NCBI GenBank assembly: GCA_963717935.1
Contig: CAVQXP010000004.1
Coordinates: forward strand, 928,001-992,000
Origin: Candidatus Eiseniibacteriota bacterium
GTDB taxonomy: Bacteria > Eisenbacteria > RBG-16-71-46
Direction: 5' to 3'
DNA: 64,000 bases
The notes under the pieces were generated by a model, which saw only the letters and a list, made by a program, of their open reading frames with translations, did no database searches and was not told the DNA's origin. The position numbers and the translations under genes are program-made. Shown in pieces: positions 1 through 64,000 of this stretch. Every line of letters begins with the position of its first letter. Within the stretch, counting starts at the first letter, position 1.

Positions 1-2
1 AC

Positions 3-287
3 CGCGTGACGAGCGGCGAGGTGGTGGACTTCATCGAGGTGGGGATCCCGCAGTGGCACTGGCCGGTCTTCAACGTGGCGGACTCCGCGGTGACGGTGGG
101 CGTGCTGCTCTTCGCGCTCGCCTGGACGCGGGGGCGCGAGCTGGCGGCTGCGCCGGACGCGGAGGGTGCGGGGGCCTCGGGTGCGGTGGGCGGCGATGAG
201 CCGGCTCGACCTGAAGGTCCCGGGTTCGTGCGCCGGGGAGCGCCTGGATCGCTTCCTGGCGGCGGCGCAGAAGGACCTCTCCCGTAG
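3..287 (+). CDS. lspA: Lipoprotein signal peptidase II, 3' part (5' truncated by window edge)
   Basis: R..GEVVDFI...WPVFNVADSAVTVG is the LspA C-terminal signature; directly upstream of rluD as is common. Confidence 0.9.
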   Translation, partial: RVTSGEVVDFIEVGIPQWHWPVFNVADSAVTVGVLLFALAWTRGRELAAAPDAEGAGASGAVGGDEPARPEGPGFVRRGAPGSLPGGGAEGPLP

Positions 288-1177
288 CCGCCTGCAGGCG
301 CTGATCCGCGCGAGTCGCGTGATGGTCGAGGGCCGCGCGGCGCGCGCCTCGCAGCGTCTGCGCGCGGGCGAGCGCGTGCTCGTCGAGTTGCCGGAGCCGC
401 GCCGGGTCGCGCTCCTGCCCGAGGCGATCTCGCTCGCCATCGTGCACGAGGACGAGCATCTGCTGGTCGTGGACAAGCCGGCGGGACTCGTCGTCCACCC
501 CGGCGCCGGGGTGGCGAGCGGCACGCTGGTCCACGCCCTGCTCCACCACGCGCCCGCGATCGCCGACGTGGGCGGCGCGGGCCGTCCGGGCATCGTCCAC
601 CGGCTCGACAAGCAGACCTCGGGACTGATGGTGGTGGCGAAGAGCGCCGCGGCCTACCGGGCCCTGGTCGAGATGCTGCGCGCGCACACCGTGCGGCGGC
701 GCTACCTGGCGATCGTCTGGGGCGTGCCGCGCACGGCGACCGGCACGATCGAGGGCGCGATCGGCCGCGACCCGCGGCAGCGCAAGCGCATGGCCGTGGT
801 CGCGCGCGGGGGCAAGCCGGCGCGCACGCGCTGGCGCGTGCGCGAGCGGCTGGCCGGGGCCGCGCTGCTCGAGGTCGCGCTCGACACCGGGCGCACCCAC
901 CAGATCCGCGTGCATCTCGCGCACCGCGGCCACCCGGTGGCGGGCGACCCGCTCTACGGCGGTCGCGGGAAGGTCCAGTTGAGCGGAACCGCGGGGGAGC
1001 GTAGTCTCCGTTCCGCCGTGCTCGAAGCACTGCCGCGCCAGGCCCTCCACGCGACGGAACTCGAGTTCGCGCACCCCGTCACGGGAGAGCTCATGCGCTT
1101 CACATCGTCCCCGCCGGAAGACTTCGAACGCGCGTTGGAGACGCCTGCGCCCGTCCGCCGCGGCCCGGACGCACTGA
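196..1177 (+). CDS. rluD: RluA/RluD-family 23S rRNA pseudouridine synthase (true stop probably TGA 1175-1177 after a 1-nt indel near 1144)
   Basis: S4-like N-terminus, VDKPAGLVVHP, GIVHRLDKQTSG, TGRTHQIRVH, RQALHA; removing one C near 1144 gives DFERALETLRPSAAARTH*. Confidence 0.9.
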
Positions 1178-1185
1178 GTCCCGAC

Positions 1186-1626
1186 ATGTCCGACGACACC
1201 CCCATCCCCGAAGTCGTCAGCCTGCGCATCCCGAGCCGGCTCGAACTGCTGAGTCTGCTCGATCGCGTGAGCACGCTGCTCTGCGAGCGCGCGGGTTTCG
1301 GCGAGGATGCCTGCACGCAGGTCACGCTGTCGGTGATCGAGGCGGGCACCAACGCCATCCAGCACGGCTCCGGGCGCGACCCCGCCAAGCCCGTGGACGT
1401 GGTCTTCTCCGTCCACCCCGACCGCATCGAGGTGAGCGTGCGCGACCAGGGCCCCGGCTTCGACCTCGACGAGGTGAGCGGCGACATCACCCAGCCGGAA
1501 CGCCTGCTCGACGCGCGCGGGCGGGGCATCTTCATCATGCGCGCCTGCATGGACTCGGTGGATTTCGCGTTCGACGGGTCCGGCACCACCTGCCGCCTCG
1601 TGAAGCGCCACCCCTCCGGGGGTTGA
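1186..1626 (+). CDS. Anti-sigma factor / RsbW-like HATPase_c ATP-binding protein
   Basis: EAGTNAIQHG (N box), VRDQGPGFD (G1), GRGIFIM (G2); own ATG at 1186. Confidence 0.85.
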   Translation: MSDDTPIPEVVSLRIPSRLELLSLLDRVSTLLCERAGFGEDACTQVTLSVIEAGTNAIQHGSGRDPAKPVDVVFSVHPDRIEVSVRDQGPGFDLDEVSGDITQPERLLDARGRGIFIMRACMDSVDFAFDGSGTTCRLVKRHPSGG

Positions 1627-1635
1627 CGCCGCACC

Positions 1636-2073
1636 ATGCGCGTGCTGGCGGTGGACTGGGGTGAGCGCCGGATCGGCCTCGCCGTGAGCGACCCGCAGGA
1701 GGTGATCGCCAGCGGACTGAAGACCCTGGTCGTGCGGAGCGCGGCCCACGGGGTGGAGGATGTGATCCGGGTCGCGCGCGAGGTCGAGGCCGAGCGCGTG
1801 GTGGTGGGGCTGCCGCTGCTCATGGACGGCAGGCGCGGGACGGCCGCCGAGGCGGCTCAGCGGTTCGCCGACCTGGTGCGCGAGCAGGGCGGGCTGCCGG
1901 TCGAGACCTACGACGAGCGCCTCACCTCGGCCCTCAGCGAGCGCCGGCTGCACGAGGCCGGCGTGCGCACCGGCCACGCCAAGGAGCGCGTGGACCAGGG
2001 CGCGGCGGTGGCGTTGCTGGAGTCGTACCTGATGCACCTGGGCGCACGGCGCGCGCGGGGGGAGGAGCCGTGA
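1636..2073 (+). CDS. ruvX: Holliday junction resolvase-like RuvX/YqgF
   Basis: LAVDWGERRIGLAVSD, VVGLP, DERLTS, VDQGAAVALLESYL. Confidence 0.95.
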   Translation: MRVLAVDWGERRIGLAVSDPQEVIASGLKTLVVRSAAHGVEDVIRVAREVEAERVVVGLPLLMDGRRGTAAEAAQRFADLVREQGGLPVETYDERLTSALSERRLHEAGVRTGHAKERVDQGAAVALLESYLMHLGARRARGEEP

Positions 2074-3225
2074 ACGGCCGGGGGCGGTCCCGCCTGCCGC
2101 GCCCGCGGCCGCGGATCTTCCGGCCGCGGCGCTGGGCCCTGCTGCTGGTGCTGGCCGGAGCGCTGGCGGTGGCCGCCGACCTGTTCTTCCCGGCGGGCCT
2201 GTTCCCGCCGCCCGGACGCCGCGCCATCCTGGTCGAGCGCGGCCAGACGCTGGGCCAGGTCGCCGGGGAGCTCAAGCGCGTGGGGCTGCTGCGCGGCACG
2301 GCTCGGCTTCCAGGTGCTGGCGCGGTTCATGCGGCTCGATCGCCACATCCGGGCCGGGCAGTACGAGTTCGCGCTTGGCACATCGGTGCCCGGGCTGCTG
2401 CGCGCGCTGGCGTCGGGCATGAGCGCGCTGAACCTCCTGACCGTCCCCGAGGGCCTCACGCTGCTCGAGACCGGCGTGCTGCTCTCGCATCATCTGGGCG
2501 TGCCCATCGCGGTGTTCGATTCGCTGGGGCACGACCGCGCGTTCTGCGATTCGGCGGGGGTGAAGGCACCCTCGCTCGAAGGCTACCTGGGGCCCGACAC
2601 CTACTCGTTCCTGCCGGGCACGCCGCCCGAGGTGGCGCTGCGCGCCATGATCGCGCGGCAGAAGGAGGTGCTGCGCCGTGCCGCGGCCGGGCGCGACTCG
2701 CTGCCGCTCGGTCTGTCGCTCCAGCAACTGCTCATCCTCGCCTCGATCGTCGAATCCGAGGCGCAGCGGCCCGCCGAGCGCGCGCGCATCGCGCGTGTCT
2801 ACCTCAACCGGCTGGCCTGCGGCATGAGGCTGCAGGCCGACCCGACCGTGGCCTACGGCCTGGGCATGGGCCCGCGCTCGCGGCTGTTCCTCAAGTACCT
2901 GCGCAGCAACTCGCCCTACAACACTTACCTTTACGCGGGGCTGCCTCCCGGGCCCATCTGCAGTCCGGGCGCGGCGTCCATCGAGGCGGCGCTGAACCCC
3001 GTGCCGCCCGAGCCCTCGCTCTACTTCGTGGCGCGCGGGGACGGCAGCCACCTGTTCGCGCGCAGCTACGAGGAGCACCTCGGGAACATCCGCCGCGCCC
3101 GCTTCCTGCAGGCGAGCGCGGCCGCGACCGCCGAGTCGCTGCGCGCGCTGGACTCGCTGGAGGCGCAGCCGGCGGCGCCCGGCGGGAGCCCGGCCCGGCG
3201 CGAGCAGGGGGCCCGGCGCGAGTAA
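2070..3225 (+). CDS. mltG: Endolytic transglycosylase MltG (YceG); frameshift near 2300-2313
   Basis: N-terminal TM in ORF 2070; LEGYLGPDTY, LASIVESE, LQADPTV, SPYNTY..GLPPGPI in ORF 2314..3225; follows ruvX. Confidence 0.9.
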
Positions 3226-3400
3226 GGGGCCCGGCGTGGTCCCGCCCGGGCTGCATTTTGCACGGTGCGCCGTGGGAAACCGAGCCGTCCGCCCGCCCGA
3301 TGGGCGCCTGCCTGCCGGTCCCCGGGCGGTCCCCGGCCCCCCGGCCCGTTCAGACGGAGCCGGGGTCCGGGCTCCTCTCCTTAGCCGCCACGGGGACGTG

Positions 3401-3409
3401 TGCTAACGT
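3401..3409 (+). promoter_or_regulatory. Extended -10 box (TGcTAACGT) 8 nt before larE ATG
   Basis: TGn-TANNNT match; no SD before the ATG. Confidence 0.5.
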
Positions 3410-3417
3410 CCCATCCC

Positions 3418-4305
3418 ATGGCGACTTCCCCTGTGATCCCGCCCGCCGGTCCCGCGCCGGTCCCGCCCGCCCGCCCGCTCGACGGTCTCTCCTGGTCCGA
3501 GCGGCTCGAGCGCCTGCGTGATCTGCTGCGCGGCCTCGGCAGCGTGGTCGTGGCCTATTCGGGCGGCGTGGACTCGAGCCTGCTGCTGCGCGTGGCGCAC
3601 GAGGCGCTCCCGGGGCGCGCGCTGGGCGTGATCGGGCGCTCCGACTCCTACGCGGCCCGCGAGCTGGAGCTGGCCCGCGCCCAGGCGGCCTCCTTCGGGG
3701 CGCGGCTCGAGGTGGTGACGACCGGCGAGCTGGCCGACCCGGTCTTCCGCTCGAATCCGGCCGAGCGCTGTTATCACTGCAAGAGCGAGCTTTATCGGCA
3801 ACTGGACGGGGTGGCGCGCCGAATGGGCGCGGTGGTCGTGGACGGCACCATCGCGGACGACCTGGCGGACTGGCGGCCGGGCCGGCGCGCGGCGCAGGAG
3901 CGCGGCGTGCGCTCGCCGCTCGCCGAGCTGGGCTTCGGCAAGGCCGACGTGCGCGCGGCGGCGGCCCACTACGGCCTGGCGAGCGCGGGCAAGCCGGCCT
4001 CGCCCTGCCTGGCTTCGCGGATCCCGTACGGGACCGAGATCACCCGGGAGAGCCTGGCCATGGTCGAGCAGGCGGAGGCGCTGCTGCGCTCGCTGGGCTT
4101 CGGCGAGCTGCGCGTGAGGCACCACGGCGACACGGCCCGCATCGAGGTGCCACTCACCGACCTGGCGCGTTTCGGCGAGCCGGGCGTGCGCGAGCGGGTG
4201 GTCGAGGGGCTCAAGGCGTTGGGGTATCGCTACATCGCGCTGGACCTCGAGGGCTTCCGCTCGGGCAGCCTGAACCAGGTCCTGGGGTCGGACGTCCCCG
4301 GCTGA
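3418..4305 (+). CDS. larE: ATP-dependent sulfur transferase LarE (PP-loop)
   Basis: AYSGGVDS PP-loop, RCYHCK, RPGRRA, PCLASRIPYG, LRVRHHG, GFRSGSLN. Confidence 0.9.
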   Translation: MATSPVIPPAGPAPVPPARPLDGLSWSERLERLRDLLRGLGSVVVAYSGGVDSSLLLRVAHEALPGRALGVIGRSDSYAARELELARAQAASFGARLEVVTTGELADPVFRSNPAERCYHCKSELYRQLDGVARRMGAVVVDGTIADDLADWRPGRRAAQERGVRSPLAELGFGKADVRAAAAHYGLASAGKPASPCLASRIPYGTEITRESLAMVEQAEALLRSLGFGELRVRHHGDTARIEVPLTDLARFGEPGVRERVVEGLKALGYRYIALDLEGFRSGSLNQVLGSDVPG

Positions 4306-4572
4306 GGGCTCCCGGAGCGTGCCCCGGGAGCAGGGGCTCCCGGACCGTTTGCGTCCCCCGTCAAAAGGTTGAGAATATCCGGAACCGTCGCCCCCTGTGG
4401 CTGGGTACTACCCGATGCGCCCCACAGAGGCGGCGGCACGAAAATGCGGTCTTCGCTGGGACCGTCGGTGCCCTGGGCCTCCCTCTGGCCTTCAAACGCC
4501 GATGATCTCGGTCCGGCCGCCCGGTCCGAAGCGTCGGCATTCGTGTTTTCCGCCCGCAGGAGGAGGTAGGGG

Positions 4573-4818
4573 ATGAGCGCAGTGAAGCCAGGCCGCCAGA
4601 GAGCACAACGGCGGGCCCTGGAAGCCGATCTGGGGTTCAGCTGGGGGCTGGCGAACAGCGTCCTGCTGGCTCTGGGGGTGGGGGTTCTGGCCGTGGGTTA
4701 TGTGACCCTTTCACGGGGTTCCATCACCCTGGCCCCGGTCCTGCTGGTGCTGGGCTACTGCGTCCTCATCCCCGTATCCCTCCTGTTTCGTGGGCGAAAG
4801 GCAGGTTCGGGCGAATAG
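4573..4818 (+). CDS. Small two-TM membrane protein (DUF3098-like); stop codon lies inside the tRNA
   Basis: SD-like AGGAGG upstream; N..LLALG..VLAVGY...SITLAPVLLVLGYCVLIP. Confidence 0.6.
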   Translation: MSAVKPGRQRAQRRALEADLGFSWGLANSVLLALGVGVLAVGYVTLSRGSITLAPVLLVLGYCVLIPVSLLFRGRKAGSGE

Positions 4819-4884
4819 CTCAGTTGGCAGAGCACTTGCCTTACAAGCAAGAGGTCACAGGTTCGAGCCCTGTTTCGCCCACCA
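4809..4884 (+). tRNA. tRNA-Val (TAC)
   Basis: Acceptor stem GGGCGAA/TTCGCCC, D arm TAGCTCAGTTGG, anticodon arm CTTGC-CTTACAA-GCAAG, T loop GGTTCGAGCCC, encoded CCA. Confidence 0.97.
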
Positions 4885-4995
4885 GTGGGGTGCTGAGGTC
4901 ACGGGAAGCACCGGCCGGGCTGGCCCCGAGGGGCCAGAAACCCCGGAGACGGCAGGAAAACCGCAGAGACCGGCAGTTCGAGGGCCAAAAGAGTC

Positions 4996-5025
4996 TTGAC
5001 AGTGCGATGGCAAGGCCGATAAACT
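4996..5025 (+). promoter_or_regulatory. Near-consensus sigma70 promoter for the secreted-protein cluster
   Basis: TTGACA (4996-5001), 18 nt, TAAACT (5020-5025). Confidence 0.65.
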
Positions 5026-5103
5026 TACCAGCGGCATCAAACGCCTTGCTAACGCGGCAGATAACATCGCCTGGAGACTCGAACTCGCACTCTCGATGAG
5101 TTC

Positions 5104-5115
5104 GAAAGGAGGTGG
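5104..5115 (+). promoter_or_regulatory. SD-like leader box GAAAGGAGGTGG, 93 nt upstream of ATG 5197
   Basis: Equivalent boxes at 5890 and 7173; preceded by hairpin TCGAACTC/GAGTTCGA. Confidence 0.55.
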
Positions 5116-5196
5116 CATCAAGGTAGACCTGCTTGCTCGCAACTGAGCCTTGCTCGATCTCAGCAACAGGGTGACCCATCTACTGGAGGTGCAACA

Positions 5197-5859
5197 ATGA
5201 CTGGTGTTGTTCGCAAGGCCACCTTCCTTGCAGTACTTGGTCTCGCAGCGACGATGTCCGTCGCCATGGCCGGTGTCCCCTCTCCGGCCAACTGTACGCT
5301 TCCCACGTCCATCCAGATCGGCGGCTGCGACGCCCTCGACACGATCGATCCGACCATCTCCTTCAGCGTGACGATCCGCGACATCAGCAACTACCCCGTC
5401 GTCAATCAGCCGGTCGCGTGCCAGTTCAACAGCGACGTCAGGATCTACGACGGCGAGTTCGCCGGGTTCGTCTCCTGCCAGTGCGTCGAGGCCATCACGG
5501 ACATCAACGGCGTGGCGGTCTTCCACGTCGCGGGCGGCGGCAAGAACACGATCGGCGGGGCGGCCTACACGGGCGGCCTGGCGGCGACGTTCTATGGCTG
5601 GAACTGCGGCAACACGCTCGTCCTCGGCCAGGCCAACGTGAACGTGTACGACGAGAACGGTGGAGTCACCACCAAGGGCGTCGACATCACGGACCTGAGC
5701 GCCTGGAGCTCGGATTACAAGCTGCGCGCCACCCCGCCGGTCAAGTATCGCTCCGATTTCAACATGAGCGGTCTCGTGGACATCGTGGACCTGTCCTTCT
5801 GGGCCACGGTCTACAAGACTCAGTTGTCGAGGTACACCTGCGGCTCGCTCTGCCCGTAG
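5197..5859 (+). CDS. Secreted Cys-rich protein with C-terminal dockerin-like duplicated Ca-binding motifs
   Basis: Signal peptide (..SVAMA|GVP); DENGG..GVDITDL and DFNMSGLVDIVDL; SD GGAGG. Confidence 0.75.
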   Translation: MTGVVRKATFLAVLGLAATMSVAMAGVPSPANCTLPTSIQIGGCDALDTIDPTISFSVTIRDISNYPVVNQPVACQFNSDVRIYDGEFAGFVSCQCVEAITDINGVAVFHVAGGGKNTIGGAAYTGGLAATFYGWNCGNTLVLGQANVNVYDENGGVTTKGVDITDLSAWSSDYKLRATPPVKYRSDFNMSGLVDIVDLSFWATVYKTQLSRYTCGSLCP

Positions 5860-5887
5860 TCGTACACAGGCAGTACGTGCTCGCGGA

Positions 5888-5904
5888 AAGAAAGGCGGTG
5901 ATGC
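5888..5904 (+). promoter_or_regulatory. Leader box AAGAAAGGCGGTGATGC, ~95 nt upstream of ATG 5985
   Basis: 17 nt identical to 7171-7187. Confidence 0.6.
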
Positions 5905-5984
5905 GCGAGAAGAGAGGTTCGGGTGCCTGACATCTCCAGCAAGTAGTTCGCCTGACCCCCCTACAGCGGTTTCGGAGGCTGCAA

Positions 5985-6713
5985 ATGAAGAAGACGCTTC
6001 TCTTTACGGGTCTGTTGCTGGCGCTGACGGTTTCGGTTGCGCTGGCCGGTGGCGTGAACCTCAACTGGGGCAATTACTGCTACACCGACATGCCCACGCC
6101 CACCACGTACTTCGCCTGCACCGTGAACACTTCCGTCGGCAATCGCGTCATGACCGTCTCCTGGATGCTCGACGAGCCGATGGCGGATCTGGTCGCGATG
6201 GAGTGGCTGATCGAGGGTCAGTCCGACGCTGACGTCCTCCCGGAATGGTGGCAGCTCGGTTCCGCCCTGACGGACTGCCGTTCGGGCAAGGCCACGTTCT
6301 TCTCGGACCGCACCCTGTGGGAAGGGTCCTGCCTGGATTGGTCCATGGGCGCGGCCTACAACGTGGGCGACTACACCTGGGACACGAACCGTGCCCACAT
6401 CGCCCTGGGTTACGCAGTCGCTGCTGATGGCCAGTACCTCGCGGTGCCGGGCCAGGAGTACTACGGCGGTGGCGTGAACATCCTCAACAGCAAGACGGTC
6501 GGTACGCCCAGCTGCGCGGGCTGCTCGATCGGCATGATCTTCGGGCTGCACACCCTCACGGCTGCCGGCCTTGACGGTCGCCGGGACGATTTCTTCGAGG
6601 CGCTTCCCGGTGGCAACCAGTGCCTGATCTGGAACAGCTCGGTTCAGGAGTGTCTGGAGCCGGTGCCCGCGCGCAACACGACGTGGGGCCAGGTCAAGAG
6701 CCTGTACCGGTAG
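5985..6713 (+). CDS. Secreted Cys-rich protein with C-terminal VPARNTTWGQVKSLYR motif (paralog A)
   Basis: Signal peptide MKKTLL..VALA; SD GGAGG; near-identical to 7264-7989. Confidence 0.9.
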   Translation: MKKTLLFTGLLLALTVSVALAGGVNLNWGNYCYTDMPTPTTYFACTVNTSVGNRVMTVSWMLDEPMADLVAMEWLIEGQSDADVLPEWWQLGSALTDCRSGKATFFSDRTLWEGSCLDWSMGAAYNVGDYTWDTNRAHIALGYAVAADGQYLAVPGQEYYGGGVNILNSKTVGTPSCAGCSIGMIFGLHTLTAAGLDGRRDDFFEALPGGNQCLIWNSSVQECLEPVPARNTTWGQVKSLYR

Positions 6714-6734
6714 TTTCTGGAAGTCGTTGCCTCC

Positions 6735-6764
6735 ACGGGCGGTCGTCGCAAGACGACCGCCCGT
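6735..6764 (+). terminator. GC hairpin after paralog A
   Basis: ACGGGCGGTCGTC-GCAA-GACGACCGCCCGT, perfect 13-bp stem. Confidence 0.7.
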
Positions 6765-7170
6765 CGGCTTGGGCGGGCAACGGCTGTCCCCGGGGACGCG
6801 CCGGGCTGGCCGCCCCCGCGGTGCCCGCCGCACGGCGGCTGCCCGTCCTGCCGGGCGCCCCTCCCCGGTGCTCCGGTCCCGGGCGCATCCCCCGTCGCAC
6901 CCTCCGGCCTCGCGAGGCACCCGCCTGCGGACGCTGAATTCCTGCTGGACGGGGGGGGCGGCTGCCGCTAACCTGCCGGCGTGCAGGTCTCGGGCCCGGG
7001 CTTGGTCACCCGGCCGCGACGCGACGCCTGGATGCGTCTGCCGCGATGCTTCGTGCGGAGGCGTCCCGCCGGATCGCGCCTGCGTGAGGGTCCGAGGCGA
7101 GGACGATGACGTCGCCACCGGGAGCGGGGCGTCTCGGCCCGGTTCGCAAGAGCCCTCGAGGAAGCAAGGG

Positions 7171-7187
7171 AAGAAAGGCGGTGATGC
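7171..7187 (+). promoter_or_regulatory. Leader box AAGAAAGGCGGTGATGC, ~91 nt upstream of ATG 7264
   Basis: Identical to 5888-5904 although the flanking DNA is otherwise mostly unrelated. Confidence 0.6.
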
Positions 7188-7263
7188 AAGGGTCCAGAAG
7201 GAGCTGGTCGCTCACCATCGGTGGCGCGTAGTTTTCCGTCCACCCCCGACACGGAGGTTGTTG

Positions 7264-7989
7264 ATGAAGAAGATGATTCTCCTTACGAGCATGCTGCTGG
7301 CGCTGACGGTCTCGGCCGCGCTGGCGGGTGGCGTGAACCTCAACTGGGGCAATTACTGCTACACGGACGATCCCGTGGCCGCGACGGTCTTCGCCTGCGA
7401 CGTGAACACTTCCATCGGCAATCGCGTCATGACCGTCTCCTGGATGCTCGACGCTTCGATGGCGGACCTGGTCGCGATCGAGTGGCTGATCGAGGGCCAG
7501 TCCGACGCTGACGTCCTCCCGGAATGGTGGCAGCTCGGTGACGCCGTCACGGACTGCCGTTCGGGCAAGGCCACGTTCTTCTCGGACCGCACCCTGTACG
7601 AGGGGGCTTGCCTGGATTGGTCCATGGGCGCGGCCTACAACGTGGGCGACTACACCTGGGACACGAACAAGACCCACCTCGCCCTGGGTTACGCGGTCGC
7701 CGCCGATGGCCAGTACCTCGCGGTGCCGGGCCAGGAGTACTTCGGCGGTGGCGTGAACATCCTCAACAGCAAGACGGTCGGCACACCCAGCTGCGCGGGC
7801 TGCTCGATCGGCATGATCTTCGGGCTGCACACCCTCACGGTCGCCGCCCTTGACGGTCGCCGGGACGATTTCTTCGAGGCGCTTCCCGGTGGCAACCAGT
7901 GCCTGAGCTGGAACAATACGACCACGGATTGTTCCACTGTCCCGGTGCGCGGCACGACCTGGGGGCAGATCAAGAGCCTCTACCGGTAG
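7264..7989 (+). CDS. Secreted Cys-rich protein with C-terminal VPVRGTTWGQIKSLYR motif (paralog B)
   Basis: SD GGAGG, MKKMILL..AALA signal peptide; tandem duplicate of 5985-6713. Confidence 0.9.
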   Translation: MKKMILLTSMLLALTVSAALAGGVNLNWGNYCYTDDPVAATVFACDVNTSIGNRVMTVSWMLDASMADLVAIEWLIEGQSDADVLPEWWQLGDAVTDCRSGKATFFSDRTLYEGACLDWSMGAAYNVGDYTWDTNKTHLALGYAVAADGQYLAVPGQEYFGGGVNILNSKTVGTPSCAGCSIGMIFGLHTLTVAALDGRRDDFFEALPGGNQCLSWNNTTTDCSTVPVRGTTWGQIKSLYR

Positions 7990-8012
7990 TCCCGGCAGAC
8001 GGTCTGCAGATT

Positions 8013-8048
8013 CCCGCGGGCGGTCGTCCCAGGACGGCCGCCCGCGGG
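8013..8048 (+). terminator. GC hairpin after paralog B, related to the 6735 hairpin
   Basis: CCCGCGGGCGGTCGTC-CCAG-GACGGCCGCCCGCGGG. Confidence 0.65.
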
Positions 8049-8117
8049 CTTGGCGCCGCCGCGCTTCCGGGCCGCCGCCCTTCGCCACCGCGGTCTTCCC
8101 TGTGATAGCCTTGCATC

Positions 8118-8876
8118 ATGTCCGCACGCAGGCGGGTCTTCCTCATCGTGCTGGTCGTCTGTGGCTGCTCGTCCGCGGTTCCGGCGCGGGCGACGGAGGG
8201 CCTCTTCCTGACCTGGGTCGACTGCGCGCTGGCTCCCGGCTCGCCCCACGACCTCTCCTCGTCGTGCCTGAGCAACCTGGGTTCGCAGGATCTCTTCTGT
8301 GCCTTCCGGATGCCGTTTCCCACCGACAGCGTGCTCGGCGTAGAGATCGTGGTGGACGTGCAGCATGCGAACGCGACCCTGCCGGACTGGTGGAGGTTCG
8401 ACAACGTCGGGTGCCGCGCGGGGGAGCTGCGAGCGGGGACCGACTTTCCGGCGGCCTCGCCGTGCGTGGACTTCTTCCAGGACGAGGCGTTCAGCGACCT
8501 GCAGGGCTACTACCTCACCGAGCCGAACGGCGAATCCAACCAGGCCAGCATCCGCGTGGCCGCCTCGCTGCTGCCGAGCGCGGGCTACGTGCAACTCGAC
8601 TCGAGCAGCATGTACCTGGGGGTTCGCCTGAACATCTCCAACGCCCTTACCGTCGGCGTGACACCCTGCGGCGGCTGTCTCGACCCCGCCTGCCTCGTGC
8701 TCAACTCGGTCCTCGTGAGGCGGCAACCCGGGGCCGAGGGCGGCGACGTGTTCCTGAGCGTCCCGGGCCCGGATGACGCCAACTGGGCGACCTGGCAGGG
8801 TGGGATGGGCGCCAACTGCGCCGCCGTGCCGGTAAGGCCCGTGACCTGGGGCCGGCTGAAGGAGCTCTACCGATGA
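8118..8876 (+). CDS. Secreted Cys-rich protein, divergent member of the same family, ends VPVRPVTWGRLKELYR
   Basis: Signal peptide; shared GLFLTW.DC, LPDWW, CGGC, W...C..VP motifs. Confidence 0.85.
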   Translation: MSARRRVFLIVLVVCGCSSAVPARATEGLFLTWVDCALAPGSPHDLSSSCLSNLGSQDLFCAFRMPFPTDSVLGVEIVVDVQHANATLPDWWRFDNVGCRAGELRAGTDFPAASPCVDFFQDEAFSDLQGYYLTEPNGESNQASIRVAASLLPSAGYVQLDSSSMYLGVRLNISNALTVGVTPCGGCLDPACLVLNSVLVRRQPGAEGGDVFLSVPGPDDANWATWQGGMGANCAAVPVRPVTWGRLKELYR

Positions 8877-9781
8877 TGCCTCTCCCGAGAAGCAGCCTGG
8901 CCGTGCTCGCGCTGGCCGGATGGTTCGTGCTGGGCCTGGCCGCTGGTCTCGCCCCCGCCGCGTCCGGGGTCGCGCCGGCGCAGGCGGCCCCGGGGTCCGC
9001 GGCCCCCCGCGTCGCGTCGCGCGATACCGGGCGGACGATGGCGTTCCCGGCCCACGGCAGCGCGGCGTTCGACAGCACGCTGGGAGATTCCTTCGCCGAG
9101 CCGCGCCTCTACATGGCGTGGAAGGCGCCCCACGGCATGCCCGGGGCGCGGACCAACCTGGACCTGGCCTGCGGTGATACGAGCAGGGTGGACACCCTCT
9201 ACCTCTCGTTCGAGACGGGCAGGGACCTGCCCGGGTTCTTTGGCGTGTCCGCCAGGCTCCGCTTCCACCCGGCCGAGGGCGACTCGCTCGGCGTCTTCTG
9301 GTCCTTCGGGAGCGACGGCGCGAACCCGGGGGCCCTGCAGATCCAGCTCGACCCCGACGGCACGTTCCCGTGTTCCCAGCCCTGGGTGCGACCCGGGGTC
9401 GGCATCCCCATGTTCGAGTTCCACCCCTGGGCAGCCCAGCTCGATTTCGTCTACGCGATGATCCGGGGGCAGGAGGCGCCGGTCTCGGGCCGCACGCGGT
9501 ATTGCTTCGCGCGCATCCTGCTCAAGCGAAACCGCTGCGCTCTGCCCGGTTCGCGCCAGCCCGTGTGCATCGAATGGGCGGAGGCCTTCTATTCGGGCGG
9601 GGGCCGCGACCTGCCGATCGAGCGCGGCCTGGCGCGCTACGTGACGGTGAACTCACCTGACGGGAGCGTGTGCGGGCCCTACCGCCGCTTCGCCAGGCCG
9701 GCCGCCTGGACCCCCGGCCGTCCGGGCCCGGGCGCGGCGGCTCCGGTCCGCGCGGCGCCGCCGGACACGACCCGGCGCTGA
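8873..9781 (+). CDS. Secreted protein distantly related to the same family but lacking the TWGxxK tail
   Basis: Signal peptide; LYMAW..LAC..FWSF..C..W..YCF..C...VCIEW pattern parallels the upstream paralogs. Confidence 0.7.
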   Translation: MMPLPRSSLAVLALAGWFVLGLAAGLAPAASGVAPAQAAPGSAAPRVASRDTGRTMAFPAHGSAAFDSTLGDSFAEPRLYMAWKAPHGMPGARTNLDLACGDTSRVDTLYLSFETGRDLPGFFGVSARLRFHPAEGDSLGVFWSFGSDGANPGALQIQLDPDGTFPCSQPWVRPGVGIPMFEFHPWAAQLDFVYAMIRGQEAPVSGRTRYCFARILLKRNRCALPGSRQPVCIEWAEAFYSGGGRDLPIERGLARYVTVNSPDGSVCGPYRRFARPAAWTPGRPGPGAAAPVRAAPPDTTRR

Positions 9782-9818
9782 GCCGCGCTCGCGGCCGGGG
9801 GGAACCGGGACAGGCAGG

Positions 9819-9850
9819 ACGGGGCGGCCTCCGCGAGGAAGCCGCCCCGT
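9819..9850. terminator. Hairpin between convergent genes
   Basis: ACGGGGCGGCCTCC-GCGA-GGAAGCCGCCCCGT. Confidence 0.65.
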
Positions 9851-9878
9851 TCCGTTCGTCTGCCGCCCGCGCGAACCG

Positions 9879-11725
9879 TCAGTCGTTCGTCGGATCGGTG
9901 AGCAGGATGCGCATGAGCAGCTCGGGGTGCAGCTCGATCCGGTGCCGGTTCCGGTGGCGGGCCAGGAACTGCTTGAGGGCCTGCTCGGCCTTGAGGTTCT
10001 GCACCGACTGGTCGACGTTGTCCTGGACCTCCTCGTAGCGCATCGGCCGGTTCGGCTCGTGAGCCAGCTTCTGCAGCACGAGATAACTCCCCTGCGGATC
10101 GGGCCCCATGACCTCGATGTTGCCGGGACGCATCTCCTCGAAGAGGATCTTGTAGTAGGACGCCGCGCGATCGTCCTCGCGCAGGGAGCGGACCGAGCCC
10201 GAGACGAACCCGGCCAGCGAGTCCGCCCTCAGGATGGAGGCCGCCGGCTCGCCGGCCTTGAGACGGGCCACGACGGAATCGGCGCCCGCCCGGGTTCCGC
10301 GCACCAGGGCCGCGAAATGCACCTTCTGCCACGAGGCGAACTCGTGCTGATGGTCCTGGAAATACTGACGCCGCTCCTCGGGCGTGACCCACAGCCGGGA
10401 CTCCACCGAGTCGGCGAACAGGTGCTCGACCCTGATCTGCTCCTCCCGCTTGGCGACCTGGGAGGTGACCAGCGGATCCTGATCCAGCCCGCGCTCCACG
10501 GCGAATTCGGCCATGAAGGGCTCGAAGACGAACAGGTCGAGCGTCGAGCGGAAGGTGCCGAACGTGCCGACCTTGTTCCGCTGCATCACCGGGATGGCGT
10601 TGTACGCCTCGAGGAAGTCGCCCAGCGCATAGCGGCCGCCGTCCTTCCAGCGGGCCAGCACCCGTGCCGTGTCGGCGGGCTGGAACTCGGGCAGCACGCC
10701 GCTCAGGTCGAGGTCCGGTCGCGAGGAGGTGCTCGGCTTCTGGCGCTCGGTGTCGGCGAACAGGCTCGAGGCCCAGGAGATGTTCGTGGTGTCGTAGGCC
10801 ATGCCGATGCGCCGGCGGATCTGGTCGCGCACCTGTTCGGTGCGCAGGGCGAGCTTCACCTGGCGGACTTCGAGCGCGAACCCCCGCGCGAGCACGTCGA
10901 AGACGGCCTGCGGCTCGACGCGCCGTTCCAGGACCTGCACGAACTGCCAGCCATCCGGGCTCGGGAAGACGCCGGAGAACTGGCCGTCGGCCAGATCGAA
11001 GATCTCCAGCGCGGGGATCGGGTCGAAGTACGTCCGCTCCAGCCAGCCGAGGTCGCCGTCGGGACCCTTGTCGCCGCGGCAGGTCGAGTAGCGTCTTCAC
11101 CGCCAGCGGCCAGCTCAGCCGCCCGGCCAGCACGTCGGCCCGCGCGCGTTCCACCGTGGCGGGGTCGTCCGTGATGATGTGCCGCACGCGCAGGCGCAGG
11201 CGCGCCTGGTCGTAGACGTGCCGGACCTCCTCCTCCGTGACCCGGGCGGAGTCCGACACGAGGCGCGCGAAGACGACGTTGGAGAGCATGCGCTGCCGTG
11301 TCTCCCGCAGCCTGACGCGATCCTCGAAGGTGAACGGCCGGTTCACCTCGCGGGCGAGCGTGGCGAGCACCTCCTTGTTGACCATGCTGTTCAGGAACTC
11401 GAAGCGCCCCGCGCTGTCGGTCCTGGGCCGGTCCAGCATGTACGACGCGTACCAGCGCTCGCGGAACTCGAGCGACCCGGAAGGCCCGGTCGTCGATGCG
11501 TCCGATGACGGTGCTGTCGGGCAGGAACTGGCCCGTGTCCGGGATGCCGTTGTAGTAGTGCAGCGGTTTCCCGTCCTTGCCGCGCGGGGCCGTCCGCGGG
11601 GTCGTGGACGTGGTGGGCTGGGAGGGCTCGACCTTCGGCCGCCAGGACTTGGGCGCGGGGGTCTGGGCCCACGTGACGGAGTACACCAGCAGCAGGCCGA
11701 GGCCGGCAAGCGAGCGGATTCTCAT
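9879..11725 (-). CDS. Exported SurA/PrsA-like parvulin PPIase/chaperone; frameshifts near 11480 and 11090
   Basis: Signal peptide MRIRSLAGLGLLL; LRVRHII, GDLGW-type rotamase segment, EEVQDNV..L..K C-terminal helix; split over three ORFs. Confidence 0.7.
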
Positions 11726-11814
11726 GCGGGTCTCCGGTTGGGTCGTCGGTCCGATTCGGACTGGGTCGGGGGAGTCGAAAGCAGGGACAAGTCTAGGGGG
11801 CGCTCCAACGACGG

Positions 11815-14800
11815 TCAACCGCGAGGACCGGGGCCGCGATCGTCCAGGCCGGCGCCTGACCGGCCCTTGACGTGCCGGCGGCCGCGCAGGCGGTGCTGGA
11901 ACGCGTCGAGGTAGGTGTAGATCACCGGCGTGATGTAGAGCGTGATCGATCTGCGAGAACGCCAGCCCGCCCACCACCGCCAGGCCCAGCGGGCGGCGCG
12001 ACTCCGCGCCGGCGCCGAAGCCGATGGCGATCGGCAGCGTGCCCATCAGCGCGGCGAAGGTGGTCATCATGATCGGGCGGAAGCGGACGCTGCACGCCTG
12101 CAAGATGGCCTCGCGCGCCGGCTTGCCCTCGTTGCGCTCGGCCTCGAGCGCGAAGTCGATCATCATGATGGCGTTCTTCTTCACCAGCCCGACGAGCATG
12201 ATGATGCCGACGTAGGCGTAGATCGTCAGCTCGGTGCGGAAGATCAGCAGCGTGAGCAGCGCGCCGAAGGCCGCGAACGGGAGCCCCGAGAGGATCGTGA
12301 GCGGGTGGATGAAGCTCTCGTAGAGGATGCCCAGCACCAGGTAGATGACCAGGATCGCGAGGACCAGCAGCGCCAGCAGGCCCTGCTGGCTCGCCTGGAA
12401 CACCTGCGCGGTGCCGAAGAAGCCGGTCGTGATGGTCGAGGGCAGCACCTCGCGCGCCGCCCGCTCCACCGCGGCGGTGCCGGTGCCGAGCGCGACGCCC
12501 GGCCGCAGGTTGAACGAGAGCGTCACCGCGGGGATCTGGCCCTGGTGGTTCACCGTGAGCGGGCCCACGCCGGGCGAGAGCTTCGCCACCGCGCCGAGCG
12601 GCACCTGCACGCCGCGCGCCGAGCGCACCGTGAGCAGGGCGAGCGCCGAGGCGTCGCGCTGGTACTGCGGCATCAGCTCCAGGATGACCCAGTACTGGTC
12701 GTTGGAGGTGAGGATGGTCGAGACCTGGCGCGAGCCGTAGGCGTTCAGCAGCGCCTCCTCGATCTGGTAGGCCGTCACACCCAGCGCCGCGGCCCGGTCG
12801 CGGTCGATCGCCACGCGCACCTGCGGGTTCCTGATCTGCAGGTCGCTGGTCACGTCCTGCAGTTCGGGCACGCTGGCCAGCCGGGCGAGCAGGTCCGTGG
12901 CGCCCGCGTAGAGCGCCTGGATGTCCGTGCTCTGCAGGGTGAACTGGTACTGGCTCTTCGAGACGCGTCCGCCGACGCTGATGACCGGCGGGTTGTTGAG
13001 GTAGGCGCGGATGCCGGGGATGCGCGACAGCTTCGGCTGCAGCTCGCGGATGACCTCGTCGGCCGAGAGCTTGCGCTGGGAGCGCGGCTTCAGGCGGAGG
13101 AACATGCGTCCCTGGTTCGAGGTGCCGCTGCCGCCGCCCGCCGAGGATATGAACTCCTCGACGTTCGGGTCCTGCGCGATGATCGCCGGCCACCGCCTGC
13201 TGGTGCCGCACCATGGATTCGAAGGAGGTGCCCTCGGCCGTCTCGGTCGTGCAGTTGATCATCCCGGTGTCCTCGCTCGGGATGAAGCCCTTGGGCACGA
13301 TCCGGAAGAGCACCACGGTGCCGAGCAGGATCGCCAGGGAGGCGATCATCGCCGCGCGGCGGTGGTCCATCACCCAGGCCAGCGTCCGCTCGTAGAGCCC
13401 GAGCGTGGCCAGGTAGCCGTTCTCGATCGCCGCGTAGGCGCGGCCGTGCCGCTGCGCGTGCTCGGGCTTGAGGAAGCGGCTGCAGAGCATGGGCGTGAGC
13501 GTGAGCGAGACGAAGCCCGAGACCAGGATGGCGACGCTGATGGTGACCGCGAACTCGTGGAACAGGCGCCCCAGGATGCCGCCCATCAGCAGCACCGGGA
13601 TGAACACCGCCACCAGCGACAGCGTCATCGAGAGGATGGTGAAGCCGATCTCGCGCGAGCCGTCGAGCGCCGCCTGCAGCGGGCGCTTCCCCATCTCCAT
13701 GTGGCGGTGGATGTTCTCGAGCATCACGATGGCGTCGTCCACCACGAAGCCCACCGAGAGCGTGAGCGCCATCAGCGAGAGGTTGTCGAGGCTGTAGCTC
13801 GAGCTGGTGCATCACCGCGAACGTGCCGACCACCGAGAGCGGCAGCGCCAGGCTCGGGATGATGGTGGCGGGCAGGTTCCGCAGGAACAGGAAGATGACC
13901 AGGACCACCAGCACCAGCGTGAGCAGCAGCGTGAACTGCACGTCCTTGACCGAGTTGCGGATGGACTGCGAGCGGTCGTAGAGGATGTGGGCCTCGACCG
14001 AGGCGGGCAGCTGCGCGCGGAGCCGCTCGATCTGGGCCCGCACGTCCTTCGCCACCTGCACCGTGTTCGTGCCGGGCTGGCGCTGGATCGCGAGCATGAC
14101 CGCGCGCTGGCCGCCGATCCAGGCCGCCTGGCGGTTGTTCTGCACGTCGTCGATCACGCGCCCGAGGTCGCGCAGGCGCACCGCCCGGCCGTTGCGCCAG
14201 GCCACGATCAGGTCGCCGAAGCCCCGCGCGTCCCGCAGCTCGCCGGAGGCCTGCACGGTGACGGTGCGGTTCGGTCCCCACAGGATGCCGGTCGGCAGGT
14301 TCACGTTGCCGGCCGAGATCACGCCGGGCAGGTCGTCGATGCCGATCCCGAGCGAGCGCAGCGCGTGCGGGTCGAGCTGCACGCGCACCGCGTACTTCTG
14401 GGAGCCGTAGACCTGCACCTGGGCCACGCCGCTCACCATCGAGAGCCGCTGGGCGAGGAAGCCCTCGGCGTACTCGTTCAGGCTCGACAGCGGCATGAGC
14501 TTCGAGGTCAGCGGCACGAAGAGGATCGGGGAGTTCGCCGGGTTCACCTTCTGGTAGGAGGGCGGGATGATGCCCGTCGGGAGCCGGCGCAGCACCTGGG
14601 CGATGGCCGCGTTCACGTCCTGCGCGGCGGCGTCGATGTCGCGGTCGAGCACGAACTGCAGCGTGATGCTGGTCGAGCCCTGGCCCGAGGAGGAGGTCAT
14701 CACCTCGACGCCGGGGATGGTCGAGAACTGCTTCTCGAGCGGGGTGGCGACGGCCGAGGCCATGGTCTCGGGCGAGGCGCCGGGCAGGCTCGCGTTCACC

Positions 14801-14937
14801 GAGATGATCGGGTAGTCCACGTTGGGGACGTCGCTCACCGGCAGCAGGGTGTAGCCGATCGCGCCGAAGAACAGGATGCCGATCATGACCAGCGTGGTCG
14901 CGACCGGCCGCTGGATGAAGAGCGCGGAGAAGTTCAC
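11815..14937 (-). CDS. RND efflux permease (AcrB/MdtB-C family); frameshifts near 13800, 13190 and 11948
   Basis: FIQRPVATTL, LPVSDVPNVDYP, GFVVDDAIVMLENI, GLVKKNAIMMIDFA, RFRPIMMTT. Confidence 0.92.
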
Positions 14938-16061
14938 GGGCGGGATTCCTGCCCGGGCTTCCTCACCAGCACCTTCACGCCCGGCGCGAGCCGGAACTGC
15001 CCGTCGGTCACCACCGTCTCGCCGGGCTCGAGCCCGCTCGACACCACGGTGGTCACTTCGTCGGCGCGCTTCACCGTGACCGGCCGCGGCGAGGCGGTCG
15101 AGTCGGCGTTGAGCACGTAGACGTACGTGCCCTGCTGGCCGGTCGTGACGGCGGGGGTGGGCACGACGATGGCGCCGGGCTCGACCGCGAACACCAGCCG
15201 CACCTCGACGAACTCGCCAGGCCACAGCGCCCCGTCCCGGTTCGGCAGCTCGCCCTTGAGCAGCAGCGTGCCGCTGGCCGGGTCCACCGCGTTGTCCACG
15301 AACGCCAGCCGGCCCACGAGCTCGAGCGAGTCGCCGGGCGACTGGCGCACGTACACCTTCGGGGCGCTGGCGCGGTGGCGCTGCACCAGCGGGATCTGGT
15401 CCTGGGACACCGTGAAGCGCACGCGGATGGGCTGCACCTGGTTGATGGTCACGAGCGGCTCGCTGGTGGCGGACTTGACCAGGTCGCCGACGTGCACGTT
15501 GAGGCTGCCGGTGCGCCCGGAGATGGGCGCGCGGATGCCCGCGAACTCGAGGTCGAGCCTGGCCTTCGCGACCGTGCCCGAGTCGGTCCGCACCGCCGCC
15601 TGCAGGGCCTCGGCCGCGGCCGTCGCACGGTCGTGGTCCGCCGTGGAGATGAGCTGGTCGGCGAGCAGCCGGTCGGCGCGCTCGGCGTCGAGCCGCGCGC
15701 TGCGCCACTGCGCCAGGTCGCGGGCGAGCACGCCGCTCGCCTGCTCGAGCGCCGCGCGGAAGGGGCGCGGGTCCAGCTCGATCAGCGTCTGGCCCGCCCG
15801 GACCTCCTGTCCCTCGCGGAAGGCGATGCGGGTGACGACACCGCCGACCTGCGAGCCCACGTCCGCGGTCTCGACCGGCTCGACCGTGCCCGTGGTGACG
15901 ACCTGCACCGGCATGGCGCGCCGCTCGACGCGCGCGACCGTGACGGCGACGCGTGGCTGGCGCTGTGCCTGTCTCGCCCCGCAGCCCGGAAGGACGGCGA
16001 GCAGCAGACCCGCGACGCAGGTTGCGAGCAGTGCCCGTGCAGGACGATGGGTGGACGCCAT
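14934..16061 (-). CDS. RND periplasmic adaptor (MdtA-like MFP), lipoprotein
   Basis: LPGC lipobox-like, IRAPISGRTG, VDNAVDPASGT, GLEPGETVVTDG. Confidence 0.92.
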   Translation of the reverse strand: MASTHRPARALLATCVAGLLLAVLPGCGARQAQRQPRVAVTVARVERRAMPVQVVTTGTVEPVETADVGSQVGGVVTRIAFREGQEVRAGQTLIELDPRPFRAALEQASGVLARDLAQWRSARLDAERADRLLADQLISTADHDRATAAAEALQAAVRTDSGTVAKARLDLEFAGIRAPISGRTGSLNVHVGDLVKSATSEPLVTINQVQPIRVRFTVSQDQIPLVQRHRASAPKVYVRQSPGDSLELVGRLAFVDNAVDPASGTLLLKGELPNRDGALWPGEFVEVRLVFAVEPGAIVVPTPAVTTGQQGTYVYVLNADSTASPRPVTVKRADEVTTVVSSGLEPGETVVTDGQFRLAPGVKVLVRKPGQESRP

Positions 16062-16280
16062 CCCGCGGGGGGATGGCGAAGGCCGGTCGAGCGCTTCGAA
16101 TCGCATGGGGTTCGGTCCCGGTCGTCCCGCGCGGCGCGCAGGCCCGTGGGTGGAGTGACGTGCGGCTGGGAACTTGGAATTCCGCGATTATACAACGAGC
16201 GCAGCGGGCACGGGCAGCCGCGGGGCCGGACACAGACAAGCGCCGGGGCGGACAAGACGGGCGCCGGGGCAGGCAAGCAA

Positions 16281-16358
16281 GCGGTGGGGCGTGGGGATGT
16301 TCGGAGGGCGAGCGTGTGGGTAATCAGCCGTCCTCCGAACATCCCCACGCCCCGCCGC
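16281..16358 (+). repeat. Long hairpin element, family 1 copy A (29-bp stem, 20-nt loop GAGCGTGTGGGTAATCAGCC)
   Basis: Arms 16281-16309 and 16330-16358 pair with two G-U; loop shared with 60542-60561; degenerate partial copy at ~16402-16459. Confidence 0.85.
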
Positions 16359-16463
16359 CGCTCGATTCACTCTCGCACCCGCCGCCGTTCGAACCGAAGG
16401 ACGAGCGTGCGGACGATCAGCCCGTCCTCCGGACATCCCCACGCCCCGCCGCCGCTCGACCTG

Positions 16464-17927
16464 TCAGGGTTTCGTCAGGGGCGCTCCCGCTGCCCGAAGC
16501 CCTTCCGGCGGGTCCTTCACCAGCGCCTCGAGCGCCGCCTCGTGGATGACCGTCGCTCCGCACGCCGCGCGTGCGCGATCGGCCAGCGCGCGCATCAGCC
16601 GCCCGCCCTCCTCGCCGTACCAGCGGTCCGCCACCAGGTCCCGGACCTCCGCGAACGATCGCCCGCGGCCCGGCAGCACCGTGATCACCCGCGCCACCGC
16701 CCAACCCTCCGCGACCTCGTCCGGTCCGAGCACCGCGCCGATGCCCGCGTGCAGGGCGCGCGCGAAGAGCGCGCTGTCCACCGCGGCGCTCACGTCGACC
16801 GTCCACTCCACCCCGGCACGCCGCGCACCCGCGGCCAGGTCCTCGGCCTCGGTCGCGCTCGCCAGGCGCAGCGCCATCGAGGCCGCCTCCCGGCGGCTCT
16901 GGAGCACCACGCGCACGAGACGCATGCGCGTCGGCAGCATCCAGTCCCGCTCGGTGTCGCGGTAGAAGCGCGACAGGGTGAGCGAGTCCTCGGCGATGCG
17001 CGCGTAGACCTCGCGCTCGACCAGGCACGAGACGTCGTTGAGCTCGCGCTGGTCCGCGAGCCGCTCCGCGAGGTCCGGCCGGCGCTCGAGGCCGCGCTCC
17101 CCGCCCTCACGGCGCAGGAGCCGCTCGAACAACCCGTTCATCACGAGTTCGCGCACCTCGGCCGCCGAGGTGACACGGGGACGGTAGATCGGGTTCAGCC
17201 GCCGCCACGAGGCGAGCAGGTCGCAGGCCCGGAAGTCGCCGGCGGACGAGCGCGCCACGACCCGGCCGGTGTCGGCGGGGTCCACCTCGGGGCTGGCGTC
17301 CAGCATGCGCAGCTGGGCGGAGAGAGAGGAGTCCGAGGTGGGGCGCTTGAGGGCGGCGAAGCCGAGCGCGAGCCGGGCCAGCAGCGAGTCGTCGTAGACC
17401 GGGCTGAGCCTCTCCATCGCCAGCTCCCGCGCCGCCAGGCCCAGCGCCGCGCGATCGAGCGAGTCACCCGCCGGTCCCAGAACGAGGCGCGTCGCGGTGA
17501 GAGCCGAGTCCAGCATGGCCTCGACCACGAGCCGGTCGCGCAGGGTCTCGAACGCCGCGCTGTCCCGGGCCGTCCACGTCCAGCGCTCGCGGGCAGCCAT
17601 CAGGCCCAGGGCCTCCCTGTCGAGCAGCAGATCGAGAAACCGCCGCGCCCCGGCCGGGGTAAGGGAATCAGGCCGTGCGGGCGGCGCGAGCCGGGACCAG
17701 GCGCGGGCGAAGCGCGCGCGGCCGATCTCGCGGCCGGGCTCGCCGGGCAGGCCGCTCCCGATGACCGCCAGGACACTGTCGGGGAGGCCGGCGGGCGCGC
17801 CGGACGAGACCGCCTCCGCGTGGGCGGCCGTCCGCACCGGGAGCGGCACGGCCGGCATCAGGAGGACCAGCCACAGGAGCGCCCGGAACGCGGGGAGGGA
17901 GGGACTCGGTCTTGCGGCGCGCGGCAT
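16464..17927 (-). CDS. Exported SurA/PrsA-like chaperone (degenerate PPIase), probable paralog of 9879-11725
   Basis: Signal peptide; PDSVLAVIG vs PDSTVIGRID; PADTGRVVAR vs PADTARVLAR; RSFAEVRDLV. Confidence 0.6.
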   Translation of the reverse strand: MPRAARPSPSLPAFRALLWLVLLMPAVPLPVRTAAHAEAVSSGAPAGLPDSVLAVIGSGLPGEPGREIGRARFARAWSRLAPPARPDSLTPAGARRFLDLLLDREALGLMAARERWTWTARDSAAFETLRDRLVVEAMLDSALTATRLVLGPAGDSLDRAALGLAARELAMERLSPVYDDSLLARLALGFAALKRPTSDSSLSAQLRMLDASPEVDPADTGRVVARSSAGDFRACDLLASWRRLNPIYRPRVTSAAEVRELVMNGLFERLLRREGGERGLERRPDLAERLADQRELNDVSCLVEREVYARIAEDSLTLSRFYRDTERDWMLPTRMRLVRVVLQSRREAASMALRLASATEAEDLAAGARRAGVEWTVDVSAAVDSALFARALHAGIGAVLGPDEVAEGWAVARVITVLPGRGRSFAEVRDLVADRWYGEEGGRLMRALADRARAACGATVIHEAALEALVKDPPEGLRAAGAPLTKP

Positions 17928-18047
17928 GGTGCCTCCTGGGACGGGTGTCGTCGGCGAGCCCGCAGTCTAGTCCGCACGCTCGTCGGGCCGCCACCCGGCG
18001 CGCGTCGGAACCCGTGTCCCGGGGTGCGGATCCTCACCTTCATCCGC

Positions 18048-18077
18048 TTGACCCTGTTCGAGAGGCATCCCTACACT
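18048..18077 (+). promoter_or_regulatory. sigma70-like promoter 9 nt before the C25 peptidase ATG
   Basis: TTGACC-18 nt-TACACT. Confidence 0.55.
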
Positions 18078-18086
18078 GCCCCCTTC

Positions 18087-21000
18087 ATGCGACCACTCCC
18101 GCTGCTCCTGAAGGCCGTCACGGCCTTCGCGCTGCTCCTCCTGCCGGGCGGAGCGGTGCGCGCCCAGTCCCTGCGCGTGGTCGCCGTCGACGAGCGCGGC
18201 GTCACCCTGCAGCTGAGCCTCCCCGGCTATCGGCTCTCGGCGCCGCTTGCCGACGGGCGCGTCGAGCTGAGCGTGCCCGGCTACGCCGTCACGAGCCTGC
18301 CGGGGCGGCCTCACCTGCCCTATGCGCAGACGCTGGTGGCGCTGCCGCCGGGCGCCGGGGCGCTGGCCCGGGTCGTGGACCTGGGCGAGGAGGAGGCGCG
18401 CGACAGCCTGCGGCTCGCGCTGGGCGCGAAGCCGGTGATGCGGGACGGGGCAGGGGGGTTCGGCCCGTCGCCCGGGCTCGAGCCGGTGCCGCCCATCCTC
18501 GATGGGCCGTGGCCCGCCTCGCCGGTCGAGCTGGGCGAGCCGGCCGTCGTGCGCCGCCAGCGCATGGTGGCCGTGCAGGTCCGGCCATTCCGCTACGACG
18601 AAGCCACCGGCCGGCTCTGGGTGCGCCGCTCGCTCACCGTGCGCGTGGACTTCACCGGGGTCGCGCCGGGTGCGGCCACGGGCGTGGCCGTGACCGACCG
18701 CCACTGGGAGCCCGTCTTCCGCAACGCGCTCGCCAACTACGAGCAGGGCCGCCGCTGGCGCGGGCCGCAGCGGGCCGCGGCCGGGCTCTTCGGGGACCGC
18801 GCGGCCCTGCCCGCGGCCGTGCGCGCCGTCGCCGGCTTCGATGAGAGCGAGCCCGAGGTGCGCATCAAGGTGGACTCGACCGGGGTCTATGCCTTCCCGT
18901 ACGCCGACCTCGTCGCACAGGGCTACCCCACCGCGGTGCCCGTGGGCGAGGTGAGCCTGCACCGGCACGAGTACGTGGGCCCGGCCGACCCGCCCTACGT
19001 GACGATCGAGCTGCCCGTCGAGGTGGACGACGCCAACGCCAACGGCGTCTTCGACTCGGGCGACGCCATCGTCGCCTTCGTCGCCAACTGGGTCGAGCGC
19101 TCGGGCGTGACCTCGGTGATGCAACGCGACTGGGGCGACGCCGAGGTGGTCTTCGCCACGCGGCTCGTGGGCGGCGCGGGCCTGCGTCTCCCCACGCGCG
19201 CCGGCTGGCGGGACGCCACGAGCCCCGCGCTGCCCGCCTCGTATCCGTGGACCCGGCGCTGGGAGCGCTCGTTCAGCTACTTCGCCTACCCCTCACCGAT
19301 CGACACGGCGACCGTGGACCGCTTCCTGTGGACGTCCTACTTCCTCTACTACAGCCGGCCTGACTCGTTCCGCTTCGAGACCAACGATCTCGATGCGACG
19401 CGCCCGGTCACGTTCCGCACGCGGCTGCTGGGCAAGGACAACAACGCGCACGTCCTGTTCGGGCAGATCCGGAACGGCCTGGGCCAGCTCAACATGGTGG
19501 TGGACTCGTTGCTGTGGTATGGCAAGGAGGCGCGGACGGTGAGCGTCACGCTTCCTCCTGGCGCGCTGACGGAAGGGGCGACGAACAGCCTCGCGCTCTG
19601 GGGCAAGGGCTCGACCCTGCCTCCCGACCCCGTGACCAACGCGCTGGTGGGCGTCGGGCTCGACTGGTTCGAGACCACCTGCTGGCGATCCTACCGCGCA
19701 CTCAATGGCTACCTCGCGGCCAACAGCGGTGACGCCGCGGGCCTCTACCAGGTGCACGCCACCGGCTTCGGCTCGCCGGCGATCCGCGTCTACGACGTGA
19801 CGGACATCGTGAGCCCGGTGCGGCTGGCGGTGGACGCGAGCCACATCGCCCCGGCCGGCAGCGAGTACACGCTCGACTTCCAGGACTCCACCGGCGCGAG
19901 CCCGCGCCGGTACGTCGTCTTCGACCGTCCGAAGCTGCTCCCCGCCGGGCGCTACACGCCGGTCACGCGGCGGCAGCTCACCGCGGCGACCGGAGAGCGC
20001 GACTACGTGGTCATCGTGCCCGAGGCCTGGACGACCGCGGTGGACCCGCTGGTCGCGCTGCGCCAGTCCCAGGGGCTCGGCACGGTCGTGGCCCCGCTCG
20101 AGTCGGTGAACGACGAGTTCAACGGCGGACGCAAGTCCCGCTGGGCCATCAAGCGCTTCCTGCGCTACGCCATGGAGAGCTGGAACGCGCGCTTCGTCGT
20201 GCTCGTGGGCGACGGCAGCACCGACGGGCGGAACCTGCTCGGCACCGCAGGCACCGATTGGGTGCCGGTCGCGCTCATCCCCGGACCGGTCTCCTCGGGC
20301 ACGTCCGGGCTCGAGATGATCCCGGCCGACCCCTGGTACGGCTGGTGCCTGGACGAGGACCCGGCCTGCCTGACCGCGGCCCTGATCGAGCCGGACCTCT
20401 ACGTGGGCCGTCTGCCCGTGAACTCGCTCCAGCAGGCGCGCGACGTGGTGGCGAAGCTGGTGGCCTACGCGGCCTTCGACCCCGACGAGACCTGGCGGCG
20501 CCGCATGGTGCTGCTCGCCGACGACTGCTACTCGGGCGTGAGCACCTTCGGCGGGGGCGGTGGCACCGGCTACTGCTACCGCAGTTACGAGATCGTCTTC
20601 CGCCTGCTCAACCAGGCGGTGTCGGCGGTGATCGCCGACTCGTCGGGGATGAGCCTGGCGCGGCCCGAACTGCTCGATCTGCGCTCGTACCTGACGGACC
20701 CCGCGCTCTACGTGGTCAATGGGCCCGGGGACACCTGCCGGGTGGGGACGGAGGTGGCCGAGGGCACCCTGCGCGCGGTCTTCAACCCGGTGCTCTTCCA
20801 GAAGCTCAACGAGGGCGCGCTCTGGTGGAACTACCAGGGCCATGCGAATCCCTACGTGCTCTCCCACGAGGTCTTCTATCGGAACCAGGGGTCGTTCCAG
20901 GACCGCGACAACTTCATGAACGACGGGAAGCTGTTCCTGTTCTCGGCCTTCTCCTGCCATGCGAATGCGTTCTCGGACGTGTCCGAGGGCAATCCCTCGC

Positions 21001-22310
21001 TCGGTCCCTCGCTGGGCGAGAACATGCTCACGTTGCCGTTGCGCGGAGCCATCGCCTCGTGGGCCTCGAGCGGCTTCGAGATCGTGCCCTCGAGCGGTTC
21101 CTACCACCTGAACGTCGAGTTCGCCCGCTCGCTCTTCAGCGATCCGCCGCACGACGACGAGCTGGGGCGCGGGCTCGCCGACCGCGGCGCGCGCGTGCCG
21201 CTGGGCGAGGTCATCGCGCTGACCATGCTCAACTACCTGCCCACGGTGCGGCAGTCGTCGTCCGAGCGCGGGGTCGGGCTCACCTACAACCTGCTCGGCG
21301 ATCCCGCGACCCGGTTGTGGGTGGGGCCCGCGCAGATCACGGTGACGGCGAACGGCCAGCCCGTGACGAGCGGCCAGCCGGTGCGGCTCGCGAGCGGCGG
21401 CGACACGCTGCGACTCGAGGCGGAGCTGGTATCCAACGTCGAGATCCGGTCCGTCGAGCTGCTGCAGTCGGGCCGCGACGGGACGATGGCGGTGCCGCCC
21501 GAGCTCTACCAGCTCACCCCGCCCTTCCCCGACACCACGGCGACGGGCCAGGGCGGGCGACGCTACCACCTCTCGTATGTCACGACGCTCGCCAGCAGCT
21601 CGCTGCGCTACACGCTGCGGATCACCGACCGCTACGGCGTGACCCAGTCGTTCGACGTCGTGTTCGAGTTCGAGACCGGGTTGTTCAGTGACGGCGTGCC
21701 CGTCCAGGAGGACGACCCGGTCGCCCCGGACGCCCCGCTCGCGTTGCTCGTGCTCTCGCCCGGGCAGCTCGATCCCGACAGCCTGAGCCTCTCGGTGGAC
21801 GACGCGCCGCAGCCCTTCACCTGGGAGTTCGCGCGCGGTGACACCACCGGCCGGCAGTACTGGCTGCGCTGGCTGCACGCGCCCTATGGCGAAGGCCGTC
21901 ACGCCGTGCTGCTCGAGGCTCCCGTGGACCAGCGCCTGGTCCACCACTTCCGGGTCGAGACCCGCTTCGCGTTGCGCGACGCGCTGGCCTTCCCGAACCC
22001 GTTCGACGACGAGCTGGGCACACGCTTCGTCTTCACCCTGACCGGGGAGACCCCGGCCGATCTGCTGGTGCGCGTGTACACGGTGAGCGGGCGGCGCGTG
22101 TACGAGACCCGGCTCGACGGTCTCTCGCCCGGCCATCACGAGATCCCCTGGGACGGTCTCGATGAGGAGGGACAGAAGCTTGCGAACGGCATCTACTTCT
22201 ACAAGCTGGTGGCCCACGGCTCCTCCGGCACCTCGGCGTACGATGGCCGCCTGGTCAAGCTCCGCCGGCCGCGACGCTCCACCGACCCGGCGAGCGGCAC
22301 GACCCCGTAG
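18087..22310 (+). CDS. Peptidase C25 (gingipain/PorU-like) with propeptide and C-terminal FlgD/CTD-like domain
   Basis: Signal peptide; propeptide (PGRPHLP, VRPFRYD); VLVGDG, YVGRLPV, NYQGHA (His), FSCHAN (Cys), YNLLGDPA; FPNPF...WDGLDEEG..LANGIYFYKL. Confidence 0.88.
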   Translation: MRPLPLLLKAVTAFALLLLPGGAVRAQSLRVVAVDERGVTLQLSLPGYRLSAPLADGRVELSVPGYAVTSLPGRPHLPYAQTLVALPPGAGALARVVDLGEEEARDSLRLALGAKPVMRDGAGGFGPSPGLEPVPPILDGPWPASPVELGEPAVVRRQRMVAVQVRPFRYDEATGRLWVRRSLTVRVDFTGVAPGAATGVAVTDRHWEPVFRNALANYEQGRRWRGPQRAAAGLFGDRAALPAAVRAVAGFDESEPEVRIKVDSTGVYAFPYADLVAQGYPTAVPVGEVSLHRHEYVGPADPPYVTIELPVEVDDANANGVFDSGDAIVAFVANWVERSGVTSVMQRDWGDAEVVFATRLVGGAGLRLPTRAGWRDATSPALPASYPWTRRWERSFSYFAYPSPIDTATVDRFLWTSYFLYYSRPDSFRFETNDLDATRPVTFRTRLLGKDNNAHVLFGQIRNGLGQLNMVVDSLLWYGKEARTVSVTLPPGALTEGATNSLALWGKGSTLPPDPVTNALVGVGLDWFETTCWRSYRALNGYLAANSGDAAGLYQVHATGFGSPAIRVYDVTDIVSPVRLAVDASHIAPAGSEYTLDFQDSTGASPRRYVVFDRPKLLPAGRYTPVTRRQLTAATGERDYVVIVPEAWTTAVDPLVALRQSQGLGTVVAPLESVNDEFNGGRKSRWAIKRFLRYAMESWNARFVVLVGDGSTDGRNLLGTAGTDWVPVALIPGPVSSGTSGLEMIPADPWYGWCLDEDPACLTAALIEPDLYVGRLPVNSLQQARDVVAKLVAYAAFDPDETWRRRMVLLADDCYSGVSTFGGGGGTGYCYRSYEIVFRLLNQAVSAVIADSSGMSLARPELLDLRSYLTDPALYVVNGPGDTCRVGTEVAEGTLRAVFNPVLFQKLNEGALWWNYQGHANPYVLSHEVFYRNQGSFQDRDNFMNDGKLFLFSAFSCHANAFSDVSEGNPSLGPSLGENMLTLPLRGAIASWASSGFEIVPSSGSYHLNVEFARSLFSDPPHDDELGRGLADRGARVPLGEVIALTMLNYLPTVRQSSSERGVGLTYNLLGDPATRLWVGPAQITVTANGQPVTSGQPVRLASGGDTLRLEAELVSNVEIRSVELLQSGRDGTMAVPPELYQLTPPFPDTTATGQGGRRYHLSYVTTLASSSLRYTLRITDRYGVTQSFDVVFEFETGLFSDGVPVQEDDPVAPDAPLALLVLSPGQLDPDSLSLSVDDAPQPFTWEFARGDTTGRQYWLRWLHAPYGEGRHAVLLEAPVDQRLVHHFRVETRFALRDALAFPNPFDDELGTRFVFTLTGETPADLLVRVYTVSGRRVYETRLDGLSPGHHEIPWDGLDEEGQKLANGIYFYKLVAHGSSGTSAYDGRLVKLRRPRRSTDPASGTTP

Positions 22311-24303
22311 CGGCGTCTTCGCGCTCTTCGCGCTCGTCGCGCTGGCGGCGCCGCCGGGCGCCGGCGCCGCGTCGGGAAGGCCGGCCACGCCGCCGGCCGT
22401 GAGCGTGCCCGCGCGGGCCATCGCCTCCGCGTCCGCGGACACCCTGGCCGACGCGCGACTCACCCCGCTCCAGCGGATCGAGAAGGCCGAGGACCAGCGC
22501 ACGCTGGCCGGGGGCGCGCTGGCGCGCTACCTCGCGGACCCGGACGCCGCGCTGCGCCGCCGTGCCGCGCTCGCCGTGGGGCGCCTGCAGGACACGGCGG
22601 GCACCGCGCTCCTGCTGCCCCTGCTGCAGGACGCGGACGCCGAGGTCAGGCGCGAAGCCGTGTTCGCGCTGGGGCAGATCGGGCTCGCCCACCCCGCAGG
22701 CTCCGGCCGGCCCGCGTCCGCGCGGGCCGAGCTCGAGCGGCTGGCCGGCGACGACGACGCCGAGACCGCCGACCTCGCGCTCGAGGCGCTCGGCAAGCTG
22801 GGGGACCGGGCCGCGACCTCGCGCGTCGCGGCCTTCCTGCGCGAGGGCTCGTCGCCGCTCCTGCGCGGCAGTGCCGCGGTCGCCCTGTGGCGGCTGGCCG
22901 ACTCGACCGCGCTCGAGCCCCTGCTCCTCTGCCTCGACGACCCCGAGGCGGGCGTGCGCTGGCGCGCGCTCTACGCGCTCGAGAAGCTCGTGAGCCCGGA
23001 CCAGGTCGTGCTGCTGGCCGCGATGCACGTGGACGACGACGATGCGCTCGTGCGCGCCCAGGCGGTGCGCACGCTCGGCCGGCAGAAGTCGCCGCAGGGC
23101 ACGGCCTACGTGCTGCAGAAGCTCGACGACCCCGGGACGGGCGTGGTCGTGAACGCGATCCGCGCTCTCTCGCTCATCGCCGACACGACCTGCGGCGCCT
23201 GCCTGCCCGCCCTCACGCGTGCGCTCGACGCTGGGCACCCCTACGTGCGCGTGACCGCCGCCACGGCGCTGGCGGACCGCTTCGCGTGGGTCCCGGGCGA
23301 CTCCGCCGCGGGCCGGGCCGCGCTCGACTCGCTGGCCGCAGGCCTGGGCGATCCGGACGCGGCGACTCGCGGGGCCTGCGCCCGGGCGCTTCTCGCCCGC
23401 CGCGGCGAGGCCGCGCTGCCGATCGTCCAGGACGTCCTCGCCGACAGCTCGGTCTACGCCCGCGTGGCGGTTCTGCAGGCGCTGGCGCTGCTGCCCGCGG
23501 CGGCGGCGGCGCCTGCGCTGATGGCCCGCCTCGCGCCCGGCACGCCGGTGTTCGAACGCGCCACCGCGGCCGAGGCGCTGGCGACGCTCAAGGTGGTCGC
23601 CGCGGCGCCCGGCCTGCGGGCCGCGCTCGCCGACACCTCGCTGCTGGTCGTGGCCACGGCGGCCGGCGCGCTGGCCGAGCTGGGTGACTCGGCCGCCGTC
23701 CCCGGGCTCGTGCGCGCCTACGCCGCGCACGCGCTCGACGCCGAGGCGGACGCCCGCGCCGCGCTGCTCGACGCGCTGCGGTCACTGGCGGCCGGGGGCG
23801 CCGCCGACAGCCTCGAGCGCGCGCACCCGGCCGCCGTGGGGCGCGCCGTCTACGACTCGGCCTTCTTCGCGCCGCCGGCTGCGCGCGGGGCGGTGCTCCA
23901 CACCCCGAAGGGCGACATCGAGTGGGCCTTCTACGGCGCCGAGGCCCCGCAGACCGTGAAGAACTTCGTGCGGCTGGCCGAGCGCGGCTACTTCGATGGA
24001 CTCCACGTCCACCGCGTGGTGCCCAACTTCGTGGTCCAGGACGGCGACCCCACGGGCACCGGCTCCGGCGGCCCCGGCTGGACCCTCCGCTGCGAGTACA
24101 ACCGCCTGCGCTACGAGGCCGGCACGGTGGGCATGGCGCTCTCGGGCAAGGACACGGGCGGCAGCCAGTGGTTCATCACCCACGCGCCGCAGCCCCACCT
24201 GAACGGGCGCTACACCATCTTCGCGCGCGTCGTGCGCGGGCAGGACGTGGTGGAGCGCATCGTGCAGGGCGACCGCGTGTCGGGCGTGGAGATCCTGAGG
24301 TAG
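22243..24303 (+). CDS. HEAT-repeat protein with C-terminal cyclophilin-type PPIase (start uncertain)
   Basis: Many LxDxDxxVRxxAxxALG repeats; APQTVKNF, HRVVPNFVVQDGDP, GKDTGGSQWFITH..QPHLNGRYTIF. Confidence 0.88.
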   Translation: MAAWSSSAGRDAPPTRRAARPRSGVFALFALVALAAPPGAGAASGRPATPPAVSVPARAIASASADTLADARLTPLQRIEKAEDQRTLAGGALARYLADPDAALRRRAALAVGRLQDTAGTALLLPLLQDADAEVRREAVFALGQIGLAHPAGSGRPASARAELERLAGDDDAETADLALEALGKLGDRAATSRVAAFLREGSSPLLRGSAAVALWRLADSTALEPLLLCLDDPEAGVRWRALYALEKLVSPDQVVLLAAMHVDDDDALVRAQAVRTLGRQKSPQGTAYVLQKLDDPGTGVVVNAIRALSLIADTTCGACLPALTRALDAGHPYVRVTAATALADRFAWVPGDSAAGRAALDSLAAGLGDPDAATRGACARALLARRGEAALPIVQDVLADSSVYARVAVLQALALLPAAAAAPALMARLAPGTPVFERATAAEALATLKVVAAAPGLRAALADTSLLVVATAAGALAELGDSAAVPGLVRAYAAHALDAEADARAALLDALRSLAAGGAADSLERAHPAAVGRAVYDSAFFAPPAARGAVLHTPKGDIEWAFYGAEAPQTVKNFVRLAERGYFDGLHVHRVVPNFVVQDGDPTGTGSGGPGWTLRCEYNRLRYEAGTVGMALSGKDTGGSQWFITHAPQPHLNGRYTIFARVVRGQDVVERIVQGDRVSGVEILR

Positions 24304-24532
24304 GGCGCGGGTGTCCTCGGCCGGCCCCGGCCTGGCGCCGGGGCCGGCTCCCGGCCCGCCCGGCCCCGGCCCCCCCCAACCCCGGGCCGGCGCTGGCGTT
24401 GGCAGCCCGTCCCGGTCCGGGGCAGCCCCGGGCTCGTGGCAGGCGCCTTCTGACCGCCCCGCGGGCCATTTTCTTGCTGCGGAGGGCCGTTCCCGGGGGT
24501 ATAATCAGGACCGTGTTACTCCGCTTGGCGCC

Positions 24533-25351
24533 GTGACGACCGGGCGCAACCGGCAAGGAGTCTCTAAACTGCTGCCTTCGAGCCTTATCCCGCTGGTCGT
24601 CCTGTTCCTCCTGACGTCCGCGCTGCCTGCCTTCTGTGAGGGCGTCACGGCTCCCGCCTCCGCGGTCTCCGCCGTGGAACCGGGCGCCCTGCTCACCCCC
24701 GACGACGGTGGTTCCGCCGCCACCGCGACCAACGTGGACGTTTCCGCCCTGGGGGGTGGCTGGACCTGGCGTGGATCCCAGGGGCTGCGCAATCCGGAGA
24801 CCCGGGGCCTGGCGCGTTTCACCCAGCGCCTGGGCGACGCGCGAGTCGTGGGCCAGGCCCTGCTGGCCGGTTACGTCACGGGGCGCATCACCGGGCTGCC
24901 CAACTTCTCGGCGGCCAGCGCCCGCGTCGCAGGTGCCACGTTCAGTGCGGTCGTGCTGTGCGAGGGGCTCAGACTTGCGGTGGGGCGTGCCCGGCCGGAC
25001 GTCGCACCCGGCGACCCCCACGAGTTCCGGCCTTTCGGCGGGCTCGACGCGCCGTTCCCCTCGGGGCAGACCACCGTCGCCTTCGCCGCGGCCGCGGCCA
25101 TCGACGAGGAGTCCCAGGCGCGCTGGGTATCGTGGGTCGTCTACCCGGTCGCGGCGGCCGTGGGCCTGGTGCAGGCGCACGAGGACGGCTCCGGGCTGGG
25201 CGACGCCGCCGCGGGCGCGGCCCTCGGGTTCTGGGCGGGCCGCAGGGTGGACCAGATCGAGCGCGGCCAGGTGCGGATCTTCGACCGCGCGCGCTTCCTG
25301 GTGCGCGGCTCGCCGCGCAACTTCCGGGTGGGATTCAAAGCACGCTTCTGA
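24533..25351 (+). CDS. PAP2-family membrane protein with degenerate catalytic residues (start uncertain)
   Basis: VGRARP (C1), FPSGQT (C2, His to Gln); C3 SR..H replaced by VQAHEDGSGLGD. Confidence 0.7.
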   Translation: MTTGRNRQGVSKLLPSSLIPLVVLFLLTSALPAFCEGVTAPASAVSAVEPGALLTPDDGGSAATATNVDVSALGGGWTWRGSQGLRNPETRGLARFTQRLGDARVVGQALLAGYVTGRITGLPNFSAASARVAGATFSAVVLCEGLRLAVGRARPDVAPGDPHEFRPFGGLDAPFPSGQTTVAFAAAAAIDEESQARWVSWVVYPVAAAVGLVQAHEDGSGLGDAAAGAALGFWAGRRVDQIERGQVRIFDRARFLVRGSPRNFRVGFKARF

Positions 25352-25363
25352 GCTGGGGCTCAG

Positions 25364-25400
25364 AAGTGGCCGGTCGTCGCAATCGGACGGCCGGCCACTT
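25364..25400. terminator. Hairpin between convergent PAP2 and punA genes
   Basis: AAGTGGCCGGTCGTC...GACGGCCGGCCACTT. Confidence 0.65.
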
Positions 25401-25436
25401 GTGCGCCAGGGGTTTGCCGGCGCCCGGCGGGCGGCG

Positions 25437-26315
25437 CTAGCGGTTCGCGGCCCCGTCCGCCGCCGGCGGGAAGGTCCCGGCGCTCAGGAACTCCTCGAGG
25501 ATGCGCCGCAGCGACCCGGCGACCCGGTCGGCCACCTCGGTCACCTCGTCGTGGGCCAGCGGGCCCGCCGAGAGCCCGGTCGCACGGTTGGTGATGCAGG
25601 AGATGCTCGCTGCCTCCGCACCCAGCTGCGCGGCCAGCATGACCTCGTGCACGGTGCTCATGCAGGCCACGTCCGCGCCCAGGTAGGAGGCCATGCGCAC
25701 CTCGGCGGCCGTCTCGTACGCAGGCCCGAGCCCGCCCATCAGCACGCCGCGGTGCAGGCAGACGCCCGCGCGCTGCGCGGCCGCGAGCAACGACTCGCGC
25801 AGGCGCGGGCTGTAGTAGCCGCCCACCGGCCGGCCGGCCCGGCGTGCCGCCAGCTCCTCGCGGGTGAAGAGCCCGCGCTTGCCGATCGAGTTGATGTGGT
25901 CCACCGCGAGCATCAGGTCCCCGGGCCGGTACTCGGGGTTCATCGCGCCCACGGCGTTCGTGAACAGCAACGTGCGGGCCCCCAGCGCATGCATCACGCG
26001 CACGGCGAAGGTGACGCGGTCGAGCGTGTAGCCCTCGTAGCGATGGCTGCGGCCCGAGAGCGCGGCGACGGGCACGCCCTGCCAGTGCCCGAGCGCCAGC
26101 CGCCCGGCGTGGCCGTGCACGGTCGAGCGCGGCCAGTGAGGCAGCTCGGTGGTGGGGAGGACGACCGCGTCGTCGAGCACGTCCACCACGCCCCCCAGGC
26201 CCGACCCGAGCGTGAGCCCCACGCGTGGCACGAGGTCGGTGCGCGCGCGGATGGCGTGCACGGCCTCCGCCACGCGGGCGTCGAGGTCGTGGGAGGGCAG
26301 CAGGGCATCGCTCAT
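25437..26315 (-). CDS. punA: Purine nucleoside phosphorylase (trimeric type)
   Basis: LGSGLG, VHGHAGRL, GRSHRYEG, TNAVG, GPAYETAAE, MSTVHE, CITN. Confidence 0.93.
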   Translation of the reverse strand: MSDALLPSHDLDARVAEAVHAIRARTDLVPRVGLTLGSGLGGVVDVLDDAVVLPTTELPHWPRSTVHGHAGRLALGHWQGVPVAALSGRSHRYEGYTLDRVTFAVRVMHALGARTLLFTNAVGAMNPEYRPGDLMLAVDHINSIGKRGLFTREELAARRAGRPVGGYYSPRLRESLLAAAQRAGVCLHRGVLMGGLGPAYETAAEVRMASYLGADVACMSTVHEVMLAAQLGAEAASISCITNRATGLSAGPLAHDEVTEVADRVAGSLRRILEEFLSAGTFPPAADGAANR

Positions 26316-26382
26316 AGGCGGGGGATTATCCATGCGGGGGGCCTCCTCGGCAATCCGGGGGTGCGCCTCCGGGCTCGCCCGG

Positions 26383-27288
26383 CTACTGCTCCTCGGGGTC
26401 GTACGGCACGCCGACGGCGCGCGGGGCCACGGCGCGGCCGATGAAGCCCGCCAGCGCCAGCATCGTGACCAGGTAGGGCATCATCTGGAGCAGCTCGTTG
26501 GGGAAGCGCGAGCCCTGCAAGGTGATCTGCAGCGCCTCGGCGGCGCCGAACAGCAGGCATGCCGCGGCGGCGCCGAACGGGGACCACTTGCCCACGATCA
26601 TCGCGGCCAGCGCGATGTAGCCCCGCCCGCCCGTCATGCCGTCGGTGAACGAGTGCTGCTCGCTCGCCAGCCACGCCCCGGCGAGTCCTGCCAGAGCGCC
26701 CGAGACGAGCACGCCCGCCGTGCGGTAGGCGTTCACCGAGAGCCCCAGCGTGGCCGCCGCCTCGGGCCGCTCGCCGATGCTGCGCAGGCGGAGCCCGAAG
26801 ACGGAGCGGAAGAGCAGCCACTGTCCACCCAGCACCAGGGCCACCGTGACCAGCACCAGCGGCGTGGCGAGGACCTGGCCGATGCCCGGCACGTGCACGA
26901 GGCCGGCCAGGTCCCAGGCGGGCAGGCCCACCACGCGCGAGGAGTTCGACGAGGAGTGGAAGACCTGCGTGAGCACGAACTTGGTCAGCCCGGCGGCGAG
27001 CAGGTTGATCCCGAGGCCGCTCGTGATCTGGTCCGCGCGGGCCACCACCGTGACCAGTGCGTGCAGCGCCCCGGTCGCGACGCCGGCGGCGAGGGCCGCG
27101 GCCACGCCGGCCCAGGCGTTCCCCGTGAAGTGGGCCCCGAGCACGTAGGCCAGCGCCCCGTTCAGCATCATGCCCTCGAGCGCGATGTTGACGACGCCCC
27201 CCCGTTCGTTGATGGAGGCGCCCAGCGCGGCGAGCGTGTAGGGCACGCTGATGCGCAGCGTGGCGGCGAGGAAGAGGAGCAGGATCAC
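26383..27288 (-). CDS. Nucleoside/sugar ABC transporter permease 2
   Basis: ERGGVVNIALEG, GLRLRSIGERPEAA, GRGYIALAA; GTG start at 27288. Confidence 0.9.
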   Translation of the reverse strand: MILLLFLAATLRISVPYTLAALGASINERGGVVNIALEGMMLNGALAYVLGAHFTGNAWAGVAAALAAGVATGALHALVTVVARADQITSGLGINLLAAGLTKFVLTQVFHSSSNSSRVVGLPAWDLAGLVHVPGIGQVLATPLVLVTVALVLGGQWLLFRSVFGLRLRSIGERPEAAATLGLSVNAYRTAGVLVSGALAGLAGAWLASEQHSFTDGMTGGRGYIALAAMIVGKWSPFGAAAACLLFGAAEALQITLQGSRFPNELLQMMPYLVTMLALAGFIGRAVAPRAVGVPYDPEEQ

Positions 27289-27354
27289 GCCGGCAGTCCA
27301 GCACGGCACGCAGGGGTGGTCAAGCGACAGGGCGGTGGGGCTGTGACCGGGCAC

Positions 27355-27510
27355 GACGGCCAAGCAGCGCGGCGGGGAGCCCGCAGCGAGGGTCCGGGCC
27401 CCGGCCGACGCAGGATGCGGCGGCCGGGGGATTGCCCGGGAGCGAGCACGGCCAGGATGGCCGCGCGCAGCGTCCTCGCGGAGGGCTCCCCGCCGCGCTG
27501 CTTGGCCGTC
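27355..27510. repeat. Element bounded by a perfect 28-bp inverted repeat; contains hairpin family 2 copy A
   Basis: 27355-27382 is the exact reverse complement of 27483-27510; core CGCAGCGTCCTCGCGGAGGGCT.CCCGCCG also at ~35562. Confidence 0.8.
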
Positions 27511-27573
27511 CCCTCTTCGGGCTCCGGGCTTCCCGGCCGGTCGCTTGACCGCCGTGCCGCTCGGCCGTCGTGC

Positions 27574-28035
27574 TCAGCCGTTGGTCGCGAGCATCTCCTC
27601 GCTGATCAGCAGCGCCGCCTCGCGCACGGCGCACTCGACGGCGTAGGAGAGCCGCGTGCCGAGGCCGAAGTCCGCCCCCTCGATGCCGTAGATCACGAGT
27701 GAGGGTGGCAACTGACCCAGCGAGCGTGCCAGCTCGACCGCCTCGGCCAGGCCCAGGCCGTGCGTGGAGCCGCGGAACAGCTCGGCGGGCAGCGGCCCCC
27801 GCGCGGCGTCCAGCCGCTGCACCGTCCCGGCGGGCGCGCCCGAGGACATGGCGTCCACCACCAGGACCGCGGGCTCGCCCCGCCAGGCCTCGAGCAGCGC
27901 GGCAGCGCCCCCCGCGCACTCGACCATGCGGGCCCGCGGCCACAGCAGCGCCCGCACCAGCCGCGCGGCGCGCACGCCCGCGGCGTCGTCGCGCCGGCCC
28001 TCGTGGCCGACGCCGATCAGCAGCGGTGCGATCGC
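27574..28035 (-). CDS. Hydrogenase maturation endopeptidase (start uncertain)
   Basis: LIGVGHEGRRDDAAG, LVVDA, STHGLGL, YGIEG. Confidence 0.88.
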   Translation of the reverse strand, partial: AIAPLLIGVGHEGRRDDAAGVRAARLVRALLWPRARMVECAGGAAALLEAWRGEPAVLVVDAMSSGAPAGTVQRLDAARGPLPAELFRGSTHGLGLAEAVELARSLGQLPPSLVIYGIEGADFGLGTRLSYAVECAVREAALLISEEMLATNG

Positions 28036-29357
28036 TAGCCTTCCACCCGGCGCAGCTTCAGAAAGTGGGTCGCGCACGAGATGCAGGGGTCGTAGTTGCG
28101 CACCGCCTGTTCGCACTGCCAGGTGAGCGTCGCATCATCCAGCTCGAGCCGGGGCTCGATGAAGTTCCAGAGATCCTCCTCGATGGACTTCTGGTTCTGC
28201 GAGGTCGGCGGGACGATCTTCGCGTCCGCGATGCTGCCGTCCGCCTCGATGCGGTAGCGGTGGAAGAGCAGCCCGCGCGGGGCCTCGGTCGCGGCCGCGC
28301 CCGTGCCGGCGCGCGGCTCGATCCGGACCGCCGGTGCGGCCGGTGGCTCGTAGGCGGCGACGATGCGCAGCGCCTCCTCCACCGCCCACAGGGTCTCGAC
28401 CGAGCGCACCAGGATGCTGTGGAACGGGTTGCGGCACACCGGGCCCAGGCCCGCATCGCGCGCGGCCTGCTGGGCCGCCGGCGTGAGGCGGTCGAAGTTG
28501 AGGCTGTAGCGGGCGAGCGGACCGACCAGGTAGGACTTCACCGCGCCGGGATCGCCCTCCACCGGCGCCCGCTTCGCGCCCTGCAGTGCGTTCGAGTGCC
28601 GGGCGTGCTGCTCGACGAAGTGCCGCTCGTACTCGGACGCCGGGATGTCGAGCCCCAGGCTCGAGACGATCTGGCCCTCGTTGAAGGGGTACTCGTGCGG
28701 GTGGCGCAGCGCCACGAATTCGTAGTCACGCTCGAAGTCGGGGAACTCGAAGCCCTTCACCCAGCCCAGCATGGCGAGTGCCTGCTCGCGGGCGCGCTCG
28801 AGCGGCTCGACCAGGGTGCGCAACTCGCGCCCGGAGGGCGCGCGGTAGAAGCCGCCCACGCGCACGTTGATGGGGTGGATCTCCCGCCCGCCCAGCAGCG
28901 TCACGACGGCGTTGCCGGTCTTCTTGAGCGCGAGCCCGTTCGTCACCTGCCCGGCGTGGTCCTTCGCCATGTGGATGGCGCTCTCGTAGCCCAGGAAGTC
29001 GGGGGCGTGGAGCATCACGACGTGCAGCGCGTGGCTCTCGATCCACTCGCCGCAGTAGAGCAGGCGCCGCAGTTCGCGCAGCGGGCCGTCCACGGTCACG
29101 CCGCAGGCGGCCTCCATCGCGTGGACAGAGCTCATCTGGTAGGCCACCGGGCAGATGCCGCAGATGCGGGCGGTGATGTCGGGCGCCTCGGTGAACTGGC
29201 GCCCGCGCAGGAACGCCTCGAACAGGCGCGGCGGCTCGAAGATGCGGAACTTCACGTCGGCCACCCGGCCATTGCGCACGCGCACCTCCAGCCCGCCCTC
29301 GCCCTCGACGCGGGCCAGCATCGCCACCTTGATGTTCCGGCTCTTGCGGTCACTCAT
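28035..29357 (-). CDS. [NiFe] hydrogenase large (alpha) subunit, group 3b (sulfhydrogenase-like)
   Basis: ARVEGEG, RICGICP (L1), DPCISCATH (L2) with a short cleavable tail. Confidence 0.95.
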
Positions 29358-30153
29358 GGGATTCGCTCGCATCGTGCTCATGCAGTTCGCTCGCCTTGCG
29401 GAAGGCCTCGGCTCCGGAGGTGAAGGTGCGGAAGAGCCGCATCAGCTCCTCGTGGGAATAGCCGTGGCCCTGGAGCACCGCGCCCAGGGAGCCGGTGTTG
29501 GCGCTGCCGCGCAGGGGGCCGAAGCACCCGTAGCAGCCGCGCCCGTAGGACGGGCACAGGGCCCCGCAGCCGGTGCGCGTCACCGGACCGAGGCAGGCCT
29601 CGCCGCGGGCCACCGTCACGCACACCACGCCGCGCCGCTTGCAGTCCATGCAGACCGCGTGGCTGGGCAGGAACGGGCGTCGCCCGCCGAGGAACGCCAG
29701 CACCATCTCGAGCAGCTGGTGCTTGTTCACGGGGCAGCCCTGCAGCTCGTAGTCCACCTTGACGTGATGCGAGATGGGCGTGGAGGTCTTGAGCGTGTGG
29801 ATCCAGTCCGGCGTGGCGTAGACCAGGGGCACCCAGCCGCCGACCTCGGCGAAGTTGCGCAGCGCCTGGATGCCACCCGCGGTGGCGCAGGCGCCGATGC
29901 TGACGAGCACCTTCGAGACGCGGCGCACGGCGTGGATCCGCTCGGCGTCGTGCGGTGTGGTGATCGAGCCCTCGACCAGGGTGAGGTCGTAGGGGCCCTT
30001 CAGCACCGCCCGCGACGCCTCCGGGAAGTTGGCGATGTCCACGGCGCCGGCGACGGCGAGCAGTTCGTCCTCGCAGTCGAGGATGCTCAGCTGGCAACCG
30101 TCGCACGAGGCGAACTTGATGACCGCGAGGCGGGGCTTGCGCGAAGCGGCCAC
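29350..30153 (-). CDS. [NiFe] hydrogenase small (delta) subunit
   Basis: [39 protein letters not shown]. Confidence 0.93.
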
Positions 30154-30154
30154 G

Positions 30155-31027
30155 TCACACCTCCCGGATGCCGAGCAGGGACGCCACCCGGTCGTAGCGG
30201 AACACCGGCCCGTCCTTGCAGATGAACAGCGGGCCGAACTGGCAGTGGCCGCAGAAGCCGACGCCGCACTTCATGTTCCGCTCCATCGAGACCCAGATGC
30301 TCTCGCCGTGCACGCCGTGCCGCTCGAGTTCGCGCTGGGTGAAGTGCATCATGATCTCGGGGCCGCAGACGAAGGCCACCGTGTTCGCCGGGTCGAACTG
30401 GGCCCGCGGGATGAGCGTGGGGACCACGCCCACGCGGCCGTGCCATTGGGATTCGGCGCGGTCCACGGTCACCTCGACGTTCACGTCGAAGCGGCCGCGC
30501 CAGGTCTCGATCTCCTTCGCGAACAGGATGTCCCGCGGGCTGCGGGCGCCGAACAGCAGGTTCACCCGGCCGAAGCGCTCGCGGTTCTCGAGCATGTGGC
30601 AGAGCGCCGGGCGCAGCGGCGCGAGGCCGATGCCGCCCGCCACGAGCAGCACGTCGCGGCCCTCGGCCAGGCGCGCGGGCCAGGGCCTGCCGAACGGACC
30701 GCGCAGCCCGAGCACGTCGCCGCGCCTGAGGCTCCGCAGGGTCTTCGTCACGCGGCCCGCCGCGCGGATGGTGTGCACGACCTTGTCCACCGCGCCCGCG
30801 CAGCCGCTCATCGAGATGGCCGCCTCGCCCACGCCCGGCGCGAAGAGCATGTTGAACTGCCCCGGCTCGAACGTGAACGGCGGGCCCGCCTCGACGGGGG
30901 CGAGCGTCATCGTGAAGGTGTCGTGGGTCTCGGGCTGGGTGCGGACGACGCGCCAGGGCGCCGGCCGCATCGGGTCCGCTCCCTTCACGACCCGGGCGGG
31001 GGTTGCGGCCGCGGCCGGCTCACTCAT
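30155..31027 (-). CDS. Group 3b hydrogenase gamma subunit (FAD/NAD(P)-binding, 2Fe-2S)
   Basis: [38 protein letters not shown]. Confidence 0.93.
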
Positions 31028-31493
31028 GTTCGCCCTGATGGTCGCCGTAGAGATCCAGCAGCTGGATGCTCATCGCGTCGAGGCGCCGCAGGATGACCTG
31101 CGAGAAGCGCCGCAGCAGCTCGAAGCCGAGCTCGGGGTCGCTCGCGAACTTGCCGCGCAGACACTTGCCGTCGAACATCAGCACGCGCGTCGAGGTGACC
31201 GCGTGGACGTCGAAGCGCAGCTGGTAGGGCGGCACGAGCCACGACCAGCCGACGACCTCGTCGTCCCCGAGCGTCTGGACGGTGAGCGGCCCGCGGCCGG
31301 GGGCGTGGATCTCCAGCGCGACGCGGCCCTGGCGGATGAGCCAGAACCGGTCGGCCGGCCCGCCGGAGCGGCCCATGAACTCACCGGCCTCGAAGCGCGC
31401 GTTCGCCGCGCAGCCGGTGATGAGCTGGATGTGCTCCGGCTTCAGCCCCTTGAAGAACGGAAGCCCCGACACGATGGGTTCAAGCGTTTCCAC
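31020..31493 (-). CDS. Stand-alone cyclic nucleotide-binding domain protein
   Basis: [28 protein letters not shown]; no HTH. Confidence 0.85.
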
Positions 31494-32658
31494 GTGATCT
31501 CTCCTTCCCGCGCTCGTGCTGCCGCAGCGCGCCGGCCTCCTCCGTGATGTCGATTCCGGCCGGGCACCAGGTGATGCACCGGCCGCATCCGACGCAGCCC
31601 GACGAACCGAACTGCTCGTGCCAGGAGCCGAGCTTGTGGGTGAGCCACTGGCGGTAGCGAGAGCGGATGGACGACCGCACGTTCCCGCCGTGGATGTAGG
31701 TGAAGTCGACCGAGAAGCAGGAGTCCCAGCGGCGCACCCGGCGGCTCAGGCCCGCCGCGAGGTCCGTCGAGTCCTCGGTCGTGACGCAGAAGCAGGTGGG
31801 ACAGACCGAGGTGCAGTTGCCGCAGGCCAGGCAGCGCGCGGCGACCACGTCCCAATGCGGGTGCTCCTGGCTCTGCGCGAGCAGGGCGGGCAGCCCCTCG
31901 GTCTCGAGCGTGCGGCCCATCCCCGCGGTGGCGCGCGCCACCGCCGCCTCCACCGCGTCGGTCTCGGCCGCCGTGGTGGGGGTGGCGCGCAGCTCGGCGA
32001 GGATCTCGCCGCCGCGCTCGCTGCCGGCCTCGGCCACGAACACGTGGCGTCCGCCCTCGAGCAGCTCGGTCAGGAGCAGGTCGTGCCCCGAGCGGACCCG
32101 GGGGCCCGTGCCCATGGAGGCGCAGAAGCAGGTGCTGCCCGCGCGCCCGCACTGCACCGCGATCAGCAGGGCGCCTGCGCGCCGCGCCCGGTAGACCGGG
32201 TCGGCCGGTTCGCCGCCGAGCAGGACGCGGTCCTGCACCGCGATGGCGGCCAGCTCGCAGGCGCGCAGGCCGAAGAAGGCCAGCTTCGCGGTCCGCGGGT
32301 CGCCGTCCAGCAGCTGCAACCCGGTGCCCTCGCGGCGCGCGTTCAGCAGCGTGATCGCCGCCGGGTGCAGCGATGCCTTGGGCGAGGCCGGTCCCACGGT
32401 CCAGTCGAAGAGCGCCGGTCCGTCGGAGCGTGTGAGCCGGTAACGCCCTGCCCCCTGCTCGTCGGTCCAGCCCGCGGGCAGTTCGCCTGCGTCCGAGACC
32501 TCATCCCAGACGATGGCGCCGTCGCGGGCCACGGGTCCCATGACCGTGTAGCCGCGGGCGCGCAGGACCTCGAAAAGCCGGTCGAGATCCGTCCGCTCGA
32601 TGGTGGATCGCCGTGTTGCCGCTGCCGGGCTTTGTTGCATGGGTTCCTCGGGGCTCAT
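31480..32658 (-). CDS. Group 3b hydrogenase beta subunit (4Fe-4S; AsrA-like)
   Basis: [29 protein letters not shown]. Confidence 0.92.
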
Positions 32659-32725
32659 GCGGGGCCGATGGCACCACCCCTGCGCGCGGGTCCTCCGTCC
32701 CGCGGCGCGAAGCGGCGAAACTCAT

Positions 32726-32752
32726 ATGAAAGGCACAACTTGTGCCGTTCAT
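32726..32752 (-). promoter_or_regulatory. Palindromic operator or sigma54-like -24/-12 element upstream of the hydrogenase operon
   Basis: ATGAAAGGCACAACTTGTGCCGTTCAT near-perfect palindrome; minus strand reads CGGCAC-N5-GTGC. Confidence 0.55.
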
Positions 32753-32943
32753 GCGCCCGCCCGAGGACCGCACCGCCGGGCGCGCGGGAACCCGCAAGTC
32801 CCGGTCTCCTAACGAGTGCCGCCCGGCCTCCCGTCCGCGCGGGACGCCGGCCCGGGTCCGGTCCTGACGCCCGTGGCCAAGCCGGGCGGCAGGGCATGAC
32901 GGGGCTGACAGGCCCCGCGGAGGAGGAGCGGGCCGAGCCCGGG

Positions 32944-33983
<1,040 letters not shown>

Positions 33984-33987
<4 letters not shown>

Positions 33988-35516
33988 GGCGCGGTCGCTC
34001 CCAGCCGGCCGGTCATGTGGAGGCCGAGGGTGCGCTCGTCGGTCTCGGCCGGCCTCGTCTCGTGCACCAGGCGCCCCTCGTACATCACGAAGATGCGATC
34101 CGAGAGCGCCAGGATCTCGGACAGTTCCGAGGAGACCAGGAGCACCGCGCGCCCGGCATCGCGCTCGCGCAGCAGTCGCTGGTGAAGGAACGCGACCGCG
34201 CCGAGGTCCACGCCGCGCGTGGGGTGCGCGGCCAGCACCACGGCCGCGCCGCGGCTCAGCTCGCGCGCGGCGATGAGCTTCTGCTGGTTGCCGCCCGAGA
34301 GCTGACGCGCCGGCCGCCCGGGCTCGGGCGGCCGCACGTCGTACTCGGCCAGCACGCCCGCGGCCCGTGCCTCGAGCGCGCGGCGCGGCAGCAGCGGCCC
34401 GCGGCCCGAGTCCGGCTCGCGCTGGCGGCCCAGCACCAGGTTCTCGGCCAGCGTCATCTCGGGGACCAGCCCGCGGCGCAACCGGTCGCTGGGGATGTGG
34501 GCGAGGCCCGCGGCCGCCCGCCCCCGGGCCCCGAGCGCCGTGCAGTCGCGCTCGGCGATGGACAGGTCGCCGTGCTGCGAGCGCCTGAGCCCCGCCAGGC
34601 ACTCGACCAGCTCGTGCTGGCCATTCCCCTCGACGCCCGCCAGGCCGACGATCTCGCCCGCGTGGACCTCGAAGGAGACGCGCTTCACCGCCTGCAGTCC
34701 CCGGTCGTCGAGCACGTCGAGCAGGCGCACGCGCAGCAGCGGGACGCGCTCCTCGTGCTGCGCGCGGGCGTGCAGCGCCGGGATGGCGTGCCCCACCATG
34801 AGCTCGGCCATGCGCTCGACCGGGTGCTCCGCGATGGGCCCGCCGCCCACCACGCGCCCGGCGCGCATCACCGTGACGCGCTGCGCCAGCGCGGTCACCT
34901 CGGCCAGCTTGTGGGTGATGAGCACGATCGTCGTGCCCTGCGCCTGCAGCTCGCGCAGCACGTGGAAGAGGTCGTCCACCTCCTGCGGCGTGAGCACCGC
35001 CGTGGGCTCGTCCAGGATGAGCACCCGGGCGCCGTGGTAGAGCGCCTTGAGGATCTCCACCCGCTGCTGGGCTCCGACCGAGAGCGTCTCGATGCGCGCG
35101 CCGGGTTCCACGGGCAGGCCGTGGCGCCCGGCCAGCGCGGCCACCTCGCGCTCGGCCGCCGCCGGGCTGTAGCTCCCGAGGGCGCCGCGCGGCTCGCGAC
35201 CGAGCGTGACGTTCTCCGCCACGGTGAGCGAGCCCACCAGCATGAAGTGCTGGTGGACCATGCCGAGCCCGAGCCGCATCGCGGCCGCCGGGCTGTGGAT
35301 GCGCGCCACGCGGCCGGCGATCTCGATGGTGCCCGAGTCGGGCTGGATCAGGCCGTAGAGGACGCGCATGAGCGTGCTCTTGCCGGCCCCGTTCTCGCCG
35401 ACCAGGCCGTGGATCTCGCCGGGCCGCAGGTCGAGCGAGACATCGTCGTTCGCCACGACCGGCCCGAAGTGGCGGGTGATGTGGCGCAGCGAGATGGCCG
35501 GGGCGGAGGCGCTCAT
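33984..35516 (-). CDS. Nucleoside/sugar ABC transporter ATP-binding protein (tandem NBD)
   Basis: GENGAGKST, LILDEPT, LSGGNQQK. Confidence 0.95.
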
Positions 35517-35553
35517 GGTGCGCGGAGCCTACCACGGCCCGGAGGGGTGGAGT

Positions 35554-35608
35554 GGGCAGCCCGCAGCGTCCTCGCGGAGGGCTTCCCGCCGACCGCTGCG
35601 GGCTGCCC
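35554..35608. repeat. Hairpin family 2 copy B (perfect 15-bp stem, 25-nt loop)
   Basis: GGGCAGCCCGCAGCG / CGCTGCGGGCTGCCC; interior matches 27466-27501. Confidence 0.8.
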
Positions 35609-35630
35609 CACGCGGCCTTCCCCCCGAACG

Positions 35631-36491
35631 TCAGGGCGGGCCGGGCTCCATCCGCTCCCACGCGATGCGCACGTTCTCCCGGTGGACGTCGTCCATGGGA
35701 TACGCGGCGCCCTTGCCGACGTAGTCCATGGACGCGAGCCGCGCCTGCGCTTCCTCGACCGCGAGCCCGGCGCGGCGCGCGGCCCGCACCTCCGCCTCGA
35801 GCGAATCGAGATAACCCAGGTCGCGGTGCAGCCGCTCGAGCACGACGGCTCTCCCACGGGCGATCGCGCCGTGGCCCGGAACCAGCGTCTCGATCTCCCC
35901 GGCGCTCGCGAGGGCCTCGATCCGCTCCAGCGTCCTGCGATAGGCCGCGGGCTCCCGGTCGAGCCACGGGATCTCGAGGTCCGAGAGCAGGTCGCCCGCG
36001 AGGAGCAGGCGGCGCGCCGGCAGGTGCGCGGTGATCTGGCTGTCGCAGTGGCCGGGCGCCCCGCGCAGCACGAGCTGCCACGGTCCCAGCGCGAGCGATC
36101 GCTCTTCCTCGACGGCGAGATCGGGCTCGAAGGGCTGGAAGCCGCGGCTCCACGACTCGCCGGCCCGGGCCGCGTGCCCGGATGCCTCGCCGAGGATCGC
36201 GCCCGCCTCGCGCCGCAGCTCGGCCGCGAGGCCCGCGTGCCCGACGGTGCCCGCCTCCGGCCACCAGGGCCGCCCGAGCACGTGGTCCCAGTGCGAGTGC
36301 GTGAAGACGAGCGTGACCGCGGGCGCACCGCCGCGGCTCACCGCCGCGGCCAGATCGTCCAGCTCGGAGGGAAGTACCCCCGGGTCCACGAGCACCGCGT
36401 GCTCGCGCTCGAGCAGCAGCGCGCTGTTCATCCAGAACACGCGGCTCTGCCGCACGTGCACGCCGCCGCCGAGGTCGGTCCAGGGGGTCAT
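35631..36491 (-). CDS. Metallo-beta-lactamase-fold hydrolase
   Basis: LVDPG, THSHWDH, PGH, AGD, VPGHG. Confidence 0.9.
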   Translation of the reverse strand: MTPWTDLGGGVHVRQSRVFWMNSALLLEREHAVLVDPGVLPSELDDLAAAVSRGGAPAVTLVFTHSHWDHVLGRPWWPEAGTVGHAGLAAELRREAGAILGEASGHAARAGESWSRGFQPFEPDLAVEEERSLALGPWQLVLRGAPGHCDSQITAHLPARRLLLAGDLLSDLEIPWLDREPAAYRRTLERIEALASAGEIETLVPGHGAIARGRAVVLERLHRDLGYLDSLEAEVRAARRAGLAVEEAQARLASMDYVGKGAAYPMDDVHRENVRIAWERMEPGPP

Positions 36492-36506
36492 GCGCCGGCG
36501 CGGGGC

Positions 36507-37538
36507 CTACTCCGTCGGGACGACGATCCGCCCCGCGACGATCTCGGCCTTGAACGAGTCCACGCGCGCCTTCACACGGTCCGGGACCAGCGCCCTGTTC
36601 CGGTCGTCGTAGACCCAGCCCACGCCGTCCTCCCTGAGGCCGAACTCGCGGATGCCGCCCTGCCAGCGCCCTTCTTCGAGCTCGCTGACCGTGTCGAAGA
36701 CCGACGTCTCCACGTGCTTCACCATCGAGGTGAGGATGAAGCCCGGCGCCTCGGCGTACTGGTCCGAGTCCACGCCGATGGCGAGCCGGTCCTTCTCGCG
36801 CGCCGCCTCGAACACGCCCAGGCCCGTCGAGCCCGAGGCGTGGAAGATGATGTCGGCTCCCTGGTTGTACTCCGCCAGGCCCAGTTCCTTGCCCTTGGTC
36901 GGATCCTTGAAGGCGGTGCCCGTCGTGCCCGCGTACTTCACCAGGACCTCGACCTTCGGGTCCGCCGCCTTCGCGCCGGCGCGGTAACCAGCCTCGAACT
37001 TCTTGATGAGCGGGATCTCCATGCCGCCGACGAAGCCCACCTTGCCGGTCTTCGTCAGGAGGCCCGCGAGCGCGCCCACCAGGAACGAGCCCTCGTGCTC
37101 CTTGAACTCGAGCGCCACGAGGTTGGGCGGGAGCGCCTGGCCTTCCTTCACGGTGTAGTCCACGCAGGCGAACTTCACGTCCGGGAACTCCTGCGCGAGC
37201 CCGTAGATGTCGTCGGAGAAGAGGAAGCCCACGCCGAAGACCAGTTGCGAGCCGCCCGCGGCGAGCTGGCGCATCTGGGCTTCGCGGTCCGCGCCCTCGC
37301 CCGTCTCGAGCGTGCTGAAGGTGATGCCCAGCTCCCGCTGCGCGCGCTCGAGGCCGGCGTAGGCCGCGTCGTTGAAGGACTTGTCCCCGCGCCCGCCGAT
37401 GTCGAACACCAGGCCGACCTTGAGTGCGCCCGCCGCGGCGGCCGGCGGCGCGGGCCTGTCAGCCTGCCTTGCGCACCCTGCGGCGAGGACGGCGACGGCG
37501 AGCAGGGCGAGCACGCGCGGGAACGGGGACGACCTCAT
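36507..37538 (-). CDS. BMP-family (PnrA/TmpC-like) nucleoside-binding lipoprotein
   Basis: Lipobox [26 protein letters not shown]. Confidence 0.93.
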
Positions 37539-38145
37539 CGGAACCTCCGGGTGGGGGCGGCTCTTCGGGTGCGACGGCGCGGCGGCCCAGCTCGAAGCAG
37601 CGGCGGCAGCGCGCCTCGTAGAGATCAGCGCCCCCCACCACCACGCGGGCCGTGCGGCGCTTCTTGCGGTAGCTGCGATTGGCGGGGTTGCCGCACACCA
37701 CGCAGATGGCGAGCGTCTTGGTGATGTACTCGGCGATGGCGAGCAGTTGCGGCATGGGCTCGAACGGCTTGCCGAGGTAGTCCTGGTCCAGCCCCGCGAC
37801 GATGACGCGCTTGCCGCGCCGGGCCAGGCGCTCGCAGACCTTCACCAGGTCGGGGCCCAGGAACTGGCCCTCGTCGATGCCGATGACCTGGGCCTCGTGG
37901 GCGTGGCGCAGCACGTCCTTCGCGGTCTTGACCGCCCGCGAGGGGATGCGCAGCTCCGAGTGCGACACGATCTGGTCGCGGCCGAAGCGGTCGTCGATGG
38001 CGGGCTTGAAGATCGCGACCCGCTGGCGGGCGATCTGGGCGCGGCGCAGGCGGCGGATGAGCTCCTCCGTCTTTCCGCTGTACATGCTCCCGACGATCAC
38101 CTCGATCCAGCCGGAGTTGACGAACGGCAGGGTGGGTTCGGTCAT
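37459..38145 (-). CDS. tdk: Thymidine kinase
   Basis: [36 protein letters not shown]. Confidence 0.95.
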
Positions 38146-38220
38146 GGCGGACGGACGCTAACCACCGCGGCGGGCCGTGTCAACGGGGCGTTCGGTCACG
38201 ACCGGGCGCCCGCGGCTGCA

Positions 38221-38273
38221 CCTTGATGCGTCCTTGATGCGCGCGGCCCGACTCTTGAGCCACCCCTGACGCG
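38221..38273 (+). promoter_or_regulatory. Direct-repeat operator upstream of kdp (putative KdpE boxes)
   Basis: CCTTGATGCG at 38221 and 38232; degenerate TCTTGAGCC (38253) and CCCTGACGCG (38264); 11/21/11 spacing. Confidence 0.6.
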
Positions 38274-38313
38274 CGGCCGGGGTCTAATCAGGCAGGTCGA
38301 AAGGGAGGACCGC

Positions 38314-38400
38314 ATGCAGGACCTGGGTCTGGTCGCACTCGTGATCGTGTTCTTCGCGCTCTCGCTGGCCTTCGCCCGGCTGTGCGCGCGGCTGCGCTGA
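38314..38400 (+). CDS. 28-aa membrane peptide upstream of kdpF (MQDLGLVALVIVFFALSLAFARLCARLR)
   Basis: Strong SD GGGAGG; single TM; below the ORF-track cutoff. Confidence 0.7.
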   Translation: MQDLGLVALVIVFFALSLAFARLCARLR

Positions 38401-38407
38401 GGCGGCG

Positions 38408-38497
38408 ATGAACGTCCTCTACGCGGTGGGCGCGGTCATCACGATCCTGTTGTTCGTCTACCTGGTCTTCGCGATGCTGCAGCCGGAGCGCTTCTGA
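38408..38497 (+). CDS. kdpF: K+-transporting ATPase subunit F
   Basis: MNVLYAVGAVITILLFVYLVFAMLQPERF; YL..A...PE.F signature; TGATG overlap with kdpA. Confidence 0.9.
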   Translation: MNVLYAVGAVITILLFVYLVFAMLQPERF

Positions 38498-40245
38498 TGA
38501 CCGCCCATGCCGTGATCGAGCTGGCGGTCTGGCTGGCCGCACTGCTGGCGCTCGGGCCGCCGCTGGGCCGTTACATCGCGCGAATCCTCGAGGGTCGTCC
38601 GACCTGGCCGGGGCGGGTGCTCGGGCCGTTCGAGCGCCTGCTCTACCGGCTCGCCGGCGTGAGGCCGGAGGTCGAGACCGACTGGCTGCGCTACGCCCTG
38701 GGCATGCTGCTCTTCAACGCCGCCGGGCTGCTGCTGGTCTACGCGTTGCAGCGGCTCCAGGCCGTGCTGCCGCTGAACCCGCAGCACCTGCCGGCGGTCC
38801 CGCCGCACCTCGCCTTCGACATCGCGGTGAGCTTTGCCACCAACACGAACTGGCAGAGCTACCCGGGCGAGGCCACGCTGGGCTACCTGGTCCAGATGGC
38901 CGGGCTCACCGTGCAGAACTTCGTCTCGGCCGCCACCGGCATGGCCGTCCTGGCCGCGCTCGTCCGCGGGCTGGCGCGGCGCTCGGCCGTCACGATCGGC
39001 AACTTCTGGGTGGACCTCACGCGCTCGACGCTCTACGTGCTGCTGCCGCTCGCCATCGTGCTCGCGCTGGCGCTGGTCTCCCAGGGCGTGGTGCAGACGC
39101 TGGTGCCCACGCGCACGGTCGCGTTGCTGCAGCCGGTGGCCGCCGGGGATGGCGGGACCGTCACGGTGCAGCACATTGCGGTCGGTCCGGCGGCCTCGCA
39201 GGTCGCCATCAAGCAGCTCGGCACGAACGGCGGCGGCTTCTTCAACACCAACTCGGCCCACCCGCTCGAGAACCCGACACCGCTTTCGAACTTCCTCGAG
39301 TTGCTGGCCATCCTGCTCATCCCGGTGGCGCTGTGCTTCACCTTCGGCGAGATGGTCGCCGACCGGCGCCAGGGCTGGGCGGTGTTCGCGGCCATGGGGT
39401 TGCTCTTCCTGCTGTTCGTCGTCTCCTGCCTGGTCGCCGAGCAGGCTGGCAACCCGCGCCTGGCCGCCCTGGGCGTGGACATCCGTTCCGGCGCGCTGCA
39501 GCCGGGCGGGAACCTGGAGGGCAAGGAGGCCCGCTTCGGCGTCGTCGGCTCGGCCCTCTGGGCCACGGCGACCACCGCGGCCTCGAACGGCTCGGTCAAC
39601 GCCATGCACGACTCCTTCACGCCGCTCGGCGGCCTGGTGCCGATGCTGCTGATCCAGCTCGGTGAGGTGGTCTTCGGCGGGGTCGGCTCGGGGCTCTACG
39701 GCATGCTGATGTTCGTGATCGCCGCGGTCTTCATCTCGGGTCTCATGGTCGGACGCACGCCCGAGTACCTGGGCAAGAAGATCGAGGCCTTCGAGATGAA
39801 GATGGCCTCGCTCGTCATCCTGATCCCGCCGCTGACGGTCCAGGTCGGGACCGCCCTGGCGGTCGGTTCCGCCGCCGGCCGGGCCGCGGTGCTGAACCCC
39901 GGGCCGCACGGGTTCAGCGAGATCCTCTATGCGTTCTCCTCGGCGGCCAACAACAACGGCAGTGCGTTCGCGGGACTGGCCACGAACGTCCCGTTCTACG
40001 ACCTGGCGCTGGGGCTGGCCATGCTGGCCGGCCGCTACTGGCTCGCCGTCCCGGCACTGGCCCTCGCCGGTTCGCTGGCGGCGAAGAAGCGGCTCCCGGC
40101 CGGCCCGGGCACGCTGCCCACCCACACCCCGCTGTTCGTGATGCTCGTCGTGGCCACCGTCCTGGTGGTCGGAGCGCTGGCCATGTTCCCGGCCCTGGCG
40201 CTCGGACCGATCGTCGAGCACCTGATGGTCGTCGGCACGCATTGA
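38497..40245 (+). CDS. kdpA: K+-transporting ATPase subunit A
   Basis: [30 protein letters not shown]. Confidence 0.97.
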
Positions 40246-40265
40246 CGCGCGAAAGGACCGCACCG

Positions 40266-42335
40266 ATGTCGAAACCGAAGGTGCCGCCCCCGTTCGAGCC
40301 GCGGATCGTCCGCCGCGCGGCGGGCGAGGCGTTCCGCAAGCTCGACCCGCGGGTCCAACTCCGCAACCCGGTCATGTTCGTCGTGCTGGTGACCGCGCTC
40401 CTGACCACCGTGCTGGGCATCGAGGCGCTGTGCGGGCAGGGCGAGGCCCCGGCGGGCTTCATCCTCGGCGTGTCGATGTGGCTGTGGTTCACGGTGCTGT
40501 CCGCCAACTTCGCCGAGGCCATGGCGGAGGGCCGCGGCAAGGCCCAGGCCGAGGCCCTGCGCCAGGCGCGGGGCGACGTCTTCGCCAAGAAGCTCGAGGA
40601 CCCCGCCGAGCGCCTGGTGTTCTGGGCCGTGCCCGCGTCCACCCTGCGCAAGGGCGACTTCGTGGTGGTCGCGGCGGGGGACGTCATTCCCTGCGACGCC
40701 GAGGTGATCGAGGGCGTGGCGTCGGTGGACGAGAGCGTCATCACCGGCGAGAGCGCGCCGGTCATCCGCGAGAGCGGCGGCGACCGCAGTGCGGTCACCG
40801 GGGGCACGCGCATCCTCTCGGACTGGCTGGTGCTGCGCGTCAGCGCCGACCCCGGGGAGACCTTCCTCGACCGCATGATCGGCCTGATCGAGGGCGCGAA
40901 GCGGCAGAAGACGCCGAACGAGATTGCGCTCGCCATCCTGCTGGCCGCCCTGACCCTGATCTTCCTGGTGACGACCGCCACGTTGCTGCCGTTCTCGCTG
41001 TACGGCGTGCGCGTCGCTGGAGCGGGCACGCCGATCACGGTGACGGCGTTGAGCGCGTTGCTGGTCTGCCTGATCCCGACCACGATCGGTGGCCTGCTGT
41101 CGGCCATCGGCATCGCCGGCATGGACCGGCTCATCCGCGACAACGTCCTGGCGCTCTCGGGACGCGCGGTCGAGGCGGCCGGGGACGTGGACGTGCTGCT
41201 GCTCGACAAGACCGGGACCATCACGCTCGGCAATCGCCAGGCCACCGAGCTGGTGCCGGCCCCCGGCGTGACGCTCGAGCGACTGGCCGACGCCGCGCAG
41301 CTCGCCTCGCTCTCGGACGAGACGCCCGAGGGACGCAGCATCGTCGTGCTGGCCAAGGAACGCTACGGGCTGCGCGAGCGCGACCTGCACTCGCTGGGTG
41401 CCGCGTTCGTGCCGTTCAGCGCCCGCACCCGCATGAGCGGCGTCGACCTGGACGGCCGCGCGGTGCGCAAGGGCGCCAGCGAGGCGATCGAGCGTTTCGT
41501 GAAGGAGCACGGCGGCGAGCTGCCGGCCGCCGTGCGGAGCGCCGTGGACGCCATCGCGCGGGCGGGCTCGACGCCGCTGGTGGTGGCCGAGGACGGTGTC
41601 GTGCTGGGCGCGATCCAGCTCAAGGACGTCGTCAAGGGCGGCATCCGCGAGCGCTTCGCCGAGCTGCGCCGGATGGGGATCAAGACCGTGATGATCACCG
41701 GCGACAACCCGCTCACGGCCGCGGCGATCGCCGCGGAGGCGGGGGTGGACGACTTCCTGGCCGAGGCCACGCCCGAGGCGAAGCTCGCGCTGATCCGTCA
41801 GCAGCAGGCGGGCGGACGGCTGGTGGCCATGACCGGCGACGGGACCAACGACGCGCCCGCGCTGGCCCAGGCGGACGTGGCCGTGGCCATGAACTCCGGT
41901 ACCCAGGCCGCCAAGGAGGCGGGGAACATGGTGGACCTCGACTCGAACCCGACCAAGCTGATCGAGATCGTCGAGACCGGCAAGCAGTTGCTGATGACGC
42001 GTGGCGCGCTGACCACCTTCAGCATCGCGAACGACGTCGCGAAGTACTTCGCCATCGTCCCGGCGGCCTTCGTCGGCACCTACCCGGCGCTCGCGGCCCT
42101 GAACGTGATGCGGCTCGCGACACCCAACAGCGCGATCCTCTCGGCGGTCATCTTCAACGCCCTGGTCATCATCGCGCTCGTGCCGCTGGCCCTGCGCGGG
42201 GTGCACTACCGCCCGTTGGGCGCCGCGACGGTGCTCCGCAACCACCTGCTGATCTACGGGCTCGGTGGCCTGGTCGCCCCGTTCCTGGGGATCAAGGCCA
42301 TCGACCTGGTCCTGGTCGCGTTCCACCTCACCTAG
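40266..42335 (+). CDS. kdpB: K+-transporting P-type ATPase subunit B
   Basis: [25 protein letters not shown]. Confidence 0.97.
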
Positions 42336-42344
42336 GAACCCCCC

Positions 42345-42935
42345 ATGCGCTCCGAGGTCCGTCCCGCGCTCGTCCTGCTGCTCGTGTTCACCGTGCTCAC
42401 CGGCCTGGTCTACCCGCTCGCCCTGACCGGCGTGGCGAAGCTCATCTTCCCGCGCCAGGCCCAGGGCAGCCTGATCGTGCGCGACGGCCACGGGGTCGGC
42501 TCGCGCCTGGTCGGGCAGCCGTTCTCCGATCCGCGCTACTTCTGGGGGCGGCTCTCGGCCACCGCACCGCTGCCCTACGACGCGGCCGCCTCGGCCGGCT
42601 CGAACCTGGGGCCCCTGAACCCGGCCCTGATCGAGGCGGCGCGGGCGCGCCTCGCGGCGCTGCGCGCGGCGGACCCCGGCGCCATCGGGCCCGTGCCCGT
42701 GGACCTGGTCACGGCCTCGGGCAGCGGCCTCGATCCGCACGTCAGCCCCGCCGCGGCCGAATACCAGGTGGGCCGGGTGGCGCGGGCGCGCGGGCTGGCC
42801 CCCGGAGAGGTGCGCTCGATCCTCCGGCGCCACACCGAGGGCCGCACCTTCGGCCTGCTGGGCGAGCCGCGCGTGAACGTGCTCGAGCTGAACCTGGCGC
42901 TGGACGCCCTTGGTCGCCCGGACGCGACGCGCTGA
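42345..42935 (+). CDS. kdpC: K+-transporting ATPase subunit C
   Basis: [34 protein letters not shown]. Confidence 0.97.
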
Positions 42936-43034
42936 GCGCCGGCCCGCCGGGCCCGTGGAGCCCTGTGCTACTGTCGTGCCACGCGGCGTGCGACGGGGGC
43001 GGGGCCTCCGCTCGTCCCGCGCGGAAGGCCCCGC

Positions 43035-45767
43035 ATGAACGAGCACCGTCCCGATCCCGACGAACTCCTGCGCCGCATCCGCGAGCAGGAGGAGCGCGAG
43101 CACCGCGCGAAGCTCAAGATCTTCTTCGGTGCTTCGGCGGGTGTCGGCAAGACCTACGCGATGCTGGTGGAGGCCCACGAGCGCCGCCGCGCGGACGTGG
43201 ACGCCGTGGTCGGCGTGGTCGAGACCCACGGCCGCCCCGAGACCGCCGCGCTGCTCGAGGGGCTGGAGTCCCTGCCTCCGCGCCCGGTCGAGTACCGCGG
43301 CGCCGTGCTGCGGGAGTTCGACCTCGACGCGGCGCTGGCCCGCCGTCCGGGCCTGCTGCTGCTGGACGAGCTGGCCCACACCAACGCCCCGGGCTCGCGG
43401 CACGCGAAGCGCTGGCTGGACGTCGAGGAGTTGCTCGCCGCGGGTATCGACGTCTACACCACGCTCAACGTCCAGCACGTCGAGAGCCTGTACGACGTGG
43501 TCGCGCAGATCACGGGCGTGGCGGTGCGCGAGATCGTGCCCGACTCGATCCTCGAACGCGCCGACGAGATCGAGTTGGTGGACCTGCCACCCGACGACCT
43601 GCTGCAGCGCCTGCGCGAGGGCAAGGTCTACATCCCCGAGCAGGCCGCGCGCGCGGCGGAGCACTTCTTCAAGAAGGGGAACCTGATCGCGCTGCGCGAG
43701 CTGGCCCTGCGCGTCACCGCCGACCGCGTGGACCAGCAGATGGAGTCCTACCGCCGCGAGCACGCCATCCGCGACACCTGGGCGGTGGGCGGGCGCATCC
43801 TGGTCGGCCTGGGCGAGCCCGTGGCGGGGCTGCGGCTGATCCGGGCGGCGAGCCGCATGGCGGCGCGGCTGCAGGCTGAGTGGCTGGTGGTGCACGTCGA
43901 GACCCCGGGTGAGTTCACGCCGACGGAGACGGCGCGCGACCCCCTCGTGGACCTGATGGGCTACGCCGAGGAGCTGGGCGCCGAGACCGCGATGCTCACC
44001 GGCACGCGGGTCGCCGAGCAGATGCTCGCCTACGCCCGGGAGCGCAACGTCTCTCGCATCATCGTCGGCAAGCCCACGCGCCCGCGCTGGCTCCGGCTGC
44101 TGCGCGGTTCCCTGGTGGACGCGCTGCTGGCCGGCAGCGGCGAGATCGACGTCTTCGTCATGAGCGGCGAGAGCGAGGAGGACGAGCGCCCGCCCGGCCC
44201 GGCGCCCGCCCGGCCGCTCTCGCTGCGGGCCTCGAGCTACGCGCAGAGCCTGCTGGCCGTCGCCCTGTGCACCGGGATCGCGTGGGTGGTGGACCTGCGC
44301 CTGCCCCCGGCCAACCTGCCGATGATCTACCTGCTGGGCATCATGGCGGTGGCGATGCGCCTGGGCCGCGGCCCGGCGGTCATGGCTTCGATCGTGAGCG
44401 TGGCCGCCTTCGACTTCTTCTTCGTGCCGCCGAAGCTGGCGTTCCACGTCCACGACACGCAGTACCTGCTGACGTTCGCGGGGATGCTGGTGGTGGCGCT
44501 GGTCATCAGCACCATGGCCTCGCGCCTGCGCCGGCAGGCCGACGCCGCCCGTGAGCGCGAGCACCGGACCGCGGCGCTCTACATGCTCAGCCGCGAGCTG
44601 TCGAGCCTGCGGGAGACGCAGGAGCTGCTGCGCGCGGCGCTGCGGCGGGTGACGGACGTGTTCGGGGGCCGCGGCGTGATCCTGCTGCCCGACGCCGCGG
44701 GCCGGCTGTCGGTCGTGGCCGGGGAGGTGTCCCTGCTGGGCGAGGCGGGGCACGACCAGGGCGTGGCCCAGTGGACCTTCGACCATGCGCAACCCGCGGG
44801 GGCCGGCACGCCGACCCTGCCGGCGGCGGGCGCCCTGTTCCTGCCCCTGCTCGGGGCGAGCGAGGCCGTGGGCGTGCTCGGCATCGTGCCGGACGAACCG
44901 GGACGCGTGCTGACCCGCGACCGCTTCCGCCTGGTCGAGACCTTCGCCTCGCAGGTGGCGCTCAGCCTCGAGCGGGCGCAACTCGCCGAGCAGGCCGAAC
45001 GCGCGCACGTGCTGGTCGAGTCCGAGCGCACCCGCAGCCTGCTGCTGAGCAGCGTCTCCCACGACCTGCGCACGCCGCTGTCGGTCATCACCGGGGCGAC
45101 CAGCAGCCTGCTGGCGGACGAGGCGGCGCTGCCCGGGCCGGTGCGCCGGGAGCTGGTGGAGACCATCGCCGAGGAGGCGCAGCGCCTGAACCGGCTGGTC
45201 GGCAACCTGCTCGACATGACGCGGCTCGAGTCGGGCGCGCTGGCGGTGCGGTGGGAATGGCACTCGCTCGAGGAGGTCGTGGGCTCGGCGCTGGGGCGGC
45301 TCGAGTCGCGCCTGCAGGGCCGGGAGGTGGTCGTGCGGCTGGCGCCGGGCCTGCCACTCGTCCAACTCGACGACGTGCTGATCGAGCAGGTGCTCTTCAA
45401 CCTGGTCGAGAACGCGCTCAAGTACACTCCGCCCGGCAGCCCGATCGGGATCGGCGCGACGCTGGTCGACGGCGCGTTGCGCATCGAGGTCGCGGACCGC
45501 GGCCCGGGGTTGCCGCCGGGACAGGAGGAGAGCGTGTTCGAGAAGTTCTACCGGGGCCGGCGCGAGGGGGACCCGAGCGGCGTGGGCCTGGGCCTGAGCA
45601 TCTGCCGCGGGATCATCGAGGCCCACGGGGGCGCGATCTCGGCCGCGAACCGTGACGGGGGCGGGGCCGTGTTCCGGGTGACGCTGCCGCAGCCGGAGAG
45701 CCCGCCCGCGGTGGCCCTGGACGAGGACCCGGGTGCGGGCGGCGACCCGGGCGCGGAGCCGTCGTGA
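43035..45767 (+). CDS. kdpD: Sensor histidine kinase KdpD
   Basis: GASAGVGKTYAML, DELAHTN, Usp domain, TM region, GAF, SHDLRTPL, HATPase boxes. Confidence 0.97.
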   Translation: MNEHRPDPDELLRRIREQEEREHRAKLKIFFGASAGVGKTYAMLVEAHERRRADVDAVVGVVETHGRPETAALLEGLESLPPRPVEYRGAVLREFDLDAALARRPGLLLLDELAHTNAPGSRHAKRWLDVEELLAAGIDVYTTLNVQHVESLYDVVAQITGVAVREIVPDSILERADEIELVDLPPDDLLQRLREGKVYIPEQAARAAEHFFKKGNLIALRELALRVTADRVDQQMESYRREHAIRDTWAVGGRILVGLGEPVAGLRLIRAASRMAARLQAEWLVVHVETPGEFTPTETARDPLVDLMGYAEELGAETAMLTGTRVAEQMLAYARERNVSRIIVGKPTRPRWLRLLRGSLVDALLAGSGEIDVFVMSGESEEDERPPGPAPARPLSLRASSYAQSLLAVALCTGIAWVVDLRLPPANLPMIYLLGIMAVAMRLGRGPAVMASIVSVAAFDFFFVPPKLAFHVHDTQYLLTFAGMLVVALVISTMASRLRRQADAAREREHRTAALYMLSRELSSLRETQELLRAALRRVTDVFGGRGVILLPDAAGRLSVVAGEVSLLGEAGHDQGVAQWTFDHAQPAGAGTPTLPAAGALFLPLLGASEAVGVLGIVPDEPGRVLTRDRFRLVETFASQVALSLERAQLAEQAERAHVLVESERTRSLLLSSVSHDLRTPLSVITGATSSLLADEAALPGPVRRELVETIAEEAQRLNRLVGNLLDMTRLESGALAVRWEWHSLEEVVGSALGRLESRLQGREVVVRLAPGLPLVQLDDVLIEQVLFNLVENALKYTPPGSPIGIGATLVDGALRIEVADRGPGLPPGQEESVFEKFYRGRREGDPSGVGLGLSICRGIIEAHGGAISAANRDGGGAVFRVTLPQPESPPAVALDEDPGAGGDPGAEPS

Positions 45768-46480
45768 CCGGGACCGGGCCGCAGGAGGGGCTGGCCCCCC
45801 TCGTACTGGTCGTCGAGGACGAGGTGTCCATGGTGCGCCTGCTCAAGGCGGCGCTCGGCAGCCAGGGCTTTCGCGTGGTCGAGGCCTCGAGCGGCCAGGA
45901 GGCCCTGCGCCAGGCGGCCACGCGCTCCCCGGACGTGGTCGTCCTCGACCTCGGCCTGCCCGACCTGGACGGCCTCGAGGTCACGCGCCGGCTGCGCGAG
46001 TGGTCCGCCGTACCCATCATCGTGGTCTCGGCGCGCGGCCAGGAGGGCGACAAGATCAAGGCCCTCGACGCGGGCGCGGACGACTACGTCACCAAGCCGT
46101 TCGCAGTCGGCGAGTTGCTGGCGCGCATGCGGGTCGCGCTGCGGCACTCGGCCCAGACCGCGCAGGAATCCGGCGACACCGAGGTGACGGTGGGCGGGCT
46201 GCGGGTGGACCGGCTGCGCCGGCAGGTCTTCGTGGACGAGGACGAGGTCCGCCTGACGCCGATCGAATACCGACTGCTCTCGGCGCTCGCCCAGTACCCC
46301 GGCCGGGTGCTGACCCACGAGCACCTGTTGCGCCGGGTCTGGGGACCAGGCTGCACGCAGCAGCGCCACTACCTGCGCGTCTACATGGCGCAGCTCAGGC
46401 ACAAGCTCGAACCGGACCCCGCTCGGCCCCGCTACCTGCTGACCGAGCCTGGGGTTGGCTACCGCCTGCGCGATTCCTGA
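45764..46480 (+). CDS. kdpE: Response regulator KdpE
   Basis: LDLGLPDLDG, GADDYVTKPF, YLRVYMAQLRHKLE. Confidence 0.96.
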   Translation: MTGTGPQEGLAPLVLVVEDEVSMVRLLKAALGSQGFRVVEASSGQEALRQAATRSPDVVVLDLGLPDLDGLEVTRRLREWSAVPIIVVSARGQEGDKIKALDAGADDYVTKPFAVGELLARMRVALRHSAQTAQESGDTEVTVGGLRVDRLRRQVFVDEDEVRLTPIEYRLLSALAQYPGRVLTHEHLLRRVWGPGCTQQRHYLRVYMAQLRHKLEPDPARPRYLLTEPGVGYRLRDS

Positions 46481-46677
46481 GGGGCCCGCCTGCAGGTCGG
46501 TCGGCCGCCGACTCTGGTAGCATCACAGCCGCTCTGCAGGTAGGATACCGCCGAACTGCCACGCGCCGGAACGGAAGCCTCGTCGGGGCGCGCACGGACT
46601 GCGACCAACGCCACCGTTGCCCCTCCGGCCCCGGTGCGCACACGGAAGACGAAGCTGCGATCACAGGGAGGAATCCG

Positions 46678-48780
46678 ATGAGTGACCTTTCCTATGGACG
46701 GGACCGGCTCGGCGATGTGGCGGCGTCCACTCGCCTGGAGTGGCTGGTCACCAACGGCATCGGAGGCTTCGCCTCCGGCACGGCCAGCGGGGCGCTGACC
46801 CGCCGCTACCACGGGCTCCTCGTCGCCTCGCTCAAGCCTCCGGTCGGCCGCACCCTGCTGCTCGCCAAGCTGGCCGAGCGCCTCGAAGTGAACGGGGCCT
46901 GGGTGGACCTCGACACGAACCGCTGGGCCGGCGGCAGCGTCTCCCCGGCCGGGCACCTGCACCTCGAGTCCTTCCGGCTCGACGAGACCGTGCCGGTCTG
47001 GACCTGGGCCATCGGTGACGCGCGCCTGGAGAAGCGCGTGTGGATGGAGCACGGCGAGAACACGACCTTCATCGAGTACCGGCTGGCCTCATCCAGTGTC
47101 CCGGCCCAACTCCACCTGCGGGCGCTGGCCAACCACCGCGACGCCCACGAGATCACCTCGATCGGCGCCTGGACCGCGTGCGTCGAGCCCGCCTCGGGCG
47201 GGGTCTGCATCGAGGCCTGGGACGGCGCCACCCCGCTGTGGCTGTTCGCCCCCGGGGCCGACGTGCGCCCGGTGAACGAGTGGTACCGCGGCTTCCACCT
47301 CGCGCTCGAGGCCGAGCGCGGGCTGGATTGCGTGGAAGATCACCTCTGCGCGGCCGAGATCCTCGCCACGCTCCAGCCGGGCGAGGCCATCGTGGTCACG
47401 GCCAGCACGCGGCGCCATGCTGGCCGCGACGCCGGCACGCCGCTGGCGCGGGCCTTCTCGCTGCAGCGCCGGCGCGCGCACGAGAAGAGCCTGCTCGACG
47501 CCTGGCGCAAGGCGCAGCCGAAGGCCTCGCGCACGGCGCCCGAGTGGGTGCGGCGGCTGGTGCTGGCGGCCGACCAGTTCGTGGTCGAGCGCGCCATCCC
47601 GGGCGAGCCGCAGGGCCGCAGCGTCATCGCCGGCTACCCGTGGTTCAGCGACTGGGGGCGCGACACCATGATCGCGCTGCCCGGCCTGGCGCTGGCGACC
47701 GGGCGGCCGGAGCTGGCGCGCACCATCCTCTCGACCTTCGCGCGCTTCGTGGACCAGGGGATGCTGCCCAACTACTTCCCCGACCAGGGCGAGCCGCCGA
47801 CCTACAACACCGTGGATGCGGCGCTCTGGTTCTTCCAGGCGGTGCGCTCGTACGTCGAGGCCACGCAGGACCTCAAGTTCCTGGCCGAGGTGTACCCCGC
47901 GCTCGAGGACATCGGTGCCTGGTACGAGCGCGGCACACGCTACGGCATCCACATGGACCCGGCGGACAGCCTCGTCGCCGCGGGCGACGACGGGGTGCAG
48001 CTCACCTGGATGGACGCCAAGGTGGACGACTGGGTCGTCACGCCCCGCCGTGGCAAGCCGGTGGAGGTGAATGCGCTCTGGTACAACGCGATGGCCGCCA
48101 TGGTGACGTTCGCGAACCGGCTCAAGCGGCCGGCCGAGGCGCACGAGCGGCGCATGCGCGAGATCGAGATGTCGTTCCAGCGCTTCTGGAACCCCGAGAC
48201 CGGTTGCCTCTTCGACGTGCTCGACGGTCCCGAGGGGAACGACCCGGCGATCCGCCCCAACCAGTTGCTCGCGGTCTCGCTGCCGGCGAGCCCGCTCACC
48301 CACGAGCAGCAGCGCGCGGTGCTCGAGACCTGCGGGCGCGCGCTCCTGACCTCGCACGGGCTGCGCAGCCTGGCGCCCGGCGATTCGCGCTACCACGGCG
48401 TCTACACCGGGGACCGGCGCGAGCGGGACGGCGCTTATCACCAGGGCACGGTGTGGACCTGGCTGCTGCCGCACTACGCGCTGGCGCATGCCCGCGTGCA
48501 CGGGCGGCGGGAAGAGGCCCTCGCGTTCCTCGAGCCGCTGGGAGAGTTGATGGGCGCCTGCGGCGTGGGCTCGTTGCCCGAGGCCGCCGACGGCGAAGCG
48601 CCGTTCACCCCGCGCGGCTGCATCGCGCAGGCCTGGTCGGTGGGGGAGACGCTGCGTGCCTGGCACATGCTCGTGACGGCCCGCCCCACGCCGGGGAAGG
48701 CCGCCCGGACCCCGGCGGCGCGCACCAAGTCGCGTGCCCGGACCGCGGCGCGTCCCCGGACGACGGCGCGCGCGCGGTAG
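46678..48780 (+). CDS. Amylo-alpha-1,6-glucosidase (glycogen debranching enzyme)
   Basis: EWLVTNGIGGFASGT, AGYPWFSDWGRDT, TWMDAK, YHQGTVW, AQAWSV. Confidence 0.93.
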   Translation: MSDLSYGRDRLGDVAASTRLEWLVTNGIGGFASGTASGALTRRYHGLLVASLKPPVGRTLLLAKLAERLEVNGAWVDLDTNRWAGGSVSPAGHLHLESFRLDETVPVWTWAIGDARLEKRVWMEHGENTTFIEYRLASSSVPAQLHLRALANHRDAHEITSIGAWTACVEPASGGVCIEAWDGATPLWLFAPGADVRPVNEWYRGFHLALEAERGLDCVEDHLCAAEILATLQPGEAIVVTASTRRHAGRDAGTPLARAFSLQRRRAHEKSLLDAWRKAQPKASRTAPEWVRRLVLAADQFVVERAIPGEPQGRSVIAGYPWFSDWGRDTMIALPGLALATGRPELARTILSTFARFVDQGMLPNYFPDQGEPPTYNTVDAALWFFQAVRSYVEATQDLKFLAEVYPALEDIGAWYERGTRYGIHMDPADSLVAAGDDGVQLTWMDAKVDDWVVTPRRGKPVEVNALWYNAMAAMVTFANRLKRPAEAHERRMREIEMSFQRFWNPETGCLFDVLDGPEGNDPAIRPNQLLAVSLPASPLTHEQQRAVLETCGRALLTSHGLRSLAPGDSRYHGVYTGDRRERDGAYHQGTVWTWLLPHYALAHARVHGRREEALAFLEPLGELMGACGVGSLPEAADGEAPFTPRGCIAQAWSVGETLRAWHMLVTARPTPGKAARTPAARTKSRARTAARPRTTARAR

Positions 48781-48801
48781 GGTCGCGGCGCGAAGGCGAA
48801 A

Positions 48802-48839
48802 CACGGCGGGCCGGTCCCTTCCGGGACCGGCCCGCCGTG
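48802..48839 (+). terminator. Hairpin family 3 copy A
   Basis: CACGGCGGGCCGGTCCC-TTCC-GGGACCGGCCCGCCGTG; same arms as 58150-58185. Confidence 0.75.
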
Positions 48840-48887
48840 CTCCCGCCCGCGAGGCCCGGGAGGCGGGCCAGGGAAGGAGGCTGCATC

Positions 48888-49823
48888 GTGGACGATCACG
48901 GGGTCGTGCGCCTGCGCGATGGGCGGGTGCTCGCCTTCGCGCAGTACGGCGACCCGAGCGGGATCCCGATCCTGTTCTTCCACGGCCTGCCGAGCTGCCG
49001 GTTGATGCACCCGGACGCGGAGGTCTCCCGCGCGCTCGGGGTGCGGGTGCTGGTCGCCGACCGGCCGGGCTTCGGCCGCTCGGACCCGCGGCCCGGGCGC
49101 GCGCTGCTGGACTGGGCCGACGACGTCGCCGACCTCGCGGACGCGCTCGGGCTGCCGCGATTCGCTGTCGTCGGGCCCTCGGGGGGAGCGCCCTTCGTGG
49201 CGGCCTGCGCCAGCCGGCTCGGGCCGCGCGTCACGCGCGCCGCGATCCTCGGCGGCTCCGGGCCGGTCGACGCGCCCGGAGCGCTCACGGGGATCACGTT
49301 CGAGCGTCGTGCCGGTTACTGGCTCGCCCGTCACGCGCCCGCCCTGCTGCGCGCGGTGCTGCGGCGACGTGGCGACCCGCGGCGCGACCCCGAGCGGTTC
49401 TTCACCCGCTACACGCGGCACAACCCCGCGGCCGACCAGGCCCTGCTCGCGCGTCCCGAGGTGCGGGCGATGTTCCTGGCGAGCTACGCCGAGGCGACGC
49501 GCCAGGGGCTCGAGGCGTTCGCCTGGGAGCTGCAGCTCGTCGCGCGACCCTGGGGATTCCGGCTGGAGGACGTGCGGGTGCCCACCGCGATCTGGCACGG
49601 CGCGGACGACCACCTCACGCCGGTCGGCATGGCGCGGGCGCTGGCGCGGGCCATCCCGGGGGCCACGCTCCAGGTCCTGCCGGGCGAGGGGCACCTGTTC
49701 TTCCTTTCGCGCTGGCGGGAGATCGTGGCCGGTCTGCTGGCGCCCGGGCAGGGCGCGACGCACGAGGAGCGCGGGGCGGGATCGAAGACCGCCGGCGGGG
49801 TTGTGGGATGTCCGGACGCGTGA
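48888..49823 (+). CDS. Alpha/beta-fold hydrolase
   Basis: SD AAGGAGG; FFHG, DRPGFGRSD, GPSGG nucleophile elbow, WHGADD, EGH. Confidence 0.9.
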   Translation: MDDHGVVRLRDGRVLAFAQYGDPSGIPILFFHGLPSCRLMHPDAEVSRALGVRVLVADRPGFGRSDPRPGRALLDWADDVADLADALGLPRFAVVGPSGGAPFVAACASRLGPRVTRAAILGGSGPVDAPGALTGITFERRAGYWLARHAPALLRAVLRRRGDPRRDPERFFTRYTRHNPAADQALLARPEVRAMFLASYAEATRQGLEAFAWELQLVARPWGFRLEDVRVPTAIWHGADDHLTPVGMARALARAIPGATLQVLPGEGHLFFLSRWREIVAGLLAPGQGATHEERGAGSKTAGGVVGCPDA

Positions 49824-49887
49824 TAGTGCTCGCGAACGTGCCGTCCCTTGCCGGTGATTCCGCCGCCGTGAGCCCGCGGGTCGTGGA

Positions 49888-51877
49888 ATGCCACTGATCC
49901 TCGCCGGGCTGGGGCTGCTTGTGCTGGGCGCCGTCGCCGCGCTGTCGGTCGCTCGCGCGCCGCGCCTGGCGACCTGGCTGGGTGTCGGCGGCACGATTGC
50001 CGGGTGCATCTGCGCCCTGGTCCCGGTTGTGCGGGTCCTGCTCGGCGGCGCGCCCCTGAGCCTGCGGCTGCCCTGGAACGTCCCCTTCGGCACCTTCGCG
50101 CTCGGCCTGGACGGGCTCTCCGCCTTCTTCCTGCTGCCGATCCTCATGCTCTCCGCGCTCGCCGCGCTCTATGGGAGCGAGTACCTTGGCGCCTTCCGCG
50201 GGCGCGCCGTCCCCGCGCGCGCCTGGCCCTTCTTCGCGCTCCTCGTCGCGGGCATGGCGCTGGTGGTGTTGGCGCGCAACGGCGTGCTGTTCCTGGTGGC
50301 ATGGGAGATCATGTCGCTGGCGGCCTACTTCCTGGTGGTGCTCGAGGACGAGGAGCCGGCGGTGCGCTCCGCGGGTTGGACGTATCTCGTCGCCACCCAC
50401 CTGGGCACGGCGTTCCTGATCGTGATGTTCGTGGTGCTGGGGCATGAGGCGGGCTCGCTCGACTTCGAGCGCTTCGGCGCCACCCTGTTGCTGGCCGCGC
50501 CGCTGGCCGGCCTGGTCTTCGTGCTCGCGATGATTGGCTTCGGCACCAAGGCCGGTTTCATGCCCCTGCACGTCTGGCTGCCCGAGGCGCATCCGGCCGC
50601 ACCCAGCCACGTCTCGGCCGTGATGTCGGGCGTGATGATCAAGACTCGGCATCTACGGCCTGCTGCGCACGCTCACGTTCCTGGGCGCGCCGCCGGCCTG
50701 GTGGGGTTGGACCCTCGTGGCCGTGGGCCTGACCTCGGGCGTGCTCGGCGTGCTCTTCGCCCTCGCCCAGCACGACCTCAAGCGATTGCTGGCCTACCAC
50801 AGCGTCGAGAACATCGGGATCATCGCGCTCGGGTTCGGCGTCGGGCTGCTCGGCGTGCACTACGGGTCGGCGCCGCTGGCGGTGCTGGGCTTCGCCGGCG
50901 CGCTGCTGCACGTCGTGAACCACGCCCTGTTCAAGGGGCTGCTCTTCCTCGGCGCGGGCGCGGTCGTGCACGCCACCGGCACGCGCGAGATGGACCACCT
51001 CGGCGGGCTGCTCAAGCGCATGCCCTGGACCGGCTCGCTGTTCCTGGTCGGGGCCGCGGCGATCTGCGGCCTGCCGCCGCTCAACGGCTTCGCCAGCGAG
51101 TTCCTCGTCTTCCTCGGGGCCTACCAGGGCGTGCTCCACCCGGCGGCGGGCGTGGTCGGAGCGGCGCTGGTGGTGCTGGCCGGGCTCGCGCTCATCGGCG
51201 GCCTCGCGGCCGCGTGCTTCGCCAAGGTCTTCGGCGTGGTGTTCCTGGGCGAGGCCCGCAGCGGGCACGTCGCGCACGCGCACGACCCGGGCAGGGCGAT
51301 GCTGCTGCCCATGGTCGTGCTGGCCGCGGGCTGTGTGCTGGTGGGCCTCGTGCCCGCCCTGCTCGTGGGGCGCATGGCGGGCGCGCTCGAGCCGCTCACG
51401 CGGCTGCCGGCGGCCACGATCGAGCCGTCGCTCGCCTTCGCCGTCGTGCCGCTCACGCAGGTCTCGGTCGCGGCGGGCGTGCTGCTCGTGCTGGGCGGCG
51501 CGCTCGTGCTGTGGCGGCGCGCGCAGCTCGCCCGCCGGCCGGCGGGCGAGGCGCTCACCTGGGACTGCGGTTACGCCCGGCCGACGCCGCGCATGCAGTA
51601 CACCGCCTCGTCCTTCGCGCGGCCGCTCACGCTGCTCTTCGGCGGGTTCCTGCGCACGCGCACCACGCGCGTCGCGCCCGCCGGTCCCTTCCCGCGGCAG
51701 GCCGCACTCGCCACCGAGACGCCGGACGTCTTCCGCGACGCGCTCTTCCGTCCCGCATTCGTCCTGGCCGCCGGCGCGCTGAAGAAGCTGCGCTGGCTGC
51801 AGCACGGGCGCGTGCAGCTCTACGTGCTCTACATCCTGCTCACGCTTGTCGTGCTGCTGGTGTGGAAGCTGCGATGA
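49888..51877 (+). CDS. hyfB: HyfB/HycC-like proton-translocating membrane subunit; frameshift near 50646
   Basis: FLVAWEIMS, GFGTKAG.MPLHVWLPEAHP, KRLLAYHSVENIG, TWDCGY. Confidence 0.88.
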
Positions 51878-52788
51878 GCGCGCTCTCCGTGCTGCCGCCG
51901 CTCTGCGCGCTGCTGCTGGCGCCCCTGTTGCCCGGGATCATCACCCGCACGCGCTGCTGGCTCACCGGCCGCGGGGGCCCGCCGCTGCTGCAGACCTACG
52001 CTGACCTCGGCAAGCTGCTGGCGAAGGGCGCCGTCTACAGTCGCACGACGACCGGCGTGTTCCGCGCCGGTTCGCTGGTGGGTCTCGCGGCGGTGGCGAC
52101 GGCCGCGGCGCTGGTGCCCTTCGGCACCGCGGCCGCGCCGCTGGCGTTCCCCGGCGACCTCGTCCTGCTCTGCGGCCTGCTGGCCCTGATGCGCTTCGTC
52201 ACCGTGCTCGCCGCCCTCGACACCGGCTCGGCCTTCGAGGGCATGGGCGCCAGCCGCGAGGTGCAGTTCGCGGCGCTCGCCGAGCCCGCACTGGTGCTGG
52301 CCCTGGCGGTGGTCGTGCGCAGCACCGGGAGCCTGTCGCTCAGTGGCGCGTTCGCGGCGCTGACGCCCGCCACATGGGCGCACGAGGGCGCGGCCCTGGT
52401 CCTGGTGCTGGGCACGCTGTTCGTCGTCTACCTGACCGAGAACGCCCGCGTGCCGGTGGACGACCCGGGCACGCACCTCGAGCTGACCATGATCCACGAG
52501 GTCATGGTGCTCGACCACGGCGGGCCCGATCTGGGGCTCATCCACTACGCCGCGGCGCTCAAGCTGTGGGTGCTGGGGGCGCTGCTCGTCGGCGTCGCGC
52601 TGCCCGTACAGGGCCTTGCGACCTGGGCGGGGCTGGCGGTCGCGCTGGCGGGGATGCTCGTGCTGGCCGTGCTGGTCGGCGTGGTCGAGACGGTGATGGC
52701 GCGGCTCAAGCTCGTGCGTGTGCCGCAACTGCTCGTGGGAGCGATGGCGCTCGCGGTGCTGGCGCTGGTGCTGGTGATGCGGGGGTGA
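51874..52788 (+). CDS. hyfC: HyfC/HycD (NuoH-like) membrane subunit
   Basis: GPPLLQTYADL.KL, GSAFEGMGASRE, ENARVPVDDP.THLELTMIHE. Confidence 0.9.
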   Translation: MSALSVLPPLCALLLAPLLPGIITRTRCWLTGRGGPPLLQTYADLGKLLAKGAVYSRTTTGVFRAGSLVGLAAVATAAALVPFGTAAAPLAFPGDLVLLCGLLALMRFVTVLAALDTGSAFEGMGASREVQFAALAEPALVLALAVVVRSTGSLSLSGAFAALTPATWAHEGAALVLVLGTLFVVYLTENARVPVDDPGTHLELTMIHEVMVLDHGGPDLGLIHYAAALKLWVLGALLVGVALPVQGLATWAGLAVALAGMLVLAVLVGVVETVMARLKLVRVPQLLVGAMALAVLALVLVMRG

Positions 52789-52998
52789 GGGGGGCGCCTG
52801 GCGCGCGCGGAGGGATCCCATGTTCGAGACGATCGTGCCGCCGACGTGGGCCGCGGTGGGGTGAGATGCGTGGTATTCCTTCCGTCGAGTGGCCGGGCGT
52901 CGGCGGGCCGGTGGCGGCCGTTCATGAGAGTGTCATTCGTCGGACCGTCGTCGGTCGTCGGTTCCTGAAACGGAGACGAGAGTCAGCGTGAGCCGCCC

Positions 52999-53676
52999 AT
53001 GCAACTGACCATCCGCGAAGCGACCGTCTACCTCGGGGTCAACGAGGAGCAGGTGCGGCGCTGGATAAAGGGCCGCGGGCTGCCGGCGCACCGCATGAAC
53101 GAGCGGCTCATGCTCAACGCGATCGAGTTGTGGGAGTGGGCGACCGAGAACGGCATCGCGGTCTCGCGCGACCTGCTCGAGCAGGAGCGCGGCTCACCCG
53201 AGTCCGTCCCGTCGCTCGGCGACATGCTCGAGGCGGGGGGCATCCACCACGACGTCGGCGGCGAGGATCGCTCCGGGGTGCTGCGCGAGGTGGTGGCGCG
53301 GCTGCCGCTGCCGCCCGGGACGGACCGCGCGTTCGTCGAGGCGGTGCTCGAGGCCCGCGAGGCGATGGGCTCGACCGGCATCGGCGACGGCATCGCCATC
53401 CCGCACGTGCGCAACCCGCTGCTGCTGGGCGCGGGTGAGTCGCGGGTGATGCTCTGCCTGCTGTGCCATCCGATCGAGTTCGACGCGGTGGACGGGCTGC
53501 CGGTCTACGCGCTCTTCACCGTGGTGAGCTCGACGGTGCCGGCGCACCTGAAGATCCTGGCGCGGCTGGGCTTCGCGCTGCACGACCCGGAGCTGCGCGG
53601 GCTGCTGCGGGGCCGCGCCCCGGCCGCCGCCATCCTGGCCCGCGTGCGCGCGCTCGAACCGGCGAAGGACGCCTGA
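52999..53676 (+). CDS. Excisionase-type HTH fused to a PTS EIIA (fructose/Ntr-type) domain
   Basis: LTIREATVYLGVNEEQVRRWIK HTH; REAMGSTGIGDGIAIPH phospho-His motif. Confidence 0.88.
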   Translation: MQLTIREATVYLGVNEEQVRRWIKGRGLPAHRMNERLMLNAIELWEWATENGIAVSRDLLEQERGSPESVPSLGDMLEAGGIHHDVGGEDRSGVLREVVARLPLPPGTDRAFVEAVLEAREAMGSTGIGDGIAIPHVRNPLLLGAGESRVMLCLLCHPIEFDAVDGLPVYALFTVVSSTVPAHLKILARLGFALHDPELRGLLRGRAPAAAILARVRALEPAKDA

Positions 53677-53678
53677 CC

Positions 53679-54320
53679 GTGGAACGGCTCGGCGACGCGC
53701 TCCTGTTGCTGGTGCTGCTCACGGACCTCTCGCTGCTGGTCACCGACCGGCTGAGCGCTTCCATCCGGCTGGTCGCGCTCCAGGGTGTGCTGCTCGGGCT
53801 GGCGCCGCTCACGCTGGCGCACGTGTTCTCGCTCCACCTCGCCGCCATCGTGATCGGCACGATCGCGATCAAGGCGGTGCTGCTGCCCCGCATCCTGCTG
53901 TGGGCCATCCGCGAGGCGGAGGTGCGGCACGAGCGCCAGCCCTCGATCGGGCATCTGCCCTCGCTGCTGCTGGGGCTGGCGGTGACCGGCATCGCCTTCG
54001 GCGTCGCTGGCCGCCTGCCGGCGCTCCCGGGCCACTCGCTGCCGCTGCTGATCCCGGTCGCGCTGTCCACGCTGATGATCGGTTTCCTGCTGCTCACCAG
54101 CCGGCGCAAGGCGCTCTCGCAGGTGCTGGGTTACCTGGTGCTCGAGAACGGGATCTACCTCTTCGGGCTCACGCTGGCGGACCGCCTGCCGCTGCTGGTC
54201 GAGATGGGCGTGCTGCTGGACGTGTTCGTGGGGGCGCTGATCATGGGTCTCGTGGTCTTCCAGATCCAGCGCGAGCTGGAGACCCTCGATTCACGCGAAC
54301 TGTCGCAGCTCACGGACTGA
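53679..54320 (+). CDS. hyfE: HyfE-like membrane subunit
   Basis: QG.LL, SQVLGYLVLENGI, VEMGVLLDV. Confidence 0.85.
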   Translation: MERLGDALLLLVLLTDLSLLVTDRLSASIRLVALQGVLLGLAPLTLAHVFSLHLAAIVIGTIAIKAVLLPRILLWAIREAEVRHERQPSIGHLPSLLLGLAVTGIAFGVAGRLPALPGHSLPLLIPVALSTLMIGFLLLTSRRKALSQVLGYLVLENGIYLFGLTLADRLPLLVEMGVLLDVFVGALIMGLVVFQIQRELETLDSRELSQLTD

Positions 54321-55762
54321 TGCTCCTGCCCGCGCTGGTCCTGGTCCCGCTGCTCGGAGCGCTTGCGGCCTACCTCGACCGCTCCGCGGTACGGCGCTCG
54401 CTCTGGATCGTCGCCGTGGCCGTGGCCCACCTCGGCCTGGTGGCTCTGGCCTGGTGCGTGCGGCCCGCGCCCGCGGGACCCGGCTGGCTGGCGTTCGATC
54501 CGCTCGGCGGGCTGGTGCTCACGCTCACCAGTGTCGTGTTCCTGGCGGTCGCGCTCTACTCGGTGGGCTACCAGCGCCACGAGCCGCTGCGTGGGGGGAG
54601 GGCGTACGCGAGCTGCCTGCTGGCCTTCCTGGCCGCCGCGTCGGTCATCACGCTGACCCGCCACTTCGGGCTTCTCTGGGTGGCGATGGAGGCCACCACG
54701 CTCGCGACCGCACCGCTCATCTACGACCCGGCGGACCGCCGCTCGCTCGAGGCGGTCTGGAAGTACCTGGTGGTCTGCTCGGTGGGCATCGCGGTCGCGC
54801 TGCTGGGCGTGTTCTTCCTCGCCACCGCGCAGGTGGCGGGCGGCGCGGGCACCGGGCGCCCGCTGATGCTGGAGGACCTGCTCGCCGCGGGCCCGCTCCT
54901 GCACCCGGCCTGGCTGCGGGGCTCGTTCGTCTTCGTGCTGATCGGCTTCGGCACCAAGATGGGCCTGGCGCCGATGCACACCTGGCTGCCCGACGCGCAC
55001 GGCGAGGCGCCCTCGCCGATCTCGGCCCTACTCTCGGGGGCGCTGCTGAACCTGGCGTTCCTCGCGATCCTGCGCGAGCTGGCGGTGCTGCGGGCGGCGG
55101 AGCAGGGCGATTTCGCGGGGCCGCTGCTGGTGGGCTTCGGACTCTTCTCGGTCGCGGTGGCGGCCGCGTTCCTGTTCGGGCAGGGCAACTACAAGCGCAT
55201 GCTGGCCTACTCGAGCGTGGAGCACATGGGGATCCTCGCGGTGGGCGCTGGGTTGGCGGGGGTCGCGGCCTATGGCGCGCTGCTGCACGTGTTGAGCGCC
55301 TCGCTCGCCAAGGCGCTGCTCTTCCTGGTCGCGGGCAACGTGTGGCAGGGCACGGGCACGAAGCGCACGCGCGAAGTCACGGGCCTGGCGCGCCGGCTGC
55401 CGGTGAGCGCCGCGCTGCTGGTCGCGGGGTTCCTGGCCATCAGCGGCTCGCCGCCCTTCGGTCCGTTCCTGAGCGAGTTCACGCTGCTCACCGGCGCGGT
55501 GCGCTCGGGCGCCACGGGGACGGTCGTGGCGCTGCTGACGCTGCAGGCGCTGATCTTCATCTCGATGGGCTCGGCCATACTCGGCATGGTGCTGGGGCGC
55601 TCGCCTGCGGGGGCCGTGCCCGCGCCGCGCGAGAGCCTCTGGCTGGTCGCGCCGCCCGCGGCCCTGCTGGGGCTGGTGCTGCTGCTCGGCGTCTGGCTCC
55701 CGGAGGGCTTGCGGCAGACGCTGGCCGCGGCCGCCGCAGGCATCGGGGGCACGGCGCCATGA
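54320..55762 (+). CDS. hyfF: HyfF-like proton-translocating membrane subunit
   Basis: LWVAMEATTL, EAVWKY, GFGTKMGLAPMHTWLPDAH, KRMLAYSSVEH. Confidence 0.9.
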   Translation: MLLPALVLVPLLGALAAYLDRSAVRRSLWIVAVAVAHLGLVALAWCVRPAPAGPGWLAFDPLGGLVLTLTSVVFLAVALYSVGYQRHEPLRGGRAYASCLLAFLAAASVITLTRHFGLLWVAMEATTLATAPLIYDPADRRSLEAVWKYLVVCSVGIAVALLGVFFLATAQVAGGAGTGRPLMLEDLLAAGPLLHPAWLRGSFVFVLIGFGTKMGLAPMHTWLPDAHGEAPSPISALLSGALLNLAFLAILRELAVLRAAEQGDFAGPLLVGFGLFSVAVAAAFLFGQGNYKRMLAYSSVEHMGILAVGAGLAGVAAYGALLHVLSASLAKALLFLVAGNVWQGTGTKRTREVTGLARRLPVSAALLVAGFLAISGSPPFGPFLSEFTLLTGAVRSGATGTVVALLTLQALIFISMGSAILGMVLGRSPAGAVPAPRESLWLVAPPAALLGLVLLLGVWLPEGLRQTLAAAAAGIGGTAP

Positions 55763-57273
55763 GACTCCCCGGGCCCGAGGGTTTCCGCAACCGCCGCAGC
55801 ATCCCGTGGGCGGAAGTGCCGTGCCGCGAGGTGGCGGAGTTCCGCGGTGAGGTCGCGGGTGCGGTCGCCGCCGGCGCGCGGCTCATCTCGCTCTTCGGCC
55901 TGCCCGAAGACGATACGCGCACCCGCCTGGTCGCGGTGCTCGGCGACGACGAGCGGGCGGTGCTCGGGGTGAGCAGCGCGGTGGTCGGTACGAGCTATCC
56001 CGCCCTGACGCCGGAGTGCCCGCAGGCCCACCTGTTCGAGCGCGAGATCGCCGAGCAGTGCGGCGTCATGCCCGAGGGGCATCCGTGGCTCAAGCCGGTG
56101 CGACGCCACCCGCCCGATCACCTGCCGGCCGGACGCGCCGCAGTCGAGACCGACCGCGAGGCCTACCCGTTCTTCCAGGTGGCGGGGGAGGAGGTGCACG
56201 AGGTGGCGGTGGGGCCGGTACACGCGGGCATCATCGAGCCCGGGCACTTCCGCTTCCAGGCCCACGGCGAGGACGTGCTGTTCCTCGAGATCGTGCTGGG
56301 CTACCAGCACCGCGGGGTCGAGCGCCTGCTCGAGACGCTGCCGCCCGTGCGCGCCATGCAGGTCGCGGAGTCCATTGCCGGCGACACGGTGGTCGGGCAC
56401 GCCGAGGCGTTCTGCGGCGCGTTCGAGGCGCTCTCGCGCTGCCACAAGACACCGCGGGCGCAGGCCGTGCGCGGCTGCGCGCTGGAGCTCGAGCGGTTGG
56501 CGAACCACATCGGCGACCTGGGCGCGCTCGCCGGCGACGTGGCCTTCGCCCCCACAGCCGCGATCTGCGGGCGCGTGCGCGGCGACGTCCTCAACCTGCT
56601 CCTGGCGCTCTCGGGCAACCGCTTCGGGCGCGGCCTGGTGCGCCCGGGCGGCGTGGGCTTCGACCTGCCGGTGGCGCTGGCCGAGGCGATGCGCGCGCGC
56701 CTCAGCGCGATCGCCGCGGAGTTCGAGCAGGCAGCGGGGCTGTTCTTCGGCAGCGAGTCGGTGCAGGCGCGGCTCGAGGGCACGGGCGTGGTGCCGGCCG
56801 CGAGTTGCCGGGAGCTGGGCTTCGTCGGTCCCACCGCCCGCGCCTCGGCACTGGAGCGCGACGTGCGCCACGACCATCCCTGGGGGATCTACCGCTTCGC
56901 CCACATCCCGACCGCCACGGCGACGGGTGGCGACGCCGGGGCGCGCGCCATGGTGCGGGCGATCGAAGCACGGCGCTCGTTCGAGTTCCTGCAGGAGCAG
57001 TTGGCGGCGCTGCCGCGGGGCGAGGCGCTGTGCGCCACGCCCGGTGCGCTGGCGCCCGGCGAGTTGGTGGTGGCCCTGGCGGAGGGCTGGCGCGGCGAGA
57101 TCGCGCACGTCGCCGTGACCGACGCCGGGGGACGCGTGCGGCGCTGGAAGGTCACGGACCCGTCCTTCCGTGACTGGAGCGCGCTGGCCGTGGCGATGGC
57201 CGGCACGCCCATCTCCGATTTCCCGCTCTGCAACAAGAGCTTCAACCTGTCGTATGCGGGCCATGACCTGTAG
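55759..57273 (+). CDS. HyfG/HycE-like (NuoC+NuoD) large subunit lacking Ni-binding CxxC motifs (Ehr-type)
   Basis: VGPVHAGIIEPGHFRF; AESIAGDT in place of RxCGxC; C-terminus DFPLCNKSFNLSYAGHDL. Confidence 0.9.
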   Translation: MRLPGPEGFRNRRSIPWAEVPCREVAEFRGEVAGAVAAGARLISLFGLPEDDTRTRLVAVLGDDERAVLGVSSAVVGTSYPALTPECPQAHLFEREIAEQCGVMPEGHPWLKPVRRHPPDHLPAGRAAVETDREAYPFFQVAGEEVHEVAVGPVHAGIIEPGHFRFQAHGEDVLFLEIVLGYQHRGVERLLETLPPVRAMQVAESIAGDTVVGHAEAFCGAFEALSRCHKTPRAQAVRGCALELERLANHIGDLGALAGDVAFAPTAAICGRVRGDVLNLLLALSGNRFGRGLVRPGGVGFDLPVALAEAMRARLSAIAAEFEQAAGLFFGSESVQARLEGTGVVPAASCRELGFVGPTARASALERDVRHDHPWGIYRFAHIPTATATGGDAGARAMVRAIEARRSFEFLQEQLAALPRGEALCATPGALAPGELVVALAEGWRGEIAHVAVTDAGGRVRRWKVTDPSFRDWSALAVAMAGTPISDFPLCNKSFNLSYAGHDL

Positions 57274-57333
57274 CGCGCGCCGCCCGACGGACGCTCGCGG
57301 CGCGCGGGCCCGGTGCGCGCAAGGGGGGCAGGC

Positions 57334-58107
57334 ATGCTGAGGTACCTGCTCGGTCGGTTCCGGCGCGGCAGCCACACGCTGCCCTACCCGCACACGGTCC
57401 CGGCGTTGCCGGAGCGCTACCGGGGCCGGCCCGTGCTCGATCGCGCTCTCTGCCCGGACGGATGCCGGGCGTGTGCGGCCGCTGCGCCCTCCGGGTTCCT
57501 GCGGCTGGGCGGCGACGGGGGGCCCGCGCTGGACCTGGGCGCCTGCCTCTTCAGTCCGGAGGAGGCCGCCGCGTGCCCGGCCGGCGCGATCCGCTTCAGC
57601 GGCGAGCACCGCATGGCCGCGTCCACGCGCGCTGCGCTCGTCACGGCCACGGGCGAGGTCGAGCTGGCGCACGCGCTGGAGGCCTCGGCGCGCCGGCTCT
57701 TCGGCCGCTCGCTCCGGCTGCGCTCGGTGGTGGCGGGCAGTTGCGGAGGCTGCGAGCCGGACATCGCGGTGCTGAGCACCGTGGTCTTCGACCTCGCGCG
57801 CTTCGGCATCCAGTTCGTGGCCTCGCCACGTCACGCGGACGGCATCGTGGTCACGGGTGCGGTCAACCCGAACATGCGCCTGGCGCTCGAGAAGACCTGG
57901 CAGGCCGTGCCCGGGCCGCGGCTGGTCATCGCGGTGGGCGCCTGCGCGCTCTCGGGCGGGCCGTTCGCGACGGGCCCGCAGGGCGGGACAGGCGTGCCGG
58001 CGGACCTGCCGGTGGACCTGTGCGTGCCGGGCTGCCCGCCGCATCCGCTCACGCTGCTGGACGGGCTGCTGCGCCTGCTGGGACGCCTCGAACGCGGCGA
58101 GCGCTGA
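57334..58107 (+). CDS. Fe-S small subunit (degenerate ferredoxin + NuoB/HycG-like)
   Basis: GSCGGCE, ASPRHADG, VGACALSGG, VPGCPPHP. Confidence 0.9.
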   Translation: MLRYLLGRFRRGSHTLPYPHTVPALPERYRGRPVLDRALCPDGCRACAAAAPSGFLRLGGDGGPALDLGACLFSPEEAAACPAGAIRFSGEHRMAASTRAALVTATGEVELAHALEASARRLFGRSLRLRSVVAGSCGGCEPDIAVLSTVVFDLARFGIQFVASPRHADGIVVTGAVNPNMRLALEKTWQAVPGPRLVIAVGACALSGGPFATGPQGGTGVPADLPVDLCVPGCPPHPLTLLDGLLRLLGRLERGER

Positions 58108-58137
58108 CCGGAGGGCAAGACCGCGGCGGGAGACGGC

Positions 58138-58197
58138 GCGAGGACGAAGCACGGCGGGCCGGTCCGCAGGGACCGGCCCGCCGTGCTTCGTCCTCGC
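58138..58197. terminator. Hairpin family 3 copy B; perfect 28-bp stem between convergent genes
   Basis: GCGAGGACGAAGCACGGCGGGCCGGTCC-GCAG-GGACCGGCCCGCCGTGCTTCGTCCTCGC. Confidence 0.8.
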
Positions 58198-58845
58198 TCA
58201 GCGCGTGACGGTCACCTCGCCGCCGCGCTCGCGCAGCAACTCGCGGATCTTGGTCTTCACCAGGTCGATGGCCACCTTGTTGTGGCCGCCCTCGGGGATG
58301 ATGACGTCGGCCCAGCGCTTCGACGGCTCCACGAATTGCATGTGCATGGGCCGCACGCTCTCCTCGTACTGGCGGATGATGCTGTCGACCGAGCGCCCGC
58401 GCTCCACCAGGTCGCGCCGCAGGCGCCGGATGAAGCGCACGTCGGCATCCGCGTCGATGAACAGCTTGATGTCCATCAACTCGCGCAGCTCGGCGTCGGT
58501 GAAGATGAGGATGCCCTCGAGCACGATGATGAGGTGCTCGCCGATGTGGCGGGTCTCGTCCAGGCGGCGGTGCTCGGTGTAGTCGTAGATGGGCTGTTCG
58601 ACCGGCTCTCCCGACAGCAGCTCGCGGATGTGGCGCGTGAGCAGTCCGTTGTCGAAGGCGTCGGGATGGTCGAAGTTGCGGGACTCGCGGTCGCGGAAGG
58701 GGATGTTCTCGAGGTTCTTGTAGTAGGAGTCCTGGTCGATGATGACGACCCGGCCCGACCCCAGGTCGCGCACGATGTTCCGCGCGACCAGCGTCTTGCC
58801 GGAACCCGACCCTCCGGCGATCCCGATGAGGATTCGTCGCACCAT
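58198..58845 (-). CDS. udk: Uridine kinase
   Basis: GIAGGSGSGKT, QDSYY, NFDHPDAFD, RRLRRD..ERGR, FVEPSKRWAD. Confidence 0.96.
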   Translation of the reverse strand: MVRRILIGIAGGSGSGKTLVARNIVRDLGSGRVVIIDQDSYYKNLENIPFRDRESRNFDHPDAFDNGLLTRHIRELLSGEPVEQPIYDYTEHRRLDETRHIGEHLIIVLEGILIFTDAELRELMDIKLFIDADADVRFIRRLRRDLVERGRSVDSIIRQYEESVRPMHMQFVEPSKRWADVIIPEGGHNKVAIDLVKTKIRELLRERGGEVTVTR

Positions 58846-58918
58846 CGGGACCGCAAGTTAGCATCCGGCTCGCGCAAGGGTCAACGAGGCGCCCGCCGGC
58901 CGCGGCCGGTCCCGCGCG

Positions 58919-60274
58919 TCAGCGCTTCGGCACGAGGAGCAGGATCGCGTGGTGCGCCGGATCCCTCAGCCAGTCCGCCCAGAAGTCGAACGCCGGCGAC
59001 ACGCTGGTGTCGAAGCGGCGGCGGTACTCGGCCCAGAACACGTCGTTGCCCCAGAGCGTCTGGGAGGCGAGCGAGGTGCAGAGCACGATGAGCGCCGCCG
59101 GGTCCTGCCGTACGCCGTCGACGAGCGCCTGGGGCATCGGCCCACCCATCATCCAGAGCAGGTTGTGGCGAATGTTGTCGTAGATCTCGCGCGGGATGGC
59201 CCCGTCGAGCAGGTCGGTGATGGTCTGTCTCAGGATCGCTGCGAGGCCCCGCGGGTCGGCGGCCTGCTGCGGGTCGGGTGGTGGGTAGAGGCGCGCGAAA
59301 CCCGGATCATCCAGCAGTGAGTACTGGAAGCGCGTGACGAGCGGACGGGTCGGCGGGCCCCAGTCCAGCTTGGCCTGCCCGCCCAGCAAGAGCGTGGCCA
59401 TGAAGAACGACGGGTGGAGCGTGTCCGAAAGCGCCGGCGCCATGAGGCCCAGGACGGCCACTGGCGCATCCACCCCGGGCTGCTTCAGGACGACCGTGAC
59501 CGAGTCGAGACGCGGAGCCTGGATGGCGGGGGGGCGGTCGCCCGCGGGCAGGTCGCCGAACTCGGTGGCGACGATGGAGTGCAGGTCGAGGCCCGAGAGG
59601 TCACCGGCCAGTGCGAGCACGCCGTTCGCGGGGACGTAGGCCCGGGCGATGGCCTGCTGCACGCTGGCGGGCGTCTCGCGGTCCAGGCCCTTCGCCGCGG
59701 TCAGCGCGGCGATGGCGTCCTTGTCCAGGCCGCGGGCGTACTCGCGCACCTGCCAGTAGAGCATCTGGTCCGCGGTGCCGGAGTACTTCTCCCGCACCAT
59801 CCGGTGCACCGTGGCGAGCGAGCTGCGCAGGTCTTCGTCGGTCACCGTCACGCCGCGCATCCGCATGGCCACCTGGTGAAGCATCCCGGGGAATTGCGAG
59901 GTCGTGCCGGTCTCGTTGAACAGGGTCTGGCGCTGGGTCACGCGCAGGCTCCAGCCCTGCGGCCGAAGGCTCTCCATCTCGCCGCGCGTGCGCTCCGGCG
60001 TGTCGCCCGCCGAGGCGGTGAAGGCCACCTCGGCCAATAGCGAGGCCAGCAGCGGCCGGTCGGCGGGATCGTGGTCCAGCCCGATGCGGTAACCCCAGGA
60101 GATGGAGATCGCGCGCGTGCCGGGCACGTCGCGCGCCACGACCTCGAGGCCGTTGGGCAGCGTCCAGCGGTCCACGGTCGTGCCGTCTTCGAGTTTGCTG
60201 GGCTCGGCCTGGGTGGCCCGCGCCGCGAACAGCACGCACAGGATCAGCAGGGTGCGGATTGCGTATCGGCTCAC
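58919..60274 (-). CDS. Exported M16 (insulinase-like) peptidase homolog without the HxxEH zinc motif
   Basis: SD GAGGAG + GTG; signal peptide; TLPNGLEV, YVPANGVLALAGD; LASLLAEVAF at the HxxEH position. Confidence 0.7.
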   Translation of the reverse strand: MSRYAIRTLLILCVLFAARATQAEPSKLEDGTTVDRWTLPNGLEVVARDVPGTRAISISWGYRIGLDHDPADRPLLASLLAEVAFTASAGDTPERTRGEMESLRPQGWSLRVTQRQTLFNETGTTSQFPGMLHQVAMRMRGVTVTDEDLRSSLATVHRMVREKYSGTADQMLYWQVREYARGLDKDAIAALTAAKGLDRETPASVQQAIARAYVPANGVLALAGDLSGLDLHSIVATEFGDLPAGDRPPAIQAPRLDSVTVVLKQPGVDAPVAVLGLMAPALSDTLHPSFFMATLLLGGQAKLDWGPPTRPLVTRFQYSLLDDPGFARLYPPPDPQQAADPRGLAAILRQTITDLLDGAIPREIYDNIRHNLLWMMGGPMPQALVDGVRQDPAALIVLCTSLASQTLWGNDVFWAEYRRRFDTSVSPAFDFWADWLRDPAHHAILLLVPKR

Positions 60275-60398
60275 GTGAACTCCTCGGCTGCGGCGGCCCG
60301 GGCCGCCGGGATGATCGTGGACGGGCTTCCATTCTAGAGGCTCCGGGCGCATCGCGCATCTCCGCCAGCCTCCGCGCTGGCGCGAGCGCCAGGGGGCA

Positions 60399-60542
60399 GG
60401 CAGGGATGGCCGGAGGGCGAGCAGGGACGGCCGAAGGTGGGCAGGGATGGCCGAAGGCGGGCAGGGATGGCCGAGGGACGGGCAGGGACGGCCGAAGACA
60501 GGCAGGGACGGCCGAAGGGTGGGCAGGGATGGCCGAAGGGCG
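60399..60542 (+). repeat. Tandem array of seven 20-21 nt units (GGCAGGGAYGGCCGAAGG..)
   Basis: Units start at ~60399, 60420, 60440, 60460, 60481, 60501 and 60522; no spacers. Confidence 0.9.
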
Positions 60543-60586
60543 AGCGTGTGGGTAATTAGCCGTCCTTCGGCCATCCCTGCCCGCCC
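60517..60586 (+). repeat. Long hairpin element, family 1 copy B (25-bp stem, loop GAGCGTGTGGGTAATTAGCC)
   Basis: Arms 60517-60541 and 60562-60586 pair with two G-U; loop 19/20 identical to 16310-16329. Confidence 0.85.
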
Positions 60587-60590
60587 CCCC

Positions 60591-60655
60591 CGTGCGATAC
60601 GTGCACTGTGCGACACGTGCGCCGTGCGGCACTTGCGCCGTGCCGCGCCGTGCGC
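60591..60655 (+). repeat. Degenerate ~16-nt tandem repeat, about 4 copies (YGTGCGRYACGTGCRC)
   Basis: cgtgcgatacgtgcac / tgtgcgacacgtgcgc / cgtgcggcacttgcgc / cgtgccgcgccgtgcgc. Confidence 0.6.
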
Positions 60656-60684
60656 TTGACCCCCCCGGTCGCGCTCCCTAGACT
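60656..60684 (+). promoter_or_regulatory. sigma70-like promoter 9 nt before rpiB ATG
   Basis: TTGACC-17 nt-TAGACT. Confidence 0.6.
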
Positions 60685-60693
60685 CGCGCTCCC

Positions 60694-61254
60694 ATGCACG
60701 AGCACGATGAATCCGAGGTCCGCCGTCTGGTGCGCGAGGCCGTGGACCGCGCGCTCGGCCCGGAGTCCGCCGCCGATCCGCGACCCGCGAGCCCCGCCTC
60801 CCGCCGCGTCGCCCTCGGCTCCGATCACGGCGGGTTCGAGCTCAAGGAGATCCTCCGCCAGTATGTCGCGGACGAGCTGGGCTGGGAGGTCCACGACTGC
60901 GGCACGCACTCCACCGACGCGGTCGACTACCCGGACTATGCCGCCGCGGTGGCGCGCGAGGTCGCGGCCGGCCGCTGTGCCCTTGGCATCGTGGTGGACG
61001 CGGCGGGCATCGGATCCGCGATGGCGGCGAACAAGATCGCCGGCGTGCGCTGCGCCGTGGGCCACGACGACCGCACCGTGCTCAACGGCCGCGAGCACAA
61101 CGACGCCAACATGCTCTCGCTTGGCGCGCGCGTCGTGAACCGGGGACTCGCGCAGCGCCTCGTGCGCCTGTTCCTCACGACCCCCTTCGCCGGCGGCCGT
61201 CACGAGCGCCGGGTGCAGAAGATCATGGCGCTCGAGCGCGGCTCCGGCCGGTAG
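60694..61254 (+). CDS. rpiB: Ribose-5-phosphate isomerase B family
   Basis: GSDHGGFELK, VDYPD, GIGSAMAANK, REHNDAN, GGRHERRV. Confidence 0.92.
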   Translation: MHEHDESEVRRLVREAVDRALGPESAADPRPASPASRRVALGSDHGGFELKEILRQYVADELGWEVHDCGTHSTDAVDYPDYAAAVAREVAAGRCALGIVVDAAGIGSAMAANKIAGVRCAVGHDDRTVLNGREHNDANMLSLGARVVNRGLAQRLVRLFLTTPFAGGRHERRVQKIMALERGSGR

Positions 61255-61292
61255 CGACGCCCCGGACACGACACCCCGACCCCACGAGGCCC

Positions 61293-62369
61293 ATGCGAAT
61301 CACCGAGCGAGTCATCCGGCGGCTGCCCAAGACCGACCTGCACTGCCACCTCGACGGCTGCCTGCGTCCGGGCACCGTCCTCGAGCTGGCCCGGGCGCAG
61401 GGCGTGAAGCTCCCGGCCCGCAGCCTGGCGCAGCTGACGAAGGTGCTGAAGGCGGGCAAGCGCACGCGCAATCTCGGCGAGTACCTCAAGATCTTCGACC
61501 TCACGCTGGCCGTGATGCAGGAGAAGGAGGCGCTCTACCGGGTCGCCTACGAGCTGGCCGAGGACGCCGCCGCGGAGAACGTCTGCCACCTCGAGGTGCG
61601 CTACTCGCCGATCCTGCACCGCAAGCGGAAACTCGACTTCGAGGACATCGTGGACACGGTCATCGCCGGCCTGCACGACGCGGGCAGCAAGTTCGGCATG
61701 ACCACGGGCGTGATCATCTGCGGCATCCGCTCGATGGACCCGAAGTTCTCGCTGGCGCTGGCCGAGCTGGCCGTGGCCTACAAGGGCAAGGGCGTGCTGG
61801 CCTTCGACCTGGCGGGGCAGGAAAAGGACTACCCGGCCAAGGCGCACCGTGCGGCGTTCGAGCTGATCCTCAAGAACAACATCAACTCGACCGTGCACGC
61901 GGGCGAGGCGTTCGGCCCGGCCTCGATCTCGCAGGCGCTCCATTACTGCGGGGCGCACCGCATCGGGCACGGCACGCTGTTGCTCGAGGACCGGGACCTG
62001 ATGCAGTACGTCAACGACCATCGCATCCCGCTCGAGATGTGCCTGACCTCGAACCTGCAGACCGGGGCGGTGCAGAACATCAAGGAGCATCCGCTCGGTC
62101 TGTACTTCCGCCAGGGCCTGCGCGTCACCGTGAACACCGACAACCGGCTCATGTCGGACACCACCGTGACGGACGAGATCAAGCTCGCCGCGAGCGCGTT
62201 CCGCCTCAGCCCCTACGAGGTCAAGCGGCTCATCATCAACGGCTTCAAGAGCTCCTTCCTGCCCTATGCCGCCAAGGCGCGCCGCCTGCGCGAGGTGAAC
62301 ATCGAGACGGACCGGATCTTCATGGAGGAGTTCCCGGACGAGTACGACCGGCGCCTGACGAGCTTCTGA
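61293..62369 (+). CDS. add: Adenosine deaminase
   Basis: PKTDLHCHLDG, HAGE, RIGHG, CLTSN, NTDN. Confidence 0.95.
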   Translation: MRITERVIRRLPKTDLHCHLDGCLRPGTVLELARAQGVKLPARSLAQLTKVLKAGKRTRNLGEYLKIFDLTLAVMQEKEALYRVAYELAEDAAAENVCHLEVRYSPILHRKRKLDFEDIVDTVIAGLHDAGSKFGMTTGVIICGIRSMDPKFSLALAELAVAYKGKGVLAFDLAGQEKDYPAKAHRAAFELILKNNINSTVHAGEAFGPASISQALHYCGAHRIGHGTLLLEDRDLMQYVNDHRIPLEMCLTSNLQTGAVQNIKEHPLGLYFRQGLRVTVNTDNRLMSDTTVTDEIKLAASAFRLSPYEVKRLIINGFKSSFLPYAAKARRLREVNIETDRIFMEEFPDEYDRRLTSF

Positions 62370-64000
62370 TGGTTTCCCGTCCCGCCCTCCGGGCGCTCGT
62401 TCTCCTGTTGACGGTCCTGGTGCCCGCCACGGGCCTGGCCGCGTCCGCGGCGGCGGCGCCTTCCGCGGTGGCCGTGGACTCCATCCGGTATGCGACGACG
62501 CTCGCCGACGTCAACCAGGTCGGGCTCACCGTCACGAACTACGGATTCTTCGGCACCAACTTCACCTCGCGCTCGCCCTCCTTCGAGTACCCGCTCGGCA
62601 CGGGCTACGAGCACATGGCGCGCGGGGGCCTGTGGGTCGGCGCGCTGGCCCTCTCCGACACGGGTGCCTTCCTCGGGGTCTCGAGCGCCATCGTGGACAA
62701 CGCGCAGGGCACGGACGCCCTGTCCGAGACCGAGTTCACGCCGGCGAGCACGGGATTCGTGGAGTGGTCGCGCATCGCGAACAGCCCGGTCTTCTCTCCC
62801 GAAGCGGTCTCCGACCAGGATCTCAACTGCCTGTACTCGGACCAGCCGGGCCGCCCGCCGCGCGGGTACCAGGGTGAGGCCCATCGGCCGCTGCAGATCC
62901 TGGTCCGGCAGCGCACGCTGGGCTTCTCGCTGTCGGCGGCCAGCTCGTTCGTGATCCCGCAGTTCACCATCGTGAACCAGGGGCCGCCGCTGCGGGACGT
63001 CTACGTCGGGCTCTACGTGCAGCTCGTGAGCGGCGACAAGAACGCCTACGCCACCTGGCCACCCTCGGCCTCGAGCCCGGCGGGCTCCTGGTACTACAAG
63101 ACCCACTCCGAGTTCGACGCCCCGCGCCGGCTCTACAAGGAGCGCTACTGCGCGGCCGAGCCCTATCCGGCGAGCTGCAACATCGCCTACTGCCCGCCCT
63201 GGGCCGCGGTGAAGCTGCTGACCGTGAAGCCCGACACCATCGCCGGCAAGACGCTGAGCTTCCACTGGTGGAGCTACAGCCCGGGCGACACCGCGCGCGA
63301 CACCGATCGCAAGCGCTATGCCCTGATGAGCGACGGCGTGGTGGAGTCGGATTTCTCGAGCTGCGTGCCCGGGACCCAGAGTTGTTCGCCCATCATGGTG
63401 CTCTCGGTGGGGCCCTGGGCGCAGCTGGACCCCGGCGACAGCATCCGCGTGGATTTCGCCTTCGTCGGCGGCAACGACGAGCAGGCCCTGCTCGCGAACG
63501 CCGATTTCGCGCAGTTCACCTCGGACATCGACTACCGGCTGCCAGCTCCGCCGCCCTCGCCGCGGCTCCACGTCGGGAGCGGCGGCGGGCGCGTGGACCT
63601 CTACTGGGACGACTCGCCCGAGGGCGTCTCCGACCCGACGAGCCCCGCGCCGGACGGCATCGACTTCGAGGGCTACCGCGTCTACCTCGGCCTCGACCGC
63701 CAGAATCCCGGGCTGCTGGCGCAGTTCGACCGGTACGACGCGCCGCACGACACGATCGGCTTCAACACCGGGTTCGACGCCATCCGCCTGGCCACGCCGG
63801 TCACGCTGGACGGCGTGACCTATCGCTACAAGTACTCGATATCCGGGCTCAAGGACGGTTTCAACTACTTCGGCGCGGTCACCTCGTACGACCTCGGCGA
63901 CAGCAAGATCCCGAGCCTGGAGAGCGGCATCCAGCAGAACAAGTTCCAGGCCGTGCCCGCGCCCGCGCCGGGTGAGCGGGCCGGCGGGGTCACGGTGTTC
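62369..64000 (+). CDS. Large secreted protein (3' truncated), FCB-type with FN3-like module and start of a PNP-type C-terminal domain
   Basis: ATG overlaps the add stop; frame appears open to the window end (absent from the ORF track because it has no stop); signal peptide, TNYGFFG, FEYP.G.G.EH, PPPSP, LYWD, DFEGYRVY, AVTSYD, SLESG, ..VTVF. Confidence 0.85.
   Translation, partial: MVSRPALRALVLLLTVLVPATGLAASAAAAPSAVAVDSIRYATTLADVNQVGLTVTNYGFFGTNFTSRSPSFEYPLGTGYEHMARGGLWVGALALSDTGAFLGVSSAIVDNAQGTDALSETEFTPASTGFVEWSRIANSPVFSPEAVSDQDLNCLYSDQPGRPPRGYQGEAHRPLQILVRQRTLGFSLSAASSFVIPQFTIVNQGPPLRDVYVGLYVQLVSGDKNAYATWPPSASSPAGSWYYKTHSEFDAPRRLYKERYCAAEPYPASCNIAYCPPWAAVKLLTVKPDTIAGKTLSFHWWSYSPGDTARDTDRKRYALMSDGVVESDFSSCVPGTQSCSPIMVLSVGPWAQLDPGDSIRVDFAFVGGNDEQALLANADFAQFTSDIDYRLPAPPPSPRLHVGSGGGRVDLYWDDSPEGVSDPTSPAPDGIDFEGYRVYLGLDRQNPGLLAQFDRYDAPHDTIGFNTGFDAIRLATPVTLDGVTYRYKYSISGLKDGFNYFGAVTSYDLGDSKIPSLESGIQQNKFQAVPAPAPGERAGGVTVF

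Follow-up and report, generated by a model that had tools for sequence, protein, structure and literature searches.

REPINs of Pseudomonas and Enterobacteria consist of two conserved, inverted REP ends with a less conserved spacer between them (PMC3116915). The hairpin family of Candidatus Eisenbacteria that is the subject of this work resembles the REPINs and REP-BIME elements with their RAYT proteins in being extragenic, in having tens of copies, each with a long hairpin and compensatory changes, in forming ordered tandem clusters and in being lineage-specific (PMC3116915). The conserved portions are different: REPINs keep their ends and vary in the spacer, whereas in the present family the apex and the loop are kept, the mid-stem varies and the foot (GCGGCGGGGC) is moderately kept. 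The family also differs from REPINs in that there is no adjoining RAYT gene, the Y1 homologue looks altered, the copy number is lower and dispersed copies are never near-identical. When the features of REP/REPIN-RAYT systems are compared one by one, dispersed palindromes with tandem clusters are found, but conserved ends, adjacency to a RAYT gene and a protein with the HUH motif, the tyrosine and a RAYT-level score are not.

In E. coli and yeast genetics, quasipalindromes are sites at which template switching makes mutations frequent, imperfect repeats being perfected by the copying of one arm (PMC7202029). This fits the symmetrised internal loops, the compensated blocks and the loop inversion described below. 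Quasipalindrome mutation is a mechanism known from reporter hotspots and not a repeat family; in the present case some 45 natural elements would be continually subject to it. MITEs and palindromic repeats such as Correia/NEMIS, RPE and ERIC are also short, non-coding, dispersed, sometimes in frame within genes and polymorphic for presence or absence. They differ from the present family, which lacks a core bounded by terminal inverted repeats and in which a single hairpin makes up the entire element. No parent IS was recognised for it, and among the copies viewed none carried an ORF between family ends.

Results

Two long hairpins with a shared loop

The window is the whole stretch of 64,000 nucleotides that was analysed, corresponding to positions 928001-992000 of contig C4 of the host genome (G000). 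This genome comprises 3.02 Mb in 5 contigs, with a G+C content per contig of 64-72% (71.5% for the contig of the window). The window holds the following hairpins and associated repeats, where R1 is the covariance model described in the next section:

16221..16291, + strand: 3.3 tandem units of 21 nt adjoining the left arm of copy 1, within the segment that congeners lack
16281..16358, + strand: hairpin copy 1 (B-type loop), 29-bp stem, 20-nt loop at 16310-16329, R1 score 86.7 bits
16390..16450, + strand: partial second unit in tandem, loop GAGCGTGCGGACGATCAGCC, 9-bp apical stem, right arm and tail nearly repeating those of copy 1
60395..60539, + strand: left arm of copy 2 repeated in tandem (20-nt units, 7.1 times), the last unit alone having a right-arm partner
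60517..60586, + strand: hairpin copy 2 (B-type loop), 25-bp stem, 20-nt loop at 60542-60561, R1 score 86.1 bits
60590..60643, + strand: 16-nt tandem repeat, 3.4 units, directly 3' of copy 2

Both hairpins had been pointed out in the first-pass annotation, and both are indeed present, with 29 and 25 contiguous pairs, respectively, and no mismatches. Each stem includes two G-T (G-U in RNA) pairs. The loops, GAGCGTGTGGGTAATCAGCC in copy 1 and GAGCGTGTGGGTAATTAGCC in copy 2, agree at 19 of their 20 bases, which bears out the shared loop noticed earlier, and the 20-nt loop pattern, with up to 3 mismatches allowed, has two matches in the window and none in 100 dinucleotide shuffles, so the pair is beyond chance. 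The stems had been described as differing in sequence. They do differ, but the lower stems are diverged homologues and not unrelated sequences, and conservation continues beyond the loop for about 7-11 bp of the stem (GGAGGGC/GYCCTCC). The partial unit at 16390-16450, the arm repeats at 60395-60539 and the short repeats at 16221-16291 and 60590-60643 are features beyond the earlier annotation. The loop of the partial unit, GAGCGTGCGGACGATCAGCC, also follows the copy at C4:1645724 of the host genome.

According to crude gene calls combined with Pfam assignments, both hairpins are intergenic, and the flanking genes are as follows:

14934..15914, - strand: called ORF of 326 aa, upstream of the AcrB-type transporter gene
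16464..17927, - strand: PPIC-type rotamase gene, its stop codon 14 nt from the partial unit
58919..60274, - strand: M16-peptidase-like gene, transcribed away from copy 2
60694..61254, + strand: rpiB-like gene (LacAB_rpiB), with copy 2 about 110 nt upstream in the same orientation

Copy 1 is located in a 549-bp gap between two minus-strand genes, and its loop-defined strand is antisense to both of them. Copy 2 lies between divergent genes, the M16-like peptidase gene on the minus strand and rpiB on the plus strand. A T-run after the hairpin is seen at neither window copy. For 14900-18000 of the window, no public RNA run was listed, and the shares of the DNA runs were all small, at 0.17 or less.

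Two further observations concern the genes around copy 1. In the region 10856-16239 (minus strand), the ACR_tran profile covers just positions 1-380 of its 1021 in the ORF 13090-16239; the remainder may be encoded in a different frame by the ORF 10856-13105, pointing to a frameshift, an error of assembly or two separate genes. On the plus strand, at 18024-22310, there is a large gene the product of which combines a Peptidase_C25 (gingipain-type) domain and the corresponding propeptide with an FlgD_ig domain at the C-terminus.

The hairpins belong to a family with a conserved apex

A search for the loop across the genome, as the first-pass annotation had proposed, shows that the two copies are not a private pair and belong to a family of about 45. 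The nhmmer profile of the apex gives 23 hits at E<=0.05 in the host genome, and all but one or two of these fall outside the crude gene calls. Fifteen intact copies (13 from the host genome and 2 from the congener G004) can be aligned without gaps. In this alignment the loop ends and the apical stem are invariant or nearly so, with the pattern GGAGGGC-GAGCGTG...AGCC-GYCCTCC. The covariance model R1, built from these 15 copies, has 21 matches in the host genome, corresponding to 18 distinct places, as three perfect palindromes score on both strands. The R1-type (A/B) loops fall into a few types, which recur across species.

A sister type, referred to as the E type, shares the apex (GGGCGAGC) but has the loop GCATGGTGCCTCT; the host genome contains about 25 copies of it. 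The E and A/B copies have a common lower-stem design, including an asymmetric internal loop, and are therefore branches of one superfamily, with at least about 45 copies per genome. The general layout of the element, which is 70-90 nt long, is a moderately conserved foot (GCGGCGGGGC...GCCCCGCCGC), a fast-changing mid-stem, the conserved apex GGGCGAGC and a loop of 13-20 nt.

The predominance of this family is also seen in a census of all hairpins of the host genome with a contiguous stem of at least 22 bp. There are 21 of these, and 19 carry the family apex: 8 have A/B loops and 11 have (G)CATGGTGCCTC(T) on GGGCGAGC...GCTCGCCC, the other 2 being unrelated. On contig C4, 34 hairpins with a stem of at least 18 bp are found, versus none in two mononucleotide shuffles. 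One unrelated hairpin lies in the window, at 58138-58197 between convergent genes, and has a 28-bp perfect stem with a 4-nt loop (GCAG); in the orthologous gap of G004 there are two tandem E-type units instead. The other long hairpin outside the family, at C1:102019-102083, has a 28-bp stem and the loop AGCCATTGC.

Tandem sets occur in the host genome at C4:161325-161496, 211074-211220 and 272544-272714 and at 16281-16450 of the window. Duplications of one arm beside a complete hairpin, with or without the loop, are found on the 5' side (60395-60539 of the window, C4:272544-272714 and locus L155 of G004) as well as on the 3' side (16390-16450 of the window and L152 of G004). The dispersed copies are much more diverged: leaving tandem neighbours aside, the closest pairs agree at 23-24 of 30 stem bases and a single pair at 28 of 30, with a median of 18 of 30. 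As there are no near-identical dispersed copies, there is no sign of a recent burst. A mosaic of fragments is observed at C1:60700-61000 (L002/L009), where a full copy (C1:60826-60895) lies amid a right half and a left-foot fragment in opposite orientation.

A role of the arms as guides has also been considered. The 15-mers of 43 copies of the host genome hit essentially their own locus, tandem neighbours or other family members, which excludes a guide-like role within the genome.

The family is confined to one genus

Matches of R1 are found in five of the seven congeners (16, 12, 7, 3 and 3 matches); the two congeners with no match are 54% and 81% complete. Outside the genus there are 7 matches in G019, a genome of another genus, which represent a looser relative, and in the other 32 relatives there are none, save one unrelated long hairpin in G015. 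The exact 15-mer of the E type has a similar distribution, with 20 occurrences in the host genome and 18, 12, 9, 8 and 1 in congeners. It has single hits in ten genomes of other genera, about as frequent as those of the reversed-pattern control, and folding of eight of these hits gives no hairpin. The family is thus confined to one genus of Candidatus Eisenbacteria, with a looser relative in one other genus.

When the loop pattern is searched across named genomes, 9 loci are found. Four are family hairpins on a single record of a Candidatus Eisenbacteria bacterium (L079-L082), and the 5 loci in other phyla are not hairpins. The possibility that the element is a known Rfam family, raised earlier as an alternative, is not borne out: at gathering thresholds the whole window yields one tRNA only, and a permissive search of 15900-16500 returns only generic miRNA-precursor models, at no more than 41 bits against cut-offs of 73-168. 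The literature mentioning Eisenbacteria, in the portion considered, deals with ecology and metabolism, and that portion contains no report on repeats.

Copies are gained or lost between congeners

The flanking genes of orthologous sites align at 80-94% identity, which allows the sites of the two window copies to be compared. The segments that differ are:

16202..16444, unstranded: indel segment holding copy 1 and the partial unit; G005 has 2 bp here, and 16164-16463 corresponds to 96 bp in G004
60391..60619, unstranded: indel segment holding copy 2 and the arm repeats; 15 bp in G004

For copy 2, the interval 60361-60634 corresponds to 45 bp in G005, and 60367-60643 to 5 bp in G007. Neither window copy is present at the orthologous sites of the compared congeners (G004 and G005 for copy 1; G004, G005 and G007 for copy 2). 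The copies at C1:60851 and C4:1645724 of the host genome are also absent from relatives, and conversely copies of G005 (L028, L036) and G004 (L148, L150, L152) are absent from the host genome. Other copies are shared, those at C4:57501, 161424, 1562696, 179822 and 1341531 and at C2:365772 having counterparts in G004. Copies have therefore been gained or lost between congeners, where an absence in relatives could reflect a deletion there as well as a gain in the genome that has the copy.

One clean event is an insertion of about 108 bp in G005 (L028), which comprises a whole 84-nt hairpin and is flanked by a 15-bp direct repeat. Among the clean insertions inspected this is the only clear direct repeat, and none that is significant flanks 12 copies of the host genome; target-site duplication, of fixed length at each copy in MITEs, is not consistent here. 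The 15-bp repeat may belong to the element, as similar flanks recur at other copies.

The site of the tandem hairpins at C4:1645690-1645840 differs in content between congeners. In G004 (L109, C1:229700-232800) and G005 (L110) it is occupied by about 2.3 kb with a 744-aa ORF, and in G003 and G007 by about 20 bp only.

Placement relative to genes and replication

About 38 loci of the host genome were classified by their neighbouring genes, with crude gene calls: 8-9 lie between convergent genes, 9 between divergent genes and 18-19 between co-directional genes, and 1 lies inside an ORF. These counts are rough; one locus was corrected by eye, and a window-based coding scan, which was noisy and contradicted the rpiB call, was set aside. 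Of the co-directional loci, 11 have the loop strand in sense orientation and 8 in antisense. The copies are thus placed in any intergenic gap and in either orientation, in classes of about 1:1:2, as expected for random intergenic placement. Many copies are located just past stop codons or between convergent genes. With respect to replication, judged from GC skew, the loop strand of 11 loci is on the leading-strand sequence and that of 6 is on the other, which is not significant. On contig C4 the cumulative GC skew is lowest near 0.5 Mb and highest near 2.04 Mb, which suggests that the contig holds the origin and the terminus.

One family copy, at C4:728514-728585 (L096 2015-2086), is in frame within a 589-aa ORF. 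It sits between the upstream region and the RNase_H_2 (YprB/MrfB-like) domain, adjoining the C-terminus of an MrfA-like helicase, and is found in the same place in G004, G003 and G007.

Two known kinds of hairpin site are rejected as the identity of the family. An intrinsic (Rho-independent) terminator does not agree with the missing T-run at the window copies and with the occurrence of about 9 of 38 loci between divergent genes. Integron attC sites do not agree with copies that are single and dispersed between ordinary conserved genes and not in cassette arrays, nor with the foot GCGG...CCGC, which we take to be different from the attC core.

Compensatory changes and the proposed copying of arms

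In the 15-copy alignment the helix has 26 pairs. Its cells are paired in 90% of cases, and shifting the 3' partner by 1-3 columns lowers this to 44-50%; both sides have changed in 21 of the 26 pairs, and none of 500 shuffles reaches any of the observed measures. The compensation between the stems, taken by the first-pass annotation as the mark of a functional structured RNA, is therefore real, but that conclusion is unsupported, as copying of DNA arms would fit the following patterns better.

The common form of the stem has an asymmetric internal loop, with GCAGAC on the 5' arm against TTGC (given as the complement of the 3' arm), and is found in the host genome and in G003, G004, G005 and G007. 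At C4:1459211 of the host genome TTGC is present on both arms, and at C4:211077, as read directly from the sequence, GCAGAC is present on both arms. Similarly, the copy at 2101530 of G004 has CGGC on both arms, and its tandem neighbour has GCAGAC against CGGC. Internal loops that have become symmetric in both versions imply that one arm has been copied onto the other, in either direction.

Comparison of orthologous copies points in the same direction. The copy at C4:1562696 and its counterpart in G004 (L144) have at least 7 stem differences, all of them compensated; both stems are perfect, and the loop and the apex are identical. The copy at C2:365772 and its G004 counterpart (L146) have the same flanks but loops of opposite orientation, the reverse complement of one loop matching the other at 11 of 13 positions when the alignment is read by eye. 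Among the E-type copies of the host genome, 14 of 25 are purely Watson-Crick in the aligned arms. Judged by these patterns and by the one-sided duplications of arms described above, arm-to-arm copying of DNA would explain the compensation better than selection for an RNA fold, and template switching is suggested as its mechanism. The apex and the loop are far better kept than the stems, a difference for which template switching alone would be insufficient and which points to some selected function.

The excess of G-U pairs is limited to one branch

It had also been noted that all non-Watson-Crick pairs are G-U pairs on the plus strand. This is correct for the two window copies, but it is weak as a property of the family. 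Minimum free energy folding of 45 A/B copies from seven genomes gives 113 G-U pairs versus 10 A-C 1x1 mismatches, by a method that favours G-U. In a register that treats both alike the A/B type has 55 G-U versus 29 A-C, and in a mismatch-blind arm-to-arm alignment of the 45 copies there are 70 versus 30. Many of the A/B G-U pairs are one inherited pair beside the loop, which is G-U in 9 of 15 sequences and G-C in the other 6. The same blind count for 43 E-type copies gives 26 G-U versus 29 A-C. The G-U excess is therefore rejected as proof of a strand-specific fold, being biased by the folding method, largely due to one inherited pair and absent in the E type. A strand-specific single-stranded form would not be a property of the family as a whole, although it is possible for the A/B branch.

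The Y1-transposase homologue

The host genome has a single Y1_Tnp (PF01797) gene, at C4:653561-653899 (L083 1447-1968, minus strand). Such a gene is present in 38 of 41 relatives (a count that includes the unpublished genome G026), whereas the hairpins are restricted to the genus. The first-pass annotation had named a RAYT or TnpA(Y1) gene flanked by copies as something to look for. This adjacency is absent: no family hairpin is found within 1.5 kb of the Y1 gene, either in the host genome (with filters off) or in 13 genomes searched with R1, and no suitable inverted repeats flank the gene.

With the NCBIfam models, the Y1 protein scores 75.9 bits for IS200 and 32.7 bits for REP_Tyr_transpos (RAYT), the cut-off of which is 80. 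When aligned to the ISDra2-type TnpA structures (2xm3/2fyx), it has RVH in place of HVH, and an arginine occurs at the tyrosine column of the segment ...QQYIENQ. The aligned first histidine of HUH and that tyrosine column are presumably the catalytic residues of TnpA. Thus, the Y1 protein looks like a domesticated, possibly inactive transposase homologue; it appears to be a poor candidate for the transposase of the hairpins, though it could bind them. No other candidate for a mobiliser emerged. The earlier suggestion of a REP/HUH-type element is in part retained: a REP-type non-autonomous element is the closest description, the copies being dispersed, insertion-polymorphic and partly tandem, but the HUH part is unsupported in view of the properties of the Y1 gene and its protein.

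Discussion

The hairpins constitute a genus-restricted, dispersed, extragenic palindromic repeat family, which is nearest to REPINs yet departs from REP/RAYT systems in most of the features compared. On balance, leaving aside what mobilises them, they are probably REP/REPIN-like extragenic repeats that are kept palindromic by template switching. In this mechanism imperfect palindromes would be made perfect again and again within the DNA itself. As replication proceeds, the growing strand would switch to the opposite arm as its template (quasipalindrome template switching), or the hairpin would undergo an equivalent internal conversion. A change in one arm would then be erased or copied to the opposite arm, which would generate block-wise 'compensatory' changes with no selection on an RNA fold. 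The apex and the loop would be kept either by selection, as a recognition site for a putative spreading or binding factor, or by turnover from a few source copies, and some copies probably serve incidentally as transcription stops or mRNA ends.

Several other explanations have to be weighed against this one. Structured non-coding RNAs, or RNA hairpins that act in cis (for instance to stabilise mRNAs or as stem-loops that bind proteins), with a loop that is read by a protein, would account for the helix in which 21 of 26 pairs have changed on both sides and which is far better paired than the controls (90% versus 44-50%), for the conserved loop and apex, and for the G-U pairs, with almost no A-C, in the window copies and other intact A/B copies. 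This proposal is nevertheless considered distinctly improbable, as the orientation to genes is mixed (11 sense versus 8 antisense), copy 1 being antisense to both neighbours, copies come and go between congeners, and partial and arm-only tandem units occur. Perfect Watson-Crick pairing moreover prevails in the stems, the E type shows no excess of G-U, a loop is inverted between orthologues, no promoter-sized flank is conserved, and there is no match in Rfam. A REP/REPIN-like element that a Y1 (HUH) transposase of the IS200/RAYT kind moves in trans, in the form of a single-stranded DNA hairpin, is rated only marginally better and is also improbable. It agrees with a long extragenic hairpin that is dispersed, sometimes in tandem, with compensatory changes as in REPINs (PMC3116915). 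The host genome also has exactly one Y1_Tnp gene, and 38 of 41 relatives have one as well, which is typical of RAYTs, and the G-U excess of the A/B type can be counted in its favour. Against it, neither hairpins nor inverted repeats are near the Y1 gene, which is order-wide whereas the hairpins are genus-restricted; the protein scores as IS200 and not as RAYT, with RVH and an arginine at the presumed catalytic positions; and the conservation is the reverse of that of REPINs, the apex being kept and the arms being variable, with an E type that has no G-U excess.

It is also conceivable, though unlikely, that the hairpins have been recruited by the host at gene ends, as bidirectional terminators with no U-tract or as sites of a nucleoid or hairpin-binding protein. 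The many copies past stop codons or between convergent genes speak for this, as does the apex being kept in orthologues while the stems drift, and one convergent gap has an unrelated 28-bp hairpin in the host genome and two family units in G004, as if any strong hairpin serves. Such a role is difficult to reconcile with the roughly 9 of 38 loci, copy 2 among them, between divergent genes, with the missing T-run, with the dispensability of copies and with classes of about 1:1:2, as for random placement. The idea that an apex module of about 40 nt is mobile and lands in the tips of existing hairpins, the lower stems coming from the target, fits the conserved apex on differing stems and those hairpins that exceed the usual foot, for example the 34-bp stem at C4:1645690. 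It is very improbable and largely refuted, as the lower stems are mostly homologous, with a common foot and internal loop, the insertion in G005 brought the whole 84-nt hairpin, and the inspected empty orthologous sites hold no hairpin with a matching stem. A more far-reaching proposal is that the hairpins are not junk but long-established and under selection at each locus, as a conserved apex on a stem of free sequence, the pairing of which would be maintained by arm copying. The apex would be read by a dedicated binder, possibly the Y1 homologue. This is speculative and held to be about as improbable as the RNA explanation; if true, it would be a domesticated system of a hairpin and its binder outside Proteobacteria, with a logic of conservation opposite to that of REPINs.

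The reading as template-switching repeats has consequences for how such data are interpreted. Twenty-one covarying pairs out of 26 together with a conserved loop mimic a textbook structured RNA, and DNA palindromes that copy their arms can give the same pattern. Arm copying would mislead covariation tests in which substitutions are taken to be independent. The copies described here would be natural instances in which quasipalindromes have become symmetric, in either direction. The family adds an undescribed repeat family to a phylum known only from metagenomes, and, if the apex is a binding site, it would be a handle on a putative hairpin-recognising protein.
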